Assembly: GCA_034530875.2 (NCBI GenBank)
Contig: JAVRCJ020000008.1
Span: 32,001 to 96,000 of the forward strand
Length of the DNA stretch: 64,000 nucleotides
DNA from: Nostoc sp. DedSLP01
GTDB taxonomy: Bacteria > Cyanobacteriota > Cyanobacteriia > Cyanobacteriales > Nostocaceae
Direction: 5' to 3'
Below are positions 1 to 64,000 of this stretch, in pieces. A program made the position numbers and the translations under genes. How positions within the stretch are numbered: position 1 is the first letter of the stretch; each line of letters opens with the position of its first letter. The notes below the pieces were generated by a model. The model had not been told where the DNA came from and ran no database searches. It saw nothing but the letters and a program-made list of their open reading frames with translations.

Positions 1-1161
1 GATATTAAGTTACTCAGTGTCTACGATCGCACCTTCAATTTACATCGCGGTGGCAAAATCAGCATTGCTAGCCGAATTCCCTTAAAAAGCGTGTCCGATC
101 TAGCAATGGCCTACACCCCAGGCGTCGGTCGGATTTGTACTGCGATCGCTCAAGACCCAGAGGAAGTTTACAACTTAACCATTAAACAAAATACTGTTGC
201 CATTGTTACAGATGGTAGTGCAGTTTTAGGTTTAGGAAATCTCGGGCCGGCGGCGGCATTGCCTGTTATGGAAGGCAAAGCAATGCTATTCAAGGAATTT
301 GCCGGGCTGGATGCTTTTCCCATCTGTTTAGCTACCCAAAATACAGATGAGATTATCCAGGCAGTTAAGAATATTGCTCCGGTATTTGGTGGCGTGAATT
401 TAGAAGATATTGCCGCGCCGCGTTGTTTTGAAATTGAAGCGAGATTGCGGCAGGAATTAGATATTCCAGTTTTCCATGACGACCAACACGGTACCGCAAT
501 TGTCACCTTAGCAGCATTGTTTAATGCCTTGAAGTTAGTACATAAAGCAATTGGTGAAATCCGCATTGTGATTAATGGTGCAGGGGCCGCGGGAGTAGCG
601 ATTGCCCGCTTGCTCAAGAAAGCCGGCGCAGACAAAATTTGGATGTGCGACTCCAAAGGAATTATTTCTACCAGCCGTACAGACCTCACAGAAGAAAAAC
701 TCGAATTTGCCGTCAAAGCTCAAGGTACCTTAGCGGGTGCAATGCAAGGCGCAGATGTATTTATTGGTGTTAGCGTACCGGGAGTTTTGACACCGGAAAT
801 GGTGCAATCAATGGCGAAAGACCCAATAGTATTTGCCATGGCCAATCCGATTCCGGAAATTCAGCCAGAATTAATTCACAAAAACGTTGCTGTCATCGCC
901 ACCGGTCGCAGTGATTACCCCAATCAAATCAATAACGTTTTAGCTTTTCCGGGAGTGTTCCGTGGTGCTTTAGATTGTCGGGCACAGACAATTACCACCA
1001 CGATGTATCTAGAAGCCGCAAGTGCGATCGCTTCTTTGGTCAAACCTTCAGACTTGGATCGAGAACATATCATTCCTTCAGTCTTTGACGAACGCGTTGT
1101 AACTGCTGTTGCTGCTGCCGTGCAACGCGCCGCGCGTCAAGAAGGTATTGCTCGGAATTAG
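1..1161 (+). CDS. NAD(P)-dependent malic enzyme (5' end lies outside the window)
   Basis: Frame is open from base 1 (DIKLLSVYDRTFNLHRGGKI...). Malic enzyme motifs AYTPGV, VTDGSAVLGLG, LEDI, FHDDQHGTA, NGAGAAG, NQINNVLAFPG. Confidence 0.93.
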   Translation, partial: DIKLLSVYDRTFNLHRGGKISIASRIPLKSVSDLAMAYTPGVGRICTAIAQDPEEVYNLTIKQNTVAIVTDGSAVLGLGNLGPAAALPVMEGKAMLFKEFAGLDAFPICLATQNTDEIIQAVKNIAPVFGGVNLEDIAAPRCFEIEARLRQELDIPVFHDDQHGTAIVTLAALFNALKLVHKAIGEIRIVINGAGAAGVAIARLLKKAGADKIWMCDSKGIISTSRTDLTEEKLEFAVKAQGTLAGAMQGADVFIGVSVPGVLTPEMVQSMAKDPIVFAMANPIPEIQPELIHKNVAVIATGRSDYPNQINNVLAFPGVFRGALDCRAQTITTTMYLEAASAIASLVKPSDLDREHIIPSVFDERVVTAVAAAVQRAARQEGIARN

Positions 1162-1279
1162 TTAATCGATTTCAAAAATTACTTTTGAGGGACGGGCGAA
1201 GCGCCTGTCCCATTTGGTTTTCTGCGGCAATTTGGGAACAATAAGTTAATACTGACGTCCCTATGGCTGACCTTTCGGT

Positions 1280-2929
1280 ATGAAAATTTCTCACAAACTT
1301 CTTGTAAGCTTTGTTGGTATTTCCTTATTAACGAATGTTGTTGGTGTAGTTGCGATCGCCCAAAGCCAGAAAATTGCTGAAACTCTAGCGATCGCCGAAG
1401 CTGAACACGTTGCGCAAGTGGTTGCCACTTCCATAACCCACGATGCTTATTACGATAAAAAATCTATTTCTATAGAACATTCGGACGAGCTGCAACACTA
1501 CACCAATTTGTTACACGATCTGCAAAAACGCGACATTGTGGTAGTCAATCGGCAAAAACTAATTTTGGCGGATGCCGTTCCGGAAAATGTCGGCACTATT
1601 TTTGACCATGACCAAGGCAACGAAATCCAGCAAACGATCCAGGATGGTAAAGTCAGAACCTTTTTAGAAAAGAGTGTTGATTATCCCCAAGGAATTAAAC
1701 TCATTGTCGTGACGCTCAAAGGCGAACAAAATCAGGTCGATGGTGCTGTCATTTTAGAGTGGTCATCGCTGTATGACAACGCCATCGCCCAAGCTAGACC
1801 GATAATGATTGCGATCGCTTTTACCAGTTTCGCTTGTGTGATTTTGGCATTGATTCTAGGCTTTCACATTTCCAGCAGTATTGCCAAACCACTGCAATTA
1901 GTGACGGAAGTGGCGCAGCAAGTCACCCAAGAGTCTAACTTTGACCTAAAAGCCCCTATAAGCACCAAGGATGAAACAGGTGTTCTGGCAACTGCATTCA
2001 ACAATCTAATTGAACGTGTCAAAACAGTGCTGGCTGAAAAAGAGCAACGTTCAACAGAACTTCAAGAAGCTTTAACTCAGCTTCACAACACTCAATTACA
2101 ACTAATTCAAACTGAAAAGATGTCGAGTTTGGGGCAGCTGGTTGCTGGAGTTGCCCACGAGATCAACAACCCTGTGAATTTTATTCATGGCAATATTGGC
2201 TATCTCGATCGCTACACTCAAGACCTATTGAAATTGGTTCAGGCATATCAGGTGCAGTACCCGAATCCGCCCCAAACGCTGCAAGCCACTTTAGATGAGG
2301 TGGAATTCGACTTTCTGAGTGAAGACGCGATGAAGGTGCTGCAATCAATCAAAGTCGGCACTGGGCGCATTCGGGAAATCGTTTTATCTCTTCGTAACTT
2401 CTCGCGCCTCGATGAATCCGAATTTAAAACTGTTGACATTCATGAGGGTATTGAGAGTACACTGCTGATTCTGCAACATCGCCTCAAAGGAAGACCGCAA
2501 TCTCCGGGAATTGAAGTCGTTAAAAACTACAGTCAATTGCCTTTGGTTGAGTGCTATCCCGGACAACTCAATCAGGTATTTATGAACTTACTGGCGAATG
2601 CAATTGATGTACTCGAAGAATCTGCTCGACAACCACAGCCTCCGAAAATCTCGATTTCAACTCAACTGACGGCTGATAATCGCGTACAAATTGCGATCGC
2701 CGACAATGGTTTGGGGATACCTGAAGCAGTACGAGGGCGTATTTTCGATCCTTTTTTCACCACTAAACCCATCGGCAAAGGCACAGGCTTGGGCTTATTC
2801 ATCAGCTACCAAATAATCACACAAAAACATCATGGCAACATCTGGTGTGATTCCAAAATATCAGAAGGCGTCAAAATTGTAGTTGAAATCCCAGTTCATC
2901 AACCTAAAGAACTCCAAAAAATAAATTAG
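1280..2929 (+). CDS. Membrane sensor histidine kinase (2 TM, HAMP, HisKA, HATPase)
   Basis: H-box VAHEINNP, N-box [31 protein letters not shown]-like KPL...[11 protein letters not shown]. Confidence 0.93.
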
Positions 2930-2945
2930 TTAATCCAAAACACAC

Positions 2946-3038
2946 CACTTTGTCAACTATTTTTAATGAAGTACCAAGCTGGAGATGAGTTTTTCTAAAG
3001 ATACCGTTGATTTCAGCAAGGCTAATTCTCAAGCATAC
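2946..3038 (+). repeat. Degenerate copy of the phoD-like gene 5' end (direct repeat of 3902-3995)
   Basis: Manual alignment gives 9 mismatches and 1 gap over ~94 nt. Contains ATG and reads MKYQAGDEFF* versus MKYEAGDEFFQ. Confidence 0.9.
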
Positions 3039-3042
3039 AAAG

Positions 3043-3534
3043 TTAACTTTCTTCATCAACAAGTTGTAGAACACTTCTGTAGAGAGATGCAGCGACCCAA
3101 AATCCTGCTTGCTCAATCAAAGCATCAAGCAAGGGTTTAACCTCACAAATCAGTCCTTGACTTTTTGCTTCCACCAGAATACCTAAAACTCCTGTGTATC
3201 GAAGATTTAATCTAGCAGCAATTATACGACCGCGACGTTCATCAATCAACACTCGATTTGCTCCTAGTTCAACTGCTAAAGCGATCGCCTCAGCTTCTCC
3301 AATATGAAGTTCGTTACCAAGTGCTTCAACCACTGCGCGATTGATAACTCAACGAGTTTGAATCCAATCAAAAGTTTGTACTTCAGTTGCGCCTGCTACT
3401 GGAAAGTCAGGATCGGTTAGTTCTTGATAGACAGATTCAGGAATAATAACTGTTCCGTAAAGTTGCTGTAGTAGATGAAGCTCGCCAATCGCTGCCAGAT
3501 TATTGATTGGTGACGTATCGCTGACAATCGTCAC
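3043..3534 (-). pseudogene. DUF3368-type PIN-domain toxin with in-frame TGA at 3349-3351
   Basis: N-terminal IVSDTSPI and C-terminal LHIGEAEAIALA...LIDERRGR. The two ORF pieces share a frame (QTR*VINRAVVEAL). Confidence 0.85.
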
Positions 3535-3776
3535 AGTTTGCCCATCTCCCGCAAGTTCTGAATATCTTGTTCAAAATCTTCTACATCGTAATGTACTGGG
3601 ATTTTACGACTTGCGAGTAAGTGCTGAAAAGCAATACGATTCATGCCTGCAAACTGACTTGCTTGAGCAAGAGTAAACTTTTCCTTTTGAAAAAGCATCA
3701 CAGCAATTTCCTGCCTCATTTCAGCTTCAGTCATGCGAGTTGCAGTTAAGATTTCATCAGAAATAACAATAGTCAT
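3531..3776 (-). CDS. UPF0175 family antitoxin-like protein
   Basis: 81 aa, EIAVMLFQKEKFTLAQASQFAGMNRIAFQHLLASRKIPVHY; overlaps the PIN gene start by 4 nt. Confidence 0.85.
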   Translation of the reverse strand: MTIVISDEILTATRMTEAEMRQEIAVMLFQKEKFTLAQASQFAGMNRIAFQHLLASRKIPVHYDVEDFEQDIQNLREMGKL

Positions 3777-3921
3777 GCCTATAGCTCTTTACGATCGCTA
3801 TTTTAAGTACAGCACAATTCCAAATTGATATATTGTCTAGTGATGAGATTATTTGTCAATCGCTATCAGTTAAAGCAATATATACAAAATACAACTACTT
3901 TCACTTTGTCAACTGTTTTTA

Positions 3922-6264
3922 ATGAAGTACGAAGCTGGAGATGAGTTTTTCCAAGGACTACCGCTGATTTTGGCAGGGCCAATTCTCAAGCATACTGAAC
4001 CTGGATCGGTAACGGTATGGCTGGCACTCAAACAGGCTTGTCAGGTAGAACTCAAGGTTTATGACACAACAAATGATGGTGGAGTCCTGGGAGAATGCTT
4101 ATTAGAGGGCGATCGCGCTACAGTTGCTTTGGGTAAGTATCTTCATGTAGTTGCTGTCACGGCTCGGTCTACAGATGGGCATTGCCTAACTAGCGGTAAC
4201 ATCTATGGATACGACCTCCAGTTGACTGTTGCTAACCAGGCTCCGCAAACGCTACAACAAGCATTATGCTCGAGCTCCCACCCTACAGCTAGCATCAGTT
4301 ACTTTGAGCATCAAAAACCAACTTTTACCCTACCATCCTGCCGCCTCAAAGATTTACAAATTGTCCATGCTTCCTGTCGTAAACCTCATGGTTCCGGGTT
4401 TGATGCCCTACCAATTCTCGACAGCCTAATTGAGGTATCTGCAAATCAAGTCCAACGCCGTCCTCAGCAGCTATTCCTGACTGGGGATCAAATTTATGGT
4501 GATGATGTAGCAGATCCATCGCTGTGGGTTGCGACTACTTTGGGAGATGTGCTGCTTGGTTGGGAGGAAGAATTGCCTGTGGGTGGAACGTACTGCACTC
4601 CCAAGGAACTGCCCCCAGGAGAACGAGCTAAAGTTGCTACCAATGAAGCTGGCTTGACCGCAGGATTACATAATAAATCTGAGAAAGTTGCCAGTCATTT
4701 GCTGAGTTTGGGGGAGTACTACGCTACTTATTTATTAGCGTGGTCGCCAGCGTGCTGGCCGGAGGCCTTCCCTAAGGGACGCCAAGTAACGCGCGATCGC
4801 CGCGCCATCAAAAACTGGAACCGAGCAGTCCAGGATTTGCGACAATTCATTTATACACTGGGTAAAGTGCGTCGCGCCCTGGCCAATATTCCTGTCTACA
4901 CCATCTTTGACGACCATGATGTGAGTGATGACTGGAATTTAAACCAAGCTTGGTGTTTGCGAGTGCTGGGGCGTCCCTTGGGGCGACGAGTAGTGCAAAA
5001 TGCTTTGTTAGCTTATACAGTGTTTCAAGCTTGGGGCAATACACCAGAGCAATTTACAGCAGGTCAACCTGGAGAAAAACTGCTGGCTGCTGCACAAACT
5101 TGGTCGGCTAAACAAGGGAAGGATACAACAGCTGATGAAGCGATCGCCCGTTATCTCGGTATGCCACCCAACGATCCCCGCACAAATTTACCTGTTTTAG
5201 TCCGAGACGGTTCGGTATTCATTTTAGCTCGACATTCTGAATCAATTACTTGGAATTACATAGTTAAAAGCGATTGTCATGAAGCGATCGTCTTGGATAC
5301 CCGTACTTGGCGGGGCTATCCAGCCGATCAAAAAGCGATCGCTCCACCAATGCTGCTATGTCCCAAAGCCTTTGAGCAACAACTAGTTTTGCCTTTACAA
5401 AAAATAGCCGAAGATCCTCACAATCAAGCCACATTTGTAATTGCACCCACTAATGTATTTGGGTCGCAAGTAATTGATTGGATTCACCATTGGAATTTAA
5501 AACAAGAGAAAGTTTTTTCTACCGATGTTGGTGATGCTTGGAACATTAATGTTGAAGCATTAGGGAAATTCTTGAATACTTTATTCGAGCAACGTCAAAA
5601 AGTGATTATTTTATCTGGAGATATTCACTACAGTTTTGCGGCTCGTTTGTCTTATGCACGTACTGATTCTCAACTGCGATCGGTTTTAGTACAGTTAACT
5701 TCTAGCGCTCTCAAAAATGAAGAAACACTAACGCGCTTGATTCATACACGAATGAAAGATTGGTTATTAGCAGAAAAGCGGCGATATTGGATTGGATGGA
5801 TGAATCCAAGTAATATGGTTGAAGTTTCTGGGAAAACATTACACCGCAATACTTTTACTGTCAAACGCTACCACAAAAATCGGCTAAACCAAAGCCAAGA
5901 ATTAACTAACCCTGACTGGTATTGCGTGCTGGAATGGATAATTCGACAAAGCGCTCAGACTTATAGCTGTACAACGGATTTATCATCGTTTATAGCTCCT
6001 TGGCAACGCGCAAAAAATGCCAAAATGCGATATTTACAGCCTCTAATGTTTTGGAAATTTCGTTGGTTTCAAGAAGGACGAGAAGTAGTTGGATTGAATA
6101 ACTTAGGTTTGGTTAAGTTTGAGTTACCAGATGCGAGTACTTATTACCAAATTATTCAAGATTCCTACTGGTTTTCTTCTTGGGAGCCAACCCAAATTGT
6201 TTACAGCCGTTTTGAAAGTGAGTTAACACCAAATCAATTATTGTTGCAGAATGTTAGATTTTAG
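3922..6264 (+). CDS. PhoD-like metallophosphoesterase, no obvious signal peptide
   Basis: Motifs HASCRKPHG, LTGDQIYGDDV, IFDDHDV, LDTRT, LSGDIHY. Confidence 0.8.
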   Translation: MKYEAGDEFFQGLPLILAGPILKHTEPGSVTVWLALKQACQVELKVYDTTNDGGVLGECLLEGDRATVALGKYLHVVAVTARSTDGHCLTSGNIYGYDLQLTVANQAPQTLQQALCSSSHPTASISYFEHQKPTFTLPSCRLKDLQIVHASCRKPHGSGFDALPILDSLIEVSANQVQRRPQQLFLTGDQIYGDDVADPSLWVATTLGDVLLGWEEELPVGGTYCTPKELPPGERAKVATNEAGLTAGLHNKSEKVASHLLSLGEYYATYLLAWSPACWPEAFPKGRQVTRDRRAIKNWNRAVQDLRQFIYTLGKVRRALANIPVYTIFDDHDVSDDWNLNQAWCLRVLGRPLGRRVVQNALLAYTVFQAWGNTPEQFTAGQPGEKLLAAAQTWSAKQGKDTTADEAIARYLGMPPNDPRTNLPVLVRDGSVFILARHSESITWNYIVKSDCHEAIVLDTRTWRGYPADQKAIAPPMLLCPKAFEQQLVLPLQKIAEDPHNQATFVIAPTNVFGSQVIDWIHHWNLKQEKVFSTDVGDAWNINVEALGKFLNTLFEQRQKVIILSGDIHYSFAARLSYARTDSQLRSVLVQLTSSALKNEETLTRLIHTRMKDWLLAEKRRYWIGWMNPSNMVEVSGKTLHRNTFTVKRYHKNRLNQSQELTNPDWYCVLEWIIRQSAQTYSCTTDLSSFIAPWQRAKNAKMRYLQPLMFWKFRWFQEGREVVGLNNLGLVKFELPDASTYYQIIQDSYWFSSWEPTQIVYSRFESELTPNQLLLQNVRF

Positions 6265-6407
6265 ATTTATCTTGCATAGCTCAATCCAAAATGGAAATTA
6301 GCAAATCTAAAATTGTTTGCCAACAATCGGCTTAACTGTGAAAATTTAAATTTGAGTCGTATGATGTGGGCATTCTAGATTGAACAAACATACTGGAGAG
6401 TGATTCT

Positions 6408-6881
6408 ATGTCTACGACTCGAATTAGTGCAACACTGTCACAAACAGACAGAGATGCTGTGTTGCAAGCAATAAAAACAATTAGAGAAAAACTACCCTTT
6501 TTGGTTGATTTGAGTCCTGATGACCGTAAAACTTTACCCAAGATGGGAGATAAGAGTCGGGCGTTTGTCAGCAAAGCATTACAGGTTGCAGCGCAGAATC
6601 CAGACTTTTTACCGCGTTCATTCAACCTTGATGAAATGCAAAAAGACGTGCAATTATATGAAGCGTTGTATCCGGTATTGTTGTCGTTGACACAATTGCA
6701 AGAACTCGTAGATGATACTTCTTTGGCAGTAGGCAGTGAAGCTTATGCAGCCGCGTTGCAAGTCTATAACTACGCCAAATCTAGCGGACAAGGGGCGGGT
6801 TTAGATGCAGTAGTCGTGGAAATGGGAAAACGATTTGCTCGTAAACCTGTAAAGGTCGAGTATGAAGAACCAATGTTGTAA
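6408..6881 (+). CDS. Conserved-looking hypothetical alpha-helical protein (157 aa)
   Basis: Clean ORF with RBS GGAGAG upstream; amphipathic helical pattern; no catalytic motif recognised. Confidence 0.8.
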   Translation: MSTTRISATLSQTDRDAVLQAIKTIREKLPFLVDLSPDDRKTLPKMGDKSRAFVSKALQVAAQNPDFLPRSFNLDEMQKDVQLYEALYPVLLSLTQLQELVDDTSLAVGSEAYAAALQVYNYAKSSGQGAGLDAVVVEMGKRFARKPVKVEYEEPML

Positions 6882-6899
6882 AAAATAAGTCGGTAGTTG

Positions 6900-7214
6900 C
6901 ATTTTTGAAGTATAACGTTGAGGCTCAGAACTTGAATGTTGGATTTAAAAACACGACATTCCGAGTTTTGAGCTTCATTTTTGGAGTTCAAAGGCTCGGC
7001 GTTCCAGCAAAAAGGTGCAACTTCCGAGTTCAAAGGCTCGACGTTCCAGCAAAAAGGTGCAACTTCCGAGTTCCGAGGCTCAGCGTTCGAGCAAAAAGGT
7101 GCAACTTTCGAGTTCAAAGGTGCAACGTTCAAGCAAAAAGGTGCAACTTCCGAGTTCAAAGGCTCAACGTTTGAGTAAAAAGGTGCAACTTCCGAGTTCA
7201 GAGGCTCATCTTTC
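6900..7214 (+). repeat. Tandem array of 21-bp units with 42-bp higher-order repeat
   Basis: 6984-7214 holds 5.5 copies of GAGTTCAAAGGCTCRRCGTTC-CAGCAAAAAGGTGCAACTTCC. About four more degenerate 21-mers lie at ~6900-6983. Confidence 0.93.
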
Positions 7215-9940
7215 GTTGGCATCAGCGACAAGCAACACTGCGACAAGAATATCAAGTAGATATTGCAGTGCATGATAATTACACCGTTTGGTTAGCATTA
7301 GTACAAGAGACAATGTTGGGTGGTTTGGATGAAACCCAGTGCCAAAAAGAATTTGCTTTACAAGCGGCTTATGTAGTGTTTATTCGTTTGCTGTTGATTC
7401 GAGTTTGTGAAGATAAGGAAATTTTCTCCCATAAGTTTGTATCAGATGGTGGAATCAAGCATTGGCAAGAAGATATTCAAAGATATTGGGTGTTTGCAAC
7501 TGGAAACCCCTATAGTCCTTTGCTGGACATGGCGTATCGCAATGCTCAAAATATTTATGCCCATTTTTTTACAGGGCGAGAGTTGTTTAATTGGTATCAG
7601 TTAGACAAGCAGCAATTAATTATGACATTACATCAACTCAGCCGTTTTAACTTTGCTGGAGTTGATTCAGATATTGTCGGCACTGTCTACAACACTTATG
7701 TTAACCGTAAAGAAAAACGCGAAAAAGGACAATATTACACACCTCCTGAAATTGTTAATTACATTCTTGATGAGGTGGGATATACAACCGGTACAGCAAT
7801 TATCGGTGCTAATAAACGCTTGATTGATCCTGCGTGTGGTAGTGGTTCGTTTTTAGTATCTGCTGCTAAACGTTTAGTGGCAGCTTATAAAGGTAATGCT
7901 CAACAAATAGAAGATCCGGCGGCGGTATTGGAACGGGTACAGAATAATTTATATGGATTTGATTTAAATCCCTTTGCTTGTTATTTAGCAGAGGTAAATT
8001 TACTTATTCAAGTTTTGGATTTGGTGAAACTTGCCTATGAAAAAGGACAGCAACAACCAATCCAGCGATTTAATATTTATAACGTGGATGCTCTAGCGCG
8101 TCCCACTGGAACATATCGCTATGCACTATTTAACACACTGATTGCTGAAGAAAGCGATCAGGTAGATCAAATTAAAAGTCGTGCGCCTAATACGCCCTAT
8201 GCCAATGGTTTTGCATTTGTTGTAGCAAATCCTCCCTATGGGGCAAAACTCAGTGATTTTTATAAAGATATCCTACGAGCAGATTATGCAGATGTATTTT
8301 ATGGTAGACCTGATACGTATACCTTCTTCCTAAAATTAGGAATTGAATGTTTAGCAACTCATGGTAGGCTCGGTTTTATTACACCCAACACATATTTAAT
8401 GGGAATAAATACTGTTGCTCTACGTAGAGAGCTAATGAGAACAGCAAGAATTGAGCAGATTGTCGATTTACCTCAAGGCATTTGGCCAGATGCTAACGTA
8501 GACTGTGTATTGATATTCTTGACGGAAGAATATAAGGAAGAACATCGTAAATCACAACAAGTAAAAATTAATTTATTAAATATACGAGATACTTTAGATA
8601 AGCTTACAACACGCTCTTGGGCTGAAGTTTTAGAACAGAACCAGGCTCAATGGATGAACCATCTAAAATGTGAAATTAATATTCGCTATGATACATTATT
8701 ACAAAAAATTGAAGAGGCTTGCCAGCTAGCTTGTAATAATGGGGATACTCCAAAAGTTATAAGACTAGATGATATTACATTTATCAATAGAGGAGTCGAG
8801 CCTTACCATTCTCGTGAACAAGGTCGTTCTGGTATATACATTAAACCTCAAAGAGAACTTACTGCTAATGAACAAAATTGGAAACCATTAATTGATAGTA
8901 CTGGATTTGTGGGACGCTATGAGTTGCGTTGGGGCAAATCTAGACCACATCTAAATTATGGGAATTGGCTTTACAGAGCTTACGAACCAAAATTTTATGA
9001 ATCACCTAAACTACTTGTTCAATCTATACGTAATCGCGCTTTAAAACGCAGGCTTGTGGCAACATACGATGATAAAAAATTCTATAATCGCCACAATTTT
9101 AACAATATTATTGCAGATGAGTCTAAATTGTATAATTTAAAATATATTCTAGCACTATTTAACTCATCAGTATTAAATTACTGGTACAGTAGAAGATTTG
9201 AAAATGTCAATATTAACCCATCATATTTTCGCCAACTACCTATCTATCCTGCTGATGCTGAAATACAAGCCGAATTTGTGGAATTAGTAGACCAGATATT
9301 GGCAAAAAATGCAACAATTAATCAACTAAGAGAGCAGGGATACACTATTAGACGTAAACGTGATGGAAGTAAACTTATTGAAGTCCCATTTAATCACTTG
9401 CTAGTTGAAATTCAACAAGCCAATCCCAACTTTTCAACGTTGAGTTTATTTGATGCCAAAGCCGCACAACTTTTTAGCATACCAGAAAGTTGTAATCTTC
9501 AGGAAACCATTAGTAGTAACGTTTTTATTCCAACCCAATATCCAAATACAGTTGTTTTACGCCATAAAAAACTTTGGTTAGAAGTCCCTGATGAGCATGT
9601 AAGGAGATTTCTACTAGGTTATTTAAAAAGTCCTCTCTGGCAAGGCAAAAATTGGGATCAAATTAAGAACTCAGCGCAAATTCCCGCAGAAGTTAGCGAT
9701 CGCAATTTCTTCTTTGCTACAGAAGAACAAAAGAAGGCTGAGATTCAAACTTTACTAGATGAAGTAGCCCAAATTGATGCAGAAATTGATGAAAAAGTGC
9801 TTGACCTTTACGGCATTATAAATCCAGCAGATAGACAACGCATCTTAGGTAGCGCACCAATAGTTGAAGAGGAAGAAGGGAATCAAGACACAATAGAAGC
9901 CGAAAATGGACAAGATGAAACCAATATTGAATCAGAATAA
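7214..9940 (+). CDS. N6-adenine DNA methyltransferase of type IIG/Eco57I-like R-M architecture, apparently N-terminally truncated
   Basis: GQYYTP, DPACGSG, YGFDLNP, VVANPPY, LGFITPN and a TaqI_C-like TRD (PKLLVQSIR...YILALFNSSVLNYWY). The frame is open upstream of GTG 7268 into the array (RWHQRQATLRQEYQVDIAV). Confidence 0.85.
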   Translation, partial: RWHQRQATLRQEYQVDIAVHDNYTVWLALVQETMLGGLDETQCQKEFALQAAYVVFIRLLLIRVCEDKEIFSHKFVSDGGIKHWQEDIQRYWVFATGNPYSPLLDMAYRNAQNIYAHFFTGRELFNWYQLDKQQLIMTLHQLSRFNFAGVDSDIVGTVYNTYVNRKEKREKGQYYTPPEIVNYILDEVGYTTGTAIIGANKRLIDPACGSGSFLVSAAKRLVAAYKGNAQQIEDPAAVLERVQNNLYGFDLNPFACYLAEVNLLIQVLDLVKLAYEKGQQQPIQRFNIYNVDALARPTGTYRYALFNTLIAEESDQVDQIKSRAPNTPYANGFAFVVANPPYGAKLSDFYKDILRADYADVFYGRPDTYTFFLKLGIECLATHGRLGFITPNTYLMGINTVALRRELMRTARIEQIVDLPQGIWPDANVDCVLIFLTEEYKEEHRKSQQVKINLLNIRDTLDKLTTRSWAEVLEQNQAQWMNHLKCEINIRYDTLLQKIEEACQLACNNGDTPKVIRLDDITFINRGVEPYHSREQGRSGIYIKPQRELTANEQNWKPLIDSTGFVGRYELRWGKSRPHLNYGNWLYRAYEPKFYESPKLLVQSIRNRALKRRLVATYDDKKFYNRHNFNNIIADESKLYNLKYILALFNSSVLNYWYSRRFENVNINPSYFRQLPIYPADAEIQAEFVELVDQILAKNATINQLREQGYTIRRKRDGSKLIEVPFNHLLVEIQQANPNFSTLSLFDAKAAQLFSIPESCNLQETISSNVFIPTQYPNTVVLRHKKLWLEVPDEHVRRFLLGYLKSPLWQGKNWDQIKNSAQIPAEVSDRNFFFATEEQKKAEIQTLLDEVAQIDAEIDEKVLDLYGIINPADRQRILGSAPIVEEEEGNQDTIEAENGQDETNIESE

Positions 9941-9950
9941 GGGTTAAGCA

Positions 9951-10637
9951 GTGAGTGATTTACAAACCCAGTTACCTACAGATACATGGATTTACACTTC
10001 TTGGGAAGAGTATGAGCAGATAGTCAGCAACTTGCTCGACGAGAAGGGAAAAAGCTATTACTACAAAGGACACATGAGGCTGGAAATGCCACCAGTTAGT
10101 TTTGCTCGTGGTCAAGACCATGTAATAATTATTTTTGCTGTAACTCTATTTGCCACCATTAAAGGAATTCTAGCCACAGGCTTAGACACGACAACTTTTC
10201 GTAAAACTGGTGTTCGGGATTGTCAGCCCGATGTTGCGTATTACCTCAGAGAACGCGCCCAAGCTATCCCAGCAGGTACAGGAATTGTTAGCCTCGATCG
10301 CTATCCTGCACCAGATTTAGTAATTGAGATTGCGAAAACATCTTTACTCGATGATTTGGGTACAAAGCGATGTCTGGCGACAAGCCGCTTCGCGTCTACG
10401 CTCTATGAAGAATTAGGCGTTACTGAATATTGGGTAGTAGACGTGCAGAACGCCCAAATCATCGCATACGCCATTGCAGACCAGGGTAGTAAACGTATTC
10501 AAGAATCACAGGTATTACCTGGATTAGTAATTGCAATTTTAGAAGAAGCCTTACGCCGTAGTCGTGAATTAAGTCAATCTGAAGTTGGAACTTGGTTATT
10601 AAGCCAGTTTCAGCAACAGGGCAGAGGAAATCCTTGA
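9951..10637 (+). CDS. Uma2 family endonuclease with a 9-aa in-frame insertion
   Basis: QPDVAYY, PDLVIEIA, LYEELGVTEYWVVD motifs. Confidence 0.88.
   Translation: MSDLQTQLPTDTWIYTSWEEYEQIVSNLLDEKGKSYYYKGHMRLEMPPVSFARGQDHVIIIFAVTLFATIKGILATGLDTTTFRKTGVRDCQPDVAYYLRERAQAIPAGTGIVSLDRYPAPDLVIEIAKTSLLDDLGTKRCLATSRFASTLYEELGVTEYWVVDVQNAQIIAYAIADQGSKRIQESQVLPGLVIAILEEALRRSRELSQSEVGTWLLSQFQQQGRGNP
10367..10401 (+). mobile_element. 27-bp small dispersed repeat inserted into a HIP1 site
   Basis: GCGAT[GTCTGGCGACAAGCCGCTTCGCGTCTA]CGC. Removal restores GCGATCGC and the reading KRSLYEELG. Confidence 0.8.
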
Positions 10638-10818
10638 GCTAGAGTAGATAAATCCAATTGCCCAGACGGTGCCTGAGCAATTTGCCATTCTAGATAAAAA
10701 CGCAGGAGTTTGATTAAATCAGTTAAAGTATTTTCGTAATTGTTAATCACGATATTAATCTCTGAAATTTTATGTTTTAAAAATTAATTTATTAAGTTAT
10801 TTTACAACTTATGATGCC

Positions 10819-10849
10819 GATCCCCGACTTCTTTAAGAAACCGGGGATC
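10819..10849. repeat. Dispersed palindrome GATCCCCGACTTCTT-N-AAGTCGGGGATC (also 11929-11961, 36813-36840, 53578-53610)
   Basis: Four near-identical intergenic hairpin copies. Confidence 0.85.
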
Positions 10850-10911
10850 GTGTTTATTACGAATAATTAAAGATTACTTTTTTATGCAGAGATGCAACTT
10901 TATCCGCATCT

Positions 10912-11047
10912 CTACTGGTGTGACAAGACTAAAATGTTGCAATATATTTTATTGTGGGATGGGTGTCCTCACCCGTCTGGGCGGGCAGGATGCCCACCCC
11001 ACAAAAGCTAAATTTTATGCACTATTTTAGCCTTGCCACACCACTAC
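10912..11047. mobile_element. MITE-like element with REP-like internal hairpin
   Basis: Ends TGGTGTGACAAGACTAAAAT / ATTTTAGCCTTGCCACACCA are imperfect inverted repeats around TGTGGGATGGGTGTCCTCACCCG...GCGGGCAGGATGCCCACCCCACA. Confidence 0.7.
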
Positions 11048-11063
11048 AATGTATTTGTATGTC

Positions 11064-11810
11064 TTATTCTGCGTTCACAAATTCCAAATATCCATTGCTG
11101 AGTTCTTTCACCGCCAACTCATAAAATTGTTTACCGTGTTCTGGCGTTGCTAAAGCCGGATTCGATCCCATACGTCCATCGGGATAATGCGATCGAAAGT
11201 CTGCTGCACTATAAATCCTGTGTCCGCTGGCAACTTCTGGTGAAAGGTATGCTTGCTTAATCGCTTCTGGATAAACGTATTGGGTAAGGGCTACTTCACT
11301 TGGGGTTGCGTGAGAACCTTCGCGATCGCCATATAATTCTTTAGCTAGTTTATATACTGAACTGCACATAAACCAGTTAGCCACTTGACATTGTACTTGT
11401 GGGGCATTGGCTACGTGCAAATCTTCTAAATAAGCGTAGGTTTCGGAAAAAGCGGCTTTGAGGGTGGCGATGTTACCGCCGTGTCCGTTGATAAAGTAGA
11501 ACTTGCTAAAACCAGCTTTGGCGAGACAAGTTACATAGTCTCGCACTACTTGAATTAAAGTACTGGGGCGCAGACTGATTGTGCCAGGGAAAGCGGTATG
11601 GTGCAATGCCATGCCTACATTGATTGTAGGGGCAACGATCGCTCCAGTTGTATCGCCTACACCGCGAGCGATCGCTTCCGCACAAATCGCATCAGTACCA
11701 ATCAACCCTGTTGGGCCGTGTTGTTCTGTGGAACCAATGGGAAAAATAATACCCTTTGATTTCTGTAAATAAGCTTCAACTTCTTGCCAAGTACTTAAAT
11801 GTAGTAACAT
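11064..11810 (-). CDS. Creatininase family protein
   Basis: PIGSTEQHGP, NGHGGN, GSHA...E motifs. Confidence 0.9.
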   Translation of the reverse strand: MLLHLSTWQEVEAYLQKSKGIIFPIGSTEQHGPTGLIGTDAICAEAIARGVGDTTGAIVAPTINVGMALHHTAFPGTISLRPSTLIQVVRDYVTCLAKAGFSKFYFINGHGGNIATLKAAFSETYAYLEDLHVANAPQVQCQVANWFMCSSVYKLAKELYGDREGSHATPSEVALTQYVYPEAIKQAYLSPEVASGHRIYSAADFRSHYPDGRMGSNPALATPEHGKQFYELAVKELSNGYLEFVNAE

Positions 11811-12099
11811 TTTTGATGATTTTCCTCTGAGAAGGCATCTTCTGTGATTTAACTTCTACTAACATAATTATGAAGTTTCTTTTGATTTAGTGATGGCGTA
11901 GACGCAAAGCGTTATGAGAATAAACCATAGATCCCCGATTTCTTTAAGAAGTCGGGGATCTTACAGCAGATTTCAATCCAAGTATTAAGCCTGTTTTGCA
12001 TCTGAATTCTGCCGTATTTTTCAATAATTAGGATTGAATTATAAAATATTGTTTTTTTGGATCGTCAAGAAAACAAAGGGGATCAATCCCTAATCTAGA

Positions 12100-12372
12100 T
12101 TAATCAAAGTAATAATGCTTTTTGACGTTACTTTTAATTTCCCAGACGCAAGACATACCAGCAGGAAAAATTACTAAATCGCCTTCACCCATTTGCACTG
12201 GCTGTCCACCATCAGGAGTAACAATTACATCTCCTTCCAAAAAGTAGCAAGTTTCTTGAGAATCATAAGTCCAAGGGAATTTTGAAACTTCCTTTTTCCA
12301 AATTGCCCATTTGGACACACCCAATTGTTCGAGACGTTGTTGACTGGGTTGATGCTCAACTTTAATTTCCAT
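12100..12372 (-). CDS. Cupin_3 (DUF861) family protein
   Basis: FPWTYDSQETCYFLEGDVIVTP...GDLVIFPAG; likely start MEIKVEH. Confidence 0.85.
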   Translation of the reverse strand: MEIKVEHQPSQQRLEQLGVSKWAIWKKEVSKFPWTYDSQETCYFLEGDVIVTPDGGQPVQMGEGDLVIFPAGMSCVWEIKSNVKKHYYFD

Positions 12373-12395
12373 ACTATAGTTTTCTCTAGTTTTAT

Positions 12396-12755
12396 TTAGC
12401 AGTAGGATTGGATATCCTCTCCACATTGATCTACTAAATAACACAAAGCGCGAAAACGCAAGCTCACAAGTTCGTTATAAAGGGGATTGAGTTTGCACAT
12501 TGGAGGAATGTGAGCTATTGTGCGGCCAAAAAGCATAATATCACGCTCGAATGGACACTGGGCAGGAATAAGCTTAGCAATAAATTTGGCGAATTTACGA
12601 TTCTGAACATCGATTGCGTCCAGCCATTGACGTAATGGTTGCAGTAAATCTAATTTACGCCAAGCAATTTGTTTTTTAGTACCTGCCAGATTTTTTTCTT
12701 GTATGGGGCTAATAAAAGCAGGTAGAAAAATCCGCCGATTAGTTGTGTCAAGCAT
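12396..12755 (-). CDS. Mo-dependent nitrogenase C-terminal domain family protein
   Basis: LIPAQCPFERDI...HIPPMCKLNPLY...LRFRALCYL signature; start codon uncertain. Confidence 0.85.
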   Translation of the reverse strand: MLDTTNRRIFLPAFISPIQEKNLAGTKKQIAWRKLDLLQPLRQWLDAIDVQNRKFAKFIAKLIPAQCPFERDIMLFGRTIAHIPPMCKLNPLYNELVSLRFRALCYLVDQCGEDIQSYC

Positions 12756-13409
12756 AGTTTTTAGCAAGGTTTTCCTTGTTATAGATGAACTATTTACCAA
12801 TTTTGAATGCTGCTATGTAACTTATTTAGGCAATTTGCATTCTGCTTATAAACTGAAGTAAAATCCGCAGATTGCAAAGAACTTACATGCATCTTTGGGG
12901 GGAAATCGTTTGATTAATTGTTATTTAAACCCACCAAATGTTCGAGAACTGTCCCGTTAAATACAAAATAACAAAGAAAATATAAAAATTGCATTTCTTT
13001 AACTTATTGATTTCTAATGTGAAAGATTGCAATTCTATATACCAAATATAAAACCTTGGTTACAAAAACGCCTAGTACCTAGAGATGTAGTCTAGGGAAG
13101 AAAAAGAGCGTTTTGCTGTCACTCCATATACACTCCGCTAGGATTATCCCCCTACTATCTAGAGATATTTGGGTGCTGAATACTCGTAATCTGTACCATA
13201 TAGCACACAAGATAGCCTAGATATTATCTAATAAGTAGTCGAAATACTTTGATAAGTTCAAACTAATATTAGAACTGCCATATCACAATACAGCACACTT
13301 GGCGAAATTAAAACGGAAATTGCCAATTGGAATAATGGTATTTCAAACCAAAATTGCAAAATTATCTATATGCTTTAACCCCAAAATTGAGTTAGCAATT
13401 ATCAACTAA

Positions 13410-15101
13410 TTAAGCGTGTCTTTCGCAAGCTCCTTCTTCACGCCACAATTGATATAATTGCGTCGCTGGCATCGTCATATATAAGATATCGCCTGGACTG
13501 AGGTTGGTTTCTAGTAAATCCCAACCGTGCAGGGTTTGGTGGTTCGTTTCTACGTATAAAGGTACGCAATCAGTAGACATAGCTACATCTTTCACCCACT
13601 GACCGCAAAAAGCGTGTGAAGGTGTAATTACTGTAGCAAAAGCTACCCAAAGACTATCTGCTGTGATGCCATTACCAAGGATTCGCCCCCCTAATGCAGC
13701 TGCGGCAAAAGCTGGGGCTGCCAATTCAGCGGGACTGAGTACTGCCTCGAAGTCAAATAGCTGTTGCGCTATGCCAGCAAAATCGGGATCGGCATAATGG
13801 ACAATTACCGGAATACTTGGTGCCAAGCTTTTGGCTTTGAGGGCTATTTCTAAATTAGTGGCATCGTTACTGGTTACGGCCAGCACTGCGGCAGCAGTAT
13901 GTATATTGCTGGACTTGAGTATGGTGCGGAAGCTAGCATCACCTTGAATTACCGGAATGCCTAGCCCTCTGGTGGTGTTGACAAATCTGTTATTAGAATC
14001 GGTTTCGATCGCTACGACTTCATGTCCGTTGGTGTGGAGTTGTTCGGCGATTTTGACGCCAATACCGCTTAAACCACAGACAATGTAGTGATAGCGCTGG
14101 GGTATTCGTGCTGCGTCCCAAAACTGCTTAAAGCGGCTTCCCAGGACAAAATCAGTGAGCATTGCATACCAGATACCAATTACCACTGCGCCAACCAGCA
14201 TCATGATAACGGTAAATAATTTAATACTGTTGGGAGCATTTTCTACAACTTTGTCATTACCACCTGCTCCGGTTATCATGCCTACAGAAAAATATAGGGC
14301 ATCGATTAGAGACAATTTTAATTCAGCAGATGTGTAGGTGAGTGTGGCAAGTAGAATTACTGCAAGTAAGACAACAGCACCCACGACAACCGATCGCCCA
14401 TGTTGCTGAAACTGTCTCAAGCTAGTTATTACTTTCAGCAATTTTCTAATTAGCGATCGCCTCGGAGGACGGGTGCGGGGTTGCGTACCAACAATTAAGC
14501 GATCCCCGACTTTTAACTCTTGTCCTGAGATAACAGCGGATACTAAATCCATTTCACCTTCTACAGGTAGATAATAAATCAGCATCCGCGATCGGTCTTC
14601 CCACAACTCATTCAGCTTTCGACCTTTCCACAAATGATTTTCATCAATGTATTCTTCGTGAATCGGCCAAGTTTGTTGAAATAACTTGATTTGCCCGATC
14701 GCTCGACTTCCCATTGCTGCAAAGGTGAATACTGGTGCTGCCAAACCGACAACACTCATACTCAAATGGTCTGGCAAAGTCCGATCTAAGCGCTCGCCTA
14801 AATTTGTATTATAAAAGCGGTTGATGATGCGAATCTGGGGATTCAGCACTCGCGCTCGCATCATAATTGACAAATTCAGTTCATCTTTAGATCCAGCAAT
14901 TACTAAAGTGTGCGCCTGCTCGATTCCTGCTGCTTCTAGGGTAGCCGCTGCTTGCAAATCGCCAACAATCACATCCGATGCAGTTTCCCCTGGGATTGGT
15001 TGATGATGAATGCCAACAACAAATGCTCCCTGCTGTCTGAGCAAACGAAAGATTTTATATCCAGTACGTCCTAAGCCACAAACAATAATTCGAGGTTTCA
15101 T
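13410..15101 (-). CDS. Potassium channel / TrkA-N (RCK) domain protein
   Basis: Two Rossmann motifs (IIVCGLGRTG, YIVCGLSGIG) flank a 2-TM pore segment DALYFSVGMITGAG. Confidence 0.85.
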   Translation of the reverse strand: MKPRIIVCGLGRTGYKIFRLLRQQGAFVVGIHHQPIPGETASDVIVGDLQAAATLEAAGIEQAHTLVIAGSKDELNLSIMMRARVLNPQIRIINRFYNTNLGERLDRTLPDHLSMSVVGLAAPVFTFAAMGSRAIGQIKLFQQTWPIHEEYIDENHLWKGRKLNELWEDRSRMLIYYLPVEGEMDLVSAVISGQELKVGDRLIVGTQPRTRPPRRSLIRKLLKVITSLRQFQQHGRSVVVGAVVLLAVILLATLTYTSAELKLSLIDALYFSVGMITGAGGNDKVVENAPNSIKLFTVIMMLVGAVVIGIWYAMLTDFVLGSRFKQFWDAARIPQRYHYIVCGLSGIGVKIAEQLHTNGHEVVAIETDSNNRFVNTTRGLGIPVIQGDASFRTILKSSNIHTAAAVLAVTSNDATNLEIALKAKSLAPSIPVIVHYADPDFAGIAQQLFDFEAVLSPAELAAPAFAAAALGGRILGNGITADSLWVAFATVITPSHAFCGQWVKDVAMSTDCVPLYVETNHQTLHGWDLLETNLSPGDILYMTMPATQLYQLWREEGACERHA

Positions 15102-15367
15102 GAAACGGCAGCATCTTTTACAGGCGGGGCTGCATTTCTAATTAATTATCCAGATTATTACCCGTTTTCCTCGGTTTAACTGTAACTGACAACACGATTA
15201 CTTTAACTCAAAGAGTTAGGAGTTAAGAGTTAGGAGTTAGAAGTTAAAAGTAAAAGAGTGTTTATATTTGACTTTTACCCTTGAAGAAATTGCTGTTAGA
15301 TGGCACTTTTACAAAGTTATAAAAGTCAATGTGATTTGGATACCTGAAATTTTAAAACATTCGCCTT

Positions 15368-15862
15368 ATGAAAAAGTTAGTACAATTAAAAGATTTTGGT
15401 AGTGTTTTATGCCCTTTAATGATGGCAGGAACGTTAGCGACTACAGTACAAGCACAGGCGCAGTCAGAGTCAGGGCCTATTTCTGCACCTAACGTCACAC
15501 TGAACGTACAACGTAGCAGCGGTAAATGTCCTCAAAAAATTGGATTGTGGTGGTTTACCTTACCTTATGAAGGCGGTGCCGAACATACGGTAGTGGCAGA
15601 TACTAGAGAATTTGCAGATTCGAGTAAGTTAGTTTCATCTAATAACCAGTTTGCGGAATTTGTCTCACCTTTACGCAGCGATTATGCATCGTGTGTAGGT
15701 AGAACTAGGGGGCAGGAATATAACTTCTACAATGTAGAATTTAAGAATAAAAAAGCTTATTTTCGTGTTGATTTGCGAAAAATTAACGCACCGGAACGGA
15801 TAATTACCTACAAAAATGTAGTGGCTTCTCGTCCTTATGTCAGATGGGCGATCGCTGATTAA
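15368..15862 (+). CDS. Hypothetical exported protein
   Basis: Signal-peptide-like N-terminus ending AQA; 164 aa. Confidence 0.7.
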   Translation: MKKLVQLKDFGSVLCPLMMAGTLATTVQAQAQSESGPISAPNVTLNVQRSSGKCPQKIGLWWFTLPYEGGAEHTVVADTREFADSSKLVSSNNQFAEFVSPLRSDYASCVGRTRGQEYNFYNVEFKNKKAYFRVDLRKINAPERIITYKNVVASRPYVRWAIAD

Positions 15863-16122
15863 TATCTCTAATATTTCAGCCCAATAGCTGATTGACAAAT
15901 ATTCTAATATGGCAATCAAATTTGATGGCGTGAAAAAATAACATATATTTTAAGGCAATAGGTAGTTAATCTTTGGTTATTGTCTATTGCCTCTCTCTAC
16001 GAGTAAGTTAAAAATCAAATATTATTTGTCAATAATGCTTCTCGAGATACTCATCGCTCGCTAGGAAAATTTATTAAAATTAAAGAAAGAAGAACATATT
16101 GATAAATTAATAAGTTTAGTTC

Positions 16123-17067
16123 ATGACTGCAATCCAGTTCCAAACTTTACCCCACACACAGCAACAAAAAGCCACTGTACCCCACTTGGGGCTGGTTTGT
16201 ATCACGTTTGATAAACAAGTGCGCTTTCGGACAATGACACGCACGCGCTACTTAAAACTGACTCTTGAAGAACGTAAAACTGCCCTAACAGAACTGTATC
16301 AGCACAATCTACAGCGTTTGCATGACGCTCTCTCCTTTTGTCAGAAAAATCAGATTCAACTCTATCGTATGTCCTGTGCTTTATTTCCTCTTTGCGATAT
16401 GGAAGACGAAATCGGCGCGAATATATTAGAGGAAATGAGCGATGAACTAGCAAAAATTGGAGAACGTGCAAAAGTATTAAACATCAGAATGGTACTGCAT
16501 CCGGATCAATATGTAGTGCTGAGTTCTGATTCTCCAGAAGTGGTAAAAACAAGTGTCAAAATTCTCGAACGACACGCCCATAACCTTGACTTATTAGGTT
16601 TACCCCAATCATCTTGGTCATTGATGAATATTCATGGTGGCAAATCTCAACGCACCGAACAACTTGTAAAAGTAATCTCAGAATTACCCCCAGCGATTAA
16701 AAATCGGTTGACTTTTGAAAATGATGAATATGCTTATAGTGCTAGTGAAATTTTAGCAGTGTGTCAGCAAGCAGGAATACCAATGGTATTCGATGCTCAT
16801 CACCATATTTGTCACGAAAATTTAGACAGCTACGACCATCCGAGTGTAGCGTCTATGTTATACGCAGCAAGGGAAACTTGGGCGAATCCAGATTGGCAAT
16901 TAGTTCATATTTCCAATGGCGAACAAGCTTTCAACGATCGCAAGCACAGCGATTTAATTACAGCTATGCCCAATGTTTACCACGAAGTACCTTGGATAGA
17001 AGTCGAAGCTAAACAAAAAGAAGTAGCGATCGCTCATTTGCGTTCTTGGTGGTTGATGGAGTCATGA
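16123..17067 (+). CDS. uvsE: UV DNA damage endonuclease
   Basis: LGLVCI, LYRMS, HPDQYVVLSS, NIHGG, FENDE, FDAHHH, HSD, EVEAK. Confidence 0.9.
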   Translation: MTAIQFQTLPHTQQQKATVPHLGLVCITFDKQVRFRTMTRTRYLKLTLEERKTALTELYQHNLQRLHDALSFCQKNQIQLYRMSCALFPLCDMEDEIGANILEEMSDELAKIGERAKVLNIRMVLHPDQYVVLSSDSPEVVKTSVKILERHAHNLDLLGLPQSSWSLMNIHGGKSQRTEQLVKVISELPPAIKNRLTFENDEYAYSASEILAVCQQAGIPMVFDAHHHICHENLDSYDHPSVASMLYAARETWANPDWQLVHISNGEQAFNDRKHSDLITAMPNVYHEVPWIEVEAKQKEVAIAHLRSWWLMES

Positions 17068-17287
17068 GTCAGGAGTCAGAATTCAGAATGGGCTACACCC
17101 CGCTACACTAAGACGAGTCAGAATTTAAAATTGAGATGCAATCAGTTCGGAGTAGGACTCAATAGTGTATGTTGTTAACTACTGAATCAAAAATTTAGCG
17201 TGCTGTTTGACCATTTCCTCAACAGCCAATACAACTCTTAACTCCTGACTCCTGAATTCTGAGTTCTGAATTCCTTTTTGATAAAAT

Positions 17288-18886
17288 ATGGCGATCGCAA
17301 TCGATTTTGGTACTAGCAACACAGTCATTGCTCGTTGGAACCCTGTAACCCAGCAGCCAGAAACCCTGAATTTACCAGGTTTATCAATTAAACAAAGTCT
17401 CAATCCGCCACTGATACCCAGTTTGGTTTATGTTGAAGACGCAGCACAGGATAAAATTTTAGTCGGTCAACAAGTACGCGATCGCGGTCTTGACCTCAAG
17501 GGCGAAACTAGATTTTTCCGCAGCTTTAAACGGGCTATTGGCTCAAATATTCAAGGTTTCTTACCTGAGTTAGATGGTCAAATTGTCACCTTTGAGCAAG
17601 TAGGGCAATGGTTTCTCACCCAAGTAATTGAAGAACTAGTACCCCTCGAAGGTGGCTTAGATTCTTTAGTTTTAACCGTACCCGTAGATAGTTTTGAAGC
17701 CTACCGTCATTGGTTAGGAAAAGTTTGCCAATCGCTAAAAGTCGAACAAGTGCGAATGTTGGACGAACCGACAGCCGCAGCTTTGGGTTATGGCTTGGCA
17801 GATCGAGAAATTCTCTTGGTAATCGACTTTGGTGGCGGTACTTTGGATTTGTCCCTTGTTAGGTTGGATCGAAGCGTCCAAGCCACAACAAAACCTGTGG
17901 GATTTCTCCTGAAATTCGGTAATAAATCTTTAGCTGAAGATTCAAAACAAAAAGTCAAAACAGCCCGTGTTTTGGCGAAAGCTGGGCAAAATTTGGGCGG
18001 TACTGATATTGATAATTGGTTAGTAGATTACTTTGCCAAAACTCAAGGTTTAGCGGTCAGTCCTTTAACAACAAGATTGGCAGAACGGGTAAAAATTCAG
18101 CTATCAACTCAAAACCAAGCCAGTGAAGTTTATTTTGATGATGAAACATTTGAAAGTTACGAACTAGAATTAAACCGCGATACTTTTGAAAATATCCTCA
18201 AAGAACATGCATTTTTTGAGTTATTAGATGAATCGATGACGACACTGTTGCAACAAGCAAGACGCCAAGGAATAGAAGTTGCAGATATTAATGCAGTGTT
18301 ATTAGTTGGTGGAACTGTACAATTGCCAGCAGTGCAGACATGGATTAAACAGTATTTTGAGCCAGAAAAAATTCGTTGCGAACGTCCTTTTGAAGCGATC
18401 GCTCAAGGTGCGTTACAAATCGCCCAAGGCATTGAAATCAAAGACTTTCTCTACCATAGCTATGGCATTCGCTACTGGGATCGCCGCAATCAACGCCACC
18501 ATTGGCATCCGATAATTAAAGCTGGACAACCGTATCCTATGAGCCAGCCAGTGGAATTAGTGTTAGGCGCTTCAGTGGAGAATCAGCCGAGCATTGAATT
18601 AATTATGGGAGAATTGGGGGCAGACACAGGTAATACCGAAGTTTATTTTGATGGCGATCGCTTGATTACTCGTCGTCTTGAGAGTACTGAAACCACCGTC
18701 AAACCCCTCAACGATAGAGAAGGTGCTAGAACAATTGCCCAACTGACGCCAAGCGGACATCCTGGGAGCGATCGCATTAAAATTTTCTTTCAAGTTGACG
18801 ATAAACGGTTTTTGCGAATCACCGTTGAAGACTTGTTAACGAATGGCACACTTTTAGAAAATCAACTTGTAGCACAGTTGAGTTAG
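17288..18886 (+). CDS. Hsp70/DnaK-like family protein
   Basis: IAIDFGTSNT, LDEPTAAALGY, IDFGGGTLD, GGTDID, LLVGG. Confidence 0.9.
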   Translation: MAIAIDFGTSNTVIARWNPVTQQPETLNLPGLSIKQSLNPPLIPSLVYVEDAAQDKILVGQQVRDRGLDLKGETRFFRSFKRAIGSNIQGFLPELDGQIVTFEQVGQWFLTQVIEELVPLEGGLDSLVLTVPVDSFEAYRHWLGKVCQSLKVEQVRMLDEPTAAALGYGLADREILLVIDFGGGTLDLSLVRLDRSVQATTKPVGFLLKFGNKSLAEDSKQKVKTARVLAKAGQNLGGTDIDNWLVDYFAKTQGLAVSPLTTRLAERVKIQLSTQNQASEVYFDDETFESYELELNRDTFENILKEHAFFELLDESMTTLLQQARRQGIEVADINAVLLVGGTVQLPAVQTWIKQYFEPEKIRCERPFEAIAQGALQIAQGIEIKDFLYHSYGIRYWDRRNQRHHWHPIIKAGQPYPMSQPVELVLGASVENQPSIELIMGELGADTGNTEVYFDGDRLITRRLESTETTVKPLNDREGARTIAQLTPSGHPGSDRIKIFFQVDDKRFLRITVEDLLTNGTLLENQLVAQLS

Positions 18887-19091
18887 GGAATTACTAATCA
18901 GTAATATCAAGTTGACTACGTACCAGACTTGATATTACTTTTATTTTAGTTAACCTCTACTTCCCAAGTGAGAGTTAGAATTAATTTTGACGGTAAAAGT
19001 GAAACAATTCTTCTACACTTTGGTGAGCTTCTAAATTTAAGCGTTTAGGCATAAATTCTCACTTTGCACCCTTGAGACTCCCAAAGCGATC

Positions 19092-20257
19092 GTATCATTC
19101 CGACGCAGACGGAATCGATATGATTTCTGAAAAAGACTGCGAGATAATACGGATAGAGATATCTGTCTAATAACAAACAATGATAAACCAGCATTTAGAA
19201 ATGGCGATGCCTACGGCGAGCTTCGCTAACGCAGAATTACAAGAATTTATAGATAGTCGTCCAGATGCCCGTGAACTAAGAAAAGCTTTCTCCGTGAAAC
19301 TTGTTTATCAAGGTTATAAGTATGAAGAAATTCAAACAATTTTAGATGTGTCAGTTGGTTCAATCACAAGCTGGAAACAAGCTTACCAAGAACATGGAAT
19401 TGCGGGACTGCGCTTAAATCATAAAGGGAGAAAAGGTTATCTGAGTGCTCAACAAAGAGAAAAAGTATTAAGTTGGTTGCAAACAAAGGAGATTTGGGAG
19501 ATTGGTGAACTTGAGTATAAATTAGCATTTGAATATGATGTCATCTCCGAATCAAAACGAAGCTATTATGATTTATTTGAGGCAGCAGGAATTAGTTGGA
19601 AAAAGACTACTGGCTTGAATCCAAAAGCGGATCGGGAGGTGGTGGCTGAAAAAAAAACCAAATTGAAACATTGCTGGCAAGCAATAGAGAGGAGATAGAA
19701 GCCCGAAGGCTGAGAGTATTACTAATAGATGAGTGTCATTTATTATGGGGAGACGTAACTGGTTACGTTTGGGGAAGAACCGATCGAGAAATAGCATCCT
19801 TAGTCGTTAATGAAACAGATAAACAGACATATTATGGTGCGGTTGATTATCTTGACGGAAAGTTACTCCTTAAAGCTTACAATGCTGGGAATTCTAATAA
19901 TACAATTGATTATTTACGTTATTTATTAGACTCATCTCCCAACCAGCGATTACTTCTTCTTTGGGATGGTGCTTCTTATCATCGTTCACATCTGATTCAG
20001 AACTTTTTAGGCGAGGTAAATCAAGGTTTACCTCAAGAACAATGGAAAATTCATTGCATTCGCTTTGCGCCTAATTGTCCATCACAAAATCCTATAGAAG
20101 ATATTTGGTTACAAGCGAAAACCTGGGTTCGACGTTTTTGTGCTTTAATTCCAACATTTCGCCATTTCAAGTGGATGTTTGAGTGGTTTCTCCGAAATAC
20201 TACGTTTGATTTTATGTCTCTTCAGATGTACGGAGCTTTTTCAGAAATCAAATACTA
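19092..20257 (+). mobile_element. IS630-family insertion sequence
   Basis: Inverted ends TGATTTCTGAAAAAG (19121-19135) and CTTTTTCAGAAATCA (20236-20250); right end followed by TA; HTH ORF plus DDE ORF. Left boundary approximate. Confidence 0.88.
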
Positions 20258-20258
20258 G
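19180..20258 (+). CDS. IS630 transposase in two frames (19180-19698 HTH; 19671-20258 DDE)
   Basis: IDECH, WDGASYH, NPIEDIW; the frames change at an A9 run (19649-19657), consistent with programmed -1 slippage. Confidence 0.88.
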
Positions 20259-20381
20259 TCCTATATAAATAGAATTCATTAATGAATAATTAATATTTTT
20301 TTCTCTTTTTCTGAAATTAAAAACTGCTCTTGCTGAAACCAAACAAGAGCAGTTTTAACACCAAAGCCCAAAATTAAGAAT

Positions 20382-20705
20382 TTACGCATCCTCCAGTTCC
20401 AATTGAGCCACCGTAACCGCATTAAAAGCAAAAGCTAAAACTAATGGCATCGGAGACTGGAACCAAAAGGTAAAAAGAACAGCGAAGATTGTGCCAATTA
20501 TTGCTGAGGTAGACCACAATCTTTCTTCAAAAGTTAATCCTTTTTCGGCTTTAATCAATCTCAAAACGTGAACTGGAATCGGTTCTGGCATTACACAACC
20601 TGGAGGAAAAGCCCAGTAGTTATTACGGCGCTCGACAAATAAATCTGTCCAGCCATTTTCTTGGCACCATGCCTCAATCCATTGAAGTGAGTAATGATTA
20701 ATCAT
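20382..20705 (-). CDS. Conserved hypothetical membrane protein
   Basis: 107 aa, WCQENGWTDLF...WAFPPG, two C-terminal hydrophobic segments. Confidence 0.75.
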   Translation of the reverse strand: MINHYSLQWIEAWCQENGWTDLFVERRNNYWAFPPGCVMPEPIPVHVLRLIKAEKGLTFEERLWSTSAIIGTIFAVLFTFWFQSPMPLVLAFAFNAVTVAQLELEDA

Positions 20706-21404
20706 CGCAGTTGGAAGTTCTGTTTGTGGAATTTGTGTAGTTGGTGAAGATAATTTTTGGGAGATTCCTAAAATGTAACTAATTCGCTATATTAAGTAAC
20801 TCTATCTTTGGTATTTTTAAGCTTTGTTAAGCAGTTGACATCCAATCGATATAAATGACTATTAACTCAAACATTGCTTTACTTAATTAAAAGCCTAGCA
20901 GCCGATAGAGTCGCTTAACTTCAAATGACAATAAACTTTACGTGAAAAATTCCAAGTGAAGAAATGTAAAGGGTCAGTAAGTCTTACTGCTCAATCAAAC
21001 CATTTAGGCAGGGAGTAGGGAATAGGGAATGGGGAAGAGGTCTTTAGAGTTTTACTTAGCTTCACAAAACCAAATTTTCAAATCAAGAATTGTAAATAAA
21101 TCAATGGCGCATAGTGTAGCTATTAGTAGACATTGCTGGAAATCATTTTTGAGAGTTTAAAAAAGTAGATAGTTATTTGTATCGGTCTTTGGTAATAATT
21201 TTGCTGGTATGATGTGGCGATAGCCCCCAGATTATGCCCCAAGTAATTGCTGCTTTCTGCCTCAAGTCGCAACCATAATTTTGCTCAAAGTGAGAAGCGA
21301 GGGCGGTTTTTACGTTACAAAATATTAAGCAAGGGAAATTTATTTATAGATTCCAAGTTTAGCAGCCCTGCTAATAGTCTCAATTACAATGCGGAAAGCT
21401 TACA

Positions 21405-21926
21405 ATGCAGCGATTATATACAAAATTGGCTCTCGATATGTTTTGGCGGCAAGGATTAGCGTTACTTGCGGGGATTATTATCTGGTGCGTGGCTCATCCT
21501 GCACTGGCGGTAAACTGGACTCACCCACTGTCATTTAGTAATGCAGAGTTGTCAAGGCGCGATTTTTCCGGTGAAAGTTTACAAGCTGCGGAGTTTTCTA
21601 ACGCCAATATGGAATTGGCTAATTTTACAAATGCTGACTTGCGGGGAGCAGTATTGAGTGCTTCGGTGATGACGCAAGCAAATCTGCATGGAGCCGATTT
21701 AACGAATGCAATGGTCGATCAGGTAAACTTAACTAGGGCAGATTTGAGCGATGCAGTTCTAAAAGAAGCCCTTTTGCTCCGCGCCATCTTTGATGATGTG
21801 AATATAGACGGTGCAGATTTTACAGATGCAATTTTGGATAAAGCACAAATCAAAGAACTGTGTACAAAAGCTGGTGGTGTGAATTCCAAAACAGGCGTGC
21901 AAACTCGTGATTCTCTGGGATGTTAA
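21405..21926 (+). CDS. Pentapeptide repeat protein (exported/lumenal)
   Basis: Signal peptide ending ALA, A(D/N)LxX repeats, C-terminal LC...TRDSLGC; start may be 21438. Confidence 0.9.
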   Translation: MQRLYTKLALDMFWRQGLALLAGIIIWCVAHPALAVNWTHPLSFSNAELSRRDFSGESLQAAEFSNANMELANFTNADLRGAVLSASVMTQANLHGADLTNAMVDQVNLTRADLSDAVLKEALLLRAIFDDVNIDGADFTDAILDKAQIKELCTKAGGVNSKTGVQTRDSLGC

Positions 21927-23080
21927 TGAAACGTGTAGGTGTAATTGGTGGCGGACAACTCGCCTGGATGATGGCAGATGCAGCACGCAAATTAGGAGTA
22001 GAATTAGTAGTCCAAACTCCTAGTGAAGGTGACCCAGCAGTATCAATCGCCCAGGAAGTTGTTTTCGCGCCTGTAGATGACGCCAGCGCTACAGGAATAT
22101 TAGCGAAAAAATGTGATGTCATCACTTTTGAAAATGAATTTGTTAATTTAGATGCTTTATCTGTTTTAGCAAAACAAGGGGTTTGTTTTCGTCCGAGATT
22201 AGAAGCATTAACTCCTCTTTTAGATAAATATCATCAGCGTTGCTATTTAAGCGATTTAGGCTTGCCAGTTCCACAATTTTTCGCTGTCGAACAGATAGAC
22301 AATCTCAAATCTAAAATCGAATATCTCGGTTTTCCTGTAGTTTTGAAATCTCGACGTCACGGTTATGATGGTCAGGGTACTTTCATAATTAAAGGCTTTG
22401 CTGATTTAGAAGAAAAGTTAAGTTATGAAACTATAACAAAAACTGCAAATCAATCGCTTTTTTTGTTAGAGGAATTTGTACCTTTTACCAGAGAACTAGC
22501 AGTAATAGCAGCTCGTTCTGTCAATGGAGAAATCGTTACCTATCCAGTGGTAGAAACCCAACAAGAACAACAAGTATGTCGCCGGGTAATTGCGCCGGCT
22601 GAGATTTCGCCAAATCAAATAGCAAAAATAGAAGCGATCGCACATACTCTATTAAATAGCCTGCAATTCGTAGGAGTCTTTGGAATTGAGCTATTTCTAA
22701 CTGCTGATGGCAAAGTGCTAGTCAATGAAATTGCTCCGCGTACCCACAATTCTGGGCATTTTTCCCTTGATGCTTGTGAAACTTCTCAATTTGAACAACA
22801 GTTAAGGGCAGTTTGTGGTTTATCTTTAGGAAATCCCGATTTACTGTCTGCTGGTGCTGTGATGGTGAATTTGTTGGGATATGAAAATTCTGATAGCGAT
22901 TACCAAAGCCAGCGTCAACAAATAGCAGAGATTCCCCAAGCGCACGTTCATTGGTATGGGAAAACTCAATCGCGTCCTGGGCGCAAGTTGGGACATGTCA
23001 CGGTTTTGTTGGATAATCAAAATCGAGAGCAGGGTATGGCAGTTGCCCAAAACATAGAATCTATCTGGTATCCCAGCTAA
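21926..23080 (+). CDS. purK: N5-carboxyaminoimidazole ribonucleotide synthase
   Basis: IGGGQLA, TFENE, GYDGQG, NEIAPRTHNSGH, YGK...RPGRKLGH. Confidence 0.95.
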   Translation: MKRVGVIGGGQLAWMMADAARKLGVELVVQTPSEGDPAVSIAQEVVFAPVDDASATGILAKKCDVITFENEFVNLDALSVLAKQGVCFRPRLEALTPLLDKYHQRCYLSDLGLPVPQFFAVEQIDNLKSKIEYLGFPVVLKSRRHGYDGQGTFIIKGFADLEEKLSYETITKTANQSLFLLEEFVPFTRELAVIAARSVNGEIVTYPVVETQQEQQVCRRVIAPAEISPNQIAKIEAIAHTLLNSLQFVGVFGIELFLTADGKVLVNEIAPRTHNSGHFSLDACETSQFEQQLRAVCGLSLGNPDLLSAGAVMVNLLGYENSDSDYQSQRQQIAEIPQAHVHWYGKTQSRPGRKLGHVTVLLDNQNREQGMAVAQNIESIWYPS

Positions 23081-23140
23081 ATTTTTTAGAAACTTTCGAC
23101 GTTGAACACACAACATGTTTTTGAAAGCTATAATGAGTTA

Positions 23141-23321
23141 GTTGCACTACGACGTTGGTGACTGCCATCAAGTTTTTTGATCTATGTCTTTAAAGAAAAG
23201 GGAGTCAACCAGTCTCGTGGCAGTAGACCGGGCATGTACCCGGAAACTTTAAACGAGAAATTCCGATTCCCACCTGGTTTAACCAGGTCATAAACTTAGG
23301 TAAAACGGCGTCGCGGTGAAC
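23141..23321 (+). ncRNA. ssrS: 6S RNA
   Basis: Lies directly downstream of purK, the known cyanobacterial synteny. TATAAT at 23129-23134; 5' GTTGCACTACGACGTT pairs with 3' AACGGCGTCGCGGTGAAC; ~180 nt; terminator follows. Confidence 0.85.
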
Positions 23322-23332
23322 TTAAAATTATT

Positions 23333-23370
23333 AGCTCCCAAACTCAGTTAGAATTTGGGAGCTTTAATTA
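23333..23370 (+). terminator. Intrinsic terminator after 6S RNA
   Basis: AGCTCCCAAA-loop-TTTGGGAGCT followed by TT and an AT-rich tract. Confidence 0.7.
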
Positions 23371-23588
23371 TTTATCAGCAGCAAACAGGGAATAGAGAAT
23401 AGATTAAAAGTTAGCGATCGCTTTATTTCCTAAACTATGGTTAAAGTACTGTAGTTATAATTCGAGTGCCGCTTTGATGGTTAATAGCTTCCTTCAATGA
23501 TATTGGATGGGCGCACAACTGCGCGCCCTTACTTGAGGCTATTCAAATGTAAATTGCTATTTTCAACGAGCATAGTTATCCAAATCTA

Positions 23589-24656
23589 CTAACGAACCCC
23601 AACGAAACCAGCTCGTTCAATTGCTTTTTGTCCCTGTTCGGTTAATAACAGTTTGGCGTAAGCGTCCCCGATTTGCTGTTCTTGACCTTTGTTTTGCTTA
23701 ATAATCACAAATAAGTTAGCAGTAATTGGATAACTGCCATTTCTAATTACCTCAGTATTTACCTGGTTGCGCTGACGCAGACAGTTTTCAGCATCAGCCA
23801 AAGGTTCGCGGTAAGGAGGAATTAGCTTATCAAAAGTGCGGCCTAATGGTAAAGCCTTTACACTACACTGAGGCACTACCGAACGTGCAGAAGCGTAATA
23901 CACGCCGCCGGGAGTTTTACTCAACTGGCGTACTGCTTCTGTAGTGGAGTAGACATACTGTACATTCGAGCCAAGTGCTTGGTTTTTCAAGTTGTTGCTA
24001 GAAAATACTACTGTATCTCCATCCTCTGGCCGCTGAGATAAAGGTACAATGGGTAGGTTTGGCCCGCCTACTTGCTGCCAGTTAGTAATTTGTCCGGAAT
24101 AAATCTGCTGTAATTGCTCAACAGTTAAACCCTGTATATTTAGTGATGGGTTAACTACTACTGCGATGCCATCAATGCCTACCTGACGTTGCTCAAGGGT
24201 AAAACCTCGTTGTTTAGCGATGGCTTTTTCTTCATCTGTAAGGGGACGCGAAGACTGAGCAAAATCGAGTTTGCCATCAAGCAACATGCGAATCCCAGAA
24301 CTTGAGCCAGGATTACTTCTAACAGGATCTACATAGCGTAATTGTAGTTCGGGGCGATCGCTCTGGATCTGAGAATCTACCAATTGGCGAATAGATGCCC
24401 AAGCTGTACTACCACCGTAGTTAAATGAACCTGTAGGGACACCGGGAATTGTCTGAAAATCTGATGCTGTCCTAGTGTTGAAATTTTGATTGGAGTAAGA
24501 ATCACGATTGTTGCGGGATAACAAGTTTGGCTTAAGTAACCACCAAAGTAATCCGCCGATAACCATCAGTGTCAGTACTTTACCAATAATCAAACCTCTA
24601 AGAAAGAGGGCAATTTCCCCGTTAATTAAAGCTTTTCTTTGGTTGGTATTATCCAT
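23589..24656 (-). CDS. PstS-like (PBP) substrate-binding protein, membrane anchored
   Basis: NYGGSTAW, GSSSGIRML, AQSSRPL, DGIAVVVNP, YPITANLFVII. Confidence 0.85.
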   Translation of the reverse strand: MDNTNQRKALINGEIALFLRGLIIGKVLTLMVIGGLLWWLLKPNLLSRNNRDSYSNQNFNTRTASDFQTIPGVPTGSFNYGGSTAWASIRQLVDSQIQSDRPELQLRYVDPVRSNPGSSSGIRMLLDGKLDFAQSSRPLTDEEKAIAKQRGFTLEQRQVGIDGIAVVVNPSLNIQGLTVEQLQQIYSGQITNWQQVGGPNLPIVPLSQRPEDGDTVVFSSNNLKNQALGSNVQYVYSTTEAVRQLSKTPGGVYYASARSVVPQCSVKALPLGRTFDKLIPPYREPLADAENCLRQRNQVNTEVIRNGSYPITANLFVIIKQNKGQEQQIGDAYAKLLLTEQGQKAIERAGFVGVR

Positions 24657-24853
24657 ATCTGGAAATTGTCTGTATTGTATGTATTTATCCTACAGGAATT
24701 TCTAAGTATTTACCCTATAAAAAGCTCTCGATATTTAAGTTTTTGGTAAAGCTTTAGTCGTTGAGTTATTTAATATCCTGTTTTTTAGTTGTTAAAACGA
24801 TGTTCAATTAAGGTCGCAGTAATATGTTGCAAGGAACTGAAGTTCAAGGCTCA

Positions 24854-24953
24854 TATAGCAATCCTATTTGTGTAAAACTACTCGTAGAGGGAGGGAGTAG
24901 GGAATAGGGAATGGGGAGTAGATTTATTTGTAACTCCTAACAGGATTGCTATA
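24854..24953. mobile_element. MITE-like element TATAGCAATCCT...AGGATTGCTATA with STRR-like interior
   Basis: 12-bp perfect terminal inverted repeat; related ends at 53547-53650. Confidence 0.7.
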
Positions 24954-25192
24954 GCAAAAGCCAATTTAACTTGATTATCGAATTTAAATGTTGTTCAGCT
25001 TATCATCTTCAAATGACTAAATCTTGTAAGAATATTTAGTCTAATGAAGTAGACTTTGGCTATAAAAAAAGGAACTTGAGTGCCAGTCCGATGGCGAAAC
25101 GAACAGTTAAGTGATTTTTAGCTTTAGTTGACACCAAATATTAGATGATATATTTGTTAGCTAATCAAATCTAATGCGCTCTTTGGCAATTT

Positions 25193-26446
25193 TTACCAAG
25201 GTGCAATTCGTTTTGTATAATCACTTTTAACTGCTAAGCTATTTAAGTTAATTAAACGTGAGTGATGGACAAATTTTTCTAGAAGATTTTTCAATTGATT
25301 GGGCTGATTTGGCACAGATATACTAGTATTAATAAATGTATATATTAACAATAATACTATCAAACTAGTAGTAGCCCCAAGTCCGATTCCCATCAATAAA
25401 ATAAAGTTTTTATAATTTACTAAATAGTTATCTACAGTTTGTCGGTTTTTTATATCAGATTGTGATGGCGGCGACCACACCAGAGTGTAATTCAGCGCTT
25501 GCAAAGCTTCTGCGGCAGACTGATAACGTTGGCTATGGCGATCGCAAATCATTCTGTCTAAAATATCTGCAAAGCTATCGCTTACCTGTGCGTGATGACG
25601 CCAGCTAATTTCTCCACTATTAGCATCTTCTTGTAGTTGGTCGGGGATTAAGCCTGTGAGAGCTTGAATGCCAATCATTCCTACTGCATAAACATCGCTG
25701 CAAAGCTTTGGCTTTCCTTTCGCCTGTTCGCTTGGCATATAACCAGGAGTACCAACTACAACTGTTAATCCGGCTCCCAAAGCACCAATTTTTTTAATGC
25801 TGCCAAAGTCAATTAATACAATCTTGCCATCAGAGCGCCGTCGCATTAAATTTTGCGGCTTAATATCTCGGTGAATAATGTTATTTTCGTGGACGAAAAC
25901 TAAGACTTCTAAGATTTCTTTTAATAAATTTACGACTACACCTTCGCTCAAACGTTTTCCTGGGATAATTTCTTGAGTTAAGGCATGGCCGTCAATATAT
26001 TCTTGAACTAAATAAAAATCGTCATTTTCATCAAAATGGGCAAACAGCCTCGGAATTTGCTCGTGGTTGTTGCCTAATTGATATAAAACTTCTGCTTCCC
26101 GAGCAAATAATTTTTTAGCGATCGCACCTACTTTAGGATTAGGATCTTTTGGATGGAAATGTTTGACAACACAATGCGGCCGGCCTGGTAAATCCAGATC
26201 TACGGCTAAGTACGTATCTCCAGATCCTCCACTTCCCAACAGTTTAATAATCTCAAAGCGATTCCGAAGTTTTTTTCTAATAAGAGAATTTTGATATCGA
26301 TTGCGTATTGCAGTTGCTAATGAGTAGTTTTTAGTAGATTCTGGGCTTCCCAATACTTTAACAGTCTCAAAGCTACTCCTGAATGTTTTTTTGATGAGAG
26401 GATTGTGGCTCATGTGGCATCTACTACGTGTGAAATCACTGTGCAT
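25193..26446 (-). CDS. Ser/Thr protein kinase with C-terminal TM
   Basis: LGSGGSG, VVK, HRDIKPQN, DFG, GTPGYMPSE; start uncertain. Confidence 0.92.
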   Translation of the reverse strand: MHSDFTRSRCHMSHNPLIKKTFRSSFETVKVLGSPESTKNYSLATAIRNRYQNSLIRKKLRNRFEIIKLLGSGGSGDTYLAVDLDLPGRPHCVVKHFHPKDPNPKVGAIAKKLFAREAEVLYQLGNNHEQIPRLFAHFDENDDFYLVQEYIDGHALTQEIIPGKRLSEGVVVNLLKEILEVLVFVHENNIIHRDIKPQNLMRRRSDGKIVLIDFGSIKKIGALGAGLTVVVGTPGYMPSEQAKGKPKLCSDVYAVGMIGIQALTGLIPDQLQEDANSGEISWRHHAQVSDSFADILDRMICDRHSQRYQSAAEALQALNYTLVWSPPSQSDIKNRQTVDNYLVNYKNFILLMGIGLGATTSLIVLLLIYTFINTSISVPNQPNQLKNLLEKFVHHSRLINLNSLAVKSDYTKRIAPW

Positions 26447-27124
26447 TCAGAGCTTGTCATAGCTTGGGTGAGACGATAAATACTTACCGTCTCAGCTAAC
26501 TTTGAGTTTGGGGGGCAATCATCTTACCAGAGATTGATATTTTTTAGAGGAGTTTTATTGTTTGCCGCTTGATAGTTTCTTTAACATTACAAACAGCCAC
26601 TCAGTAATTTTAGCAAAAAATAACCATCGTTAAAATAAATTTTGACCTAATTGAAATCCCCATTGAGTTTAACGATGTGAGAAAATTCAGCATCTGAGCC
26701 ATTGACTTGAAACCAGACTTCTTCATCTTCAATATGCCTCCGTAATTTCAAGGCCGTGTCGATAAGCACTAGTAAATTTCCTGGCATTACTGACTAGGAT
26801 TTTTTTATGCTAACAGCAAAATATGATATTGGGCGATTGAAATTATTGTTTAGCTCGGCGAAAAGAGGAAAGGTTTAAATCAATTTAATACATGTGCTTG
26901 AAAATCTTGAGTCTACTAAAGTAGACTGTCTTCTATTAGCTTGGGAATTGATTCCCAGGCGGGTGACTTAGGTTAATACCAATGTACAGCTAGCTGTGCG
27001 CCCCTACCTAAGATTTTGTAGAAAAATTATTATAAGTAATTTTCCTAGTAATAGAAATAAAAAAACCCCCTATTGGGGGCTAATCGAGTTGTCCGCGTGG
27101 AGTGAACAACTAAATAATTAATAC

Positions 27125-27751
27125 TCACAGTAAATACAGCAATCCGAACAAAATAATCCAAATCACGTCAACAAAGTGCCAGTAAATTTCCGCAGCTTCA
27201 ATACCGAAATGTTTTTCGCTACTATAATGCCCTTTGGTGCGCGATCGCCACAACACGGCGAGAATCGCTAAAACGCCCAGGGTAACGTGCAATCCGTGGA
27301 AACCAGTCAAAACATAAAATGCACTGGCAAATAAATTGGTAGTTAAACCAAATTCTAAATGAGTATATTCATATACTTGTCCTACGAGGAAAATAGCACC
27401 CATCGCAGCGGTAATTGCTAACCAAAGCTGTGCCCCCCGGTTATCGTTCTTTTTGATAGCAGTGTCGGCATTGTGCATGACAAAACTACTAGCAATCAGA
27501 TTGGCGGTGTTAACTCCGGGTAGCAATAGTTCTAACTCTGGAGTGCCTTCTGGAGGCCAAGCAGGCAAGGTAGCACGGAAAGCGAGATAGGCTCCGAACA
27601 GCCCCATAAAAATCATCCCTTCAGCAATCAAGAAGACAATTAGCCCAAACAAGCGATGGTCTGGATGTTCTTCATGATGGCCGACAGCTGCTTCTGCTGC
27701 GTGGTGATGATTGAGTTCAGTTTTAGCTGGGTCAATTGTTTGACTTTGCAT
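27125..27751 (-). CDS. coxC: Cytochrome c oxidase subunit III
   Basis: FYVLTGFHGLHV, YWHFVDVIW. Confidence 0.95.
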   Translation of the reverse strand: MQSQTIDPAKTELNHHHAAEAAVGHHEEHPDHRLFGLIVFLIAEGMIFMGLFGAYLAFRATLPAWPPEGTPELELLLPGVNTANLIASSFVMHNADTAIKKNDNRGAQLWLAITAAMGAIFLVGQVYEYTHLEFGLTTNLFASAFYVLTGFHGLHVTLGVLAILAVLWRSRTKGHYSSEKHFGIEAAEIYWHFVDVIWIILFGLLYLL

Positions 27752-27769
27752 GAATCTTGATAAATGTAG

Positions 27770-27870
27770 ATTGGGGATTGGGGATTGGGGATTGGGGATT
27801 GGGGATTGGGAATTAGAAAATAGTATTTTTAATCTTATTCTCTAGTCCCCAGTCACCAGTCCCCAGTCAC
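27770..27870. repeat. STRR heptamer tracts (TTGGGGA)n and (CCCCAGT)n
   Basis: About six TTGGGGA copies followed by an opposed AGTCCCC tract between coxA and coxC. Confidence 0.85.
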
Positions 27871-27871
27871 T

Positions 27872-29608
27872 TTATTTCCGGTCTTCGGGATTAGCGGCAA
27901 CCGCTGGGTCGGGTTCTGCCCTTAATACCGAGTTGGGGCCGGCAGACAAGACTGGATTGGGGTCAGATAAGGGTACGCCTTCTTTCGCCTTTTCCAAACC
28001 GTAGTCGTAGGGGCCTGTAACTAATACTGGGGTTCCTTCAAAATTCTCGATCGCTGGCGGTGAGGTAGTCATCCACTCTAAGGTTAGTGCCCTCCAGGGA
28101 TTATTACCAGCTTTCTCTCCGTACAACCAACTCCAAATGGCATTGATGATGAAGGGAAATGTAGAGACTGCCAGGATATAAGCACCATAAGTGCAGATTT
28201 CATTCAGTAAAGTAAATTTCGGATCGTACTGAGCGACACGGCGGTTCATGCCCATCATCCCTAGCTTGTGCATGGGTAAGAAGGCCATATTTAAACCGAC
28301 AATTGTCAAGGCAAAGTGAACCTTACCCCAAAATTCGTTGAGCATCCGTCCCGTCATTTTCGGGAACCAGTGGTAAATCGCTGCGTAAATGCCGAGAACG
28401 CTACCACCAAACAAAACGTAGTGCAAATGTGCCACTACAAAATAAGTGTCGTGGACGTGAATATCAAAAGGTACCGCTGCTAACATCACGCCACTGATGC
28501 CACCAATCACAAAGGTGCCAACAAAGCCTATTGCAAATAGCATGGCGGTGTTGAGTTGAATTTTGCCGCCCCACATTGTTCCCAACCAGCTGAAGATTTT
28601 AATTCCAGTCGGTACGGCAATAATCATGGTGGTGATCATAAAGAACATCCGCAGCCAACCGGGGATACCGCTGGTAAACATGTGGTGCGCCCAGACGATT
28701 AGCCCTAAAAAGCTGATGGCGAGGGAAGAATAGGCAATGGCTTTATAGCCAAAAATCGGCTTGCGGGAATGCACGGGGATCACTTCTGAAATTACCCCAA
28801 AGAAGGGCAAAATCATGATGTATACCGCTGGGTGCGAGTAAAACCAGAACATGTGCTGGTAAACAACGGGATCGCCGCCGCCAGTCGGATTAAAAAATGT
28901 CGTTCCAGCAAGTAAGTCAAAAGCAAGCAGAATCAGACCTGCTGCTAACACTGGCGTAGATACCAGAGTCAATGCCGAAGTTGCAAACATCGCCCAACAG
29001 AACAAAGGCAATTGATTGAATCCCAAACCTGGGATACGCATCCTCAGCAATGTGACGAGGAAATTGATTGCCCCCAAAATCGATGACGTACCGAGTAAGA
29101 GGACGCTCATAATCCAAATTCCCTCGCCTACCTGACCTGTTACCAAGCTCAGGGGAGGGTAGGAAGTCCAACCTGCATCTGGTGCATCGCCGACTACTAA
29201 ACTAGCGATTAGCAACAAACCAGAAGGCGGGATCATCCAAAAGGCAACAGCATTCAAGCGTGGGAATGCCATATCCTTAGCCCCAATCATCAAGGGGATC
29301 AGAAAGTTAGCAAAACCCGCACCAGCCGGCACAATCCACAAAAAAATCATGATTGTAGCGTGCAGCGTAAACAAGCTGTTGTAGACTTCCGGGGTTACAA
29401 AATCTACTTCTGGCGTTCGTAATTCTGTACGAACTAAATCAGCCAACACGCCACCGATACAGTAAAAAATGAACGTGGTGACTAGGTATTGAATCCCAAT
29501 CACCTTATGGTCGGTGTTAAAGGTAAAGTAATCTTGCCATTTTCTCACTGGTGGTTCTTCACCATGAGCAGGGATATTGGCAGCTTCTTGCAACTGAGCT
29601 TGTGTCAT
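27872..29608 (-). CDS. coxA: Cytochrome c oxidase subunit I
   Basis: DHKVIG, GWTSYPPL, WFYSHPAVY, VWAHHMF, HDTYFVVAHLHYV. Confidence 0.97.
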   Translation of the reverse strand: MTQAQLQEAANIPAHGEEPPVRKWQDYFTFNTDHKVIGIQYLVTTFIFYCIGGVLADLVRTELRTPEVDFVTPEVYNSLFTLHATIMIFLWIVPAGAGFANFLIPLMIGAKDMAFPRLNAVAFWMIPPSGLLLIASLVVGDAPDAGWTSYPPLSLVTGQVGEGIWIMSVLLLGTSSILGAINFLVTLLRMRIPGLGFNQLPLFCWAMFATSALTLVSTPVLAAGLILLAFDLLAGTTFFNPTGGGDPVVYQHMFWFYSHPAVYIMILPFFGVISEVIPVHSRKPIFGYKAIAYSSLAISFLGLIVWAHHMFTSGIPGWLRMFFMITTMIIAVPTGIKIFSWLGTMWGGKIQLNTAMLFAIGFVGTFVIGGISGVMLAAVPFDIHVHDTYFVVAHLHYVLFGGSVLGIYAAIYHWFPKMTGRMLNEFWGKVHFALTIVGLNMAFLPMHKLGMMGMNRRVAQYDPKFTLLNEICTYGAYILAVSTFPFIINAIWSWLYGEKAGNNPWRALTLEWMTTSPPAIENFEGTPVLVTGPYDYGLEKAKEGVPLSDPNPVLSAGPNSVLRAEPDPAVAANPEDRK

Positions 29609-29717
29609 AGGAATGAGTCATTTGACTTCTTACAGAAGTGGGGTAAAGGGTAAGGGGAAAAGGGGAAAGGGAATCTTCCTTTTCTCTTTAACCTTTCCCC
29701 TTTTCCCTTTTTCTGAA

Positions 29718-30806
29718 TTAATGGTGAACTTGATGGAGGATTTCTGGTTGAATTCCCATGTCCTTAGTGTAGGGAGCGAGAAATTCGTGTGGAGGTAAAT
29801 CCGCAGGATTAACGGCAATGGCTTGATTGAGAGTTTCTTTACTGGCAACTAACTGCTCTTGTTGCCATTTTTCAAATCCTTCTTGTGATTCAACAACGAC
29901 TGTTGTTCTCATGGCACCGTGGTATGGGCCGCAAAGTTCGGCGCAGATTAAAGGATAATCGCCTAGTTTGTTGGGTGTGAAGCGAATCTCACTTTGTCTG
30001 CCGGGAATTGCATCTTGCTTGAGGCGGAACTCTGGCACCCAGAAGGCATGGATCACATCGTTGGCTGTCATATTGATTTCCACTTCTTTACCGATGGGAA
30101 CGTGCATTTCGCCTGTGGTAATCCCAGTTTCTGGATAGGTGAAAATCCAGGCATATTGTAGACCGGTGATATTGACTTGCAGTGCTGCTGGTTGACCTGC
30201 TTTCTCGGGACTGCCGCCAATTGTGGGAGCAACGCTGCCGACACCTGGAGCATCTTGCTTTTGGGGAATTTGGTCGGCGTTGCGGACTGCTGCTGTCGCT
30301 GGGTCTTGCATCGCCTCATCAGATTTTTGTTGATTGCGGTTGGGTTCGGTGCTTGGAGGTGTATCGCTTAATGTTGCGGCGATCGCACTTCCATGCCCAG
30401 GCATTTTCATCGACTCTTGAGAAATCGGGGCTTCATGGATGGCATGGGGATCGAAGCCACCGATTTCGTTGTACACATCAAAACTGTAAACAGAAATACC
30501 GATAACGATAATTGCTGGGATCGCCGTCCAGAGTATTTCTAAAGGTACATTACCCTCGACTGGCGGGCCGTCTTCATTATCACCTGCCCGCCGACGGTAT
30601 TTAAATGCAGAGTAAATCAAAACACCTTCGACTATTAGAAATATACCTGTAGAAACGACCATCATCGCATTGAACAGACCATCGACTAAGACGGCTTCAT
30701 CAGTTGCTGCTGCTGGCAACAGACCATGATTTTGACCGTACCAAATACTGGTTAGAGTTAGCACGATGCCAATGAGTAATGTCCAGATTGAACTTGGAAT
30801 TTTCAC
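29718..30806 (-). CDS. coxB: Cytochrome c oxidase subunit II
   Basis: LEILWTAIP, DVIHAFWVP, CuA motif CAELCGPYHGAM. Confidence 0.97.
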   Translation of the reverse strand: MKIPSSIWTLLIGIVLTLTSIWYGQNHGLLPAAATDEAVLVDGLFNAMMVVSTGIFLIVEGVLIYSAFKYRRRAGDNEDGPPVEGNVPLEILWTAIPAIIVIGISVYSFDVYNEIGGFDPHAIHEAPISQESMKMPGHGSAIAATLSDTPPSTEPNRNQQKSDEAMQDPATAAVRNADQIPQKQDAPGVGSVAPTIGGSPEKAGQPAALQVNITGLQYAWIFTYPETGITTGEMHVPIGKEVEINMTANDVIHAFWVPEFRLKQDAIPGRQSEIRFTPNKLGDYPLICAELCGPYHGAMRTTVVVESQEGFEKWQQEQLVASKETLNQAIAVNPADLPPHEFLAPYTKDMGIQPEILHQVHH

Positions 30807-31327
30807 GGCTCACTTAATTGAATTTACTACGTTATCTCAAAGCTGCTCACTTACTAAGGTAATCTAGGCTATAAGACATAGACTCTAAATATCTGAAATT
30901 TTTATTAATTTTTCTGAGTATCTTACAAATTTTGAGTACAAGGTGACTAACAGATATTCCCAGAAATAGATGCAAATCAGTAGAAAAATTTAAGAAAAAA
31001 TTTATGATGGTTAATTTAACTGCTAATCATGGGTTTTTCACATCTTAAAAAATACCTAAAGCTTCAGCCAAAACATAACGAGAGTGCTTCAAAGTATAAG
31101 TGAGTGCCAATCTATAAACCCCTAGACTATACGCTAGGGTGGAGATGGGGAGGACACTTGCTTGTGGGGGTTCCCACACCACTTGCTTTCATAGCGGGAA
31201 CGCTTTGGGCGAACAAGCCGGGAAGCCCGTCCAACACAGTGGCTCCCTGCTCTTGCAAAGTGTCCGTTCAGTATTGAAAATTGAAAATTTTAAGAGATCC
31301 ACCAAGAACGGGCAGAAGGTACTGTTC

Positions 31328-32263
31328 ATGAACGAAATTGTCCTACAACAACAAGATCAAGCGGCTCTTCAGCAACAAAAGCCCAAGGAAATGATTCGTC
31401 GCTTGGTGTGGAGAATGTGCATAGCCACTTTGATTTTGATGGCGATAGGTTCTGCCACCCGCGTGATGAATGCTGGGCTTGCTTGCCCAGACTGGCCCTT
31501 GTGCTATGGCGAATTAGTGCCAGCCAAGCAAATGAATTTCCAAGTATTCTTAGAGTGGTTTCACAGATTAGATGCAGCTTTAATTGGTGTCAGCGCGATC
31601 GCACTTTGTGGTTTATCCTGGTGGCATCGTCGCTCGTTAGCCAGTTGGCTGCCTTGGGCATCTACATTTGCCCTATTTCTCATTGTTTTTCAAGGTGTCT
31701 TAGGAGGACTCACCGTCACCGAATTGTTGCGGTTTGATATCGTTACCGCCCATTTGGGAACGGCGCTATTGTTTTTTACCACCTTGCTGATTATTGGTAC
31801 GACACTCACACCCTATCAGGGAACTGGAACCGTTGGTAAGTTACCTTGGGTTGGTTTAACTGCTGCTGTTTTGGTTTACCTGCAAAGTCTTTTAGGTGCT
31901 TTAGTAGGATCTCGTTGGGCGCTACACCAATGCTTCGGCGATTCTCAACTTTGTAGCGTAATGTACAGTCATATTGCTGGTTTGGTACCGCCAACCGTGG
32001 CAACCTTGGCAATGGTATTTATCAGTTGGCGTACACCAGCGCTACATCCAGCCTTGCGGCGACTGGCAAATATGGCTGGCGCATTGTTGAGCTTACAAAT
32101 CTTATTGGGATTCGCCACCTTCAAATTACACCTCCAAGTCGAACCTCTCACCGTCTCTCACCAAGCTGTAGGAGCCGCTTTGCTCGGTACTTTAGTGGCT
32201 TTTACAGTTCTCTCATTGCGCGATTCAGTTAGTGCTGATTCACGAGTACTGAGTGCTGAGTAG
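31328..32263 (+). CDS. ctaA: Heme A synthase (COX15/CtaA)
   Basis: GLACPDWPLC, EWFHR, VTAHL. Start taken at MNEIV; the upstream extension reads through a repeat element. Confidence 0.92.
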   Translation: MNEIVLQQQDQAALQQQKPKEMIRRLVWRMCIATLILMAIGSATRVMNAGLACPDWPLCYGELVPAKQMNFQVFLEWFHRLDAALIGVSAIALCGLSWWHRRSLASWLPWASTFALFLIVFQGVLGGLTVTELLRFDIVTAHLGTALLFFTTLLIIGTTLTPYQGTGTVGKLPWVGLTAAVLVYLQSLLGALVGSRWALHQCFGDSQLCSVMYSHIAGLVPPTVATLAMVFISWRTPALHPALRRLANMAGALLSLQILLGFATFKLHLQVEPLTVSHQAVGAALLGTLVAFTVLSLRDSVSADSRVLSAE

Positions 32264-32425
32264 GGCATTGGGTAGGAGGCAAGAGGCAGGAGGCAGGAGG
32301 CAGAGGAGAGAATTAAAAATTACCTCTTTCCTCCTGCTCTCTGCTCCATGCTCCACATCTCACCATCTCACCATCTCCCCATCTCCCTACTCCCCGTTAT
32401 TGAAAAATAAGGAACCAGAGTCAAC

Positions 32426-33379
32426 ATGATTGAGACTAATGTCTCTCGCCACCACCAAACTTTTCTCCAAGTAATTCAAAGTTACTACCAGCTGACTAAG
32501 CCGCGGATTATTCCGTTGCTTTTAATTACTACAGCTGGCAGTATGTGGATTGCTGCTAAGGGACAAGTAGACCCATTGCTGTTACTAGTAACTCTGACTG
32601 GTGGCACTCTGGCTGCTGCAAGCGCCCAAACTATTAACTGTATCTATGACCGAGATATTGATTATGACATGGAGCGAACTCGCCATCGCCCCATGCCTTC
32701 CGGTAAGGTACAACCGCGCGATGCGCTAATTTTTGCGATCGCTCTAGCAACACTTTCGTTTACACTACTGGCAGTTTTTGCCAACTTATTAGCTGCGGTG
32801 CTAGCTTTCTCTGGCATCGTCTTTTATATTTTGGTCTATACCCACTGGCTAAAACGTCACAGTACACAAAATATCGTCATTGGTGGTGCTGCTGGGGCAA
32901 TTCCGGCTTTGGTGGGTTGGGCTGCTGTGACCGGTACTTTAAGCTGGGCAGCATGGTTAATTTTTGCCATCGTCTTTTTGTGGACGCCGCCCCATTTCTG
33001 GGCGTTAGCTTTGATGATTCGGGACGACTACGCCAAAGTCGGAATACCGATGCTACCGGTAGTTAAAGGCGATACGGCAACAGTAAGGCAAATTTGGTAT
33101 TACACCTTAATTACTGTAGTTGCAACAGTATTGTTAGTTTATCCTTTGGGTGCGAGTGGAGTTCTTTATGCTGCGATCGCTGTGAGTCTTGGAGGATTAT
33201 TTATCCACAAATCTTGGCGGTTGTTGCAAAATCCCGAAGATCGTACCGTTGCTAGAGAGTTATTCCTCTATTCCATTTCCTACATGATGCTGTTGTGTTT
33301 GGGGATGGTAATTGATAGTCTTCCTATTACTCATCATCTAATTAGTGCAGTAATTAATCAGCTGCATTTTATTAGTTAG
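32426..33379 (+). CDS. ctaB: Protoheme IX farnesyltransferase (heme O synthase)
   Basis: [52 protein letters not shown]. Confidence 0.96.
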
Positions 33380-33532
33380 GGGCAGAAAAGTTAATGCGAT
33401 CGCGTTGGTTAAAGTGGCGCGATCGTATTTTTATAAATTAGAAATTAAAAACAAAAATTTGTTAAACATAATTAGAGTTTAGTAAATTTATTAAACATTA
33501 ATTACACTTACCTCTCGATCTATTTTTCATAG

Positions 33533-33775
33533 TTACGAAAAAAGCACCGTCAGTAATTCGTCACGAGTTAAACCAGCATGACCAGCAACATCTCTCAGTA
33601 TGGCGTTAAGGGTGCCAATTTTAATAGGATCGTGGGCTGGGATTGTGACATGATGCTCACCATTCTGTTGAGTAGTTAACCGAATGTGGCTACCCGTCTG
33701 ATGATTAACTTCGTATCCTAGACGAGCAAGAGCGTTAACTAATTCTAAACCAGATAAGTCTCGTGGGAGTTTCAA
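33533..33775 (-). CDS. HicA-family toxin
   Basis: MKLPRDLSG...GYEVNHQTGSHIRL...IPAHDPIKIGTLNAIL. Confidence 0.88.
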   Translation of the reverse strand: MKLPRDLSGLELVNALARLGYEVNHQTGSHIRLTTQQNGEHHVTIPAHDPIKIGTLNAILRDVAGHAGLTRDELLTVLFS

Positions 33776-33981
33776 GAAGCTATCACCTCATCACGGACTA
33801 TATGTAACCGAATAATCTTAGGACGGTTTTGTTCGTTAGGAAAATGGCAGCGAACGGCATCACGAACCATTTCTCGTAGTGTTTCTATATCGTCAGCCTG
33901 AGTAAAAATTGATTCAGTTAAACCTCTAGCCGTATAACCACCGTCCGGATCGTCTTCTATGAGAAATACAATTTCAGTCAT
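33772..33981 (-). CDS. HicB-like antitoxin (short)
   Basis: EIVFLIEDDPDGGYTARGLTESIFTQAD...MVRDAVRCHF; overlaps hicA by 4 nt. Confidence 0.82.
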   Translation of the reverse strand: MTEIVFLIEDDPDGGYTARGLTESIFTQADDIETLREMVRDAVRCHFPNEQNRPKIIRLHIVRDEVIAS

Positions 33982-34018
33982 AGTAATTTCATAGTAATTT
34001 TTCTTTTACTACTAAATT

Positions 34019-35725
34019 TTATAATTCGGAAGCCCTAACACGAGAGAAAAAATCTTCCCAAGCACCAGAATAACCAAATATTAACTTTCTTCCTTCTCCA
34101 CCCCAAAAAGTAGGAAATGCTCCTTCTGGTGCATCAATACTAAAAGTAAGTTCAGAATATTGTTTCCAGCGATTATCGACACGCCAACCTAAGCGATCGC
34201 CTACTTTAATCCAATCCCGATCTAATTTTAACCAAATTTTTCTTTGGACACTAAAGCCAAAATGCCCATTACTACACTTTAGCCAAATTTCATTAATCTT
34301 ACTGATATCTTGGCAGGGAAATCTGTTGATACTGTCTGAGTTCAGGTAGTTCTCTTGTTCTCGACAAGATATTTTCAACATAAGTGTGCCAGTTACTTGA
34401 TCGGCGTCTTTCCACTTACCTGCTTCTAGCAAACTATTTAACATTTGTTCGTGATCTATTCGTATAAGGAAAAAATCATCTGACTCTGCTAAAGTACTCC
34501 GTTTGCCAAAAATTCCGTTACCATCAGCAGAAATTTTTGCTTCACTTACTCCCTTTTGCCATTTCCACCACCAATGCTCTGAGTAAACTTCATTCTCTCG
34601 AATAATTACCTCACTAGTTTTAGGATTAATTTCTCCATTAATTTTAATCCGATAAGTGCAGCCTAAACCTACATCTCTAACATTCAAATTTCCAGCAAAT
34701 GAGTTTCCATACTGTTTAGCAATACATAGAGTAACAAAAATATGGTGTCTAGTTCTGGATTTGCCAGACCAAGTACCAACTAGTGAAAAAGAAAAAAGTT
34801 CTAATTCTATATTCGATTCGGGCAGCACATAATTGGAATAATCTTTTAATATTTCATCTGTAGATTGATAGCGTTCTTTAACATAATCATGAATTAACTT
34901 ATCTAAAACTTCCCCCAAATGAGGAGTAATACTTTGGCCTTGGAGCAAGCGTTCTCTCCAATTCCAGCAACCTTTTAACCCATCATAAAGTTCATCAGGA
35001 GCATCTGCTTTTGGTAAACATTTGGTTAAGAGCCGAATGCAAGTTACGCCTAAACTGTAAAGATCGCTTGCAGGGAAAGCTTGACCGCGCATTTGTTCGA
35101 TTGGTGCATATCCAGGTGTTCCAACTGTTGTGCCAACACCTAAAAAACTTCCCGTAATCTGTTTAGAAACACCAAAATCAATTAATATCAACTTGCCATC
35201 TTGACGCCGACGCATGATATTTTCTGGTTTGATGTCTCGATGAATTACACCACGTTCATGGATGAACTTCAGAATAGGCAATATATCAACCAAAAGCTGT
35301 TTTATCTTTTCTTCGCTAAAGGCTCCCTGTTGCTGCAATTCTTGTAATAAATTTTGTCCTTCAATTAACTCTTGTACCAAATAAAGTCACTTATCTTGTT
35401 CAAAATAAGCAATCAGGCGGGGAATTTGTGGATGTTCGCCTAAGTCATATAGTCGCTTTGCTTCTTGCTTAAATAACTCGCTAGCTTTCTCAAGTGCAGT
35501 TGTTCCTTGAACTTGCGGAACAAATTGTTTAATTACACAAGGTTCATCTATCCTATCTGTATCTCTAGCTTCATAAGTTTTGCTAAATCCACCCTCACCC
35601 AAAAGTCGTATTACTCAGAAGCGATTTCTGAATAAAAGTGTGAGTGTTTGACCACACTTAATGCAAAACTTATTGTTATCAGCATTAAACGTATTTGAGC
35701 AGCTGGGATTGGAACAGCAAAGCAT
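34019..35725 (-). pseudogene. Ser/Thr kinase with N-terminal Cys motif and C-terminal GUN4-like domain; two in-frame TGA stops
   Basis: One frame reads CCSNPSC...CIKCG...NRF*VIRLLGEGGFS...QDK*LYLVQE...HRDIKPEN...DFG...WKDADQVT...SNGHFGFSVQ. Stops at 35615-35617 and 35387-35389. Confidence 0.88.
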
Positions 35726-35899
35726 ATTTGGAAATTTATCAGCAGATGGTGTTATGTTGAGTTTTCCCATTTTCTGCCTCATCAATTTCATGATTCTCAA
35801 TTATTGAGTAAATTTACTTCTAGCGGCGTCCACAGTCTTAAGTCGGTTTTGCTAGCGTAGTGATATAGGGTTTATCACTCCACAGCACGAGGTTTTAAT

Positions 35900-36775
35900 A
35901 TGGCTCATTTAAATCAGCGTCGCGCCCAAAATGTTAACGGCGATTTTTATGTAGATACTACTTGTATTGATTGTGATACCTGTCGCTGGATGACTCCAGA
36001 AGTTTTTTCTCGTGTTGATGAGCAGTCAGCAGTTTATCATCAACCAACAAATGAAGCCGAAAGATTAGCAGCCCTGGAAGCACTTTTAGCTTGTCCTACT
36101 AGTTCTATTGGCACAGTTGAAAAACCAAAAGATATCAAAGCTGCTCAGGAAAGTTTTCCCAAATTAGTAGAGGAAAATGTTTACCATTGTGGCTATCATT
36201 CTGAGAAATCTTACGCTGCTGCTAGCTATTTTATTCAACTTCCAGAAGGTAATATTTTAGTCGATTCTCCCCGATTTACGCCGCCTTTAGTTAAGCGTTT
36301 AGAAGAGATGGGTGGAATTCGTTATATGTACCTAACTCACAGCGATGATGTGGCAGATCATCAAAAGTTTGCCGAGCATTTTCAATGTCAGCGCATCCTG
36401 CACGCAGATGAAATTTCTGCGGGTACTCGCAATGTAGAAATACAGCTAACTGGTTTTGAGCTGTTTACTTTGGGTGAGGATTTATTAATTATTCCAGTTC
36501 CAGGCCACACTAAAGGACACACCGTTTTACTTTATAAAAACAAGTTTCTCTTTACTGGCGACCATCTCGCTTGGTCAGAAAGGTTGCACCAGTTGGCTGC
36601 ATTCCATAGTGTTTGCTGGTATTCTTGGCCAGAACAAATTAAATCAATGCGTAACTTGGCTAATTACTCTTTTGAATGGGTGCTACCTGGTCATGGACGG
36701 AGGTTTCATGCTGATAGGGAAACAATGCGCCAGCAGATGCACAAATGTATTGAGTTGATGGAATCTTTGAAGTAG
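35900..36775 (+). CDS. Ferredoxin-fused MBL-fold metallo-hydrolase
   Basis: CIDCDTC...CP at the N-terminus; THSDD, PGHTKGH, TGDH, PGHG. Confidence 0.9.
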   Translation: MAHLNQRRAQNVNGDFYVDTTCIDCDTCRWMTPEVFSRVDEQSAVYHQPTNEAERLAALEALLACPTSSIGTVEKPKDIKAAQESFPKLVEENVYHCGYHSEKSYAAASYFIQLPEGNILVDSPRFTPPLVKRLEEMGGIRYMYLTHSDDVADHQKFAEHFQCQRILHADEISAGTRNVEIQLTGFELFTLGEDLLIIPVPGHTKGHTVLLYKNKFLFTGDHLAWSERLHQLAAFHSVCWYSWPEQIKSMRNLANYSFEWVLPGHGRRFHADRETMRQQMHKCIELMESLK

Positions 36776-36911
36776 ATTTGCTGGTGTTGAGACTTGTTAA
36801 TTGTGGTGTAAGCCCGACTTTTACAAAAAGTCGGGGATCTGATTTATTGTTCAAGTAGCGGTCATAAACAGAATTGACAATGAGGGTATGAAAATTTCTA
36901 ACTGATAACTG

Positions 36912-37235
36912 TTAAACCTCTTGCTGATTTAACCAAGTGACTAAATCAGGTAGTGATGAGAATCTGAAAATAGCTCTACCTAATGCTTCTAAGCGTTCTT
37001 TACTTAAAACTTGCAATCGCTCAATAATTGACGCGTCAATTTCACCAAAACGTTCATCAAGTAAAAATAGACAAAATCTCAGTGCTTCTTTTTGTTCGCC
37101 CTTCTGCAAAATATGTTGATAAATCACTGATTCTTGCATAGTTTCCTCCCGTAATAATTGCAAAATCAAATCTTTTTCAAACTTTAACCCTGCTAATATT
37201 TCTGTATATGTAGCCGTATTTTGTCTAGTCTCAAT
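36912..37235 (-). pseudogene. C-terminal remnant of an Rpn/DUF4351-type protein
   Basis: EILAGLKFEKDLILQLLREETMQESVIYQ...RFGEID...LEALGRAIFRFSSLPDLVTWL. The N-terminal nuclease-like part is absent; the kelch gene ends there. Confidence 0.7.
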
Positions 37236-38373
37236 ATAATTCATCGGTTTCAAGAATATATACTTGATTATCATAGCTATGATTGCCGGCTTCAGTATCA
37301 ATCCATAAGCCACCATAGATAATCGTTTGAGAATTAAATTGTATAGTTGAATGACCAAATCTAGGAGGAGGAAACTTTCCTTCTACTTCTGGAATAATTC
37401 CTGTATAAGTTCCACAACTAGCTTCTTCAACAGCAGCCATATTCAATACAACTAAATCGCCAATAGTTACATGGCTAATACCATTACCTGGAGCCATACC
37501 GGCAAACAAAACTAGGTTATCTCCAAATTTTCCATAGCCATGAATTGTTCGATAGGGAATTCCATCTTCGTCATCCATATCATCATAATCTTCATAATCT
37601 TCTTCATCGCTCTCAGGCAAAGGTATTTGATAACTATAGTTTTCTATGCCTTTAAATTCAGCTTTTTGCCACTGAAGCTCCGATAGATTTTGGGAATCAA
37701 AATCTATCAACTCTAAAGTTAAAATATTTGAGCAAAATCCACCGTAAGCAGCATCGCCCAAAAATTTCACTAATGTATTGCCTCTAATTATTAATCCAGC
37801 TAAGGCAGAGCTATAATAATTGTTAACTTGGATATTTATCCAGCACATATTTGTGATATCGAGCAGATGCAAATCAGCTAGTGCTGTGTACATATCATAA
37901 GAACCACCATCAATTAATAATTTATCTTGAAACAACGCTGCACTATGATGAGAACGAGGTGTTGGTGGTGTTCCAGTAGGGCTAATTTGCGACCACTGCC
38001 AAGTTTTTAGATTTAGTATATGAACATCAATATCGCTAAAAATATATCCTCCATCTTTTGCCTCTTGGTATCCTCCCCAAACTAGCATTTTGTTTTCAGC
38101 TAAAACAGCAGTATGAAAGCTTCTTTTGCTAGGAATGTCACCGGAAACTTGGGGTTGTATCCAAGTCCAAGTTTCTAAATCCAGCACATGTATATCATTT
38201 AGAGTTTCAAACGTATCATTGTTTTCTCCACCAAAAATAATCATAGCGTTTTGATACAAAATAGCTGAATGTCCGTATCTTGGCTGAGGAGGTTTGCCTT
38301 GAATTTTTGGATTTTTCCAGATAAAGCGGGGATGTTGAATTTGCATTGGTGTATCCCGGTCAAAACGAATCAA
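37231..38373 (-). CDS. Kelch-repeat beta-propeller protein
   Basis: Repeated PRYGHSA/RSFHTA/RSHHSA/RFGHS...FGG...W motifs; acidic loop; start may be 38346. Confidence 0.88.
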   Translation of the reverse strand: MIRFDRDTPMQIQHPRFIWKNPKIQGKPPQPRYGHSAILYQNAMIIFGGENNDTFETLNDIHVLDLETWTWIQPQVSGDIPSKRSFHTAVLAENKMLVWGGYQEAKDGGYIFSDIDVHILNLKTWQWSQISPTGTPPTPRSHHSAALFQDKLLIDGGSYDMYTALADLHLLDITNMCWINIQVNNYYSSALAGLIIRGNTLVKFLGDAAYGGFCSNILTLELIDFDSQNLSELQWQKAEFKGIENYSYQIPLPESDEEDYEDYDDMDDEDGIPYRTIHGYGKFGDNLVLFAGMAPGNGISHVTIGDLVVLNMAAVEEASCGTYTGIIPEVEGKFPPPRFGHSTIQFNSQTIIYGGLWIDTEAGNHSYDNQVYILETDELY

Positions 38374-38921
38374 TTCATTAAATAAAAGCAGAAAATTTCT
38401 GTTACCTTACCTTTTTCAAAAGTAAAGTTTAAACCTCCAGGGCTGGGTTCTTCAACTATATAATTTAAATAGGTCAACTTTCCCTCTTGGGTGACTTGAG
38501 TTTTGCCATAAGCTTTAATTACTTTTGATTGTGGATCGCCGACTTTGACTTTATCTATAGTTGAATATTTAGGACTAGTTGCTTTTATTTGGTAAACACT
38601 AAATCTTCCTGGTTGAGCATCTTCAGCTAAATCAACTGTAATACCTGCATATTTAAGAGTACGAACTTTGCCAATAGCAGGCATAAAATTATTTTCTACT
38701 TTTACAGGTTTACCTAAAATTTTTCTGACTTGTGCTTCGGGCATAGAAAGTTTTATGCCTCCAATTCCTAGACGTTCGATAGTGATTTTGATTGATTGGT
38801 TCTGAGAAATTTGATAATTGGCAGTGGTAGCAATTACTGGATTAGGGTTATAGTTAATTAAGGGAATAACAAAAGTGGCAATCGCTAACGAAATTGCTCT
38901 TAACATAATTACATACTCCAC
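38370..38921 (-). CDS. Hypothetical exported protein
   Basis: Hydrophobic N-terminus; two IKLSM/VKVGD...V.K.(L/Y)GK half repeats. Confidence 0.7.
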   Translation of the reverse strand: MEYVIMLRAISLAIATFVIPLINYNPNPVIATTANYQISQNQSIKITIERLGIGGIKLSMPEAQVRKILGKPVKVENNFMPAIGKVRTLKYAGITVDLAEDAQPGRFSVYQIKATSPKYSTIDKVKVGDPQSKVIKAYGKTQVTQEGKLTYLNYIVEEPSPGGLNFTFEKGKVTEIFCFYLMN

Positions 38922-39038
38922 TAGAAACTCAGCCTGTGTATCAGTTATATTACATGCTTTTTAGCACGTATTTTAAATTAGATGTAAAGTACTTTAAAAT
39001 GAAAAAATATAAAGATTTATTGGGAGGAATCAATCGTT

Positions 39039-39590
39039 ATGAGTTTGATTCTTGCAAAGTGGACGATTGAAGAATATCATCGGATGATTGAGGCTGGGGT
39101 TTTGAGCGATCGCCAAGTTGAACTACTCAAAGGAGAAATTGTTGAAATATCTCCGGAAGTAGTAGCTCATGCTTATTCCAGTGATGAAGCTGGTGAATAT
39201 CTCGCAAAATTATTAGGTCAACGCGCTAAAGTTCGTCATGTTAAACCAATAACCCTACCTAACGACTCAGAACCAGAACCAGATATTGCTATTGTTCAAC
39301 CCTTAGAACGCGAGTATCGAGAACATCATCCCTATTCAGAAAATATTTTTTGGTTGATTGAATATGCTAATTCCAGTTTAGAAAAAGATTTAGAGATAAA
39401 AAGTAAAATTTACGCCCAAGCAGGTATTTTAGAATATTGGGTTGTCAATCTCAAAAAGCTAAATTTAGTAATATTTCGAGAAATAGTAGACGGAGATTAC
39501 GCCACAAAGCTGACATTAACAGCAGGAATAATTCAACCTCTTGCATTTCCAGATGTTTCAATTGCAGTGGCACAAATTATTAACAGTTAA
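39039..39590 (+). CDS. Uma2 family endonuclease
   Basis: WTIEEYHRM, VELLKGEI, SEPEPD, IEYANSSL, YAQAGILEYWVVNL. Confidence 0.9.
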   Translation: MSLILAKWTIEEYHRMIEAGVLSDRQVELLKGEIVEISPEVVAHAYSSDEAGEYLAKLLGQRAKVRHVKPITLPNDSEPEPDIAIVQPLEREYREHHPYSENIFWLIEYANSSLEKDLEIKSKIYAQAGILEYWVVNLKKLNLVIFREIVDGDYATKLTLTAGIIQPLAFPDVSIAVAQIINS

Positions 39591-39597
39591 ATTAATT

Positions 39598-39716
39598 TAT
39601 AGCGTTTCCAATTCTGGTGAGGTACAAAATTCCCCCTCCCCAACCCTCCCCTTGCCAAGGAGAGGGTGCGCGATAGCGCGGGTGGGGTGTATTTCATGTG
39701 CTTGGTAATTGTTATA
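39598..39716. mobile_element. MITE-like element with CCCTCCCCTTGCCAAGGAGAGGG core
   Basis: Imperfect ends TATAGCGTTTCCAA / TTGGTAATTGTTATA; the core matches 62677-62730 in reverse orientation. Confidence 0.65.
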
Positions 39717-39733
39717 TACTCTTTTTTAAGTTA

Positions 39734-41122
39734 TCAAAATTTAACAAACAAATATACATCATCGCGCTGATATTTCAACTTAAATTGTTGATTGTTTTTT
39801 AGTTTATTGACCAAACTAACAGCAAATTCCTGATTACTCAACCAGCCAGGATGACGGACATTGAGCAATATATAATCAAAAATATTTAAATTAGCAGGTG
39901 GGGAATCGGCATTTGTCAAAGTAATCAATTTTCGATGGCTTAAATGCGGAGCAATTTTTACTGTGGTGTAAACGCTTCCTTGAGTTTGAATTTGGGCGAT
40001 CGCTTGTTTTGTTGCTTGCCAAGTATCTATAGATGCCAAATATCTCCCCCCAAAATATGTAAACTTTGCCAGACTCAAAAATGCCACCAATGACCAGAGG
40101 ATAATTGCTCGTTTGTTTTGTAGCCATCCTTTACCTGCGGCGAGACTGGAAATTACAGCTAACAACAGAAATGGCAATGCTGGTAGAGAGTAATGGTATA
40201 TCAAGTCTTTTTGAGCTTGGTAATCAGCTAGAATGTTGAGCGCTACACAAGGAATAGCTCCTATTAAAGGTTTTATTCCTTGTAAAGAAAGCCCCCAAAT
40301 CACAGGTGCTAGCAACAAAAGCAAATATGCCAAATTATTCAGTGAAAAAACTTTTACCAAGATAAATCCTGGCTGAAACAGTATATTTTGAGCAATGCCT
40401 AAAACTGAATTACCTAAATAGCTGTAACGTGCCATTGCTGTTGCTTCTGCACTGTTGAAAAAAGGAATAATTACTTGGGTAGCAATCAAAAACCAGGCGA
40501 TACCACTACAAAGAGCGATCGCACCATACAAACGCCGCTTTTCAAAAAAAAGTAACCAAACTCCCATCGCCGCAACGGTGAGCGATAATACCTGCTTACA
40601 TCCAAAGACTAGGAAAATACACAAACAAAACCACCCCAACTGCCCTAATCTTGCAGCTAAAACCGCCGCCAAGAGTAGCGGTACAGCGATCGCTTCTGGG
40701 TGAAAATCAAATAAATTGGCGTTAAATACCACCGGATAAAGGAGATATACAAATGCGATCGCTACTGCTTGACTTTCCTTGAGTTTTGCTTGGCGGGCTA
40801 AATACCAAGTAGCCAAAGCGCCTAATGCTAAGGCAAATGCCTGCACGGTAAATAACCAGTATACGCTGGGGTAAATTTTGTACAGTAAAGCTAAGGGATA
40901 GAAAATCCAAGCACCATGATCGCCGAGAATGTGAAAACCTATTAAAGAACTAATAGGTGGTTGTCCTTGACTAATTAAATAAATCGCCTGGTCAAAAATT
41001 GCTAAGTCAAAGGCGGTTGATTGAAACAACTCGTGTCGTAAGCTGCTGCACGATAATAAAATTAACGCACTCGCGCTAATTATCCAACCAACACTACCAA
41101 GCTGATTGAATTTTTTTCTCAT
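39734..41122 (-). CDS. DUF2079 family membrane protein (GT-C-like)
   Basis: FDLAIFDQAIYLIS, ILGDH, FDFHPE, YHYSLP; many TM segments. Confidence 0.85.
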   Translation of the reverse strand: MRKKFNQLGSVGWIISASALILLSCSSLRHELFQSTAFDLAIFDQAIYLISQGQPPISSLIGFHILGDHGAWIFYPLALLYKIYPSVYWLFTVQAFALALGALATWYLARQAKLKESQAVAIAFVYLLYPVVFNANLFDFHPEAIAVPLLLAAVLAARLGQLGWFCLCIFLVFGCKQVLSLTVAAMGVWLLFFEKRRLYGAIALCSGIAWFLIATQVIIPFFNSAEATAMARYSYLGNSVLGIAQNILFQPGFILVKVFSLNNLAYLLLLLAPVIWGLSLQGIKPLIGAIPCVALNILADYQAQKDLIYHYSLPALPFLLLAVISSLAAGKGWLQNKRAIILWSLVAFLSLAKFTYFGGRYLASIDTWQATKQAIAQIQTQGSVYTTVKIAPHLSHRKLITLTNADSPPANLNIFDYILLNVRHPGWLSNQEFAVSLVNKLKNNQQFKLKYQRDDVYLFVKF

Positions 41123-41235
41123 CCCATCAGAATTTCCAATTTGGTGGCTCTCGTCATGGTTGGTTTTGAATCCCCATGTGTTGCGTCAGCTTGCCGCAGG
41201 GTACGAAACCTTCTGCCTTCTGCCTCCTGCCTTCT

Positions 41236-42201
41236 TCAAGATTCTTCGTTTGTTGCTTTCACAACAGACCGACTAGATTGGGCTAGATAAATACCTACTA
41301 AAACTACGGCAAAAGCCATCCAGTCAAACAAACCTACTTCTTCTGAAAAAATCAACCAGGCAAAAATTGAAGCTAAAACTGGTTCGGCTAGAAGGGTGAC
41401 GGCAACGACTCCTGAAGAGATTCTGCTAAGGCTGTAAGCTAAAAGCCCTTGACCCAACACTTGGCAAAAAAGGGCTTGAAAAATAATGAAGAACCAACCC
41501 ATCGATGAATTGGGGAGTAGTCTATCTTCGAGGAATGGCAGGACTGGTAGTAGAAACATTGTCGTGATTCCACAGCGCCACAGCATGATGGTTGCGGTGC
41601 TAAATCGAGACCGGAGTCGTTCTATTAGCAACATGCACGTTGCCATGAAAATCGCAGTCAGAAATGCTAAGGCATCGCCAAGTATTTGGTCAGTGGCAAA
41701 TTGCACCTTATTGATTTCAAATGCGATCGCTCCCAGCAAGGCGATGGCCAAACCAACAACAAATCTGTAATCGAAGCGGCGACCGAATAACAGATACCCA
41801 GCCAAAGCAACGAATAAGGAATTTAAATTAGACAGTAAAGCTACATTAGCAACATTAGTTTGACTCAGCGACCAAGCCCACAAAAGTAGGTAGGTTGCAG
41901 CAGCAGTTCCCATTGCTAACAACAGCCAGATTTCTTTTTTGGTTAAAGGCGTATGTGTAATCGATTGATTTTCGGATTGTTGGTAGCGGAAAGCCTCAAG
42001 CCCATTCCAGAGAGCAAAGACGATTGTAGCAATCCAACTCCGATGAAATACTACAGCATTGGCGCCGATTTCTAGTTGACATAGCTTAGTCAAAGATGGC
42101 GCCAAAGATATGGGAATAAGGGCAAAAAATAATGACAAAGTTCCTACTAAAGCTGGTGTTAAGGACAACTTTTGTTGTAGGAATGCCTGTTTTGTCGTCA
42201 T
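41236..42201 (-). CDS. DMT/EamA family transporter
   Basis: About 10 TM; WAWSLSQTNVAN, GQGLLAYSL, LAEPVLA. Confidence 0.9.
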   Translation of the reverse strand: MTTKQAFLQQKLSLTPALVGTLSLFFALIPISLAPSLTKLCQLEIGANAVVFHRSWIATIVFALWNGLEAFRYQQSENQSITHTPLTKKEIWLLLAMGTAAATYLLLWAWSLSQTNVANVALLSNLNSLFVALAGYLLFGRRFDYRFVVGLAIALLGAIAFEINKVQFATDQILGDALAFLTAIFMATCMLLIERLRSRFSTATIMLWRCGITTMFLLPVLPFLEDRLLPNSSMGWFFIIFQALFCQVLGQGLLAYSLSRISSGVVAVTLLAEPVLASIFAWLIFSEEVGLFDWMAFAVVLVGIYLAQSSRSVVKATNEES

Positions 42202-43169
42202 ATTTTTAGCAAATTTTTAACAAATATGGTTTTAACTGAGTCTTGGAACCGCAAATTAGGAGAAATTTGGCTGGATATGGCTAAGTATAGACCGATTAAA
42301 ACTATAGCAAAACCCATCAAATTAAAAAAACTTAACTGTTCGGAAAATATAACGAGAGCGAAAATGGCACTGAATACTGGCTCTAACAGATGCACCAAGG
42401 AGACAACCACAGAGGAAAACTTAGCAAGGCTATAAGTCAAAAGTCCGTGGCCTACGACTTGACAAATCACTGCTGGGGAAATCACCCAAAGCCAACCGTT
42501 TACTGAAGAAGGAAAAACTCGATCTTGAGTCAACAAAAGTATAGGGAATATGAGTAATGCAGCGATCGCGCAGACCCACAATTGAACGATCTCAGGAGAA
42601 AATTTAGTTCGTAATTGTTCTACGAGCAGCAGGTATCCGCCCAAGAAAATTGCTGAAACAATCGCTGCAAAGCTTCCTTGAACTTCGTCTTTAGCGATTT
42701 GTAGTTCCTCAAATTCAATAGCGATGGTTCCCCCAAGGGCGATCGCCATCCCCATCAAAAATTGGCTTTTAAAACACTGACGAAATAACAGCCACGCCCC
42801 TAAGCTGGTAAATATCGGGGCAAGATTATGTAAAACACTAGAGATAGCGACGGTAGTTTGAGTCAGCGACCAAGCCAAAAAGACTAAAGTCATACCCCAA
42901 CAAATACCAGCGCCTACTAATAGCCCAAAATCCTGACTGGTGTAAGATTGCTGTTCTACAGGTTTATCTGGGTCAAATTGCCCAGATATGGTTTTGTATC
43001 CATACCAAAACCCGAAGATTAAACTAGCAAGCCACAAGCGATTAAATACTGTGGCATTGGGGCTGATTTCAGTTTCGCTCAATCTTACAAAGATAGAGCC
43101 AAAAGATAGGGCGCCCACGCCTAGAAGTAATACCGCAAGCGCCATCTTCGTCTGATTGGATATATTCAT
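42198..43169 (-). CDS. DMT/EamA family transporter (tandem paralog)
   Basis: About 10 TM; AWSLTQTTVA, GHGLLTYSL, LLEPVFS. Confidence 0.9.
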   Translation of the reverse strand: MNISNQTKMALAVLLLGVGALSFGSIFVRLSETEISPNATVFNRLWLASLIFGFWYGYKTISGQFDPDKPVEQQSYTSQDFGLLVGAGICWGMTLVFLAWSLTQTTVAISSVLHNLAPIFTSLGAWLLFRQCFKSQFLMGMAIALGGTIAIEFEELQIAKDEVQGSFAAIVSAIFLGGYLLLVEQLRTKFSPEIVQLWVCAIAALLIFPILLLTQDRVFPSSVNGWLWVISPAVICQVVGHGLLTYSLAKFSSVVVSLVHLLEPVFSAIFALVIFSEQLSFFNLMGFAIVLIGLYLAISSQISPNLRFQDSVKTIFVKNLLKI

Positions 43170-43245
43170 TAGGAAAATTAAACTTAATTGATGACAAAAT
43201 TTTTCCGTTCTTAACCCAATTTCAGTCCGTAGTCTTCAATCGCTT

Positions 43246-44553
43246 TTACCCAACCCAATGTTCTTGGGCAAACCCTACAGCTATTTTGGCTAATAATGTC
43301 ACAAACAAGCCTAGTATAAAATATCCTTGGCGAGGATTGCGAGATAACAGCACACCAATGGCTATATTCAAAGGTACAATTCCATAAGCCAAACGGCTCA
43401 AGGAAATTGTACCGCCAGAGGCCAGCAACAAACCAATTCCACAAAAGCCATAAATAACTGTAACTGGGGTAAGTTGCCGACGTAAGCGCCACAAAGCAAA
43501 CCCACCACCTAAGACCATAAACAGGTTCAGCAAATTATTCATCCACTGTTCGCTTGCCAAGACGAACAAAAACACAACTAAAGCATAAAAGCCATAAACT
43601 AGTTTCCGAGCAATTGGATGTTTATGGAAGCGCCATAAAAGATAGCTACTACCAACAATTACAGTCACCAGCGAGGGATACCACGGGTCTTGAATGCCGC
43701 CAGATGGGTTTTGCACCCAACCAAATTCCCAATTCTTGCTGCCAACTACAACTTGCATGAGCATATTTAACCAACCCTGCCAATCAAACCCAAAGGAAGG
43801 CCGCCATCCCCGTTGTGCTTGGATAAAAGCTAAAGGGTTACGAAAATAAATCGCACAATACAAACTGAATAGAAGTACGCCAATAGCCGTGGCAAAAGCG
43901 GCAATATAAGCAATGCGGGGTCTGCGTTCTTTCCATGCTGCGATCGCCAATGCCGGAATCATTGCCATACCTGTAGGGCGTGTTGCTGTTGCCATCGCTC
44001 CCCAAAGCGCAGTCCAATGATATTCCTGGCGATCGAAAGCCCGCAATGCTGCCGTACTCAAAAACAAATACAGTCCTTCTGTGTAAATTACCGCCGTAAA
44101 CATAGACGATGGAAAGCAACAAACCACCGCACTTACCCACTGGGCAGCACTGTTGCCATAATGTTCCCTAACCCAAAAGTATAAACAATAAAGGGCTGCG
44201 AAAAATGCCAGATTGTTTACCAAAATGCCTGCTAATTCAAACGGCAAACCCAGCTTCATCAACACCCAGATACTTAAAGGAAACAGGGGAAAAAAGGCTA
44301 GATTATGCTGTTTGCCGTCATCAACGAATTCATAACCGGAAGTGACGATCGCTCGATAATGCATACTATCCCAGGCATCAAAAACTTCCCAGCCAAATCG
44401 AGGCACAAATGCATCTGCTGGTAACGGCAGCTTTGGTGCAACCAGCAACATCGCTATCCAAATGAATATTCGACTGGCAAGCCATATTGCTGCGGGATAT
44501 AGGAAATCAGTTTTCCATAAAATTTTTCTTATAGCTATCTGAACTTTGGCCAT
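43246..44553 (-). CDS. Mannosyltransferase family (PIG-V-like, GT-C) membrane protein
   Basis: WDSMHY, AFFPLFP, YTEGLYL, ATRPTG, AQRGW. Confidence 0.85.
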   Translation of the reverse strand: MAKVQIAIRKILWKTDFLYPAAIWLASRIFIWIAMLLVAPKLPLPADAFVPRFGWEVFDAWDSMHYRAIVTSGYEFVDDGKQHNLAFFPLFPLSIWVLMKLGLPFELAGILVNNLAFFAALYCLYFWVREHYGNSAAQWVSAVVCCFPSSMFTAVIYTEGLYLFLSTAALRAFDRQEYHWTALWGAMATATRPTGMAMIPALAIAAWKERRPRIAYIAAFATAIGVLLFSLYCAIYFRNPLAFIQAQRGWRPSFGFDWQGWLNMLMQVVVGSKNWEFGWVQNPSGGIQDPWYPSLVTVIVGSSYLLWRFHKHPIARKLVYGFYALVVFLFVLASEQWMNNLLNLFMVLGGGFALWRLRRQLTPVTVIYGFCGIGLLLASGGTISLSRLAYGIVPLNIAIGVLLSRNPRQGYFILGLFVTLLAKIAVGFAQEHWVG

Positions 44554-44776
44554 AGACTTGAGTATTTCAAAATACTACTTTATCCATCCTCTTATCTATG
44601 AATACAGTACAGGTAGCTTAAAGTTATCAGTAAGATTTTGCATCTTCAATCCTCCACCACACACAGTAACAAATCGAACAAATCGCCAATTACTAGAAAA
44701 TATTTTGTATTTTGCTTATTTTGGCAAATTTCTCAGCAATCATATCTAAAAGATGTCGTATTTATCAATACAAATT

Positions 44777-44945
44777 TAGTCATTAGTTATTAGTCATTAG
44801 TCATTGGTCATTAGTCATTAGTCATTAGTCATTAGTCATTAGTCATTAGTCATTAGTCATTATTTTTTTCTTCCCCTGCCTCCTGTGCCTCCTCTGCCCC
44901 CTCTGCTCCCCCTGCCTCCTGTGCCTCCTGTGCCTCCCCTGCCCT
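44777..44945. repeat. STRR tract (TTAGTCA)n followed by a 9-bp-period CCTCCTGTG/CCCCTGC tract
   Basis: About 12 heptamer copies at 44777-44862; pyrimidine-rich 9-mers at 44873-44945. Confidence 0.9.
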
Positions 44946-45030
44946 ATTAGTGTATCGATTATGGCGATCGCTGTGATTAAAGCGTCCTCAGCAACTTATA
45001 GTGGAATTGTCTGTAAATCCTTAAATAATT

Positions 45031-46227
45031 GTGAAAGCGATTACTCTTGTTGGTTCTACTGGTTCTATTGGGACTCAGACTTTAGATATTGTTAGTCAGT
45101 ACCCAGACCAATTTCGGATTGTGGGATTGGCTGCTGGGCGCAATGTCGAAATGTTGGCTGCTCAAATCCGGCAGTTTCGGCCGCAAATAGCAGCAATTTG
45201 CTTAGAAGACCAATTACCAGCACTTAAAGAAGCCGTTAAAGACCTCGATCCCCAACCGATTCTCTTGGGTGGTGAAGCTGGAGTTATAGAAGTCGCCCGC
45301 TACGGCGACGCCGAAACTGTTGTCACCGGAATCGTGGGTTGTGCTGGTTTGCTACCGACGATCGCAGCTATAGAAGCTGGTAAAGATATTGCTTTAGCAA
45401 ACAAGGAAACTCTAATTGCTGGCGGTCCCGTGGTTCTACCCCTAGTAGAAAAGCATGGCGTAAAATTATTACCTGCTGATTCCGAACATTCCGCGATATT
45501 TCAGTGCTTGCAAGGTGTGCCTAAAGACGGCTTGCGCCGGATTTTACTGACTGCGTCGGGTGGGGCTTTTCGGGATTGGGATGTAGAAAAGTTAGCAGAG
45601 GTGACTGTAGCTGATGCTTTGAAACATCCGAATTGGTCGATGGGGCGGAAAATCACGGTAGACTCTGCTACTTTGATGAATAAAGGATTGGAAGTAATTG
45701 AGGCTCACTTCCTGTTTGGCTTGGGTTATGAGGATATTGAAATTGTCATTCATCCCCAGAGCATTATTCATTCGCTAATTGAATTACAAGATACTTCGGT
45801 TTTAGCCCAACTAGGTTGGCCGGATATGCGCTTACCCATACTGTATGCTTTATCTTGGCCCGATCGCATTTACACCAACTGGGAACGCTTAGATTTGGTA
45901 AAAGCTGGAAATTTAACTTTCCGCGAACCAGATCATCAAAAGTATCCTTGTATGCAGCTAGCTTATGCTGTGGGTAAAGCTGGCGGTTCTATGCCTGCTG
46001 TGTTGAATGCTGCCAACGAACAAGCTGTAGCTTTATTTTTAGAAGAAAAAATTCGGTTTTTAGATATTCCTCGATGTATCGAATGGGTGTGCGATCGCCA
46101 TCAAAATGATAATCGTGCAAATCCCTCTTTAGATGACATTTTGGCAGCAGATAAATGGGCAAGACAAGAAGTTTTAACAGCAAGTGAAACTTTAGCAACT
46201 GACTCGCGCCTAATTTCTTTGCGATAA
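45031..46227 (+). CDS. dxr: 1-deoxy-D-xylulose 5-phosphate reductoisomerase
   Basis: [49 protein letters not shown]. Confidence 0.98.
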
Positions 46228-46267
46228 AAGCCTTTACTCAAATATTCAAAAGGCAGATTTTCTGTCT

Positions 46268-46327
46268 TTTGAGCAATTCTTGTTTAGCCTTCAGTCTAAT
46301 GCTGAGGCTAAACAAGAATTGCTCAAA
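46268..46327. terminator. Long hairpin between convergent dxr and hicB
   Basis: TTTGAGCAATTCTTGTTTAGCCT...AGGCTAAACAAGAATTGCTCAAA forms a 23-bp perfect stem. Confidence 0.65.
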
Positions 46328-46481
46328 TTTCTAACTCTCAAGAAATGCGTAGATGCACAGCGGTGAGGGGGTCGCAGTCTTGGCGGTTCCCGTCGATTGC
46401 GAACCCCCGAACCCGGAGGGCTTGTCGTCAGACATCGCACTCATGATTGATAATTATTTCTAATATTAACACTCACTTAAC

Positions 46482-46712
46482 TTACGCAACTAGCAACGGT
46501 TTTGTCGGAAGCATCCTTGGTTCTGGTAGTGGTTTGTTTTCGTCTTTCAACATTTCAACAAAAGTCTCAATTACTTCCTGACCATTTTTGGCTGCTTCTT
46601 CATAAGTCCTACCATGCGTATGAAATTGTTGCCACGGGAACTCAGGCAAGTGTACTAAAAAAAGTCTATCTTCCTCCGACCATTGAATTACCATACTGTA
46701 GTGATAGTTCAT
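46482..46712 (-). CDS. HicB-family antitoxin
   Basis: YSMVIQWSEED...VHLPEF...THGRTYEEAAKNGQEV...PLPEP. Confidence 0.9.
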   Translation of the reverse strand: MNYHYSMVIQWSEEDRLFLVHLPEFPWQQFHTHGRTYEEAAKNGQEVIETFVEMLKDENKPLPEPRMLPTKPLLVA

Positions 46713-46957
46713 TCTTCTGGCTCCTGTTTTTCTTCGGTTTGCGCGTTTTCCATTTCTTGCAGTTTTTTCAGCACCCGTTGGATGTTTTTTTCTAAATATA
46801 ACGGAGCATCATCACCGTCTTTACCCGGTATGGTTAGAGGTTCTTCAGGTAACAACGGATGCTTCCAATATGTATGACTTCCTTTACCTCTTCCTGGTTG
46901 AAGGATATAGCCGACTTTTGACACTATCGCTTTCAACTCTCTTACTTTTTTCGGCAT
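46709..46957 (-). CDS. HicA-family toxin
   Basis: MPKKVRELKA...GRGKGSHTYWKHP...TIPGKDGDDA. Confidence 0.88.
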   Translation of the reverse strand: MPKKVRELKAIVSKVGYILQPGRGKGSHTYWKHPLLPEEPLTIPGKDGDDAPLYLEKNIQRVLKKLQEMENAQTEEKQEPEE

Positions 46958-47012
46958 TACCTCTTACAGCCAACTCCTGATTTATTTTCTTTGCTAAAGA
47001 ATTCATAACTAT

Positions 47013-47222
47013 TCATCTTTTATTTTTCAAAATATTAAAAATTGCCTCCCTGTTGACTATTTCTGTATCCTCACCTTCTTTAATGGCTTTTTATAAAGCT
47101 ATATCTTCAATAATTTCTGCTAACAAATCAGCAAATACTTCTTTCTGTTCTTGGATAACTTCGGTGAGTGCAGTTTTAAATACTTGCTTAATTTTCTCTT
47201 CGTCAAGGTTAAGTTCTGTCAT
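47013..47222 (-). pseudogene. Small acidic antitoxin-like gene with internal TAA (absent from the ORF track)
   Basis: Reads MTELNLDEEKIKQVFKTALTEVIQEQKEVFADLLAEIIEDIAL*KAIKEGEDTEIVNREAIFNILKNKR; stop at 47091-47093. Confidence 0.65.
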
Positions 47223-47390
47223 ATAATTTCTTTCAGCTTTGGATTGATACTAGCATGGCGATCGCCTTTCAATATTACAAACGCGATAACTTCTCTACGA
47301 AACGCTCTTGCTAGTTTGCTTCATTGCAGGAGTACGTTAAGCTGTATGCGATCCCACTTTCTCTTCAATCTCAATAAATGCGTAGTGTGG

Positions 47391-50300
47391 CTATTTATTA
47401 TCAGGGCAAATTTCTTTTCGCATCTCAGGACGAGTAGCAAGGTAATCATCCAACCAATCACAACCTCGCTCTAACATTCTTTCTAGGTCATCAACTTCAA
47501 ATAAACGTATCATTCCATCATTACACGCAGCTACAAGCCTCTTACCATCAGGACTAAAACTCATCCAATTAACATAATTTCGAGGTCTATTTTCTTCAAA
47601 AATATTAAAACTATTAAAGTAGTTCCTTCCTTTCAATTTCCTATTATTTTGACCTAATTTAAATTCGTCAACTTGCCTTCCATTGAGGTTCCGCAATTTA
47701 ATTGTGCTATCAATTCCTGATGTCGCAAATATCTTGCCATTAGGACTAAAACGTACAGTTTTAACTAAACCTTGATATGGTTTAAATTCCGCAATTTTCT
47801 CTCCAGATAGTTTCCATAACCAAACTCTACCATAGTCTTTGTCTTTTTCATCATAACTAGTACTAGCAATTACCGTATCATCAGGATTATATATTGTATC
47901 GATAACTACTCCTTTAGGCACTTTGAATTCTTCTATTTTTTTGCCAGATAAATTATATACTTCTATCCAATACTCCTTAGTATCAATATTTTTATAGAAT
48001 GTACCAGCAAGAACTATTTTTTGATCATCTGAACTAAACTTCAGACTTTTAATTACCAGCTTCGTTGTGAATTCTTTAACCACTTCGTCTGATAAATTTT
48101 TTAACTGTATTGTAGTACAGCAATCTGAGTTATTAGTTGTATCTGGTATAATAAATAGGCTTCCATCCGAGCTAAAACTTATATAGTTGTCATAAGCATT
48201 ATACTGATAGCCTAATAGATATATTGGACTAAATTCTTTAAATTCCTTAAATAGCCGTGGTGTTGGTTTCGTCCTCAAATCCCATAAACGTACCATTCTT
48301 TTAAGAATGTTCTTGTTTTCCACTGTCGCAATAAACTTACTATCGGGACTAAAAGTTACACTAGAAACCTCATTCTTAGGCTGCTCAATCTCTGCATATA
48401 TTTTTCCAAACAAGTCCCATATCCTCACTATCCCATCTTGAGTAGTTGCAATGAATTTACCATCAGGACTAAAACTTACAGTCTCAACAATTTGGTCATT
48501 ATTATCAAAATTGATAATATCTGTATCTTTAAGCAAGTCAAATTCCTTTATTTTTTTTGTTCCTGATAAGTCAAACAACCTTACCATATTATCATTTCCG
48601 GCTGTTGCAAGTTGCTTACCATTTTGACTAAAAGTTGCATTGAAAATAATATTTGGACTAACCTTTAATTCACTTATTTGTTGTTCAGATAAATTCCATA
48701 AACGAACCTTACCATCACCGCCTCCAGTTACAAGTTGTTGATAATCAGGGCTAAAATTAACACTAAATATACTGTGAACTCCTGCTTTTATTTTTCTAAT
48801 TTCCTGTCCAGATAAATTCCAGAATCGTACTGTGTTATCACTACTGGCAGTTACAACTAAATCACTATTCGGACTAAAAATAACATCATTCACTCTACTT
48901 TCATGCCCTTTTAATTCGGCAATCATTTCTCCATCAAGCTTCCACAAACGTGCTGTGTTATCAGCACTGGCAGTTGCAATAAATTGACCATCTGGACTAA
49001 AATTAATGCTATTAATAATATCTGTATGACCTTTAAATTCAGCTATTTTTTCTCCTGACAAATTCCATAAAAATGCTTTATTCTTTTTTGAATATATCGA
49101 AAATGCTTCATTTCGAGATGCAGTAATAAGTAGCTTCCCATCAGGACTAAAACTTACGTGATCTGCAATATCCAAATCTGTTTGAAACTCTTGAAATTTC
49201 ACAAGCTTTTGCCCGGATATTTCCAGTAAAACTATTGAACCGTCACTTTGTGCTGCTGCAATTTGATTGCTGTTATGGTTAAAACTCACACTATTAAAAA
49301 TACAACTCCCATAACACTTCGACGTACCACTTGATTTTTTTCCATGAAACTCACTAAGTTTTTTCCCTTTGCTATCCCATAAAGTTAATGTTTCTCCTGC
49401 TGTTGCCAAATACTGACTATTAGGACTAAATATTACTTGCCGAGATGCAAAAGGAGGTGCTAAATATTGAAAATGGTTACGTTCTTTAATATTAACTAAG
49501 ATATTTTGTAAAGCTAACATTGGATTTAGAGCAGGATATTTTTCTAAATAACGACCATCTTTGACTTTCTGTTGTAGTTTTCGAGCAATTTCCATAGCTC
49601 TTACTAATGCTCCCAACGGGTCATTTTCAAATTGCTTTTGTACAAGCGCACCGTTTAATTCCAAATCTGCTGCTACTTCTGCTTCTCGCGCTTTGTTGAA
49701 CCATATCCCTGTTATGATTATCGTGATAATTAACCCGAATACTCCAATCAGCAATACCCGTCTTGTTATTTTTTGTAATTTGGTTAGCCGTTTATTTACT
49801 ACCTTTTCTTCAATAAGTGTATTTTCAAGATTTTGTTGTGTCTGTACCAAAAGCTGATTGGCTTTTCTTTCTTCTTGTAAAGTTATTTGCGTATTTTGTT
49901 GTGCTTCGAGCAAACGCCGATTAGTTTTCCTCTCTTCTTCTAAAGCCTGATTTTGTCTTGCTTCCGCCTCCTCAACCTTCTGATTTAACTCGGTTTCCAC
50001 ACTCGCAGACAAAAACCGATAATCAGCATTGCTTAATCTCTTTCCATCAGCCCAAAGACGAGCCTTTTCTAATTCTTCCCCCCATAACAAATAGGACTCA
50101 TCCTGATATTTACTCTCTTCCCAAGCCTTTAAATTATCAGCATAAAAACGTAACTTACCTAACTCATTATCAACCCAATTTAAATCAAAAACATTCTCAT
50201 AAATTTGGTTATAAACTCTCAACTTTCCCTGCTGTTCCACCACCAAACCAGTCAACCGTAACCTCATTTCTTCGAGACTGCGAACAACATTAATCTCACC

Positions 50301-51259
50301 CTGCTGCAAAATTTGCTGATATAAACCCAACAAACCCACAGCAATTAGTTCATTAGTAAGCATCCTATCCCGAATATTTTTTAAATGCTTTTGCTCATCC
50401 TCCGCTTCCCAATTATCAATAATTCCATTCCTCACCACCCCTTCCACCCATTTTTCTCTCCTCGTCGCTAGCTGATTAGGCTTCTTCAAATCCCGAATTA
50501 ACAAATTACAAACCTTTTGCGTCAATAAAGGCTGTCCCCCCATCCAAGCTAAAACCTCTCGCATCAAAGCTTGAGGATTCTCCACTTTCCCCTCTAACCC
50601 CTTTGCCAAAGGTGCAGTTTCATCTAATTTAAAACCATAAACTTGAATTGCTGTACCAATATTAAACGGCGTTTTTGCGTCATCTTTAATTAAATCTGAT
50701 GGTGTTGCTACCCCAACTAAAGCAAAAGTCAAACGTCTATATTCAGATTTAAAAGAGCGTCTTTGATAGCAACTTCTAATCAAAGCAAAAAAATCATCTG
50801 CCGGAAAATCTAAACGGAGAATGCTATCGATTTCATCGATAAAAATCACAATATTTTCGCGAACATTTGGTAGTAACAACTCATCAAAAAGTTTCCCCAA
50901 ACGTCGTACCGGAGCAATTTCGATAGATTTGTCCCACCACACTGTTAAATCTTCTGGTTCAATAAAATTCAGTTCAGTCAACAGGCTATCAATAATACTT
51001 CCATACCACTGCTCAACGGTCATACCCTGACTACCCAATCCCGAAATATCAATCACAGCACAAGCAAAACCATCAGCTTGTAACTGTTTCATCGTCCGCA
51101 CCAACAAACTCGTTTTTCCCATCTGCCGGGAGTTAAAAACATAACAAAGCTCCCCTGCCTTCAATCCGTAATAAAGGTCAGAATCGGCTTGCCGTGTGAC
51201 ATAGCTGGGAGCGTCTTCTTCTAAACTACCACCAACTTATACTCGTAGTCTCCCGTCAT
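47391..51259 (-). CDS. AAA_35-type NTPase + coiled coil + TM + WD40 repeats; apparent 1-nt frameshift after codon 7
   Basis: [31 protein letters not shown], many FSPDG...W repeats. The conserved N-terminus [18 protein letters not shown] is in frame upstream of 51164 but out of frame with ATG 51259. Confidence 0.85.
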
Positions 51260-51319
51260 AATTTAATTTCTAATAGAAAATAATTACATCGATGCCTATC
51301 TTGAGTTTAATTTCGACAA

Positions 51320-51392
51320 TATTGAGTACGTATTGAGTTGTTATTGAGTTGTAATTGACTTGTATCAGTTGCTATTGAGTTGTAATTGACTT
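51320..51392. promoter_or_regulatory. Direct-repeat cluster (ATTGAGTTG-like, ~11-bp period) in a divergent promoter
   Basis: TATTGAGTAC, TATTGAGTTG, TATTGAGTTG, AATTGACTTG, TATCAGTTG, TATTGAGTTG, AATTGACTT. Confidence 0.6.
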
Positions 51393-51449
51393 TACCAAAT
51401 AAATAGTTATCCTGTAAGCTAAATTGCATCGTGTTTTTATTACTCAGCT

Positions 51450-52796
51450 ATGCCACGCGGAATTAGAGTTCGTACAGAGTGCATTCCCCTCGTTAAGCAA
51501 AGAATGAGACAAAAAGGCTTTGCCCGTCAAATTGATTTAGCTGAGAGAATCAGTCTAGCGCAATCAACAGCTTACAGTTTTCTTAATGGAAAACGAATTT
51601 ACTACCTCAATTTTTTAGAATTTTGCAATGTATTAGACTTTGAAGTTCAGGAAATTGCTGATTTTGAAGATCTGGCAGATACACATACACAAAAACCCCA
51701 AAAAATAGAAAAAATAAATAATTATTCATTTTCTCCCTCCTTACTCTCTACTTACGAACTCGAATATCCAGAAGGGGAAGTAGCATTAAATTCTCCCTTT
51801 TATGTAGAACGTCCTCCCATCGAACAGCGCTGTTACGAAGAAATCAAAAAACCAGGTTTCCTAATTCGGATCAAAGCACCGCAGCAGATGGGTAAATCTT
51901 CACTCCTAGCGCGGATTTTGCATCAATCAGAAAATCAAGGAAATATAACAGTAGCTATCGATTTTCAGCTAGTAGAAGAGGAGTTTTTCTCAGACTTAAA
52001 TAAATTTCTGCACTGGTTTTGCGATACAGTTACCGAAGCAGTTGCGGGAGATAATCGAGAATTACTCGAAAAATTGCTGCAACAACTCGATGAGCATTGG
52101 AAATCGGTACAGCGCTTTGGCTATATGAAAACTTGTAAAAATTACTTTGAGCGCTATTTATTTCGAGAAATCAACCAACCGTTAGTTTTAGGCTTAGAAA
52201 CAGTTGAGAGATTATTTGAATATCCCAAAATATACAGTGATTTTTTCGGATTATTACGCGCTTTACACGAAGAAGCTAAACGTCGAGATATCTGGAAAAA
52301 ACTTCAATTGGTGTTAGTATATTCCACCGAAGCCTATGTACCAGTAGATATAAACCAATCACCATTTAACGTTGGCTTGCCAGTCGAATTACTAGAATTT
52401 ACCCACGAGCAAGTTAAAGATTTAGCCCAACGGCATCAACTCAAATGGAGCGATACAGAGGTAGGAAAGTTGACAGAACTGGTGGGAGGACATCCATTTT
52501 TAGTGCGTTTAGCTCTGTATAAAATTGCTCTGGAAAAAATCAATTTAGCGGAGTTTTTGCAAACCGCAGCTACAGCACAAGGCATTTATAGTAAACATCT
52601 GCAACGTCTAGAATCTATTTTGCAGCAACAACCAGAATTATGGGATGCAATGCAAAAGGTTGCTTCTAGTAATAGTCCAGTACATTTGCCCAATATCATC
52701 AGATTTAAATTATATAGTCTTGGACTAGTAAAGTTACAAGGTGATGAAGTAACGCCAAGATGCGAGTTATACCGTCAATATTTTCGCCGTAATTAA
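51450..52796 (+). CDS. XRE-like HTH + AAA_35 NTPase protein
   Basis: RQIDLAERISLAQSTAYSFLNGK; SPFYVERPPIE, IKAPQQMGKSSL, QSPFNVG, GGHPFLV. Confidence 0.85.
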   Translation: MPRGIRVRTECIPLVKQRMRQKGFARQIDLAERISLAQSTAYSFLNGKRIYYLNFLEFCNVLDFEVQEIADFEDLADTHTQKPQKIEKINNYSFSPSLLSTYELEYPEGEVALNSPFYVERPPIEQRCYEEIKKPGFLIRIKAPQQMGKSSLLARILHQSENQGNITVAIDFQLVEEEFFSDLNKFLHWFCDTVTEAVAGDNRELLEKLLQQLDEHWKSVQRFGYMKTCKNYFERYLFREINQPLVLGLETVERLFEYPKIYSDFFGLLRALHEEAKRRDIWKKLQLVLVYSTEAYVPVDINQSPFNVGLPVELLEFTHEQVKDLAQRHQLKWSDTEVGKLTELVGGHPFLVRLALYKIALEKINLAEFLQTAATAQGIYSKHLQRLESILQQQPELWDAMQKVASSNSPVHLPNIIRFKLYSLGLVKLQGDEVTPRCELYRQYFRRN

Positions 52797-52868
52797 AAGG
52801 GCTATTTAACTCAATTAACTCAATTAACTAAATTACAACGCCAGTTTGTACTCAAGTCTCGCTTGTAG

Positions 52869-53531
52869 ATGATGGAATTGTCCACTTCCAGAGACAATCC
52901 CATGTTACAAACAATCACCAAGTCCAACACATTACTTCTAGCAGCTTTGATTTTCCTATCAGCAGTAACATTCAATAGTCCCAAAGTTGAGGCAATAAAC
53001 AGCCAAAATCTAAATCTAACCCAATTACCGACATCAAGTGAGATCTGTGCTACGTGCAGCAGCGAAGGTATCGCACCAGCGCCAGAATGGAAAAAATTCT
53101 CTCCAGATGACGGTCAATTCTCTATTCTCATGCCAGGTGAAGACATTTCAGACATCACACCAGATAAAAGTGAAATGGATGATGGTGTTGAGTCTACAAA
53201 AATGTATCTGAGTACTAATGAAACAAATGTGTTTATGGTTAGCTATGCTGACTTTAAGAATGATGTGACTCAGATTTCCTCAACTGAGTTATTGGATTCT
53301 GCTTTACAAGGGATGTTAAAGGATGGGAAAAAATTACTAAGTCAGCAAAATATTAATCTAGGTGCATATCCCGGCATAGAAATGAACTTGTGGGATGAAA
53401 AAGAAGGAATTTTTCTCACAGGTAGAATTTTGATTGCTAATCAACGGTTGTATATGCTCTTCGTAGGAAGCGATAAAAATCCTCAAGCCCGTGATGTTAG
53501 AAAGTTTTTTGACTCCTTCGAGTTGATATAG
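52869..53531 (+). CDS. Hypothetical exported protein
   Basis: Signal-like segment; WKKFS..DGQFSILMPG, LGAYPGIE, RLY, FFDSF. Confidence 0.75.
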   Translation: MMELSTSRDNPMLQTITKSNTLLLAALIFLSAVTFNSPKVEAINSQNLNLTQLPTSSEICATCSSEGIAPAPEWKKFSPDDGQFSILMPGEDISDITPDKSEMDDGVESTKMYLSTNETNVFMVSYADFKNDVTQISSTELLDSALQGMLKDGKKLLSQQNINLGAYPGIEMNLWDEKEGIFLTGRILIANQRLYMLFVGSDKNPQARDVRKFFDSFELI

Positions 53532-53546
53532 TAATCATTAAATTAC

Positions 53547-53650
53547 TATAACAATCCTAAATCATTCGTGAAAAATTAGATCCCCGACTTCTTTGAGAAT
53601 TCGGGGATCTAGACACCACAAATTTTCATAATTCATCTAGGATTGCTATA
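53547..53650. mobile_element. MITE-like element with central GATCCCCGAC palindrome
   Basis: TATAACAATCCTA...TAGGATTGCTATA ends. Confidence 0.72.
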
Positions 53651-53929
53651 TATAACTCTGTCTATTGTGATTATTGATACAATAATTATAGAAAAGATTA
53701 TTTCCAAAAATTCTGCCAAATTGCCAAATAAATTACCTCTTATCTGATTTTTGTTTTATTTTCCGGTAATATAGGATTGTGACAGTTACACAAAAAATCT
53801 TAGCTTTAGTATCTACTTAAAATTAGGTTTAACAGCTTTAGTAATAGTAACTGTTACTTAAATAAAAGTTTAAATTTTCTAAATCAACACGTCTGCAAAT
53901 AGCAGGTATTATTAAGGAATTTCTCTATT

Positions 53930-54127
53930 ATGATTGCTACGCTGATTGTAGCTTGGATTGTGTTCGTAGTAGTGTGGAAGCTATTGAAAGCCACCATAAC
54001 TAATGCATTGACTCTCGCCGCAATTCTTATTTTATTAAATATCGGTTTTGGCATTACTCCGCAAGATATTTGGCATCATCTAACGCAGTTTGCTCAAACT
54101 ATTTCCCAAATCCAAAGCGGCAAATAA
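53930..54127 (+). CDS. Small membrane protein
   Basis: Two hydrophobic helices then FGITPQDIW. Confidence 0.7.
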   Translation: MIATLIVAWIVFVVVWKLLKATITNALTLAAILILLNIGFGITPQDIWHHLTQFAQTISQIQSGK

Positions 54128-54229
54128 AAAATAAATTCTGAATGCAAAATTCAGAATTTATTACCTATTTAATTCCGAATTACGTTAGCGCAGCGGAGCA
54201 TAGCCCATTACGAATTAGTAATTATTTGG

Positions 54230-54730
54230 TCAATTATTATTCAATCCTGAAACTTTAGCCAAAGCATCCTTAACACTTGGCGGTAATTGACGCATAATCT
54301 TGCCTCTTTCGCGATCTAAAGCTACTAAAGTTACCTTGGCAGTAACGTATAATTCTTGTCCGTCACTTGAGACAATGGCATAATCCCAATTAATTCGGAC
54401 GCCAGTAACCTCAGCCATACGGGTTTTGACTATTGCTGCCACACCTAATTGAATTGAACGGTGATAGCGCACGGACAATTCTACAACTGGTAAATCGCAA
54501 CCTAAAGCTACTAAATCAGCAAATTCAATACCGATAGACCGCAAGCATTCTACCCGCGCTTCTTCCATCCAAGTAAGATATGAACCGTGCCAGGCAATAC
54601 CTGCATAGTCAGTGTGGTGGGGTTGCACTCTTACAGGATATTCAAACCAGTTTTCAAATTCACGATTTAATGTATTGCTAAGGGCACTGGTTGGTGGTAA
54701 TTGTGGCTGATTTGGTGTTTGTTCTGACAT
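54230..54730 (-). CDS. Acyl-CoA thioesterase (4HBT/YbgC family)
   Basis: RVQPHHTDYAGIAWHGSYLTWMEEAR. Confidence 0.9.
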   Translation of the reverse strand: MSEQTPNQPQLPPTSALSNTLNREFENWFEYPVRVQPHHTDYAGIAWHGSYLTWMEEARVECLRSIGIEFADLVALGCDLPVVELSVRYHRSIQLGVAAIVKTRMAEVTGVRINWDYAIVSSDGQELYVTAKVTLVALDRERGKIMRQLPPSVKDALAKVSGLNNN

Positions 54731-54762
54731 TTTAAAGTTTCTGGGCATTTATTTTGAGAACT

Positions 54763-54891
54763 TATACCAATTCAATTAACGACTGCAACACATCCTTGTC
54801 TGAAGACACGATGAATCGCTGGTTCAAGACGCGATGAATCGCGTCTCTACGGATGGTGTATTTGTCGCATTCTTTTTTAAAATTGGTATTA
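54763..54891. mobile_element. MITE-like element with REP-like GTAG hairpin
   Basis: ATACCAATT / AATTGGTAT ends; interior AGACGCGATGAATCGCGTCTCTAC with a partial tandem copy. Confidence 0.65.
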
Positions 54892-55060
54892 CTTATAAAG
54901 TATCCAAATATGAGAGTAGTATCTTTGATTATCTTGTCTGCCTATGTTTTTTAAGTCTAAAAAATAATTTAGCACTCACCTCTAAATCAATAAAAATTAA
55001 TTGCGTTGCATGACTTCTTGATTTAAAATTTACACTTCCGAGTATAGGGAGTGTTTTATT

Positions 55061-57130
55061 ATGCGGCCTAATCTCCGGTATGTTAGTGTTGTGACTTTGA
55101 CTCTACTTAGTGTACTAGGTTTTGGGATAGCATACCCAGAAAATAACCGACCAAGTACAAATATAAAATTACAATTGCATTTTGGAGAAAAAGCTCAAGC
55201 TTTACCCCAGAATAATCAAGCTTCAGAAATAGAAAGGCTCAACCAAGAAGCTATCAAACAATCTCAACAAGGTCAATCTCAAGAAGCATTGCAAAAATTA
55301 CAACAAGCTTTAGCCATCAGTAGAGAATTTGGAGAACGTTCTTGGGAAGCTGTAACATTCAACAACATCGGCAGAGTCTACCAAAGTCAAAGAAAGTATC
55401 GCGAAGCACTCGAATCTTATCAGCAAGCCATAGTAATTAATAAAGAACTTGGGGATTTAGTCCGACTTGGCAAAACCTATAGTAATGTAGGTTACTTATT
55501 CGATATCCAAAAAAAACCAGAGTTAGCAATTATTTTCTACAAAGGTTGCGTCATTAACCGTGAAAAAGCTCGTTTGAATCCATCAACCCTGGCTGCACCA
55601 CAACCAGATGCTTACAGCATTACTGTAAGTCAGACATATCGAATTTTGGGTGAAAAATTACTCAAGCAAAAACGTATTGCCGAAGCTCAACGAACAATGG
55701 ATTTACTCAAAGTTGAAGAACTACAGGAGTATCTCCAAAATGTGCCAGGCAATCAACGCACTGCTAAAGGCATTGATATAGTGCCAGAAGAAAAACCAAT
55801 TAAACAAAAGTTAGATTTAACTCTAGATAATGCTGTTGCCCTCGGTAAAGAATTAACAAAACTGAGAAAAGTTCCTCCCCAAGAGCGATCGCCACAACAA
55901 AAACAACGTATCCAACAGTTAGTATTAAATCAGCAGCAACTATTAGATGAATTTAACAAATTCCTCGATAGTTCTGAGGTAAAAGCACAAATAGAACAAA
56001 TTAGCCGTACAGCTAGGCGGCAAAATGTAGATTTGGAAAGCCTCAATCAAATTCGGGATAATTTAGCGCGATTACCTCAAAAATCGGCACTAATCTATCC
56101 ACTGATTTTAAAAAATAGCTTGGAATTGGTATTAGTAACTCCCGATTCTCCACCAATTCATCGCACTGTAGCTGTGAAAAGTGAAAAAATTTATCAAACA
56201 ATTGGGGACTTCCGCAAAGCTTTAACAAATCCCAGTCAAAATATCAAAGCACCTGCACGCCAATTATATAGCTGGCTAATTAAACCAATAGAAAAGGAAT
56301 TGCAACTCTCTGGTACGCAAACTATAATTTACGCTCCAGATGACCAATTACGTTACATTCCTTTAAGCGCTTTATATGATGGCAAACAATGGCTAGTGCA
56401 GCGCTTTAGTGTCAACCATATTACATCTGCTAGCTTGACTAACTTAAACACTCCAAAGCAATCTAACTTGCGAGTTTTAGCTGGTGCTTTTACTAAAGGT
56501 AATTATCAAATCAAAGTTGGAAATCGACAGATTGCTTTCGCTGGTTTGCCTTTTGCAACGCGAGAAGTAGAAAGTTTAGCTGCGGCGGTTCCGGAGACTA
56601 CGAAGCTTTTAGACGATGCCTTTAGCCCCAGTGTCACTGTACCCCAAATGGATGATTATACGATTGTCCATTTTGCGACTCATGCAGCCTTTGTGGTGGG
56701 TAAACCAGAAGATTCGTTTATTTTATTCGGCAATGGCGATCGCGTTAACTTTAGAAATATTGCTACTTGGTCGCTTCCCAATGTAGATTTAGTAGTTTTG
56801 AGCGCCTGCGAAACCGGCTTGGGAGGCAAATTAGGTAACGGTGAGGAAATTTTGGGCTTCGGTTATCAAATGCAGCAAACCGGTGCTAGAGCCGCCATTG
56901 CGTCGTTATGGTCTGTAGATGATGGCGGTACGCAAGCACTGATGAGCGCTTTTTATCATATTCTCTCGTCTAACCAGTTAACTAAAGCCGAAACCCTACG
57001 ACAAGCTCAAATCTCATTACTCTCTGGAAAATCAAACGTCAAAGAAAGTAATGCACCCGCGACGCAAGTTGGTCGCTTTAGCCACCCGTACTACTGGGCA
57101 CCTTTTATTTTAATTGGCAACGGACTTTAA
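55061..57130 (+). CDS. TPR + CHAT (caspase HetF-associated) domain protein with signal-like N-terminus
   Basis: N-terminal TPRs; VHFATHA and VVLSACETG catalytic motifs, ASLWSVDD, HPYYWAPFILIGN. Confidence 0.92.
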   Translation: MRPNLRYVSVVTLTLLSVLGFGIAYPENNRPSTNIKLQLHFGEKAQALPQNNQASEIERLNQEAIKQSQQGQSQEALQKLQQALAISREFGERSWEAVTFNNIGRVYQSQRKYREALESYQQAIVINKELGDLVRLGKTYSNVGYLFDIQKKPELAIIFYKGCVINREKARLNPSTLAAPQPDAYSITVSQTYRILGEKLLKQKRIAEAQRTMDLLKVEELQEYLQNVPGNQRTAKGIDIVPEEKPIKQKLDLTLDNAVALGKELTKLRKVPPQERSPQQKQRIQQLVLNQQQLLDEFNKFLDSSEVKAQIEQISRTARRQNVDLESLNQIRDNLARLPQKSALIYPLILKNSLELVLVTPDSPPIHRTVAVKSEKIYQTIGDFRKALTNPSQNIKAPARQLYSWLIKPIEKELQLSGTQTIIYAPDDQLRYIPLSALYDGKQWLVQRFSVNHITSASLTNLNTPKQSNLRVLAGAFTKGNYQIKVGNRQIAFAGLPFATREVESLAAAVPETTKLLDDAFSPSVTVPQMDDYTIVHFATHAAFVVGKPEDSFILFGNGDRVNFRNIATWSLPNVDLVVLSACETGLGGKLGNGEEILGFGYQMQQTGARAAIASLWSVDDGGTQALMSAFYHILSSNQLTKAETLRQAQISLLSGKSNVKESNAPATQVGRFSHPYYWAPFILIGNGL

Positions 57131-57426
57131 TTTTGGATTTGAGATTTTGGATTAAAAGCTTTGAATTATAGCAGGAGGCAGGAGGTAAAACTATTACTCT
57201 TCCCAGCATTCACGCTTGTCATTATGTCCTAAACCCGAATTTCTTACTCGTGAGAAATTTGGGCTTTGAGCTTCATTCTTTTAGTAGGGTGTGTTATGCC
57301 GTAGGCTAACGCACCGTAATTTGTCAATCATTACCTACTCTGAGCAATAACACACCTGACAATTTAATTTTCTACCTATCTCTGTAAGTTTGGGATAATA
57401 TGGCGCTAATCTGAGAATTTAGATTT

Positions 57427-58758
57427 ATGACCCAGGATTTTGCCTTTTTAAAACGGATATACAATGTTTTCGATCCATTTCGCCCCTTACCCGCAGGAGA
57501 TCCCGCTTACGTTGATTGTACAGAAGTGCGGGGAGATGGTGACATATTAGTAGAAGTAGGTAGAGAAATTTTGTATTCAGACAGAATGACCTCTCAACTG
57601 TATGCAGGTCATCGCGGGGCTGGAAAATCTACAGAATTACTGCGTCTTCAGCAACATTTAGATGAGCAAGGTTGCTTTGTTGTTTATTTTCCCGCCGATG
57701 AACAAGATATCGATCCAGAAGATGCCCAATATACTGATATTCTTTTAGCTTGTACCCGCCACTTATTAGATGCATTAAAAGATAGCACTTCTCCAGCTAG
57801 TTTATTGAATTGGTTAAACGAACGTTGGCAAGATTTAAAAGATTTGGCATTAACTGAAGTCTCCTTACAAAGCTTAAGTATAGAAGGGCAAATTGCCCAA
57901 TTCGCCAAATTAACAGCAAATTTGCGAACAGAACCTACTCAACGCCAAAAAATTCGGGAACGTGTCAATCCGCATACAATTACTTTGATTGCAGCTTTAA
58001 ATGAGTTTATTCAAGATGCCAAAAAGCACTTACCTTCAGGATATTCTCAACTTGTACTAATTGCTGATAACTTAGACCGAATTGTACCTATACCTCAAGA
58101 AGATGGACGCAGCAATCACGACCAAATTTTTATCGACCGTAGCGAACAACTCCAAGCTTTAGATTGCCATTTGCTTTATACAGTACCCATTTCTTTGCTG
58201 TATTCTAATCGCGCCGCAGACCTAGCTAATATCTATGGTAATACTCAGGTATTGCCGATGATTATGGTGCAAACGCCTGAAAATCAACCCTATCAACGCG
58301 GTATTAATAAAGTTATAGAAATACTGCAAAAACGTCTGAGTTTGATAGACTCTAGTTTATCTGTGGTGGATATGTTTGAGCAGCGGGAAGCTTTAGAAAG
58401 ACTATGCCTCATGAGTGGAGGTCATGTGCGAAATTTATTATTATTAATGAAGGAGGCGATTAAATACACTAACAGCCTACCCATTCCTAACCGAGCCTTA
58501 CAGCGTTCAATGAGCGAATTGCGAAATACTTATCGAAATACAGTTTTTGCTAATGAATGGGAAGCACTGGCAACTGTGTATCATTCTAAAGAAATAGAAA
58601 ACGATCCATTGTATCGAGGCTTATTATTTAATCGCTGTATTTTAGAATATCGTTATCTAAATGGAGAAGGGGAAAGTCAAGTTTGGTATGATATTCATCC
58701 TCTAATTAAGGGAATTAAAGAATTTCAAGATACCTTTAATCGACTGTATCCATCATAA
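57427..58758 (+). CDS. P-loop ATPase
   Basis: GHRGAGKSTEL, LIADNLDRI, SGGHVRNL, WYDIHPL. Confidence 0.85.
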   Translation: MTQDFAFLKRIYNVFDPFRPLPAGDPAYVDCTEVRGDGDILVEVGREILYSDRMTSQLYAGHRGAGKSTELLRLQQHLDEQGCFVVYFPADEQDIDPEDAQYTDILLACTRHLLDALKDSTSPASLLNWLNERWQDLKDLALTEVSLQSLSIEGQIAQFAKLTANLRTEPTQRQKIRERVNPHTITLIAALNEFIQDAKKHLPSGYSQLVLIADNLDRIVPIPQEDGRSNHDQIFIDRSEQLQALDCHLLYTVPISLLYSNRAADLANIYGNTQVLPMIMVQTPENQPYQRGINKVIEILQKRLSLIDSSLSVVDMFEQREALERLCLMSGGHVRNLLLLMKEAIKYTNSLPIPNRALQRSMSELRNTYRNTVFANEWEALATVYHSKEIENDPLYRGLLFNRCILEYRYLNGEGESQVWYDIHPLIKGIKEFQDTFNRLYPS

Positions 58759-58874
58759 AAATAAATCACTGTGTCATTCACAATACCTATACTAAAATGC
58801 AATATTTGAGAAGGTTGTCGCTATATGAACAAAGGCTACCTCTGTAGGCTATCAGGTATTACACAGCTAAGATT

Positions 58875-61127
58875 ATGACCCTAGAACTGACTGATTGGGA
58901 TAAGGATTTACCATCAGAAATAAATGAAGAATATCAAGCCTTAGTCCGCACACTGAATTTTACAGAAGGATTTGGTTTATTATTTGTCCGTTGCTCTCCG
59001 GCAGAGGGTGTGCATTTAATTACTAAAGTAAAAGAAAATATTACAAATAAAAATATCGAAGTTATACGGCTGGAGCAAGCTGTCACTAATTTATATGAAA
59101 TAATTGATTCTTTAGAAAATAAAGAAAAGATAAATATTTTATTTATCACAGGATTAGAGCATTCTTTTTATGAATATGAAGAATGCAAAAGATTAATGGG
59201 GTGGAATAGTAGAGATATTTATTCATATAGTTGGAAGGGTGTACCACCTGTTTTAATTAACCTCAACCAACAGCGAGAACGGTTGAAGGAGAAATTTAAT
59301 ATCTGTTTTGTGTTCTTGTTACCGATATTTGCAATTAAATATTTTATTCAACGTGCCCCAGACTTTTTTGACTGGCGTTCTGGATTGTTTGAATTTCCAA
59401 TAGATTCAGAAACTTTAGAAAAAGAATCATCACGTATTATTAAGGATGCAGATGATGAAAAATATCTCACTTTAACAAGAGAAGGAAGAACTCAAGAAAT
59501 AATAGCAATTCAAGAATTAATAGCAGAAGATAATCAAACACCCGATCGCCAATATGATTTACTGATTAACTTGGGAAAATTACAGTCTGCTGGAGAAGAA
59601 TATTACCAAGGTTATGAAGAAGCAATCGCTTCCTATATCAAAGCAGTAGAAATTAAACCTAATGAGTACCAAGCTTGGTACAACCTGGGGTATGCCTTAG
59701 GGAAAATAGGACACAATGAAGAAGCTATCGCATCCTACGACCAAGCACTACAAATTCACTCAGATGATTACTATGCTTGGAAAAGTCGGGGTATTACATT
59801 GGAAGAATTGGGTAGATATGAAGAAGCACTCATTAGCCTAGACAAAGCTTTAGAATTAGAACCTAAGGATGACTTGTCTGACCTTTATTATGTCTGGAAA
59901 TCGCGAGGCATTATACTTTTTAAACTGGATAGATACGAAGAAGCGATCGCCTCCTATGACAAGGCACTATCAATTCAACCTGATGACCACAAAGTTTGGA
60001 ACTTACGAGGGCTTGCACTCTATCAATTAGGACGCTATGAAGAAGCAATTGCCTCTTGTGATAAGGTAGTAGCGATTAAACATGACGATCATCTTGCTTG
60101 GTACTTGCGGGGTAATGCATTACAGAATTTAGGACGCAATGAAGAAGCGATTTCCTCCTTTGACAATGTACTGAAATTTAACCCAGATAAACATGAAGCT
60201 TGGAAAGACCGGGGTATTGCGCTACGTAATTTAGGAAGCTATGAAGAAGCGATCGCATCCTACGACAAAGCACTGTCAATTCGACCTGATGACTGCATAG
60301 CTTGGATCTGGCGAGGGATTACACTCTATCAATTAGGACGCAATGAAGAAGCGATTTCCTCCTTTGACAAGGCAGTAGTGATTAAACCTGACGATCATCT
60401 TGCTTGGTACTTTCAGGGTAATGCATTACGGAATTTAGGACGCAATGAAGAAGCGATTTCCTCCTTTGACAATGCACTGAAATTTAACCCAGATAATGAA
60501 GCTTGGAACGGCCGGGGTATTGCGCTACGTAATTTAGGAAGCTATGAAGAAGCGATCGCATCCCACAACAAGGCTTTGGAAATTCAACCTGATGACCATG
60601 AAGCTTGTTACAACTTGGGAATTGCGCTATTTAAATTAGGACGCGATGAAGAAGCGATCGCTTCCTATGACCAAGCACTGTCAATTCAACCTGATGACCA
60701 TATAGTTTGGAGCTTGCGAGGGCTTGCGCTCTATGAATTAGGACACAATGAAGAAGCGATCGCTTCCTATGACCAAGCCCTGTCAATTCAACCTGATAAC
60801 CACATAACTTGGTACATCCGGGGGATTGTGCTACAGAATTTAGGACGCAATGAACAAGCGATCGCCAGCTATGACAAAGCCTTGGAATTTAAACCAGATG
60901 ACCACCTAGCTTGGAACAACCGGGGGAATGCGCTATTTAATTTAGGACGCAATGAACAAGCGATCGCATCCTATGACCAAGCACTAAAAATTAAACCTGA
61001 TGACTACGAGGTTTGGAATCACCGGGGCAATGCACTACGAGATTTAGGACGCAATGAAGAAGCACTCGCATCCTATGACCAAGCACTAAAAATTAAATCT
61101 GATTTCACTCGTGACAGGTTAGAGTGA
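58875..61127 (+). CDS. TPR protein with N-terminal degenerate NTPase-like domain
   Basis: LN.QRE...APDFFDWRSG N-terminal domain followed by about 15 34-aa TPRs (AW..RG..L..LGR.EEAIASYDKAL). Confidence 0.9.
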   Translation: MTLELTDWDKDLPSEINEEYQALVRTLNFTEGFGLLFVRCSPAEGVHLITKVKENITNKNIEVIRLEQAVTNLYEIIDSLENKEKINILFITGLEHSFYEYEECKRLMGWNSRDIYSYSWKGVPPVLINLNQQRERLKEKFNICFVFLLPIFAIKYFIQRAPDFFDWRSGLFEFPIDSETLEKESSRIIKDADDEKYLTLTREGRTQEIIAIQELIAEDNQTPDRQYDLLINLGKLQSAGEEYYQGYEEAIASYIKAVEIKPNEYQAWYNLGYALGKIGHNEEAIASYDQALQIHSDDYYAWKSRGITLEELGRYEEALISLDKALELEPKDDLSDLYYVWKSRGIILFKLDRYEEAIASYDKALSIQPDDHKVWNLRGLALYQLGRYEEAIASCDKVVAIKHDDHLAWYLRGNALQNLGRNEEAISSFDNVLKFNPDKHEAWKDRGIALRNLGSYEEAIASYDKALSIRPDDCIAWIWRGITLYQLGRNEEAISSFDKAVVIKPDDHLAWYFQGNALRNLGRNEEAISSFDNALKFNPDNEAWNGRGIALRNLGSYEEAIASHNKALEIQPDDHEACYNLGIALFKLGRDEEAIASYDQALSIQPDDHIVWSLRGLALYELGHNEEAIASYDQALSIQPDNHITWYIRGIVLQNLGRNEQAIASYDKALEFKPDDHLAWNNRGNALFNLGRNEQAIASYDQALKIKPDDYEVWNHRGNALRDLGRNEEALASYDQALKIKSDFTRDRLE

Positions 61128-61528
61128 TTGCACATTTGTCAAGAGAGTGCAGGAAAAGGCGATAAATCCAGCTTTGAGACTGGCTTTTGGAGATATTTAA
61201 CCAAGCCTAGTCTTGATTCTCTGGAGCAGCAAAGTATTGACTCAGGTCAAATCAGCTAGGAAACGCGCACGCTGCTAGAGAAAATATGTTGCAGAATTCA
61301 GTACCCATATACACCACTTCTGACTATGGTGCGTTTTAACACCTGATAACTCAAGGCTCAAATATTTGGCTTATGAAATTTTGGTAGATACAAAAAAACA
61401 CGCGACAGGCTAATACAGTGCCGATCGCTTAATGGTAATGGAGAATCAGTAATGAGCGATCGCTAATTCGCTATTACTAATCACCAGTTACCGAGAATTT
61501 GTAATTTGCTATCAATCTTTTGCAACCC

Positions 61529-61873
61529 TTAACAGTTCTTGGCAAGAGTTTTAGAGGTTGTTTCGATTTGCATAGATTGCTTGACAAGATTAGCCAACTC
61601 CTGTAATTGGTTAATTGCCTCCGCACCCTCTAGCTTCATTAATTCGCGATCGTCTCGCATTTCCGTCCAAGTAATTCCATAATCGGACACTAAAAACCGA
61701 ATCAAATGGTTATCACCCAAGCTAACCATAAACGATGCGCTATTCATCTGGTCGCCACAGGTGTAACAGGATGCAGGATAACCCCGTCGCTCCAATACAA
61801 TCGCCAAGGCTTGCAGGTTCATTACCAAGTCTTGGACGAATTGTCGATGTTGATGTGCTAGTCTCAGAAACAC
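61529..61873 (-). CDS. DUF1815 family protein
   Basis: MFLRLAHQHRQFVQDLVMNLQALA...ASCYTCG...RFLVSDYGITWTE; GTG start. Confidence 0.82.
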   Translation of the reverse strand: MFLRLAHQHRQFVQDLVMNLQALAIVLERRGYPASCYTCGDQMNSASFMVSLGDNHLIRFLVSDYGITWTEMRDDRELMKLEGAEAINQLQELANLVKQSMQIETTSKTLAKNC

Positions 61874-62636
61874 TTTTGTCCTCCAGACACCACAGTCATT
61901 TGAGTTACTTTTATCTTTTCTTTAGATTTTCTCACCCACTGGTATTGTAAACTATTCATTACAATTCCTAGACAGGTAATATTGAGTCTTTAATTGACTA
62001 CCTTGTTTAGGGTAGAACATGAGAGTTTTGAGCGCCGTATCAAACTATTCAGTTTGGAAGTTCAAAATCTGGGACAGAATTGTTAAATATAACTTATAGC
62101 TTTATACACTCCTGTCAGGGAAGATTCCTACACGAAGCGATCGCTCCAAGAATAACTCAAATCTACCACTAGTCAACTACAGAAAACCTACAAATTCGCT
62201 TTTTATCAACTACGTGCACCTAAATTCACTACTAAAAGATAGTTAGACGTAGTTTTACGTGGTTTTAGTACCTCTTACTTACATGTTTAATCTGTTTCGT
62301 TTCTAACGTAAATTTTGGTATGCACAGATTATTATGTATACCAAATTTGTTTCTCTTAACTATATATATTTGAGCAGATGAGGGTGCAATTGGTAAACTC
62401 AGTAGTGATTGCAGAGAAAATAAAATTTTTGATACAAAAAATACTTAGTTAAGAGAAAAGCCTGAGTAAGGTATTCATAATGGCTAAACTCAACACTGAC
62501 AATATCTCAACTCAGAAAAACAATGTTGCCATTTAGGCAATATTTTTATCTAGATAACATTTCTAAATCATTCGTGAAAAAATCTGTTGCTTCTTGCGTG
62601 TTTCCGCGGCTGATTTCACAGCTCAAATAACAGTCT

Positions 62637-62773
62637 TATATCAAGTTCGCTTAATCACTTATAAATCCTGAAACACCCCACCCGCCTTACTGCACCCTCC
62701 CCTTAGCAAGGGGAGGGTTGGGGAGGGGTAACGCGAGGACTGCAATCATAACTAATCATCCTAACTTGATATT
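62637..62773. mobile_element. MITE-like element ATATCAAGTT...AACTTGATAT with CCCTCCCCTTAGCAAGGGGAGGG core
   Basis: 10-bp terminal inverted repeat; a short version with similar ends lies at 18900-18939. Confidence 0.68.
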
Positions 62774-62788
62774 AGAGCCTGTTTGTCG

Positions 62789-63928
62789 TTAAGCTCTGTA
62801 GGTATGAAGTGACTTAAAACTACTGCTGATACTTGCTCTCATAAGTTTCATAAATGAATTTCGTAATAACACAGCAAAAGAGTGATGTAATTTACCCATT
62901 TTTCCTGCTCGTAAGGACTGCTCAACGATCGCCTTTGTGCGACGAAACCGTTCTAACTCATACTGCTGAAAAGCTAATGTCGGATTCGCTTGTTCTTTGA
63001 GGCATTTAGCCACCACAAAAGCATCTTCTAATGCCGTACATGCTCCCTGCCCCATAGTTGGCAGCATTGGATGTGCAGCATCACCCAGTAGTGTAATATT
63101 CTGCTTGCTCCAAGGTTGAGTCGGGGGGCGATCGTACAAATATGTTGTCAAAATATCAGCTTCATCAGTTGCTGCAATCAACTCAGGAACCGACACAAAC
63201 CAATCTTGGAACATAATTTCTAGCTCTTTTTTCCGACCTATTGGCGCATCTGGCTGTGCCTCAGTTGCAGTGGCGGCTGCATACCAATACATCCGCCCCT
63301 TACCTAGCATCATGAAGCCGAAGCCTTGACCGCGCCCCAAGAACTCTTGAATGTAGCCGGGATAGTATCCTCTGGGAACGTAATCTGTCAAACCGCGCCA
63401 AGTCTTAAAGTTGCGATAGATAAGCGGTTGACTGCACTTGAGCGCATCTCGTACCCGCGATCGCAAACCGTCAGATCCAATTAATGCATCCCCCTCGACA
63501 ATTAAACCAGAACTGAAATGAGCGCGAACCTTGTTTTCCAAGATTTCCAATTTCTCAAAAGTTTGCCCTAAAACAAGATTTTCCTTTGGTACGTGACGCC
63601 ACAATAGCTGATGTAATTCCGCCCTATGGATGGCAATAACAGGCAACTCCAAATTATCAACGGGTATATTAACCAACTCCTTACCGTTTTGCGAATTGAA
63701 TTGGTAGTTCGTCGTTACATAGCCAACTTCTAGCGCTTCCTTCAACAAACTGAAATTTTTCAGGATATGTGTAGCATTTGCCCAAAGTGCAATTCCAGCC
63801 CCTACCTCTCGTAACTGCTTTGTTCGCTCGTAGACAACTGGTTCAAAACCACCCTTGTGTAAAGCAAGCGCAGTTGCAGCACCGCCAATTCCGCCGCCAA
63901 TAATGATAATTTTCTTATTTCTCAGCAT
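62789..63928 (-). CDS. FAD-dependent monooxygenase
   Basis: IIGGGIGG, GSDGLRSRVR, LLGDAAHPMLPTMGQGA...EDA. Confidence 0.92.
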   Translation of the reverse strand: MLRNKKIIIIGGGIGGAATALALHKGGFEPVVYERTKQLREVGAGIALWANATHILKNFSLLKEALEVGYVTTNYQFNSQNGKELVNIPVDNLELPVIAIHRAELHQLLWRHVPKENLVLGQTFEKLEILENKVRAHFSSGLIVEGDALIGSDGLRSRVRDALKCSQPLIYRNFKTWRGLTDYVPRGYYPGYIQEFLGRGQGFGFMMLGKGRMYWYAAATATEAQPDAPIGRKKELEIMFQDWFVSVPELIAATDEADILTTYLYDRPPTQPWSKQNITLLGDAAHPMLPTMGQGACTALEDAFVVAKCLKEQANPTLAFQQYELERFRRTKAIVEQSLRAGKMGKLHHSFAVLLRNSFMKLMRASISSSFKSLHTYRA

Positions 63929-64000
63929 TTTTTCTAATTAATCAACTGACTAGTCAGTTGATTAATCTTTAACAAAATTTCGCCTCTGTTGTCAACTAAC

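Follow-up and report, generated by a model that had tools for sequence, protein, structure and literature searches.

An unannotated family of small helical proteins and its adjoining 21-bp tandem arrays in Nostocaceae genomes

Within a 64,000-nucleotide stretch of Nostoc DNA (the window), whose closest homologs are likewise from Nostoc, a gene for a 157-aa helical protein, here called family 1, and the tandem array of 21-bp units that adjoins it form a conserved module. The coupling of gene and array holds across many clades, the unit diverges along with the protein, and further arrays lacking such a gene beside them (orphans) occur in both orientations and are passed on at fixed positions. 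How the short repeats of cyanobacterial genomes, both tandem and dispersed, arise and spread has long been an open question, and one class of these repeats is now tied, in cis and across genomes, to an unannotated family of 4,342 clusters at 50% identity, a tie that makes the question of repeat spread experimentally testable. We rate the pairing of protein and array as new and as fitting no known system compared here, with the proviso that the SDR catalogue may list some of the units; our literature search, with preprint supplements and most subscription papers outside it, found no earlier description of the link.

The window locus and its homologs

The family 1 ORF occupies positions 6408 to 6881 of the plus strand and is preceded, 7 nt 5' of its ATG, by a Shine-Dalgarno-like GGAGAG (6395 to 6400), in agreement with the first-pass annotation of this DNA, which had described a 157-aa helical ORF with its own ribosome-binding site; the structure prediction contains helices only, a long one spanning residues 74 to 125, and the protein has a basic end. 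Closer inspection of the array bore out the eleven alternating A and B units and four degenerate ones that had been claimed and refined their register, which begins at the stop codon itself (6879), as it does in many homologs. Degenerate leader units run from there to 6983 on the plus strand, four of them within 6900 to 6983, and a similar leader is present in genome G228. Eleven 21-mers in the order ABABABABABA follow at 6984 to 7214 and give a 42-bp higher-order repeat (TRF period 42, 5.4 copies, 89% matches, score 345), in which unit 7, at 7110, is indeed the A/B chimera noticed at first pass. The units are homogenised and unique spacers are absent, so the earlier statement that this is not a CRISPR array stands. 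The array is beyond chance because lag-21/42 identity of at least 0.8 is rare in random ORF-downstream windows of the source genome (8 of 1,500), and Rfam returned no match to it (best E 0.59).

We assessed coupling in 121 loci kept from 190 matches, with near-duplicates, loci with less than 350 nt downstream and seven named duplicates or fragments excluded. With periodicity defined as lag-21/42 identity of at least 0.6 over 84 nt, an array was observed downstream of the gene in 89 of the 121 loci, compared with 3 of 113 regions upstream of it and 23 of 1,500 random windows taken downstream of ORFs, which supports the original proposal of a single gene-array module and runs against the possibility that homologs generally lack the array. 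The downstream lag profile peaks at 21 and 42 only, with slight rises at multiples of 7. Array orientation is fixed within each clade, the degenerate leader is conserved, and the gene-adjacent arrays measured reach at most about 370 bp. Eleven of the 121 loci, including L095, L107 and L162, score below 0.5. At one locus (L155, 1505 to 3309) the gene is tandemly duplicated and the array has a period of 22 bases. The coupling loci are nearly all cyanobacterial, and breadth beyond cyanobacteria rests on very few loci; one GC-rich contig within a cyanobacterial assembly (L096, G100 C108), probably a contaminant, carries a proteobacterial-type homolog with a 21-bp array of 12 units, and a Thiodictyon plasmid copy of the gene showed no array behind it by eye.

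When the downstream regions of homologs were compared, as had been suggested at first pass, the 21-nt period was retained while the unit sequence diverged by protein clade. The source genome encodes four paralogs that are 43-68% identical to the window protein, and all four have an array, each of a different sequence and one of them short and degenerate. Across 75 loci, array similarity follows protein identity (Spearman 0.70, the pairs not being independent), and the fraction of 9-mers common to two arrays rises from 0.002 for proteins less than 50% identical to 0.28 for those more than 85% identical. Next to proteins sharing no more than about 43% identity, the period stays and the unit is a different sequence. 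Paralogs paired with different 21-mers could serve as natural specificity swaps.

The profile search that returned the 4,342 clusters extended to an E-value of 0.001, and among the 150 clusters listed lengths were mostly 150-170 aa. The corresponding ESM Atlas clusters are unnamed, with Cyanobacteriota, Pseudomonadota and Bacteroidota foremost, and the ESM Atlas search gave no usable named match; an automatic label of methyl-accepting chemotaxis protein was rejected, Pfam support being absent. The window protein itself had zero matches in Pfam, NCBIfam and PADLOC and a best E of 0.12 against PDB sequences. In 117 diverse sequences the near-invariant residues are M1, F31, L32, L35, G47, F53, P69, D80, L83, L87, T104 and Y120, among which we saw no known catalytic motif and neither a conserved His pair nor an HUH motif; these residues look structural. 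An AlphaFold2 monomer model built from 11 sequences (pLDDT 80, pTM 0.56) predicted five helices, one of 52 residues. Foldseek found nothing at E below 1 with this model, and the best VIA-align hit (Z 5.7, to be read with the monomer pTM of 0.56) covered the long helix only. The fold searches recovered only generic long helices, with no winged-helix-turn-helix or ribbon-helix-helix match recognised, and for the predicted model this outcome is no evidence of a new fold. Of 8,000 candidates scored for longer forms, two matched, and neither looked convincingly like a fusion. The gene is distributed patchily, being present in 10 of 151 cyanobacterial genomes and in 27 of 61 Nostocaceae genomes (full length in 25); it was found on 1 of 72,556 plasmids, the Thiodictyon copy, and was absent from phage records and IMG/VR.

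Orphan arrays and two further families

A scan of the source genome yielded 83 lag-21/42 tracts, of which 24 were set aside by hand as coding repeats or marginal cases, leaving 59 non-coding 21/42-bp tracts that are mostly orphans, a feature that could not be seen at first pass. Fifty-three of these resemble gene-adjacent array types (33 of family 1, one of them weakly, 8 of family 2 and 12 of family 3), and by hand count only 10 of the 53 adjoin a gene of families 1 to 3. The family-1-type orphans that lie between co-directional genes are divided, again by hand count, into 11 sense and 9 antisense, and most orphans flank ordinary genes. Six 21-bp tracts fall outside the three families (G000 C4:336859, C6:152625, C7:243593, C14:33143 and C14:203368-203578), and given these, partner genes beyond families 1 to 3 may exist. 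At one orphan site, whose flanks are hlyD-like and hlyB-like by eye, the array is present in 11 of 13 alignable Nostoc genomes, disrupted in one of the 11, and the other two carry heptamer repeats only; three more loci were incomplete and stand outside the 13. The array at this site is inherited, similar in length, homogenised differently in each strain and situated among heptamer repeats.

We examined co-occurrence in a set of 61 Nostocaceae genomes with roughly one genome per genus, which divides into 25 that carry the gene at full length and 36 that do not. Arrays of the window type were observed in 21 of the 25 gene-positive genomes and 1 of the 36 gene-negative ones (Fisher p 2e-11, kin not being independent), and each of those 21 genomes has at least one orphan. 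The second array type was observed in 22 of 25 and 3 of 36 genomes, respectively, and either type in 24 of 25 and 4 of 36, with the same non-independence of kin. Orphan arrays are nearly confined to gene-carrying genomes. Specificity of array type for the cognate clade is loose, the second type being found in 16 of the 17 genomes that carry the cognate clade of the gene (median 9 matches) and also in 6 of 8 genomes with the window's clade only (median 3 matches).

Part of this co-occurrence could stem from ancestry common to large-genome Nostocaceae. Extending this thought, the arrays might be neutral minisatellites spread by host recombination, with the gene an ancient neighbour and both accumulating in large, repeat-rich genomes. 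The non-independence of kin, the loose specificity, the orphan site among heptamers with its strain-specific homogenisation, and genome G152, which has seven array matches and no gene, are all consistent with this reading. We nonetheless consider it quite unlikely: large gene-negative genomes of 9-12 Mb (G165, G168, G173, G192, G195 and G198) contain neither array type, gene-adjacent arrays stay within about 370 bp, and the period persists beside proteins as little as about 43% identical where the unit has been replaced.

The neighbours of orphan arrays led to two further unnamed helical families of 120-130-aa proteins. Family 2 is represented by L194 1483-1875 (-), L195 1763-2122 (+), L196 1300-1689 (-) and L197 1399-1782 (-), basic proteins of 120-131 aa with 3-13 matches per positive genome and 21/42- or 40/41-bp arrays. 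These arrays precede the gene in 19 of 33 loci and follow it in none of the 33; some have periods of 40-41. The 7 of 151 genomes with strong family 2 matches all carry family 1. Three viral matches to family 2 were apparently due to chance, lying in a tape-measure-like protein in the one of the three inspected. Family 3 comprises L198 1692-2057 (+) and L199 1878-2249 (+), proteins of 122-124 aa with 21-bp arrays upstream in both cases, and about ten family-3-type orphan arrays are present in the source genome. Between families 2 and 3 there is a weak match at the C-terminus (E 4e-4), and comparisons of family 1 with either gave only E 0.019-0.62. From these sequences we tentatively propose, as something we doubt rather more than we believe, that a widespread, hitherto undescribed class of systems pairs a protein with a minisatellite, in which at least three unnamed small helical families would each recognise a cognate 21-bp array in phase with the helix and, without being a known transposase, drive copying of it to dozens of places in the chromosome. 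Were this so, the arrays would be selfish DNA of a new kind or else a bacterial satellite-like layer that organises or rearranges the chromosome, with re-codable protein-DNA pairs.

Nature of the array and a possible role for the protein

Self-complementarity exceeds that of shuffled sequences in 27 of 31 non-redundant units (mean z 1.56), and the units are quasi-palindromic. DNA turns once every 10.5 bp, and the repeats, with lags of 21 and 42, are spaced by integral helical turns. Unit length is not strictly kept: some arrays contain units of 20-22 bases, 22-base units or periods of 43, 64 or 85 occur in L155, L172 and L092, single-base indels are found, and some units have a weak 7-nt sub-period. 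Given the quasi-palindromic units, the orphans in both orientations and the 20-22-base units, a helically phased DNA site is favoured over an RNA or a peptide; DNA also fits best because the two-turn period is held despite sequence change, 27 of 31 units are quasi-dyads and the arrays of families 2 and 3 lie upstream. The first-pass annotation had offered the array as an RNA or DNA ligand of the protein, and of its two analogies the iteron-like DNA fits better and the type III antitoxin RNA less well.

We favour, with confidence a little short of even, the reading that the family 1 protein is a sequence-selective DNA binder, probably an oligomer, that coats the array and promotes the spread or upkeep of similar arrays. 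The oligomer would coat the 21-bp array beside its own gene, and binding would promote similar arrays at dozens of intergenic sites. The bound DNA would be double-stranded, as suggested by a 21-bp period equal to two helical turns and by the quasi-palindromic units. In the model the 52-residue helix spans about 78 angstrom, compared with 71 angstrom for 21 bp, so an antiparallel dimer of the long helix could bridge neighbouring units. With less assurance, we suggest that new orphans might arise as copies of existing arrays, made by the host's enzymes of recombination or repair, and that the protein might be a recognition factor and not a catalyst. The arrays may benefit the cell through chromosome organisation, repression or rearrangement hot spots, or the module may be selfish; either may hold. 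If binding is real, the protein, compact at 157 aa and with a 21-bp target open to re-coding, would constitute a new DNA-recognition scaffold. The lack of a recognised DNA-binding fold, the loose type specificity, G152, the 11 of 121 low-scoring loci and the Thiodictyon copy with no array seen by eye count against the favoured reading.

Some of the same observations would also suit an array that works as RNA, transcribed along with the gene and acting, once the protein binds it, as an antitoxin, a sponge or a template for orphan copies. The array begins at the stop codon in an orientation fixed for each clade, no terminator-like site was found between gene and array, arrays fold slightly better than shuffled sequences (mean z -1.1), the degenerate leader is conserved and the protein has a basic tail. 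However, only 20 of 31 units fold better on the sense strand, the orphans are split between the two orientations (11 versus 9), the arrays of families 2 and 3 are upstream and Rfam has no match; a toxin would also be unlikely to tolerate the gene copies that exist without a clear array. An RNA role is thus possible and not favoured, and we regard it as unlikely, if well above negligible.

We give very little credence to a further reading, in which translation of the array would yield a peptide of 7-residue repeats acting as a partner of the helical protein. Twenty-one nucleotides make seven codons, ORFs of 65-167 aa cross the window array, and one orphan of the second paralog's array type (G000 C15:50311-50747) lies in frame within a 1,617-aa ORF; yet open frames per strand number 1.9 against a null of 1.75, inspection by eye of 150 A and 122 B units showed no codon-position pattern, indels of one base and units of 22 are present, and array translations have no peptide in common across clades. 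The array is non-coding.

Known systems and the surrounding genes

Plasmid iterons and the parC and tubC centromere arrays are direct repeats about two helical turns apart beside the gene for a small binding protein. The present arrays have the same spacing and adjoin the gene for a small putative binding protein; in contrast to those systems, they lie on the chromosome, orphans number in the dozens, the neighbours examined offer no Rep or partition NTPase partner, the gene was found on 1 of 72,556 plasmids and in no phage record, and there is no winged-helix or ribbon-helix-helix match. In type III toxin-antitoxin systems (ToxIN, CptIN, TenpIN) a tandem array lies upstream of the toxin gene and is followed by a terminator. 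Here too a small protein gene sits beside a short tandem array, but the array is downstream (89/121; upstream 3/113) with no terminator-like site, the all-helical protein has no ToxN/MazF match in Pfam, NCBIfam, PADLOC or PDB sequences, Rfam gives no antitoxin match, and orphans are abundant. The STRR heptamers and SDR of cyanobacteria are dispersed intergenic repeats in Nostoc, and the present arrays share this dispersal, one orphan site between heptamer arrays and a weak 7-nt sub-period, while differing as 21/42-bp tandem arrays linked to a specific protein family. Heptamer repeats in cyanobacteria are described in PMC4679880.

As with CRISPR, TIGR-Tas and VIPR, a periodic non-coding array adjoins a conserved protein (10.64898/2026.10.21.760802); unlike them, its units are homogenised, with no unique spacers or variable segments. 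The accessible portion of that guide-array survey names periods of 60-79, 18 and 5 nt, describes the exclusion of clusters combining a multiple-of-3 period with a lag 3 peak, and contains no mention of the present gene-array system (10.64898/2026.10.21.760802). The type III toxin-antitoxin, iteron/partition and guide-array systems each differ from it in at least one defining respect.

The genomic pattern most resembles that of RAYTs and REPINs, which are IS200-like tyrosine transposases and inverted doublets, respectively (PMC3116915). There as here, each paralog is adjoined by its own repeat flavour, cognate copies are dispersed intergenically, gene and repeat co-evolve, and the gene resides on the chromosome and seldom on mobile elements (PMC3116915). 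By this analogy the likeness is one of pattern, and membership fails on both enzyme and repeat organisation: unlike RAYTs, family 1 has no Pfam or NCBIfam match, no conserved His pair and an all-helical model, and unlike REPINs, the repeats are head-to-tail 21-mers that are only quasi-palindromic and form no inverted doublets. In one clade with degenerate arrays (L042, L048, L052, L063, L068, L088 and L170) an ORF of about 200 aa lies downstream of the gene; the one copy scanned had no Pfam match, and only an N-terminal motif makes the ORF look RAYT-like.

Upstream neighbours are often conserved within a clade, and in the window a PhoD-like gene (3922 to 6264, plus strand), which we give for context only, is the conserved upstream neighbour in 18 related loci. 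Downstream neighbours differ even between close relatives and include NACHT/STAND, caspase-nSTAND, restriction-modification and Uma2-like genes (37 of 111 scanned); no conserved downstream partner, Rep or partition NTPase was observed, with one ParA-like gene among the 37 neighbours scanned. In the window the following gene (7268 to 9940, plus strand), a neighbouring cargo outside the module, encodes an N6-adenine methyltransferase/TaqI_C protein that lacks about 366 N-terminal codons relative to its full-length form in G228, including a PD..E.K-like (nuclease-like) stretch; judged from sequence, this truncated restriction-modification gene is likely a solo methyltransferase. The observation concerns window positions 7268 to 9940 together with L270 4250-5828 (-). 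By eye, comparison with G228 places an inferred deletion junction at 7206 to 7216 (plus strand), between the last array unit and an internal restriction-modification codon, and this one case suggests that an array may serve as a deletion end point. We rejected the reading in which the array would be the methyltransferase's missing N-terminus: in G228 the full-length gene begins with an ATG of its own and is free of repeats, and a short array of the same type lies directly 5' of it, so the array is not the relic of a repeat-protein gene that the first-pass annotation had allowed for.

That annotation had also suggested a cassette travelling with defence loci, and the array might accordingly be a recombination site that swaps downstream defence cargo. 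The variable downstream genes, with their NACHT/STAND, caspase-nSTAND and restriction-modification members, and the methyltransferase cut at the last array unit are in line with such an association. The suggestion of a travelling cassette is only partly borne out, with no phage copies found and 1 of 72,556 plasmids, and as an account of the array we consider the cassette highly unlikely: PADLOC gave no match, the majority of orphans border ordinary genes, neither a junction motif nor a recombinase was seen, and NACHT genes are in any case frequent in the variable regions of Nostoc.

Elsewhere in the window, positions 59937 to 61103 hold a 102-bp TPR-like coding repeat with an in-frame TGA in its TRF consensus, and this gene may be interrupted. 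Adjacent 7-bp and 9-bp tandem arrays of the ordinary STRR type lie at 44776 to 44943.
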